Assembly (NCBI GenBank): GCA_016839515.1
Contig: JAEOUE010000211.1
Coordinates: 1-17,040, forward strand
Direction: 5' to 3'
DNA length: 17,040 bases
From: Candidatus Hodarchaeum mangrovi
GTDB lineage: Archaea > Asgardarchaeota > Heimdallarchaeia > Hodarchaeales > Hodarchaeaceae
The position numbers and the translations under genes were made by a program. The notes under the pieces were generated by a model, which worked only from the letters and a program-made list of their open reading frames with translations, was not told where the DNA came from and searched no databases. Positions 1 to 17,040 of this stretch are shown piece after piece (positions within the stretch are counted from its first letter, which is position 1; every line of letters begins with the position of its first letter).

Positions 1-1
1 A

Positions 2-274
2 ATTAGTTGTATCATAGCAATGTCATTCGCTCGGATATACTATCGTAATGCAATTAATCAAGCATTACCACTTATAATTTCTCCGGATTGCTCAAAATAT
101 ATCCGAGATAACGCTTCAAACCTTGCTAAAGAAATGATTTCAGTAGATATGAACGAAGGTAAAATTAAAATTAAAGATCAAGTTTTTTCATTCCCGAAAC
201 TCGATCATCAAGCTTTAAAAATTTTTAAAGCTGGAGGTTTAGTGAATTACACAAAAGAACGACTTAAAGAATAA
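2..274 (+). CDS. 3-isopropylmalate dehydratase / homoaconitase small subunit (LeuD/HacB family), 5'-truncated by the window edge
   Basis: Frame is open from base 2 (ISCIIAMSFARIYYRNAINQALP), matching the aconitase swivel-domain motif (A)xSFARIFYRNAIN. It ends with the typical IFKAGGLVNY. The ATG at 20 is internal. LeuD and HacB cannot be separated from this fragment. Confidence 0.9.
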   Translation: MSCIIAMSFARIYYRNAINQALPLIISPDCSKYIRDNASNLAKEMISVDMNEGKIKIKDQVFSFPKLDHQALKIFKAGGLVNYTKERLKE

Positions 275-284
275 TTAAAAGCCT

Positions 285-1925
285 TTATAGTTCAAAATCA
301 TATTTTGGTAACTTTAGATAAAATGTTGATCCTTCATTTAGTTTACTTTCCACCCATACATCCCCACCACAAGTTTCTACGATTTTCTTAACATTAGCTA
401 GGCCTATACCACTCCCTGTTATGTGTTCGGTTCTTGGATCTGAAATTCTTGTGAAAAGTCTGAATAATTTGGAGAAATCTTCTTCACGAATTCCAATTCC
501 ATTGTCAGCAACAAATAATGTGATATATTTCTCATTTTCTTCCTCTATACCAATTCTAATCTCTTTCTCGGGTTTCTCTGGATCCATAAATTTGATTGCA
601 TTATCAATTAAATTTTGAAAAACGAGAAGTAGTTGCTTTCTTACAGCATAGACTTTAGGAAGATTATCTTGAATATCTAATTTAATGTTATCTGCCTTTA
701 AACGTGGTGTAAAGGTCTTTAGAACCTCTTCTATTATTTCTATTAAAGGATAATAGCTTTTTGATTCTACAATTCTTCCTATACGAGAGTATTCAAGAAT
801 TTCCTCGATAATCTTTTCCATCCTTGTTGTATTATGCCTTATTCGCTCAAAGAACTCATTTAATTCCTCATCCAATTCCTCTTGGATTTTAGTCCGAATT
901 AAATAAGTAAATCCAGCAATTGATAGAAGAGGGGATTTTAGATCATGTGAAATCGTGTAAACAAATTCTTCCAGTTCCGATGATTTCTGAAGTAATTTTT
1001 CGTTTATTATCTTTAATTCCAGATTTGACTGCTCAAGATCGAGTGTCCTAGTTCTTACTCTGTGTTCTAATTCTTGTCTGTAATTATGAATTTCTGTATT
1101 ATTAATAAAGGCACTAAAAACTACATCTTCATCTTCTAAACGAAAAAGATCCATATTCACTAATACTGGGATAATTTGACCATCATTTCTTTTTAGCATA
1201 TACTCCTCATTTCTGATTTTGCCAGTTTTCTGAAGCTTATCTAAAATATTCTCTCGATCGGTAGGATTGATATAAAATTCTTTCACATTAACAGTTTTGA
1301 CACTATTTGCATCTAATCCCATTATATCAAGCATTGATTTGTTATACTCTAGTAAACGACCATCATATGTTGCAATACCAATACCAATTGGTACTGAATT
1401 GAAAAGAGCCTGATATCTTTCTTCACTCGATTTTAAAGCTTTTTTTGTTGTTTTTAAATCAGTTAAATCAATTATGCTTACGATTATTCGTTTTAAGCTA
1501 TTTTCAAATCCTGGAACAATTGCTGCTCTAAACAAAATTTGCAATTCTTTACCACTTAATGTATAATTAATTGCTTCGGCTTGAAAAACTTTTTTTCCGA
1601 AATAGAAAGCTAAAATTTCGTCTTTGAAGACATCATAAGTAGCCTCTCCCGTAATTGCTCCTAAGCTCCCTTTTAATTCATTTTTGGAAGGTGCTTCGAA
1701 AAGGTCAACAGCACCTCTATTTAGATCAATAATTTTTGCCATTTTAATAACATGTTCAATCTCCTCAGGATTTTCTTGAAAATATTTTTCAAATTCTTTA
1801 CGTGTCTTTTTAACAGGTAATTTGTCAAGATATTTCTTAATCTCTGAATAATCCTCTATGAATTGGCAAATTGGCGACCCCTCAAACAATAAACGGTATT
1901 GGGCCTCAAGATCATTTGCTGACAT
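285..1925 (-). CDS. Soluble PAS-domain sensor histidine kinase (2 PAS + HisKA + HATPase_c)
   Basis: H-box ISHDLKSPL, N-box NLIDNAIKF, G1 DNGIGI, F-box LFRLF and G2 GSGIGL. Two PAS/PAC blocks and a coiled-coil linker; no TM helix. ATG at 1925 is preferred over the TTG at 1940. Confidence 0.93.
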   Translation of the reverse strand: MSANDLEAQYRLLFEGSPICQFIEDYSEIKKYLDKLPVKKTRKEFEKYFQENPEEIEHVIKMAKIIDLNRGAVDLFEAPSKNELKGSLGAITGEATYDVFKDEILAFYFGKKVFQAEAINYTLSGKELQILFRAAIVPGFENSLKRIIVSIIDLTDLKTTKKALKSSEERYQALFNSVPIGIGIATYDGRLLEYNKSMLDIMGLDANSVKTVNVKEFYINPTDRENILDKLQKTGKIRNEEYMLKRNDGQIIPVLVNMDLFRLEDEDVVFSAFINNTEIHNYRQELEHRVRTRTLDLEQSNLELKIINEKLLQKSSELEEFVYTISHDLKSPLLSIAGFTYLIRTKIQEELDEELNEFFERIRHNTTRMEKIIEEILEYSRIGRIVESKSYYPLIEIIEEVLKTFTPRLKADNIKLDIQDNLPKVYAVRKQLLLVFQNLIDNAIKFMDPEKPEKEIRIGIEEENEKYITLFVADNGIGIREEDFSKLFRLFTRISDPRTEHITGSGIGLANVKKIVETCGGDVWVESKLNEGSTFYLKLPKYDFEL

Positions 1926-2100
1926 CGAAAACCAACACAATAAATTTAAAATAGTTTAGTCTAAATTCTATAAATATTTCAGCTCCTATATACGAAATAA
2001 GATTCGAATCTAGACAATAATAATTTTATAATACCAGTGAAGTATATAATCATACTTATTTCAATAACGTATGAAATAAAATCAGAGAGAGCGAACATCT

Positions 2101-2568
2101 GTGCCAATTGACAAATCAAAATTGGATGACCTTTTAGAAGAAATTAAAAGGTTAGAAGAAGAAAAATCTGATATAATACCCAAAATATCCAATATCTCTA
2201 TACAACATCGATCTATTGTCCCAAATTCCATGAAAAAAGAATACCTTCTTCGCACTGAAAAAAAGGCTTTTTTTATTATTAGTCATTATTATAAACTAAC
2301 AATGTTCTCTCTTGAAGACCCAGGTGTGGCTTTAGAAATCTGGATAAAAGGAATTTTGCCCTATCTTCTGTTAAAAAATGGATTAGACAATGAAGAATGG
2401 GAACGACTTTGTATTATTGAAGAAGAGAACGTATCAATAGCACAAGAACTCAATGACGACTGGAAAAATTTTTTTCGTAACACTATTAAGAAAGGATTAG
2501 TTGATGAAAAAGTGTTAGAACTTATTAATGAGGGAAAAGTGAAGATTGAGCGAATAAGGAGTTCTTAA
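2101..2568 (+). CDS. Hypothetical soluble protein (155 aa)
   Basis: GTG-start ORF filling the gap between two minus-strand genes. Glu/Lys-rich, protein-like composition; no recognised motif. Confidence 0.7.
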   Translation: MPIDKSKLDDLLEEIKRLEEEKSDIIPKISNISIQHRSIVPNSMKKEYLLRTEKKAFFIISHYYKLTMFSLEDPGVALEIWIKGILPYLLLKNGLDNEEWERLCIIEEENVSIAQELNDDWKNFFRNTIKKGLVDEKVLELINEGKVKIERIRSS

Positions 2569-2589
2569 TCCCATTTTGATTCGTAGATT

Positions 2590-3834
2590 CTATTGAGTAA
2601 TATCAATTAATTCATATTCGCGAGATCCGATTCCCTGAGCAACAGCTGCGGCTAACTGAGTCTCCGTAATTATTGGTCGCGACTCAGGATCTACAAATCT
2701 ACTAAAAAGTCCTAATTTTGGTTCATCGGGTTCCATTGCATCAAAAATAGGTTCAATACGACCAGAAGGCGAATCAATTCCTGTTTCTGCAGGCGACATG
2801 GGAACTCCACGCGCTTTTGTAACTTGATCAACACATGCTTGATCAATAGCTACTGGATCAGGGGAATAAAAAATTCCTTGATCAGGGACAAGAATAGACC
2901 CTCCTGCGGACATACAATCACAATGTGAAGTGATATCTATTGCAATATTAATGAAACGAATGCGATCAGGACTTATACCTTTCATAACTCCACCAGCATT
3001 ATCCATCATGCGTTCTACTTGTTCAACATTAGGAATTCGTCTTTTAGCGGCAAATACTCTTTCTTTTTCAAGATTTTTCTCGTGATGACATTTACTAAAG
3101 CACATGGTACAAGCTATGCAATTAGTTGGATCAAAAACTATTCTATTGTTCTCATCTAATGATAGACACCCATAAGGGCATATTCGTAGACAATTTCCAC
3201 AGCCTGTACAATTTTCAGGGTGTTTAACGTAAATATTTCGTCCACCACCCCAATGAGCTCCTCCTTTCCCTTCATTGCCAACACAACCTATTCCAAGCTG
3301 TTTTAATGCTCCTCCGAATCCTGCACCATCGTGGCCTTTAAATCGTGATACAATTATCACCTTATCAGCTGTTCTTAATCCCATTGCCATGGCAACGTTC
3401 TTAATATACTTTCCTTTATCATTTTGAACATGAAAGACTTCAGTTCCGACAATTCCATCTCCCATAACCACTGGTGCATTCATTGTTCCTGTACTAAATC
3501 CATGACGGTTTGCTAAATTGATAAATCCAGGACCATTTGACATAGTTAATTCAGGATTTCCTGAATCCCATCCTAAACCAACTCCTTCAACAACCCATGG
3601 AATACCACCTGCTGAATGGACTAAATCGACTATTTTTCTAATATACATAGAACGAAGATGACGAGTTTGATTCCTTGACCCGAAATGAGTTTTAATTGCC
3701 ACAATTTCTCCCTTCTTAATCCATTCTACTAATTTGACATCCGTATGATTCCATAATTTTTCAAGACGATCAATTAAAGAATCTCCCATTTTTAATTCGT
3801 TTGTATTTATCATATATACTTTTGATTTAGTCAT
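2590..3834 (-). CDS. DUF362-family Fe-S protein with inserted 2x[4Fe-4S] ferredoxin domain
   Basis: VAIKTHFG, SRFKGHDGAGFGGALKQLGIGC, DITSHCDC and SPDPVAIDQAC motifs. Ferredoxin motifs CTGCGNCLRICP and CIACTMCFSKC. Start placed at MTKSKVY (3834); upstream alternatives run to 3852. Confidence 0.88.
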   Translation of the reverse strand: MTKSKVYMINTNELKMGDSLIDRLEKLWNHTDVKLVEWIKKGEIVAIKTHFGSRNQTRHLRSMYIRKIVDLVHSAGGIPWVVEGVGLGWDSGNPELTMSNGPGFINLANRHGFSTGTMNAPVVMGDGIVGTEVFHVQNDKGKYIKNVAMAMGLRTADKVIIVSRFKGHDGAGFGGALKQLGIGCVGNEGKGGAHWGGGRNIYVKHPENCTGCGNCLRICPYGCLSLDENNRIVFDPTNCIACTMCFSKCHHEKNLEKERVFAAKRRIPNVEQVERMMDNAGGVMKGISPDRIRFINIAIDITSHCDCMSAGGSILVPDQGIFYSPDPVAIDQACVDQVTKARGVPMSPAETGIDSPSGRIEPIFDAMEPDEPKLGLFSRFVDPESRPIITETQLAAAVAQGIGSREYELIDITQ

Positions 3835-3903
3835 AATAATCATCAAATCCAATAAACGTTGAATTATTTTATTTTAGATGTTAAATAAGGTAATGATGCA
3901 TTT

Positions 3904-3915
3904 CTTATAAGTTTT
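3904..3915 (-). promoter_or_regulatory. Putative archaeal BRE/TATA element of the DUF362 gene
   Basis: Minus strand reads AAAACTTATAAG about 70 nt upstream of the start. The core AACTTATAAG recurs upstream of the 14598-15473 gene. Confidence 0.35.
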
Positions 3916-4121
3916 AATTAAAATACCCCAAGATGCATCAATTACTATTGTTAATCATTGCTATAATAAAAGAAAATAAGTGTAAAGACTCATTATTCAA
4001 TTTATCAAACTTATAAACTGCTTAATTGGTTGAAAATCTTTATAGAGTAATGATTAGTCTAATAAAATTTTTTTATTATAGATAAAAGTCTATTACTTTC
4101 TTAGAATGTAAACAAGAAGGT

Positions 4122-6302
4122 TTATTGATGAGGACTGATGACATCAATAACCTCTTGGATATCGAGGTTGAGTTCTTTCACTTTTTTTATCGATGGACAT
4201 CCTTTGGTAGTCCAACCTCTACGATTATATACAGCATCTTGAAGTTTTGAATATTGTTCTTCACGAAATGATCGAAGAATCGCCATTTTTTCTTCAGTTG
4301 TCTTTCCTTCTGGATCTATTCCGACTAGATCTTTTAACTGATCATCATATCTCTCCAAACGACTTTCATACTCTTCCTTAGTAACAGGACCCATTGCACG
4401 ATATGGAAGCTTTGAATCGTGTTCTTTTAATCCTTTCCCTTGACGAATGTTAAATATCCGTTGAAAATTATATACACGTTCAGACATCTTAACAAGATCC
4501 TCAGGAGTAGAGGCAAATCCAGTAACACCACTAAAGTATTCAGCATACCATTGAACATGTTTTGGAATTTTTGCCCGAGCATTGGGAAGAGTAAGTGGTT
4601 TCTGAGGATTTTCATTATTATCAGGAGGGATAACATCATTCCAAGGTAATTTACATAAACCATTCAAACTAAACCAAGTACGCCAAAAGGGAAACCAAGC
4701 TAAGGCTTCTGCCTTATCTTCAAAAGTAGGGAGGTTATTTCGAACCATATCTTCAAAAATTAACCATGCTTCATCATGTTGAGGCCCTTTCAATGTGAAT
4801 CCATAACCTCCTTGTTGTGCTAATGATTCTTTGGTGACGTACTCACTGAATTCCAAACCTTTATGTTCCATACCAATATCTTGTAAAAACTGGGGATCAG
4901 CTCCATATTTTTGAGCAAAAGTTTTCTTCATGGAAACAATTCCTTGTCCAACAATCACACCAAAGCCCTTATTTTGTGCCATTTGATGTATTAAATTCAT
5001 TGCTGCTTCTGCATTTCCAAATTTTAATTCTAATCCACCTGTAATATTTTCATTCAGAATACCTGCCTCGTAACATTCCATAACAAAAGCAATCCCTGTA
5101 CCAACAGATATCGTGTCTAACCCATACGTATCACAATAGAAATTAACTTCTAATACCCACTTGGGATCCCAAACTCCCCAATTACTCCCACATCCTGCTA
5201 TTGTTTCATATTCTGGTCCATCAACAATAACTTTTTGGCCTTTATAGGGACCAGTTAATACTGTATGTTGTTGTACAAAATGACTACAGGAAATTTGGCA
5301 GGCAATCCAGCATCCATCTACACCTTGCCCAACATCGGTATATATATTTCGCCATATTTCCCGTGTATAGGGAAATTTCTCTCCCTTTAATGTTTTGTGG
5401 GCTCCATATCTAAAATTTTCTGTTGGTAATAGATCAAAATCGTTCATTATTTCTGGTAGGTGTGCTGTTCCAACTACTCGCATTTCATTCTGTAACGGGT
5501 CATTTTTGATAATTTCTAGATTGTGATCCTTTCCTGCTTCTTTCCCTCGTTCAATATCTGCTGGATTATTTATTGTCTGATTGACCCGTGGACTTCTACA
5601 TATAATTGCTTTTAATTTTTTGTCTTTAAATACCGTTCCGACACCTCCACGTCCTGCTTGTTTATAAGAAGCCCACTGGCGTTTTTTGTTATACCATGAA
5701 AAGTTCAATACACCCCATTTTGTGTATTTTGCAGCTTGGCCTGATGAAACCACAGAAACACGGAATTTTTCACGATCAGACTCATCTGTGGAATATTTTT
5801 TTGTTAGTTCTTGTGTTAATAGATGAGCTTGATCCGAAAATTCTTCAGCATCCTCTATGGTAATTTTTCCATCATCACTATTGATAAAAATAAGAACTTC
5901 TTTGGTAGCTTTCCCTTGAATTTCAAGTGCATCAAAACCTGAAAACTTTAGATAAGGCCCAAAATATCCACCTACATTTGAGTCAATAGGTTGATTGGTT
6001 AATGGAGAAATTGTTGTACATATCGATTTTCCAGATCCAGAATAATAGGTAGTCCCACCAAGGGGACCTGAGGCAATACAAATCTCATTTTCAGGTTCAT
6101 TCCATTTAACTGACCTTTTGGGAAGCCCATTCCACATTAGCCATAAATCGAATCCTTTTCCTCCTGTGAATAGCTTTTTCATTTCCTCTGAAACAGGTTT
6201 AATCTTAATTTCATTAGTTGATAAATTTATATATAATGTTCTGTTCTGATAACCTCTCTCAACTGGTGTCAGATTATATTTTAACTCAGCAATAATAGTC
6301 AT
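4122..6302 (-). CDS. aor: Tungsten/molybdopterin aldehyde:ferredoxin oxidoreductase family protein (726 aa)
   Basis: N-terminal GGKG, ISPLT, DSNVGGYFGPYLKFSGFDAL and QAGRGGVG motifs. Also DGPEYET, CDTYGLDTISVG, the Fe-S ligands GCWIACQISC and GLCK, and C-terminal ERVYNFQRIFN and YNRRGW. Confidence 0.93.
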   Translation of the reverse strand: MTIIAELKYNLTPVERGYQNRTLYINLSTNEIKIKPVSEEMKKLFTGGKGFDLWLMWNGLPKRSVKWNEPENEICIASGPLGGTTYYSGSGKSICTTISPLTNQPIDSNVGGYFGPYLKFSGFDALEIQGKATKEVLIFINSDDGKITIEDAEEFSDQAHLLTQELTKKYSTDESDREKFRVSVVSSGQAAKYTKWGVLNFSWYNKKRQWASYKQAGRGGVGTVFKDKKLKAIICRSPRVNQTINNPADIERGKEAGKDHNLEIIKNDPLQNEMRVVGTAHLPEIMNDFDLLPTENFRYGAHKTLKGEKFPYTREIWRNIYTDVGQGVDGCWIACQISCSHFVQQHTVLTGPYKGQKVIVDGPEYETIAGCGSNWGVWDPKWVLEVNFYCDTYGLDTISVGTGIAFVMECYEAGILNENITGGLELKFGNAEAAMNLIHQMAQNKGFGVIVGQGIVSMKKTFAQKYGADPQFLQDIGMEHKGLEFSEYVTKESLAQQGGYGFTLKGPQHDEAWLIFEDMVRNNLPTFEDKAEALAWFPFWRTWFSLNGLCKLPWNDVIPPDNNENPQKPLTLPNARAKIPKHVQWYAEYFSGVTGFASTPEDLVKMSERVYNFQRIFNIRQGKGLKEHDSKLPYRAMGPVTKEEYESRLERYDDQLKDLVGIDPEGKTTEEKMAILRSFREEQYSKLQDAVYNRRGWTTKGCPSIKKVKELNLDIQEVIDVISPHQ

Positions 6303-6309
6303 CCAATTT

Positions 6310-6314
6310 CCTCC
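6310..6314 (-). promoter_or_regulatory. Shine-Dalgarno site of aor
   Basis: GGAGG on the minus strand, 7 nt upstream of the ATG at 6302. Confidence 0.7.
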
Positions 6315-6433
6315 ATTAAAATTTGAATCTAATTTTTCGATACCCCTTCCAAAATTTAATTTATTTTCTTTTTCATTAAATCAAACAGAATTATTTTTAT
6401 TTCAAGAAAGAATTTTTTACGAGGTTACTCATT

Positions 6434-7270
6434 TTGGGTAAAAAAGAACAATATTTTCTGGAATTACGTCCTTTATACAATAAATTCATTAGTACAGGGT
6501 CATCTCAAGAACTTTCATTGTATCTTGTAAAAAATAGCGCTCTTCCAGGACGACGTGCAAATTTAGAATTAGCAAGTGCGTTTAAAGATCTTATTGCAGA
6601 ACTTTCAATCCTAAATCCTGAAAGAACTATCCATCTCCTCTTGGATTTAATATCAAATTCTTCTGAGATAGCTCCAACAAATAATCCTAAAGAATTTCTT
6701 CCTTTTTGTGGCATTTGGGCATTAGGATCAATTGGTACCTCTTGTACTCAGTATTTTTCCAAATGTGTGCAAGTTCTGCATGAATCTTGTTCAGATGTTC
6801 GATGGCGGATTCGTGAAGCTGCAGCTAAAGGGTTATCGATGCTTTATGATACGTTTCCTCTAAAAATATACCAATTATATCTTGCGTGGATCAAACCATT
6901 AAATGAATCTCAGAAATTCCTAGTTCAGAGGGCAATTGTGGCAAGTTTAGCTGAATCATCATATTTAAATCAAGAACTACAAAGTAATCAAGCGTTTGAA
7001 CTTCATAAAATAATTATCACTTCCATTTATAACTTAGATGACGACCAAAGGAAATCAGAAGAATTTAAAACATTAAAAAAAGGATTATCTTATACTCTAA
7101 GCGTTATTGTGTACTTCAATCCCGATAAAGGATGGCCTTTTATCACAGAGACGATCAAAAAATCAGATAAAGATGTGTATTGGATCCTAAAACAGAATCT
7201 AACAAAAAATCGTTTGGTTAAAAATTTCCCAAAAGAAGTCCAAAACTGTCTGGCGATGCTAAAAGAATGA
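6434..7270 (+). CDS. HEAT/ARM-repeat protein (possibly AlkD/DNA-alkylation-repair-like fold)
   Basis: NSALPGRRANLELA, SDVRWRIREAAAKGL and WILKQNLTKNRL motifs in an all-helical protein. TTG start preceded by GAGGT at 6421-6425. Confidence 0.7.
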   Translation: MGKKEQYFLELRPLYNKFISTGSSQELSLYLVKNSALPGRRANLELASAFKDLIAELSILNPERTIHLLLDLISNSSEIAPTNNPKEFLPFCGIWALGSIGTSCTQYFSKCVQVLHESCSDVRWRIREAAAKGLSMLYDTFPLKIYQLYLAWIKPLNESQKFLVQRAIVASLAESSYLNQELQSNQAFELHKIIITSIYNLDDDQRKSEEFKTLKKGLSYTLSVIVYFNPDKGWPFITETIKKSDKDVYWILKQNLTKNRLVKNFPKEVQNCLAMLKE

Positions 7271-7275
7271 AAATC

Positions 7276-7551
7276 TTATCCACCTCCGACAGGGGGGACA
7301 CAGGTAATAACATCGCCATCTTTAACTTCTGTTTTTAATCCATTCAATGCTTCAATATCTAAACCGTTTAATAAAATGTGAAAATGGCTTTTTAAATCAC
7401 CTTTATCGGTAAGAAGATGTTCTAGAACAGATTTACCAATTTGGGTCTCAAGAGATGCCAATACTTCATAAACAGTATTTCCTTTTGTGATGAATGATTT
7501 TTTTCCAGCCCATGTTTCTAATGGACCATAAAAATTGATATTAACATTCAT
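7276..7551 (-). CDS. MoaD/ThiS/SAMP ubiquitin-like sulfur carrier
   Basis: 91 aa beta-grasp pattern (ILLNG..I..L.GL.T.VKDGDVI..PPVGGG) with C-terminal Gly-Gly; lies near aor. Confidence 0.92.
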   Translation of the reverse strand: MNVNINFYGPLETWAGKKSFITKGNTVYEVLASLETQIGKSVLEHLLTDKGDLKSHFHILLNGLDIEALNGLKTEVKDGDVITCVPPVGGG

Positions 7552-7589
7552 TAAGATACCCAGAGTCTTTTTAGATAAATAGAATTAGT

Positions 7590-8726
7590 TTAATCTGTAG
7601 TAAATTTTTGTGCAATATCCTTGGCAACATCAGTTGTGCTACTGGTCCCACCCATATCATATGTCTTAATCTTTCCTTCTTTGATATTTTGTGAGATCGC
7701 CATTTCTAATTTATCAGCTAATTCTGTTTCTCCTAACCATTCCCACATTAATCCCATGGATTTTAGTGCAGCGATTGGATTTACTTTATTCTGGCCAGCA
7801 TATTTAGGAGCTGATCCATGATTGGGCTCAAAAACTCCAAAATCATTTGATGTTGAAGCTGAGGCAGCAAAGCCTAATCCACCTGTTAACATTGCTGCTT
7901 GATCAGTAATAATGTCTCCAAACATATTTGTAGAGACAATCACTGAATATTCCTCAGGTCTTTTCATTAGCCACATAGCTGTTGCATCAATATTTTCATC
8001 CCACCACTTTACTTCAGGGTACTCTTCTGCTACTTTTTTTGCTATCTCTAGAAACATTCCATCAGTTGCTCTAATAACATTAGCTTTATGGACTACAGTA
8101 ACCTTATTTCTTTTTGTAATCTCTGCATATTCGAAAGCTTTCCGAATTATCCGTTCACATCCATTTCGAGTGAAAACACGACAACTTATTCTAATATCTG
8201 AATCTTCAGCACCAGTACGGTGTTGAAATTCTTTAAATTTTGGTAATACTTTTAATTCAGGAATTAAACTATCAAATTCAATCCCCGAATACAATCCTTC
8301 TGTATTTTCTCTGAAAGTTACGATGTCAATCATCGGTATAGATCCATCTATTTTTCGGAAATTTAAAGGGTTTCCTTCATAGCTTTTTGATGGACGCATA
8401 TTTGAGTAGAGATCAAAAATTTGGCGAAGTCTTACTATTGGTGATCTGTAAATGGTCCCATATTTTCTTTCGATTCGTTGAACATCTGGATCTGTACGAG
8501 GTTTACTTGTTATCGCACCAAAGAATGCTGCATCACATTCTTTCAATCCCTCTATCGTACGTTCGGGAAGAGGTTCACCTTCCTTTTCAAATATTGTAAA
8601 TCCAATGTCTAAAGGGATTATTTCAGCATTGAAATCTGATACATCTAGAACAACCTTTGCTGCTGCCAAAACATCAACACCGATTCCATCCCCAGGCATA
8701 AATGCAATTTTATACTTTCTGGTCAT
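7590..8726 (-). CDS. Isocitrate/homoisocitrate/isopropylmalate dehydrogenase family enzyme
   Basis: PGDGIG, RLRQIFDLYSNMRP, RENTEGLY, VHKANVI, NMFGDIITD and FEPNHGSAPKYAG motifs. ATG at 8726 follows a GAGG site; alternative start at 8741. Confidence 0.93.
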   Translation of the reverse strand: MTRKYKIAFMPGDGIGVDVLAAAKVVLDVSDFNAEIIPLDIGFTIFEKEGEPLPERTIEGLKECDAAFFGAITSKPRTDPDVQRIERKYGTIYRSPIVRLRQIFDLYSNMRPSKSYEGNPLNFRKIDGSIPMIDIVTFRENTEGLYSGIEFDSLIPELKVLPKFKEFQHRTGAEDSDIRISCRVFTRNGCERIIRKAFEYAEITKRNKVTVVHKANVIRATDGMFLEIAKKVAEEYPEVKWWDENIDATAMWLMKRPEEYSVIVSTNMFGDIITDQAAMLTGGLGFAASASTSNDFGVFEPNHGSAPKYAGQNKVNPIAALKSMGLMWEWLGETELADKLEMAISQNIKEGKIKTYDMGGTSSTTDVAKDIAQKFTTD

Positions 8727-8747
8727 TAATTTCTTCCTCATGTTTAA

Positions 8748-9311
8748 TTATTTAAGGCCTAAATGACTACGTAATGTACCATAATATATGAAATCAGCTC
8801 TATGAATGATTTGAGCTTCTTTACTCCTATAGAGTTCATCACCTTCGTGTGCATGAGCTAGAATAATATGACATATTTCATCAGGGAGTCCATGTTGTTT
8901 TGCTACCATTGCTCCATAAGCAGGATGACGAAATTGCCTAAATATTTCAGTGTCTCGAGTAAAAGAAGTCTCTTTTTCCTTTGATTCAGCAAGCTTGCCA
9001 ACATCATGTAGTAATCCTCCAATAATAAGAAAATCATAATTAATAGGAATGTTCATAGCTTCTTCAAACATTTGTGCTACCGATAACGCAATTTTAGTAA
9101 CCCAATAGGTGTGATGAGCTAATGTATATCGTGCATCGAATTGCATATTTAAAGTAAAAGGCATTTCCCAATTATCCCACCCCTTACCTCCATTTCCGTT
9201 TTCCATTAGATCTAAAATAATCAATTTTGCCTTTGATACTAATAACTGATCCTTTACTTGAGCTAATAATGTACCAAACTTTTCTTCAATATAAGATTCC
9301 TTTTTTTCCAT
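8748..9311 (-). CDS. HD-domain (HDIG-type) metal-dependent phosphohydrolase
   Basis: Complete H...HD...H...H...D ligand set: LAHHT, GGLLHDVGK, FRHPAYG, IILAHAHEG, IHRADF. Confidence 0.9.
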   Translation of the reverse strand: MEKKESYIEEKFGTLLAQVKDQLLVSKAKLIILDLMENGNGGKGWDNWEMPFTLNMQFDARYTLAHHTYWVTKIALSVAQMFEEAMNIPINYDFLIIGGLLHDVGKLAESKEKETSFTRDTEIFRQFRHPAYGAMVAKQHGLPDEICHIILAHAHEGDELYRSKEAQIIHRADFIYYGTLRSHLGLK

Positions 9312-9506
9312 ATTGATCTTAACCCTATAGATGATATTCCATACTAATCATCCTTTGCATCTGAAAAACTCTAAATTTAGAAATGAAAATAAAATTTTTT
9401 CATAATCGATGTTCATTGATTTGTTGATAGATTTTTACAAAAGTTTATGTTATGTTCTCCTTTTTTATCAGTTAACTCAATGATCATGAAAGAGAGGTTT
9501 TTAATT

Positions 9507-11051
9507 ATGCATATTAATGCTGTAGGTCGAAAAGTTCCTGGTATTCTTTTTGAGCGAGAATATAACCCTTATAAAGGAGCTTATGCAACTAATCCTATGG
9601 GATTCAAACAAGGAAGGAAATTTGCTTCTACAATTACCACTCCTATTAAGAAACGTATATTCGACGATCTAGAAGGTCTTATCCACGAAATTAAATTACA
9701 AGACGGAATGACAATAAGTTTTCATCATTGTCTTCGATATGGTGATCTTGTTATTAATCACATAATGGATACAATAGCAACAATGAGTCTTAAGAACCTT
9801 ACATTAGCAGCTACGGCTTTATTTCCAAACCATGAACCTCTTATTGAACATATACATTCAGGTGTCATTGGTGCCATTAGTGGTTCGATGAATGGACCTA
9901 TTGGTCAAGCTGTCTCAACAGGAGAAATAAATATTCCTACAAGTTTGAGGAGTCATGGAGGACGTGCACGAGCTGTTGAATATGGAGAATTACATTTAAA
10001 TATTGCGTTCATTGCAGCCTCAGCGGTTGATATTATTACAGGAAATATGAATGGGGTTCAAGGTCCCTCTGCATTTGGTGCAAATGGTTTTGCGAATGAT
10101 ACAGATTCTGTGTATGCGGATTGTGTCGTTCTAGTTACAGATAACCTTACTGAAGAACCTGTATATCCTGTAAGTATTCAAGGTTCAAATGTTGATTATA
10201 TATTGACAATAGATAAAATAGGTGATCCTAAAAAAATTATAGCTGGTAGCTTAGCTCAAAATGTAACAGAATCTCACTTGAAGATTGCAGAACAAGTCAT
10301 TGATATAGCGAAAGCTGCTGGTTATGTGAAAAATGGATTTAGTTTCCAAGCAGGGGCAGGCGGAGTAAGTTTGGCGACAACACAATTTTTACGAGAGATA
10401 ATGGCAGAAGAAAAAATAGAGGGTAGTTTTGTTCATGGGGGGACTACAAAAGCGGCGGTTGATTTACTCGAAGATGATCTTTTCCGTTGTATCTACGATG
10501 GACAAAGTTTCGACTTGGATGCCATAAAATCGCTAAGAGATAATCCAAGACACATTGAAAGTAGTGCACATAATAGCTATAATATTTGGGCGCCTGGAGG
10601 CCCTTTGGCAAACCATGTTGATGTAGTAGCACTTGGAGCAACCGAAGTGGATGTTGATTTCAACGTGAATGTCAATACTCATTCTGATGGCCTTCTCCTT
10701 CATGGAATAGGAGGACATACAGATGCAGCAGCTGCACGTTTAACCATTATTACTGTTCCATTAGCTCGTAAAAGTCCAATTATTCTTGATAAGGTAACCA
10801 CGATTTCCACACCTTCAGAATTAATAGATGTAATTGTAACTGATAATGGTATTGCTGTTAATCCCCGAAGAAAGGATTTGATCAAGCAATTAGAAAAAGC
10901 TGGAATACCTGTAAGGTCGATTAACGATTTACGTGATGAGGCTTATAGTCTTGCGTCTCCTATGGAACCAGAATTTACTGATAAAATCGTGACAGCTGTT
11001 GAATATCGTGATGGAACTCTTCTTGATGTTGTTTATCAGGTTAATACGTAA
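9507..11051 (+). CDS. citF: Citrate lyase alpha subunit / citrate CoA-transferase
   Basis: INAVGR N-terminus, DGMTISFHH, RSHGGRARA, FSFQAGAGG, GATEVDVDFNVNV, GIGGHTDAA, DVIVTDNGIAVNPRR and EYRDGTLLDVV motifs. ATG at 9507 follows GAGGT (9494-9498), giving 514 aa. Confidence 0.93.
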   Translation: MHINAVGRKVPGILFEREYNPYKGAYATNPMGFKQGRKFASTITTPIKKRIFDDLEGLIHEIKLQDGMTISFHHCLRYGDLVINHIMDTIATMSLKNLTLAATALFPNHEPLIEHIHSGVIGAISGSMNGPIGQAVSTGEINIPTSLRSHGGRARAVEYGELHLNIAFIAASAVDIITGNMNGVQGPSAFGANGFANDTDSVYADCVVLVTDNLTEEPVYPVSIQGSNVDYILTIDKIGDPKKIIAGSLAQNVTESHLKIAEQVIDIAKAAGYVKNGFSFQAGAGGVSLATTQFLREIMAEEKIEGSFVHGGTTKAAVDLLEDDLFRCIYDGQSFDLDAIKSLRDNPRHIESSAHNSYNIWAPGGPLANHVDVVALGATEVDVDFNVNVNTHSDGLLLHGIGGHTDAAAARLTIITVPLARKSPIILDKVTTISTPSELIDVIVTDNGIAVNPRRKDLIKQLEKAGIPVRSINDLRDEAYSLASPMEPEFTDKIVTAVEYRDGTLLDVVYQVNT

Positions 11052-11078
11052 TTTTTCGAAAATTTTTATTCAGGACAT

Positions 11079-11432
11079 CTATGAGCTTCGCTTAATTTTA
11101 TCAGAAAATAATTCTAAGGCAATCACAAATAACCTGGTCTGTAATATATAAAGAATTAAAGAAATGAATCCAAGCACAGCTGAAATTTTTCCAATCTCTG
11201 AAAATGAAAAGCCCATAGAAGACAAATTTGGTATTAAAAATGCCCCTTGGAGCACAAAAAGATAAAAAAGTACTCAGATTATTGACAAAAATTCACCAAT
11301 ACCTATTAATAGAAAACCATTATGTCTAGTTTGCTGATATGAAAATATTGCAACTAAAAGAATAAGCAACCCTAATCCTAATGAAACAAAAAGATGAATA
11401 TTTGTTGTTATAAAATCTAATAATGGAACTAT
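11079..11432 (-). pseudogene. Interrupted small multi-TM membrane protein gene (ATA start, in-frame TGA at codon 53)
   Basis: Manual translation gives IVPLLDFITTNIHLFVSLGLGLLILLVAIFSYQQTRHNGFLLIGIGEFLSII*VLFYLFVLQGAFLIPNLSSMGFSFSEIGKISAVLGFISLILYILQTRLFVIALELFSDKIKRSS*. SD-like GGTGGA lies just upstream. It fills an otherwise empty 556-bp gap. Confidence 0.7.
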
Positions 11433-11607
11433 TTATTTCCACCAGTATAATTATAAAATCCTCATTTAATTATTTTCAGTTTTTAGAATATATACAAATT
11501 GCTACCTGTCTTTAAAGCATGATTACTATTGAAAATTTGTATAATCTACCATTTTTTTACTTAAAATACTTCTATCACTGTTTTAGCATTAGACCATCAA
11601 GCAAATT

Positions 11608-12102
11608 TCAAAATCCCCAAGCACCCTTACCTAATTGCCTTTTAATTTCTAAAATTTGGCCACAGTGGGTAAAACAATGGTTAAAATGAAGCACGAACAC
11701 TTTCATAATATTTTTTCCTTGCCAATTCGGTGGAAACCCTTCTGTATTAGCGATCTGCTCAAACCACTCATTTTCTTTTAACAAAATAACTTTTGTAATA
11801 GTAACATTGAGAATCTTTAATTTCTCAAGTAGCTGATCAATTGTTTGATCTTTTGGTAAATCTCCTTCTGTATTAAAGCCAAAAACGGGAATAAGGTTAG
11901 AAAATGCAATCTGGTTTCCACAAACACGATGATTAATTGTAAAATCATGATTCACTAAAATGTGACCAATTGTCCATCCAATACTTGGTGCTGAATTCTC
12001 AGGTCTCCAAGAAAAATCTTCAACTGATAAATCTTTTATGATAAAACGGATTTGGTTTTCTAATGCATAGTTGAAAGTTTTAATTACATCTTTGACCTGC
12101 AT
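11608..12102 (-). CDS. DinB/YfiT-superfamily four-helix metalloprotein
   Basis: SWRP...PSIGWTIGHI and C-terminal HFNHCFTHCGQI provide the three-His DinB pattern; 164 aa. Confidence 0.85.
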   Translation of the reverse strand: MQVKDVIKTFNYALENQIRFIIKDLSVEDFSWRPENSAPSIGWTIGHILVNHDFTINHRVCGNQIAFSNLIPVFGFNTEGDLPKDQTIDQLLEKLKILNVTITKVILLKENEWFEQIANTEGFPPNWQGKNIMKVFVLHFNHCFTHCGQILEIKRQLGKGAWGF

Positions 12103-12141
12103 TGCTATCCTTGATTAGAGCATATTGGTATGTTTATAGAA

Positions 12142-12366
12142 TTATTGTTGAGGATAATTCTTCACTTGCCAATAATAATATATTCCAAAACATCCAAAAA
12201 TTATACCCAAAATAAGATAGAAGAAGAAAAGATAATATGCACTCTGGTTTTCCACTTCATATTTGATTAAAACTAGTAAAATTATTAAAGGTAACATACA
12301 TGCTAGCCAAATCACAAATAATAATGTTGATACAATAAATTTTGATCTTAACTGATAATAACTCAT
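12142..12366 (-). CDS. Small two-TM membrane protein (74 aa)
   Basis: Two hydrophobic stretches. ATG at 12366 overlaps the SDR stop as ATGA, consistent with translational coupling. Confidence 0.65.
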   Translation of the reverse strand: MSYYQLRSKFIVSTLLFVIWLACMLPLIILLVLIKYEVENQSAYYLFFFYLILGIIFGCFGIYYYWQVKNYPQQ

Positions 12367-13367
12367 AAAAGATCCATCTGTGCCATCCACTCTAGAGTTC
12401 GTTTTATACTTTCTTCTGCGGAAATTCGAGGAGAATATCCTAATTCGTTACGGATCTTGGAATCATCAAATAAACGATCTTTACCAAATTTAATAATGCG
12501 GTAACGGTTTAAAGTAGACTTTTTCTTAGTTATTTTACTGAGAATCTCACTAAGATATCCAATAGAATATGCAAGTTTATACGGATATTCTTTAGGGGAA
12601 CTTTTAATATTTAAGGATGTAACAATCTGATCATAAAGTTCTTTTACCGAAATTTCAAATGATTTTAGGTTATAGATTTGACCATTAGCCACATCGGGAT
12701 TTTTTATAATAAGAATAATAGCATGTGCAAGATCTTCAACATTAACCCAAGTTTGTAAGGCTCTTCCTTTGCGAATAAGTGGAAATTTATTATTTTGGAT
12801 TGCATTAACGATTTTTGCCATTTGAGTAGTATCCCGAGGTCCCATGACATTAGGAGGACGAAGAATGGTGGCCCTGATCTTTTTTGCAAGTAATGCTTGC
12901 TTAATATATTTTTCAGCAGCAACTTTACTTTTATGATAATTACCTTGAGGACCATACCGCATTTCTTCAGATATATAGACTCCTTCAATCCTGGGGTAAA
13001 CACCAGAGGAAGAAATATGAATCAAATGGTTCCCACTTTGAGATTTTATCATTACTTCAATAATATTAGATGTCCCCTCAGCATTAACCTTCATTAATTC
13101 AGAGAGAGGAGCCCAGTCGTCAGCTATGGCAGCTGCGTGTATGATGAATTGCGGATTAAAATCGTTTAGAATTTTAAATAAATTATCAAGATTGGTTATG
13201 TCTCCTTCATAGATTGTCATCCCCTTTGAAATTAAATCCTTAACTTTCTCTTTTCTCCTAACTAACAACCCAATGTCTGCTGGAGTGTACTCTTTTTCTA
13301 AACACTCAATAATATGACTCCCAATGAACCCTGTTCCTCCAGTTACAAAGACTTTCAAATATTTCAT
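12363..13367 (-). CDS. Extended SDR: NAD-dependent epimerase / 3-beta-hydroxysteroid dehydrogenase-like
   Basis: VTGGTGFIG Rossmann motif, IIHAAA, VNAEGT, HISSSGV, catalytic YHKSK (YxxxK), LRPPNVMGPRD and ELGYSP. Confidence 0.9.
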   Translation of the reverse strand: MKYLKVFVTGGTGFIGSHIIECLEKEYTPADIGLLVRRKEKVKDLISKGMTIYEGDITNLDNLFKILNDFNPQFIIHAAAIADDWAPLSELMKVNAEGTSNIIEVMIKSQSGNHLIHISSSGVYPRIEGVYISEEMRYGPQGNYHKSKVAAEKYIKQALLAKKIRATILRPPNVMGPRDTTQMAKIVNAIQNNKFPLIRKGRALQTWVNVEDLAHAIILIIKNPDVANGQIYNLKSFEISVKELYDQIVTSLNIKSSPKEYPYKLAYSIGYLSEILSKITKKKSTLNRYRIIKFGKDRLFDDSKIRNELGYSPRISAEESIKRTLEWMAQMDLL

Positions 13368-13439
13368 CCCAGTCGAAAGTTTTAGAAAAAGGCATTCAAT
13401 ACCCTTTTTGACCTTATCTTAAATATTATATTAAAAACA

Positions 13440-14114
13440 GTGATAATTTTGACTAATATTTTGAAGAGATCTTCAGTAAAAAAGGTCGTCCTTTCTCTCT
13501 CTCCTTTTATTCTTCTTTTATTCTCAATACATGTATTAAATATAATTAATTCCATTTATATCAACCCTCTTGATCAAATGTGGGATACTAGACAGTTTAT
13601 TTTAGGAATTTTTATGTTCTCAGGACTTTTGATATTCCCACGACTTGCTCAACTTGAAATTGCTTGGATAAATAATAAACCTAAAGTCTACATTAATTTT
13701 ACTCATCACCCTCTGGAGATCCGAGCATTTCATGAATTAAAAGTAAAGAATATGAGCTTCTGTGTAGGTTGTTTGGGAAGTTTTATTGGTCTCTTACTTA
13801 GTGAATTTATTTTCCTATTTTATTTTATTAGCATTAACTCTTTTCTATTCCAAAATACTAGAGAATTTTTTATTATTGGATTATTATTAATAGTTATATC
13901 CTACAGTCGATATCTTGTAAAATTGCCAAACTTAATTCGATTAATCCAGCATGCGAGTCTTTTTTTAGGAATAGCGTTTTTAGTAATAACGATAGATGTT
14001 TATTTTACTTCTACAATGTTTATGTTACTAATGTTACCTTCATGGATTTTATTTCTAATAACACGAGTCTATCTTGGGAAAAATGCTCATAAAGAGGCAT
14101 TTCATTTACACTAA
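13440..14114 (+). CDS. Multi-pass membrane protein with a His/Cys loop (DUF2085-like)
   Basis: About 6 hydrophobic segments. The loop FTHHPLEIRAFHELKVKNMSFCVGCLG precedes a TM helix. GTG start is uncertain. Confidence 0.7.
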   Translation: MIILTNILKRSSVKKVVLSLSPFILLLFSIHVLNIINSIYINPLDQMWDTRQFILGIFMFSGLLIFPRLAQLEIAWINNKPKVYINFTHHPLEIRAFHELKVKNMSFCVGCLGSFIGLLLSEFIFLFYFISINSFLFQNTREFFIIGLLLIVISYSRYLVKLPNLIRLIQHASLFLGIAFLVITIDVYFTSTMFMLLMLPSWILFLITRVYLGKNAHKEAFHLH

Positions 14115-14215
14115 TTCTGATATTTATAGATAAAATTACGAAATTAACTATAGTTAATGATATTTGCTACTAAATAATTATAGCTATTCAAGCAAAATTG
14201 CTCTGAATGTGATAT

Positions 14216-14548
14216 ATGATGACAAATGAAGAAAAAAAACGTGTTTTTGTACGACCAGACACAGATTTTGAATGTGGTTGCTCCGATGACGGTAATGCTG
14301 TTTATACATTCAAGTTTGAGATTCCTGGTGCAAAAAAAGAAAAAATTGACCTTAAAGTTATAAAAGATGGTATTCGTTTGATTGCTCCACGTAGTGATGC
14401 TGTAGACTATTATAGTGAAGTCTCATTTTGCTGTGAAGCGTTCATCGACGAGGTTTCTGCCAATTATGATAGTGGAATGTTGACTGTAGAAGTTCCTATG
14501 GATTGTCCTGATCCTTTCGCAGAAGCAAAGCAAATAACAGTCAGTTAA
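14216..14548 (+). CDS. Small heat-shock protein (Hsp20/alpha-crystallin)
   Basis: FEIPGAKKEKIDLKV, VSANYDSGMLTVEVP and a C-terminal IxV motif (KQITVS). Confidence 0.88.
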   Translation: MMTNEEKKRVFVRPDTDFECGCSDDGNAVYTFKFEIPGAKKEKIDLKVIKDGIRLIAPRSDAVDYYSEVSFCCEAFIDEVSANYDSGMLTVEVPMDCPDPFAEAKQITVS

Positions 14549-14569
14549 GACAATTTACATTTAATTATC

Positions 14570-14583
14570 TTTTTTTCTTTTTT
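14570..14583 (+). terminator. Archaeal-type oligo-T terminator of hsp20
   Basis: T7-C-T6 tract starting 22 nt after the stop codon, with no hairpin. Confidence 0.55.
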
Positions 14584-14597
14584 ATAGCTCATTTTTT

Positions 14598-15473
14598 CTA
14601 GCTGAGTTGAGTAACCGCTTTAGCTTTACGGCCTACCAAAAAATTCCCAAATAAAACAAGGAATAATGCTACACAAAAAGAAACAATTGGAGCGAAGAAG
14701 ATAAAGTTATTTCTCGGATGGATTATTATAACTAGTATAGTAGCGAACATTGCTGGAATAACTAAATATGTACCAGTTCTTAATAACCAAAATCCATTTG
14801 AATAGAAAGATTTGTTTAAATAGGGGACATTACGTCTTGGTAATCCCCCCATACTTGCAGAATCGGCAATAACTTTCTTTAATTGATCCCTTGAGGGCTC
14901 TTGGGGAAAATGAACTAATACGCGTTTGTATCTTTTACGAAAAATGCCAAAACTTAAAAGATCAAATAAAGCAAACAATATTGCTAAACCAAGATTTGCT
15001 AATCCGATAAAGATAGGAATTAAAAAAGGCAGTAACCAAATAATTATTACAATAATAGCAATTATTAGAAGAAAGATGGCAATTGCTCCTAAAGAATCGC
15101 TATTGCTTCCTTCACAATCAGTAGATGTACTAGAACAATCTGTTCCTGAACAATCGCAACCAGGACTACTTGAACTTCGTCCGCGATATTTTCTACCTAC
15201 TCTTCCTTGACTAATTGGATGAGAAGCTGCAGTTCCAGCTGGACGATGCGTTGGAGTCCTACCACATTGAACATCACCACAAAAATAATAACCTCGCCAA
15301 CATGATTCTTCTATTAAATAATAACTCTCTCCGTCTCCAAACTCCTGAATTTCCTCTTTAGGACAAATTGTGTCCCTTCGTGAAAGAGGAAGAATCTCTG
15401 CATTACCTAAACCATGATTATCACAAATAGTCCGTAATTCAACTCCTGAAATGCCATTAAATTCAATTTCCAT
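14598..15473 (-). CDS. Hypothetical membrane protein with a Cys-rich N-terminal region
   Basis: 291 aa with about 4 TM segments and 9 Cys before the first TM. GGAGAGGA SD-like site at 15481-15488. Confidence 0.8.
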   Translation of the reverse strand: MEIEFNGISGVELRTICDNHGLGNAEILPLSRRDTICPKEEIQEFGDGESYYLIEESCWRGYYFCGDVQCGRTPTHRPAGTAASHPISQGRVGRKYRGRSSSSPGCDCSGTDCSSTSTDCEGSNSDSLGAIAIFLLIIAIIVIIIWLLPFLIPIFIGLANLGLAILFALFDLLSFGIFRKRYKRVLVHFPQEPSRDQLKKVIADSASMGGLPRRNVPYLNKSFYSNGFWLLRTGTYLVIPAMFATILVIIIHPRNNFIFFAPIVSFCVALFLVLFGNFLVGRKAKAVTQLS

Positions 15474-15494
15474 CCAAGTTTCCTCTCCAAGCAG

Positions 15495-15510
15495 GTAGCT
15501 TATAAGTTAC
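15495..15510 (-). promoter_or_regulatory. Putative TATA box within a near-perfect dyad
   Basis: GTAACTTATAAGCTAC on the minus strand; TTATAA core about 30 nt upstream of the ATG at 15473. Confidence 0.4.
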
Positions 15511-15560
15511 AAAATTTTTTTCTTTATTAACTTTCCTAACACGATATGATTACAAGATTA

Positions 15561-16589
15561 TTATTGATAACAGAATTGTTCTTTTAAACGTCTTAGTGCA
15601 GTTAAATCTCCTAGCAATAATATTTTTGCACCACTCTCGACTTTATCATCATAATCTGGATGAGCTATATTATTAATAGCAAGAATAGTTATTTCATATT
15701 CAGCTTCAAGAGATTCAATTGTTACAGGTGTAAAATTTGCATTTAGGGTCAATTCCAATAGATGAAAATCTCTCCCTGTTTTCTTTGATTGAAAAGTTTG
15801 AATAATTCCATCTTCAAATGACCGAGCAACAAATGTTCTAGCAGTGATAGCAGAAGTACTTATTGCAGCATCTATTCCAAAGATAGCTGTCACTTTTTGG
15901 GCAAAGACTTGGTCAAAAACTCTGATGACAGTCCGTAGCTTTGGATTCAGCTCTTTTGCTTTGATTGCAATCCTAAAATTTTCCAAATCATCATTAGTTA
16001 CAACAATCAATGCTCTAGCTTTCGTAATACCAGCACCTTGTAGAGTTTTCTTCCGAGATGCATCACCAAATATTATTGCAACTTCCCTATTTTCTAATAA
16101 TTGCTCTACAAATTCGGTGTGCTTTTCTGACTCCAAGGTTACTATAGTTGTTGAAATGTTTTGGGAAATGAGCTCCTCTAAAATTCGAGTGCCTACATTC
16201 CCTAAACCTACCAAAATTGTATGATTATTCATTGTTTTTGCCATCCATTTATTCCATTCAGTCATTCGGTTTCGAAATGTAAATGCAACAACACTAAACT
16301 CAATAATACCAATTCCAACTATTATCAACCCCAGAAAAGGATATAGTACATAAATAAGTTTTAAAATGATTGATCCTTCATATGGGAATGAATAGATGTC
16401 CATTGCAAACATTAAAGCTATTGTAGCAAGCGAAGAATCGATAAGATTTCCTGTAAACTGTAGATCATATTCAGAAGAATAATAATACTGAAAAATAATT
16501 GTTCCAATTAAAATTGATAGTAGTAGATATAATAAAACGAACTTTAGCCTACTAAAAACTATAACAAATGATCGGAGGAATATCTTCAT
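15561..16589 (-). CDS. TrkA/RCK-domain ion-channel-like protein (2 TM + pore-like helix + TrkA-N + partial TrkA-C)
   Basis: NHTILVGLGNVG, IFGDAS, AGITKARALIVVTNDDLEN and AKELNPKLRTVIR motifs, preceded by an N-terminal membrane module. Confidence 0.85.
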   Translation of the reverse strand: MKIFLRSFVIVFSRLKFVLLYLLLSILIGTIIFQYYYSSEYDLQFTGNLIDSSLATIALMFAMDIYSFPYEGSIILKLIYVLYPFLGLIIVGIGIIEFSVVAFTFRNRMTEWNKWMAKTMNNHTILVGLGNVGTRILEELISQNISTTIVTLESEKHTEFVEQLLENREVAIIFGDASRKKTLQGAGITKARALIVVTNDDLENFRIAIKAKELNPKLRTVIRVFDQVFAQKVTAIFGIDAAISTSAITARTFVARSFEDGIIQTFQSKKTGRDFHLLELTLNANFTPVTIESLEAEYEITILAINNIAHPDYDDKVESGAKILLLGDLTALRRLKEQFCYQ

Positions 16590-16684
16590 ATTTATATTTC
16601 TCCAGAAAATACGTTTCCATTCATCTAAGGATTTGAATACAAGGCTTTTGGCTTCGATGCAATACTTTAATTGAATAGTAAATT

Positions 16685-16882
16685 CTATTTTTTGTTCTTC
16701 ATTTTTGAATTTTTATCCAATTTTGTTTTTAATTCTTTTTTAATCCTATTAGCATCTTTATATTTCATAATAGCCTCTTTTTTCTTTCCGATGGCTTTTA
16801 CTTCAAGTTTATTAGCCTCTTTCATCTTCTCTTTAGCTTCTTTAACTTTTTTTTGTGCTTTCTCCTTTAATTTATCACTCAA
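16685..16882 (-). CDS. Small Lys-rich coiled-coil protein (65 aa)
   Basis: GGAGG at 16897-16893 precedes the TTG at 16882. Strong heptad periodicity. Confidence 0.7.
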   Translation of the reverse strand: MSDKLKEKAQKKVKEAKEKMKEANKLEVKAIGKKKEAIMKYKDANRIKKELKTKLDKNSKMKNKK

Positions 16883-17040
16883 TGTAATTAAACCTCCAAA
16901 ATTCATTATTCATTTTTCTAATATTAACATATAAAAGAATTAGTACAAATAAACGATTTTAAATTTCAATCTTTCACAAATCATGAACTCTATGGTATTT
17001 TCTCTACATTCTTTTAATTTAGTTATTGGTGCTTGCAATG

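Follow-up and report, generated by a model that had tools for sequence, protein, structure and literature searches.

What is a citF gene doing beside an HD-domain gene, an NADP-type dehydrogenase gene and the end of a LeuD-like gene in an archaeon? The window (the whole stretch analysed, 17,040 nucleotides) is an entire contig of a Hodarchaeota MAG, Candidatus Hodarchaeum mangrovi (91% complete, 6% contamination). A sequence-only reading had suggested that paralogues liable to be annotated as leuB and leuD form, with CitF, a noncanonical route between 2-oxoglutarate, isocitrate and citrate, or its homocitrate analogue. ORF and profile searches place the LeuD, IDH/IPMDH-family, HD and citF genes exactly where that reading had them, with the HD and dehydrogenase genes on the same strand and 6 nt apart, and detect no further Leu or Lys biosynthesis gene among the 18 window ORFs scanned (Table 1). 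We consider that the window probably represents one arm of an uncharacterised tricarboxylate module, which in this Hodarchaeota version is dispersed. Its parts would be two Fe-S hydro-lyases of LeuCD type (LeuC1D1 and LeuC2D2), an NADP-type beta-decarboxylating dehydrogenase, the HD protein and a thioester-handling enzyme (here CitF).

Table 1. Features of the window and of the contig that precedes it
Feature	Position	Strand	Details
LeuC1 + rest of LeuD1	contig C135		upstream of window
LeuC2-LeuD2 pair, divergent	contig C135		just upstream of window
LeuD1 3' end	2-274	+	C-terminal 90 aa, LeuD/HacB-type small subunit; TIGR02087 E 4e-18
ThiS/MoaD/SAMP-like small protein	7276-7551	-	PF02597 E 8.9e-12; NF041918 57.8 bits vs cut-off 60
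NADP-type IDH/IPMDH-family (Iso_dh) dehydrogenase	7590-8741	-	383 aa; PF00180 E 3.8e-85
HD/HDIG protein	8748-9311	-	187 aa; PF01966 49.9 bits
Divergent intergenic region HD/citF	9312-9506	.	AT-rich; 195 bp if citF start = 9507
citF	9447/9507-11051	+	CitF-type CoA/acyl-carrier transferase; TIGR01584 515.2 bits vs cut-off 501.45

The LeuD gene runs off the start of the contig, and its remainder is found on contig C135, whose reverse-complement end shares 127 bp with the start of the window (42 identical amino acids). The gene order created by this join is also present in a complete genome (G057). LeuC1 scores above the cut-offs of both NF001614 (519.6 vs 385) and TIGR02086 (490.7 vs 410). In this genome, the genes in question are spread over about 30 kb. 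At the other end of the region, the citF ORF is open from 9447, and the divergent gap measures 135 bp from this first ATG or the previously stated 195 bp from ATG 9507. The latter is the likely start, because it fits the N terminus of the orthologues (MHINAVGRKVP, the consensus of nine CitF homologues) and is preceded by GAGAGG.

The label “NADP-type” is supported by the cofactor loop of the dehydrogenase (HGSAPKYAGQ), in which K-Y, presumably a mark of NADP use as in E. coli IDH, stands where the aligned NAD enzymes carry D-I (APDIAG). The protein misses every NCBIfam equivalog cut-off. Its best hits are AksF2 (332 bits, vs a cut-off of 540) and LEU3_arch, and the best IDH model reaches 269 bits. 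In a quick tree, it is placed with the LeuB/HICDH side, apart from both IDH clades (98% SH-aLRT). The substrate helix reads YRSPIVRLRQ, and Ile occupies the position of IDH Asn115. The motifs Y.SPIV[RK]LRQ and HGSAPKY recur across phyla, as do the small-subunit loops GKYTY (YTYD) of LeuD1 and HN..LHI (HLHI) of LeuD2, which fit neither IPMI nor HACN (unlike YLVY in 3vba, YLRT in 2pkp and YNLT in 1v7l).

How stable is the arrangement? Ten genus loci contain the dehydrogenase gene, and in nine of them it comes directly after HD; at the tenth (G055), an overlapping HD-like ORF was found. The linkage of HD and citF, which the sequence-only reading pointed out, stands in part. The divergent adjacency of the window is the arrangement of four genus genomes (G000, G063, G050 and G059), but the position of citF varies across the genus: A block inversion puts it ∼8.5 kb from the HD-dehydrogenase pair in five genus genomes, and it lies 22 kb from HD in G052 and 87 kb in G055. 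The LeuD link had been rated the weakest, and it is instead the most conserved. In f4, another Heimdall family of the same class, HD-dehydrogenase-LeuC2-LeuD2 occurs in all seven loci examined, and in six of these a fused LeuC1D1 and then an ACL-like pair come next (one locus stops at a contig end), so that the operon reads HD-dehydrogenase-LeuC2D2-LeuC1D1-ACL-like. CitF was found in none of the 31 f4 genomes, and a separate SucC-like gene was found in 30 of them. The operon constitutes the sole aconitase, Iso_dh or citrate-synthase-family set of f4. In G042, from yet another family, HD and CitF share 5 kb with a LeuC fragment, and in family f7 the dehydrogenase orthologue sits alone amid ribosomal-type genes.

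The same associations are seen in many phyla. Alignment of the HD protein yielded 391 relatives from 600 pattern matches, and the best 80 loci were retained, 78 of them from outside the Hodarchaeota. Among these 78 (drawn from the best 80 of 391 relatives), a cleavage-type gene (CCL, CitD/E/F or CCS/ACL-like) is near HD in 52, a LeuC/D-type gene in 49, a module-type dehydrogenase in 21 and all three in 19, whereas 17 show no partner gene, many loci ending at contig edges. CitF itself is near HD in 22, accompanied by CitE or CitD in 15 and by CCL without either in six. Some loci in Synergistota and WOR-3 (e.g., L082, L090, L105, L108, L128 and L146) hold CitF, HD, LeuCD and the dehydrogenase together. 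Where CitF is missing, a CCL, CCS or ACL-like citrate-cleavage-type enzyme adjoins HD instead. Homologues of the HD protein, the dehydrogenase and CitF do cluster recurrently with leuC/D-like, citD and citE genes, which is what the original proposal suggested looking for.

CitF appears to have become carrier-free, with the CitD carrier and the CitE lyase lost genus-wide. Neither CitD nor CitE was found in this genome, and the CitE family is absent from all 21 genus relatives (0 of 22 with this genome, vs 9 of 12 in family f7), 18 of which have CitF. In a tree, the Hodarchaeota CitF proteins form their own duplicated clade. The second CitF of this genome is on contig C175, divergent to a citryl-CoA lyase (CCL; NF004869 288.6 vs cut-off 212). 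Of the proposed citryl-thioester cleavage, the CitF role may be kept but not the handover to CitE; the partner is probably a lyase of the citrate-synthase fold whose gene lies elsewhere in the genome, in which case CoA thioesters would occur as free intermediates.

The HD protein is a small predicted metalloprotein and the marker gene of the module. H67, D103, H129, H153 and D173 are invariant among 65 homologues, with H102 nearly so, and the predicted structure (pLDDT 94.7) gives generic HD-fold matches only. It may have some role in the module. Membership of the ThiS/MoaD/SAMP-like protein is doubtful. Its gene directly follows the dehydrogenase in nine of the 10 genus loci (in G052, the tenth, it is two genes beyond), but none was seen beside the module in the HD loci of other phyla, and the protein may instead serve the adjoining tungsten enzyme AFOR.

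What might these enzymes do together? The pathway suggested earlier survives in its co-clustering and its noncanonical character, once the LeuD link, the fixity of HD and CitF and the CitE-type handover are corrected as above. NADPH-driven reductive carboxylation would convert a 2-oxo-dicarboxylate to a hydroxy-tricarboxylate, which both hydro-lyases would isomerise via a cis-ene acid. CitF would then transfer CoA from acetyl-CoA to the tricarboxylate, releasing acetate, and a citrate-synthase-fold citryl-CoA lyase, putatively the one beside the second CitF on C175, would yield acetyl-CoA and a 2-oxoacid two carbons shorter than the tricarboxylate. The equilibrium of citrate lyase favours cleavage, and so would a transferase and lyase system of this kind. 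The substrates are quite possibly those of the citrate series (2-oxoglutarate, isocitrate and citrate, giving oxaloacetate). The f4 operon, as the only set of its kind in that family, fits a citrate role. On the other hand, this genome is already equipped with a full canonical set for citrate, made up of ACL, AcnA, a fused aconitase and an IDH-like gene of the S-x-N type, so a second citrate route looks redundant, and the Ile at the Asn115 position and the tree position of the dehydrogenase would count against citrate.

A series one carbon longer, from 2-oxoadipate through homoisocitrate and homocitrate to 2-oxoglutarate, is a tentative and rather unlikely alternative, and what expectation is left falls to substrates outside both series. 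Here, 2-oxoadipate, CO2 and NADPH would give homoisocitrate, the hydro-lyases would each perform half of the isomerisation to homocitrate, and either an ACL-like enzyme or a CoA-transferase working with a lyase would release 2-oxoglutarate and an acetyl unit; the reverse could also operate. Coexistence with a separate citrate set in the genus would suit this longer series, and among 18 module-bearing bacterial genomes an S-x-N IDH-like gene occurs in six and a canonical IDH in one. The top NCBIfam match, AksF2, is a homoisocitrate dehydrogenase model, the tree places module dehydrogenases on the LeuB/HICDH side, and the S-P-I helix matches that of the dehydrogenase (YRSPIIQLRQ) which G045 encodes within a genuine HCS-LeuC-LeuD operon. 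The presence of two hydro-lyases would likewise be reminiscent of Thermus and fungi, whose alpha-aminoadipate pathway divides the isomerisation between two enzymes. However, neither HCS nor a lower alpha-aminoadipate pathway was found: LysX is above cut-off in six of 83 genomes, all of family f6, in none of the 21 genus relatives, and its one match among the 31 f4 genomes is below cut-off. No source or sink of 2-oxoadipate emerged from LysX or from the contexts of four saccharopine-DH-like genes, which lack informative neighbours. The YTYD and HLHI loops also differ from those of homoaconitases (YLRT, YNLT and, in the G045 operon, YNIT), CitF adjoins AcnA in five genus genomes (G048, G052, G053 and G054, and by coordinates G051), the f4 set is the only one there, and the terms “homocitryl-CoA” and “homocitrate lyase” were not found in the literature searched.

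It is improbable that two separate systems are involved, with CitF, the C175 lyase and AcnA acting on citrate, and HD, the dehydrogenase and LeuCD otherwise engaged. The adjacency of HD and CitF in the window would then stem from local rearrangement, as its restriction to four genus genomes, the inversion in five others, the pairing of CitF with AcnA and the CitF-free operons of f4 might suggest. Against this, CitF clusters with HD in 22 of the 78 loci outside the class (best 80 of 391), the full combination occurs in Synergistota and WOR-3, G042 brings the genes together, and loci without CitF have another cleavage-type enzyme next to HD.

Ordinary amino-acid biosynthesis (the dehydrogenase as LeuB/HICDH, the LeuCD pairs as isopropylmalate or homoaconitate isomerases, and LeuA/HCS missing from an incomplete MAG) is very improbable, even though the module genes are the only LeuB- and LeuCD-like genes of a 91% complete genome that also has a member of the IlvD/Edd family and two genes weakly resembling KARI (KARI_C is patchy, in 17 of 83 genomes), given that HMGL-like (LeuA/HCS-type) synthases are absent here, from 17 of the 21 relatives in the genus (among them genomes 96%–99% complete; four have matches) and from 31 of 31 f4 genomes, that the cofactor loop is K-Y rather than D-I, that the LeuB, HICDH and AksF equivalogs are all under cut-off and the small-subunit loops fit neither isomerase, and that Synergistota hold a separate NAD-type LeuB adjoining LeuC besides the module. 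Since LeuA/HCS, true LysX and citrate synthase all went undetected, the module genes are unlikely to belong to a canonical Leu or Lys pathway.

Compared with known systems, the module combines familiar parts differently. Bacterial citrate lyase, CitDEF (EC 4.1.3.6), comprises partial reactions EC 2.8.3.10 and 4.1.3.34. The window CitF is above the TIGR01584 equivalog cut-off, and relatives in family f7 retain a full IDH-aconitase-CitD-CitE-CitF-CitX operon, but this genome and its genus lack carrier and lyase and have a duplicated CitF. In Hydrogenobacter thermophilus, cleavage takes two steps, by citryl-CoA synthetase (CcsAB) and citryl-CoA lyase (Ccl); ATP-citrate lyase is a further known citrate-cleaving enzyme. 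The stand-alone CCL beside the second CitF resembles these systems, as do the CCS-like plus CCL or ACL-like pairs that flank HD and LeuCD at many bacterial loci and in f4, although in this genome the place of the ATP-dependent synthetase is taken by a CoA-transferase, the partners are LeuCD- and LeuB-like rather than aconitase and IDH, and the HD protein is extra. With LeuCD/LeuB and HacAB/HICDH (AksDEF, or LysT/U and Hicdh), the module shares folds and subfamilies but differs in its NADP-type cofactor loop, its specificity loops and the lack of an HMGL-type synthase, its genes clustering with lyases and not with synthases. We found no description of a gene set of this kind in the literature searched. 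It is widespread, and would be an uncharacterised tricarboxylate module for splitting or making citrate-like acids.

The sequence-only reading had drawn a candidate non-canonical tricarboxylate pathway from four genes, namely a LeuD-type small subunit, a dehydrogenase of the isocitrate/isopropylmalate family (Iso_dh), a small HD-domain protein (HD) and a lone CitF (citrate lyase alpha subunit/CoA-transferase), and ORF listing with Pfam and NCBIfam scans placed all four where it had put them (table below). The window is a complete contig of a 4.0-Mb MAG (348 contigs, 91% completeness, 6% contamination). The start of CitF is most likely the ATG at 9507, because it is preceded by GAGAGG and yields MHINAVGRKVP, matching the consensus of nine homologues; with this start, the 195-bp divergent gap described between HD and CitF holds.

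Genes of the window, with positions in the window and strand
Feature	Position	Strand
LeuD-type small subunit (LeuD1), C-terminal 90 aa	2-274	+
PAS histidine kinase	285-1940	-
DUF362/4Fe-4S protein	2590-3852	-
Aldehyde:ferredoxin oxidoreductase (AFOR)	4122-6302	-
ThiS/MoaD-like protein	7276-7551	-
Iso_dh-family dehydrogenase	7590-8741	-
HD protein	8748-9311	-
CitF (ORF open from 9447)	9447-11051	+
DinB, SDR epimerase, Hsp20, TrkA-type channel	beyond 11051	

The reverse-complemented end of another contig, C135, shares 127 bp with the window start (1-127), inside the LeuD1 gene, and both LeuD reading frames agree. The two contigs can therefore be joined, so that the window is immediately preceded by two divergent LeuCD pairs: LeuC1 and, in divergent orientation, LeuC2-LeuD2 lie upstream on C135 (L015 1-3648). 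The order is identical in a complete genome of the genus, G057, in which LeuD2-LeuC2 diverges from LeuC1-LeuD1 and is followed by DUF362, AFOR, the ThiS-like gene, the dehydrogenase and HD. The PAS histidine kinase looks like a local insertion between LeuD1 and DUF362, as it is missing at the equivalent position of G057, where a 163-aa gene is found instead. The block of DUF362/4Fe-4S, AFOR and MoaD/SAMP-like genes (2590-7551) is kept genus-wide between LeuD1 and the dehydrogenase, and in a Synergistales locus (L108) an AFOR with 50% identity adjoins a CitDEF-HD-LeuCD cluster. Downstream from CitF, ∼550 bp (11052-11607) hold no ORF of at least 80 aa; at this place, between CitF and DinB, genus relatives have two genes, one CinA-like and one of 345 aa, and the homologues of both in this genome lie on contig C30.

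Linkage of these genes extends far beyond the archaeal class. A search with ten aligned HD proteins recovered at least 391 relatives among at least 600 pattern matches in contigs from one genome per species. The best 80 of these loci were kept (78 of them non-Hodarchaeota), and partners were identified by tblastn with labelled reference proteins. Among the 78, HD lies beside a cleavage-type gene in at least 52, beside a LeuC/D-type gene in at least 49 and beside the dehydrogenase type of the window in at least 21, with all three partner types present in at least 19 and none in 17; the partner counts are lower bounds because many loci end at contig ends. The closest-tied neighbor of HD among the best 80 loci is a lyase or transferase component. 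Co-clustering of the kind the sequence-only reading had proposed looking for is thus recurrent, and LeuD, which it had called the weakest link, belongs to the conserved core. We refer below to HD, the NADP-type dehydrogenase, LeuC1D1, LeuC2D2 and a citrate-cleavage-type thioester enzyme as the module. Its arrangements include CCS-like beta/alpha-CCL-HD-LeuC1D1-dehydrogenase-LeuC2D2 (Aminicenantes, Eubacteriales and others; CCS, citryl-CoA synthetase; CCL, citrate-synthase-fold citryl-CoA lyase), HD-LeuC2D2-LeuC1D1-dehydrogenase-CitDEF (Synergistota), HD-CitF-CCL-LeuC2D2 (Thermoplasmatota), CitE-CitF-HD-LeuC1D1 (Bipolaricaulota, Thermotogota) and HD-ACL-like (Methanobacteriota, Thermoplasmata; ACL, ATP-citrate lyase).

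Within the class (83 genomes compared), ten genus loci contain the dehydrogenase. In nine of these it comes immediately after HD, and in the tenth (G055) a second ORF pass revealed an overlapping HD-like ORF. The next gene after the dehydrogenase is the ThiS-like one in nine of the 10; in G052 it lies two genes further along. Only G000, G063, G050 and G059 have CitF next to HD in divergent orientation; elsewhere in the genus the two are separated by ∼8.5 kb in an inverted block (five genomes), 22 kb (G052) or 87 kb (G055). In another family, f4, HD-dehydrogenase-LeuC2-LeuD2 is present in all seven loci examined. One of them stops there at a contig end, and the other six run on into a fused LeuC1D1 followed by a beta/alpha pair of ACL-like type. 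Searches of the 31 f4 genomes gave no CitF and no HMGL-like gene; no other aconitase-type gene was found in f4 (best E-values were all LeuC-like), and the window-type query matched no further Iso_dh gene at E ≤ 1e-20. Citrate-synthase-family matches in f4 are the 713-aa ACL-like subunit only, and 30 of the 31 genomes have a SucC-like gene besides. Family f7 keeps a full IDH-aconitase-CitD-CitE-CitF-CitX operon, and its window-type dehydrogenase stands alone. Each of the f7 genomes at L030-L034 and L067-L070 has two CitDEF loci, one in an operon with IDH, fused aconitase and CitX, and the other followed by two genes of ∼600-650 aa.

The window CitF is identified as the CitF subunit by TIGR01584 (515.2 bits, cut-off 501.45) and PF04223 (E 1.6e-139). 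In comparison with CitDEF, this genome matches in CitF, and its usual partners were not found: there are no hits to CitE (HpcH/HpaI family, PF03328) or CitD (PF06857), nor did tblastn with f7 CitE, CitD and CitX recover any. CitE-family genes were found in none of the 21 genus relatives and in nine of 12 f7 genomes; CitF is found in 18 of the 21. In this genome a second CitF, 50% identical to that of the window, is divergent to a stand-alone CCL on contig C175 (NF004869 288.6, cut-off 212). Looking here for the parts of CcsAB/Ccl two-step citrate cleavage gave this CCL and no CCS pair. The second CitF adjoins CCL in G000, G049, G048 and G054, and a 713-aa ACL-like alpha plus a beta subunit in G065, G062, G057 and G055. 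A quick maximum-likelihood tree of 51 CitF proteins makes the window-type clade (13 rows) sister to the second-copy clade (eight rows) with 100% SH-aLRT, and neither of these Hodarchaeota clades joins any CitDE-linked CitF or the CCL-linked clade of Thermoplasmatota. On this tree, carrier loss and pairing with a citrate-synthase-fold lyase therefore arose at least twice. In family f6, one locus (L065, genome G042) has HD, a CitF with 46% identity and a fragment of LeuC within 5 kb, and no CitE or CitD seen; this CitF groups with one from Zixibacteria on the tree.

The dehydrogenase falls below every NCBIfam equivalog: AksF2 (NF040626; 332.1 vs. 540), NF040619 (302 vs. 500) and LEU3_arch (305 vs. 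410), the IDH models (best NF006529, 268.8 vs. 510; TIGR00183, 193.3 vs. 567.3) and the LeuB models (TIGR00169, 214.1 vs. 353.2; NF002898, 269 vs. 393). Its substrate helix reads YRSPIVRLRQ, compared with YRSVNVTLRQ in an NAD-IDH (6lky) and GAIRYLRR in Thermus HICDH, and its cofactor loop HGSAPKYAGQ has APKYAG where both references have APDIAG. Relative to the IDH helix, at what we take to be substrate-helix positions Ser113 and Asn115 (E. coli numbering), the Ser is kept and the Asn is replaced by Ile; the Lys-Tyr of the cofactor loop is present. Across 43 module-type sequences drawn from many phyla, the helix and loop motifs are both conserved. An enzyme in G045, the sole one in an operon of homocitrate synthase (HCS), LeuC and LeuD, has YRSPIIQLRQ with APDIAG, sharing S-P-I with the window dehydrogenase. 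S-x-N (ES[AC]NV) is retained in the other Iso_dh of this genome and in the bacterial relatives of that enzyme, and RSLNV in canonical IDHs. A quick Iso_dh tree split the canonical and S-x-N IDH-like types from the module, LeuB-like and HICDH-context types (98% SH-aLRT) and grouped the module rows together (88%), a clustering that is descriptive, as groups were defined by motif, with no bootstrap and a single HICDH-context row on a long branch.

Among the hydro-lyases, LeuC1 belongs to the archaeal LeuCD/HacAB subfamily (NF001614, 519.6 vs. 385; TIGR02086, 490.7 vs. 410) and LeuD2 passes TIGR02087 (118.1 vs. 108.95), the truncated LeuD1 fragment scoring 65.6 by itself. The small-subunit loops are RYTYDP (LeuD1) and KHLHIT (LeuD2), versus RYLVY (3vba), PYLRT (2pkp) and RYNLT (1v7l); neither matches the IPMI (YLVY) or homoaconitase (YLRT) specificity loop. 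Conservation of the YTYD and HLHI forms extends across phyla, and both differ from YLVY, YLRT and YN[IL]T. The HD protein (PF01966, 49.9 vs. 22) has the fold and H...HD...H...D ligands of HD-domain metal-dependent phosphohydrolases, of which it is a putative member; across 65 sequences H67, D103, H129, H153 and D173 do not vary, and H102 hardly does. Its predicted structure (pLDDT 94.7) matches generic HD folds only (best PDB match the YhaM HD domain, TMq 0.64; SAMHD1, YfbR, Ddi2 and others ≤0.48), and a protein atlas returned only "HD domain-containing protein" clusters.

Elsewhere in the genome there is only one further Iso_dh gene, IDH-like and located on contig C313, where it adjoins an ACL alpha-type gene and a fused aconitase is close by; the typical ACL alpha is a fragment on C313/C246. 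Four aconitase-superfamily loci are present (AcnA, the fused aconitase, LeuC1D1 and LeuC2D2). Searches of this genome gave no HMGL-like synthase (LeuA, CimA or HCS), no full-length citrate synthase by tblastn, and no CCS or f4-type ACL pair, the best tblastn matches (29%-34% identity, C141) looking like succinyl-CoA synthetase. The IDH-like clade (C313, L014 4387-5580; L184-L189) carries ES[AC]NV and HGS..[RK]MV and is below all IDH equivalog cut-offs; it is common to Hodarchaeota, in which the gene comes after the ACL alpha gene, and to module-bearing Aminicenantes/Eubacteriales-type genomes (61%-67% identity).

What the module acts on is best considered as a choice among acids. Residues do not settle chain length, since the dehydrogenase helix and LeuD loops match neither the IDH/aconitase nor the IPMI/HACN references. 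Citrate is the substrate we tentatively favor, at slightly less than even odds: every partner family consists of citrate enzymes, five genus genomes pair CitF with AcnA (adjoining in G048, G052, G053 and G054, and by coordinates in G051), and the f4 operon supplies exactly the three functions not found elsewhere in f4. Homocitrate is doubtful, and some other acid slightly more so. In favor of one or the other are the parallel set of ACL, S-x-N IDH-like enzyme and aconitase in the genus, and the Ile at the Asn115 position. So is a survey of 18 module-bearing bacterial genomes (six hits left out), in which six also have the S-x-N type and one a canonical IDH; five have a separate NAD-type LeuB beside LeuC and four the module enzyme only. 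A further point for them is the presence of two hydro-lyases, as isomerization in the alpha-aminoadipate pathway is likewise shared by two enzymes. Against homocitrate, no lysine pathway of alpha-aminoadipate type was found here (LysX 107.7 vs. 275.6), which, with the failed equivalogs and missing HMGL-like gene, also argues against naming the dehydrogenase a homoisocitrate dehydrogenase. Nor was a 2-oxoadipate source found when four saccharopine-DH-like genes, candidates for lysine catabolism as such a source, and their neighbors were scanned with NCBIfam, which gave no informative names.

A rather unlikely proposal is that Hodarchaeota and many anaerobic bacteria and archaea have a parallel reverse homocitrate route beside the canonical citrate set. 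In it, an NADP-type HICDH-like enzyme would reductively carboxylate 2-oxoadipate, and two dedicated LeuCD-type hydro-lyases would isomerize the product. Carrier-free CitF and the citrate-synthase-fold lyase would then convert homocitrate to 2-oxoglutarate and an acetyl unit via a free CoA thioester, with the conserved HD protein performing a new step on the thioester or 2-oxoacid. Leucine/isoleucine synthesis does not stand as the main reading, given that HMGL-like genes were not found and KARI_C is patchy (17 of 83 genomes, with the only strong match adjoining the sole LeuA-like gene of G051); AAA lysine synthesis was rejected for the genus (LysX above cut-off in family f6 only). Two tandem KARI-like genes with weak KARI_C scores (62 and 48 bits) are present on C314 (3488-4949), and the tandem also occurs in G057, G062 and G067.

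At the level of pathway class we infer that the window holds a scattered form of citrate-cleavage or 2-oxoacid-elongation logic, with unusual enzyme versions and a duplicated carrier-free CitF, every catalytic step being putative. No description of the module or of the CitF and CCL pairing was found in the literature searched (main texts), and the parts of PMC11976288 consulted do not treat the module genes.

Searches of this genome gave no citrate synthase, CitE or CitD, yet it has two CitF genes, an ACL and the module. Two questions for enzymology are whether CitF can use free CoA with a citrate-synthase-fold lyase and what role the ever-present HD plays. Should the reading be right, the usual names leuB, leuC and leuD mislead in Asgard archaea and many uncultured anaerobes: the genes would not belong to amino acid biosynthesis and would instead be part of a central-carbon branch linking a 2-oxoacid with an acetyl unit. 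That would bear on how metabolism is reconstructed for the archaea most closely related to eukaryotes.
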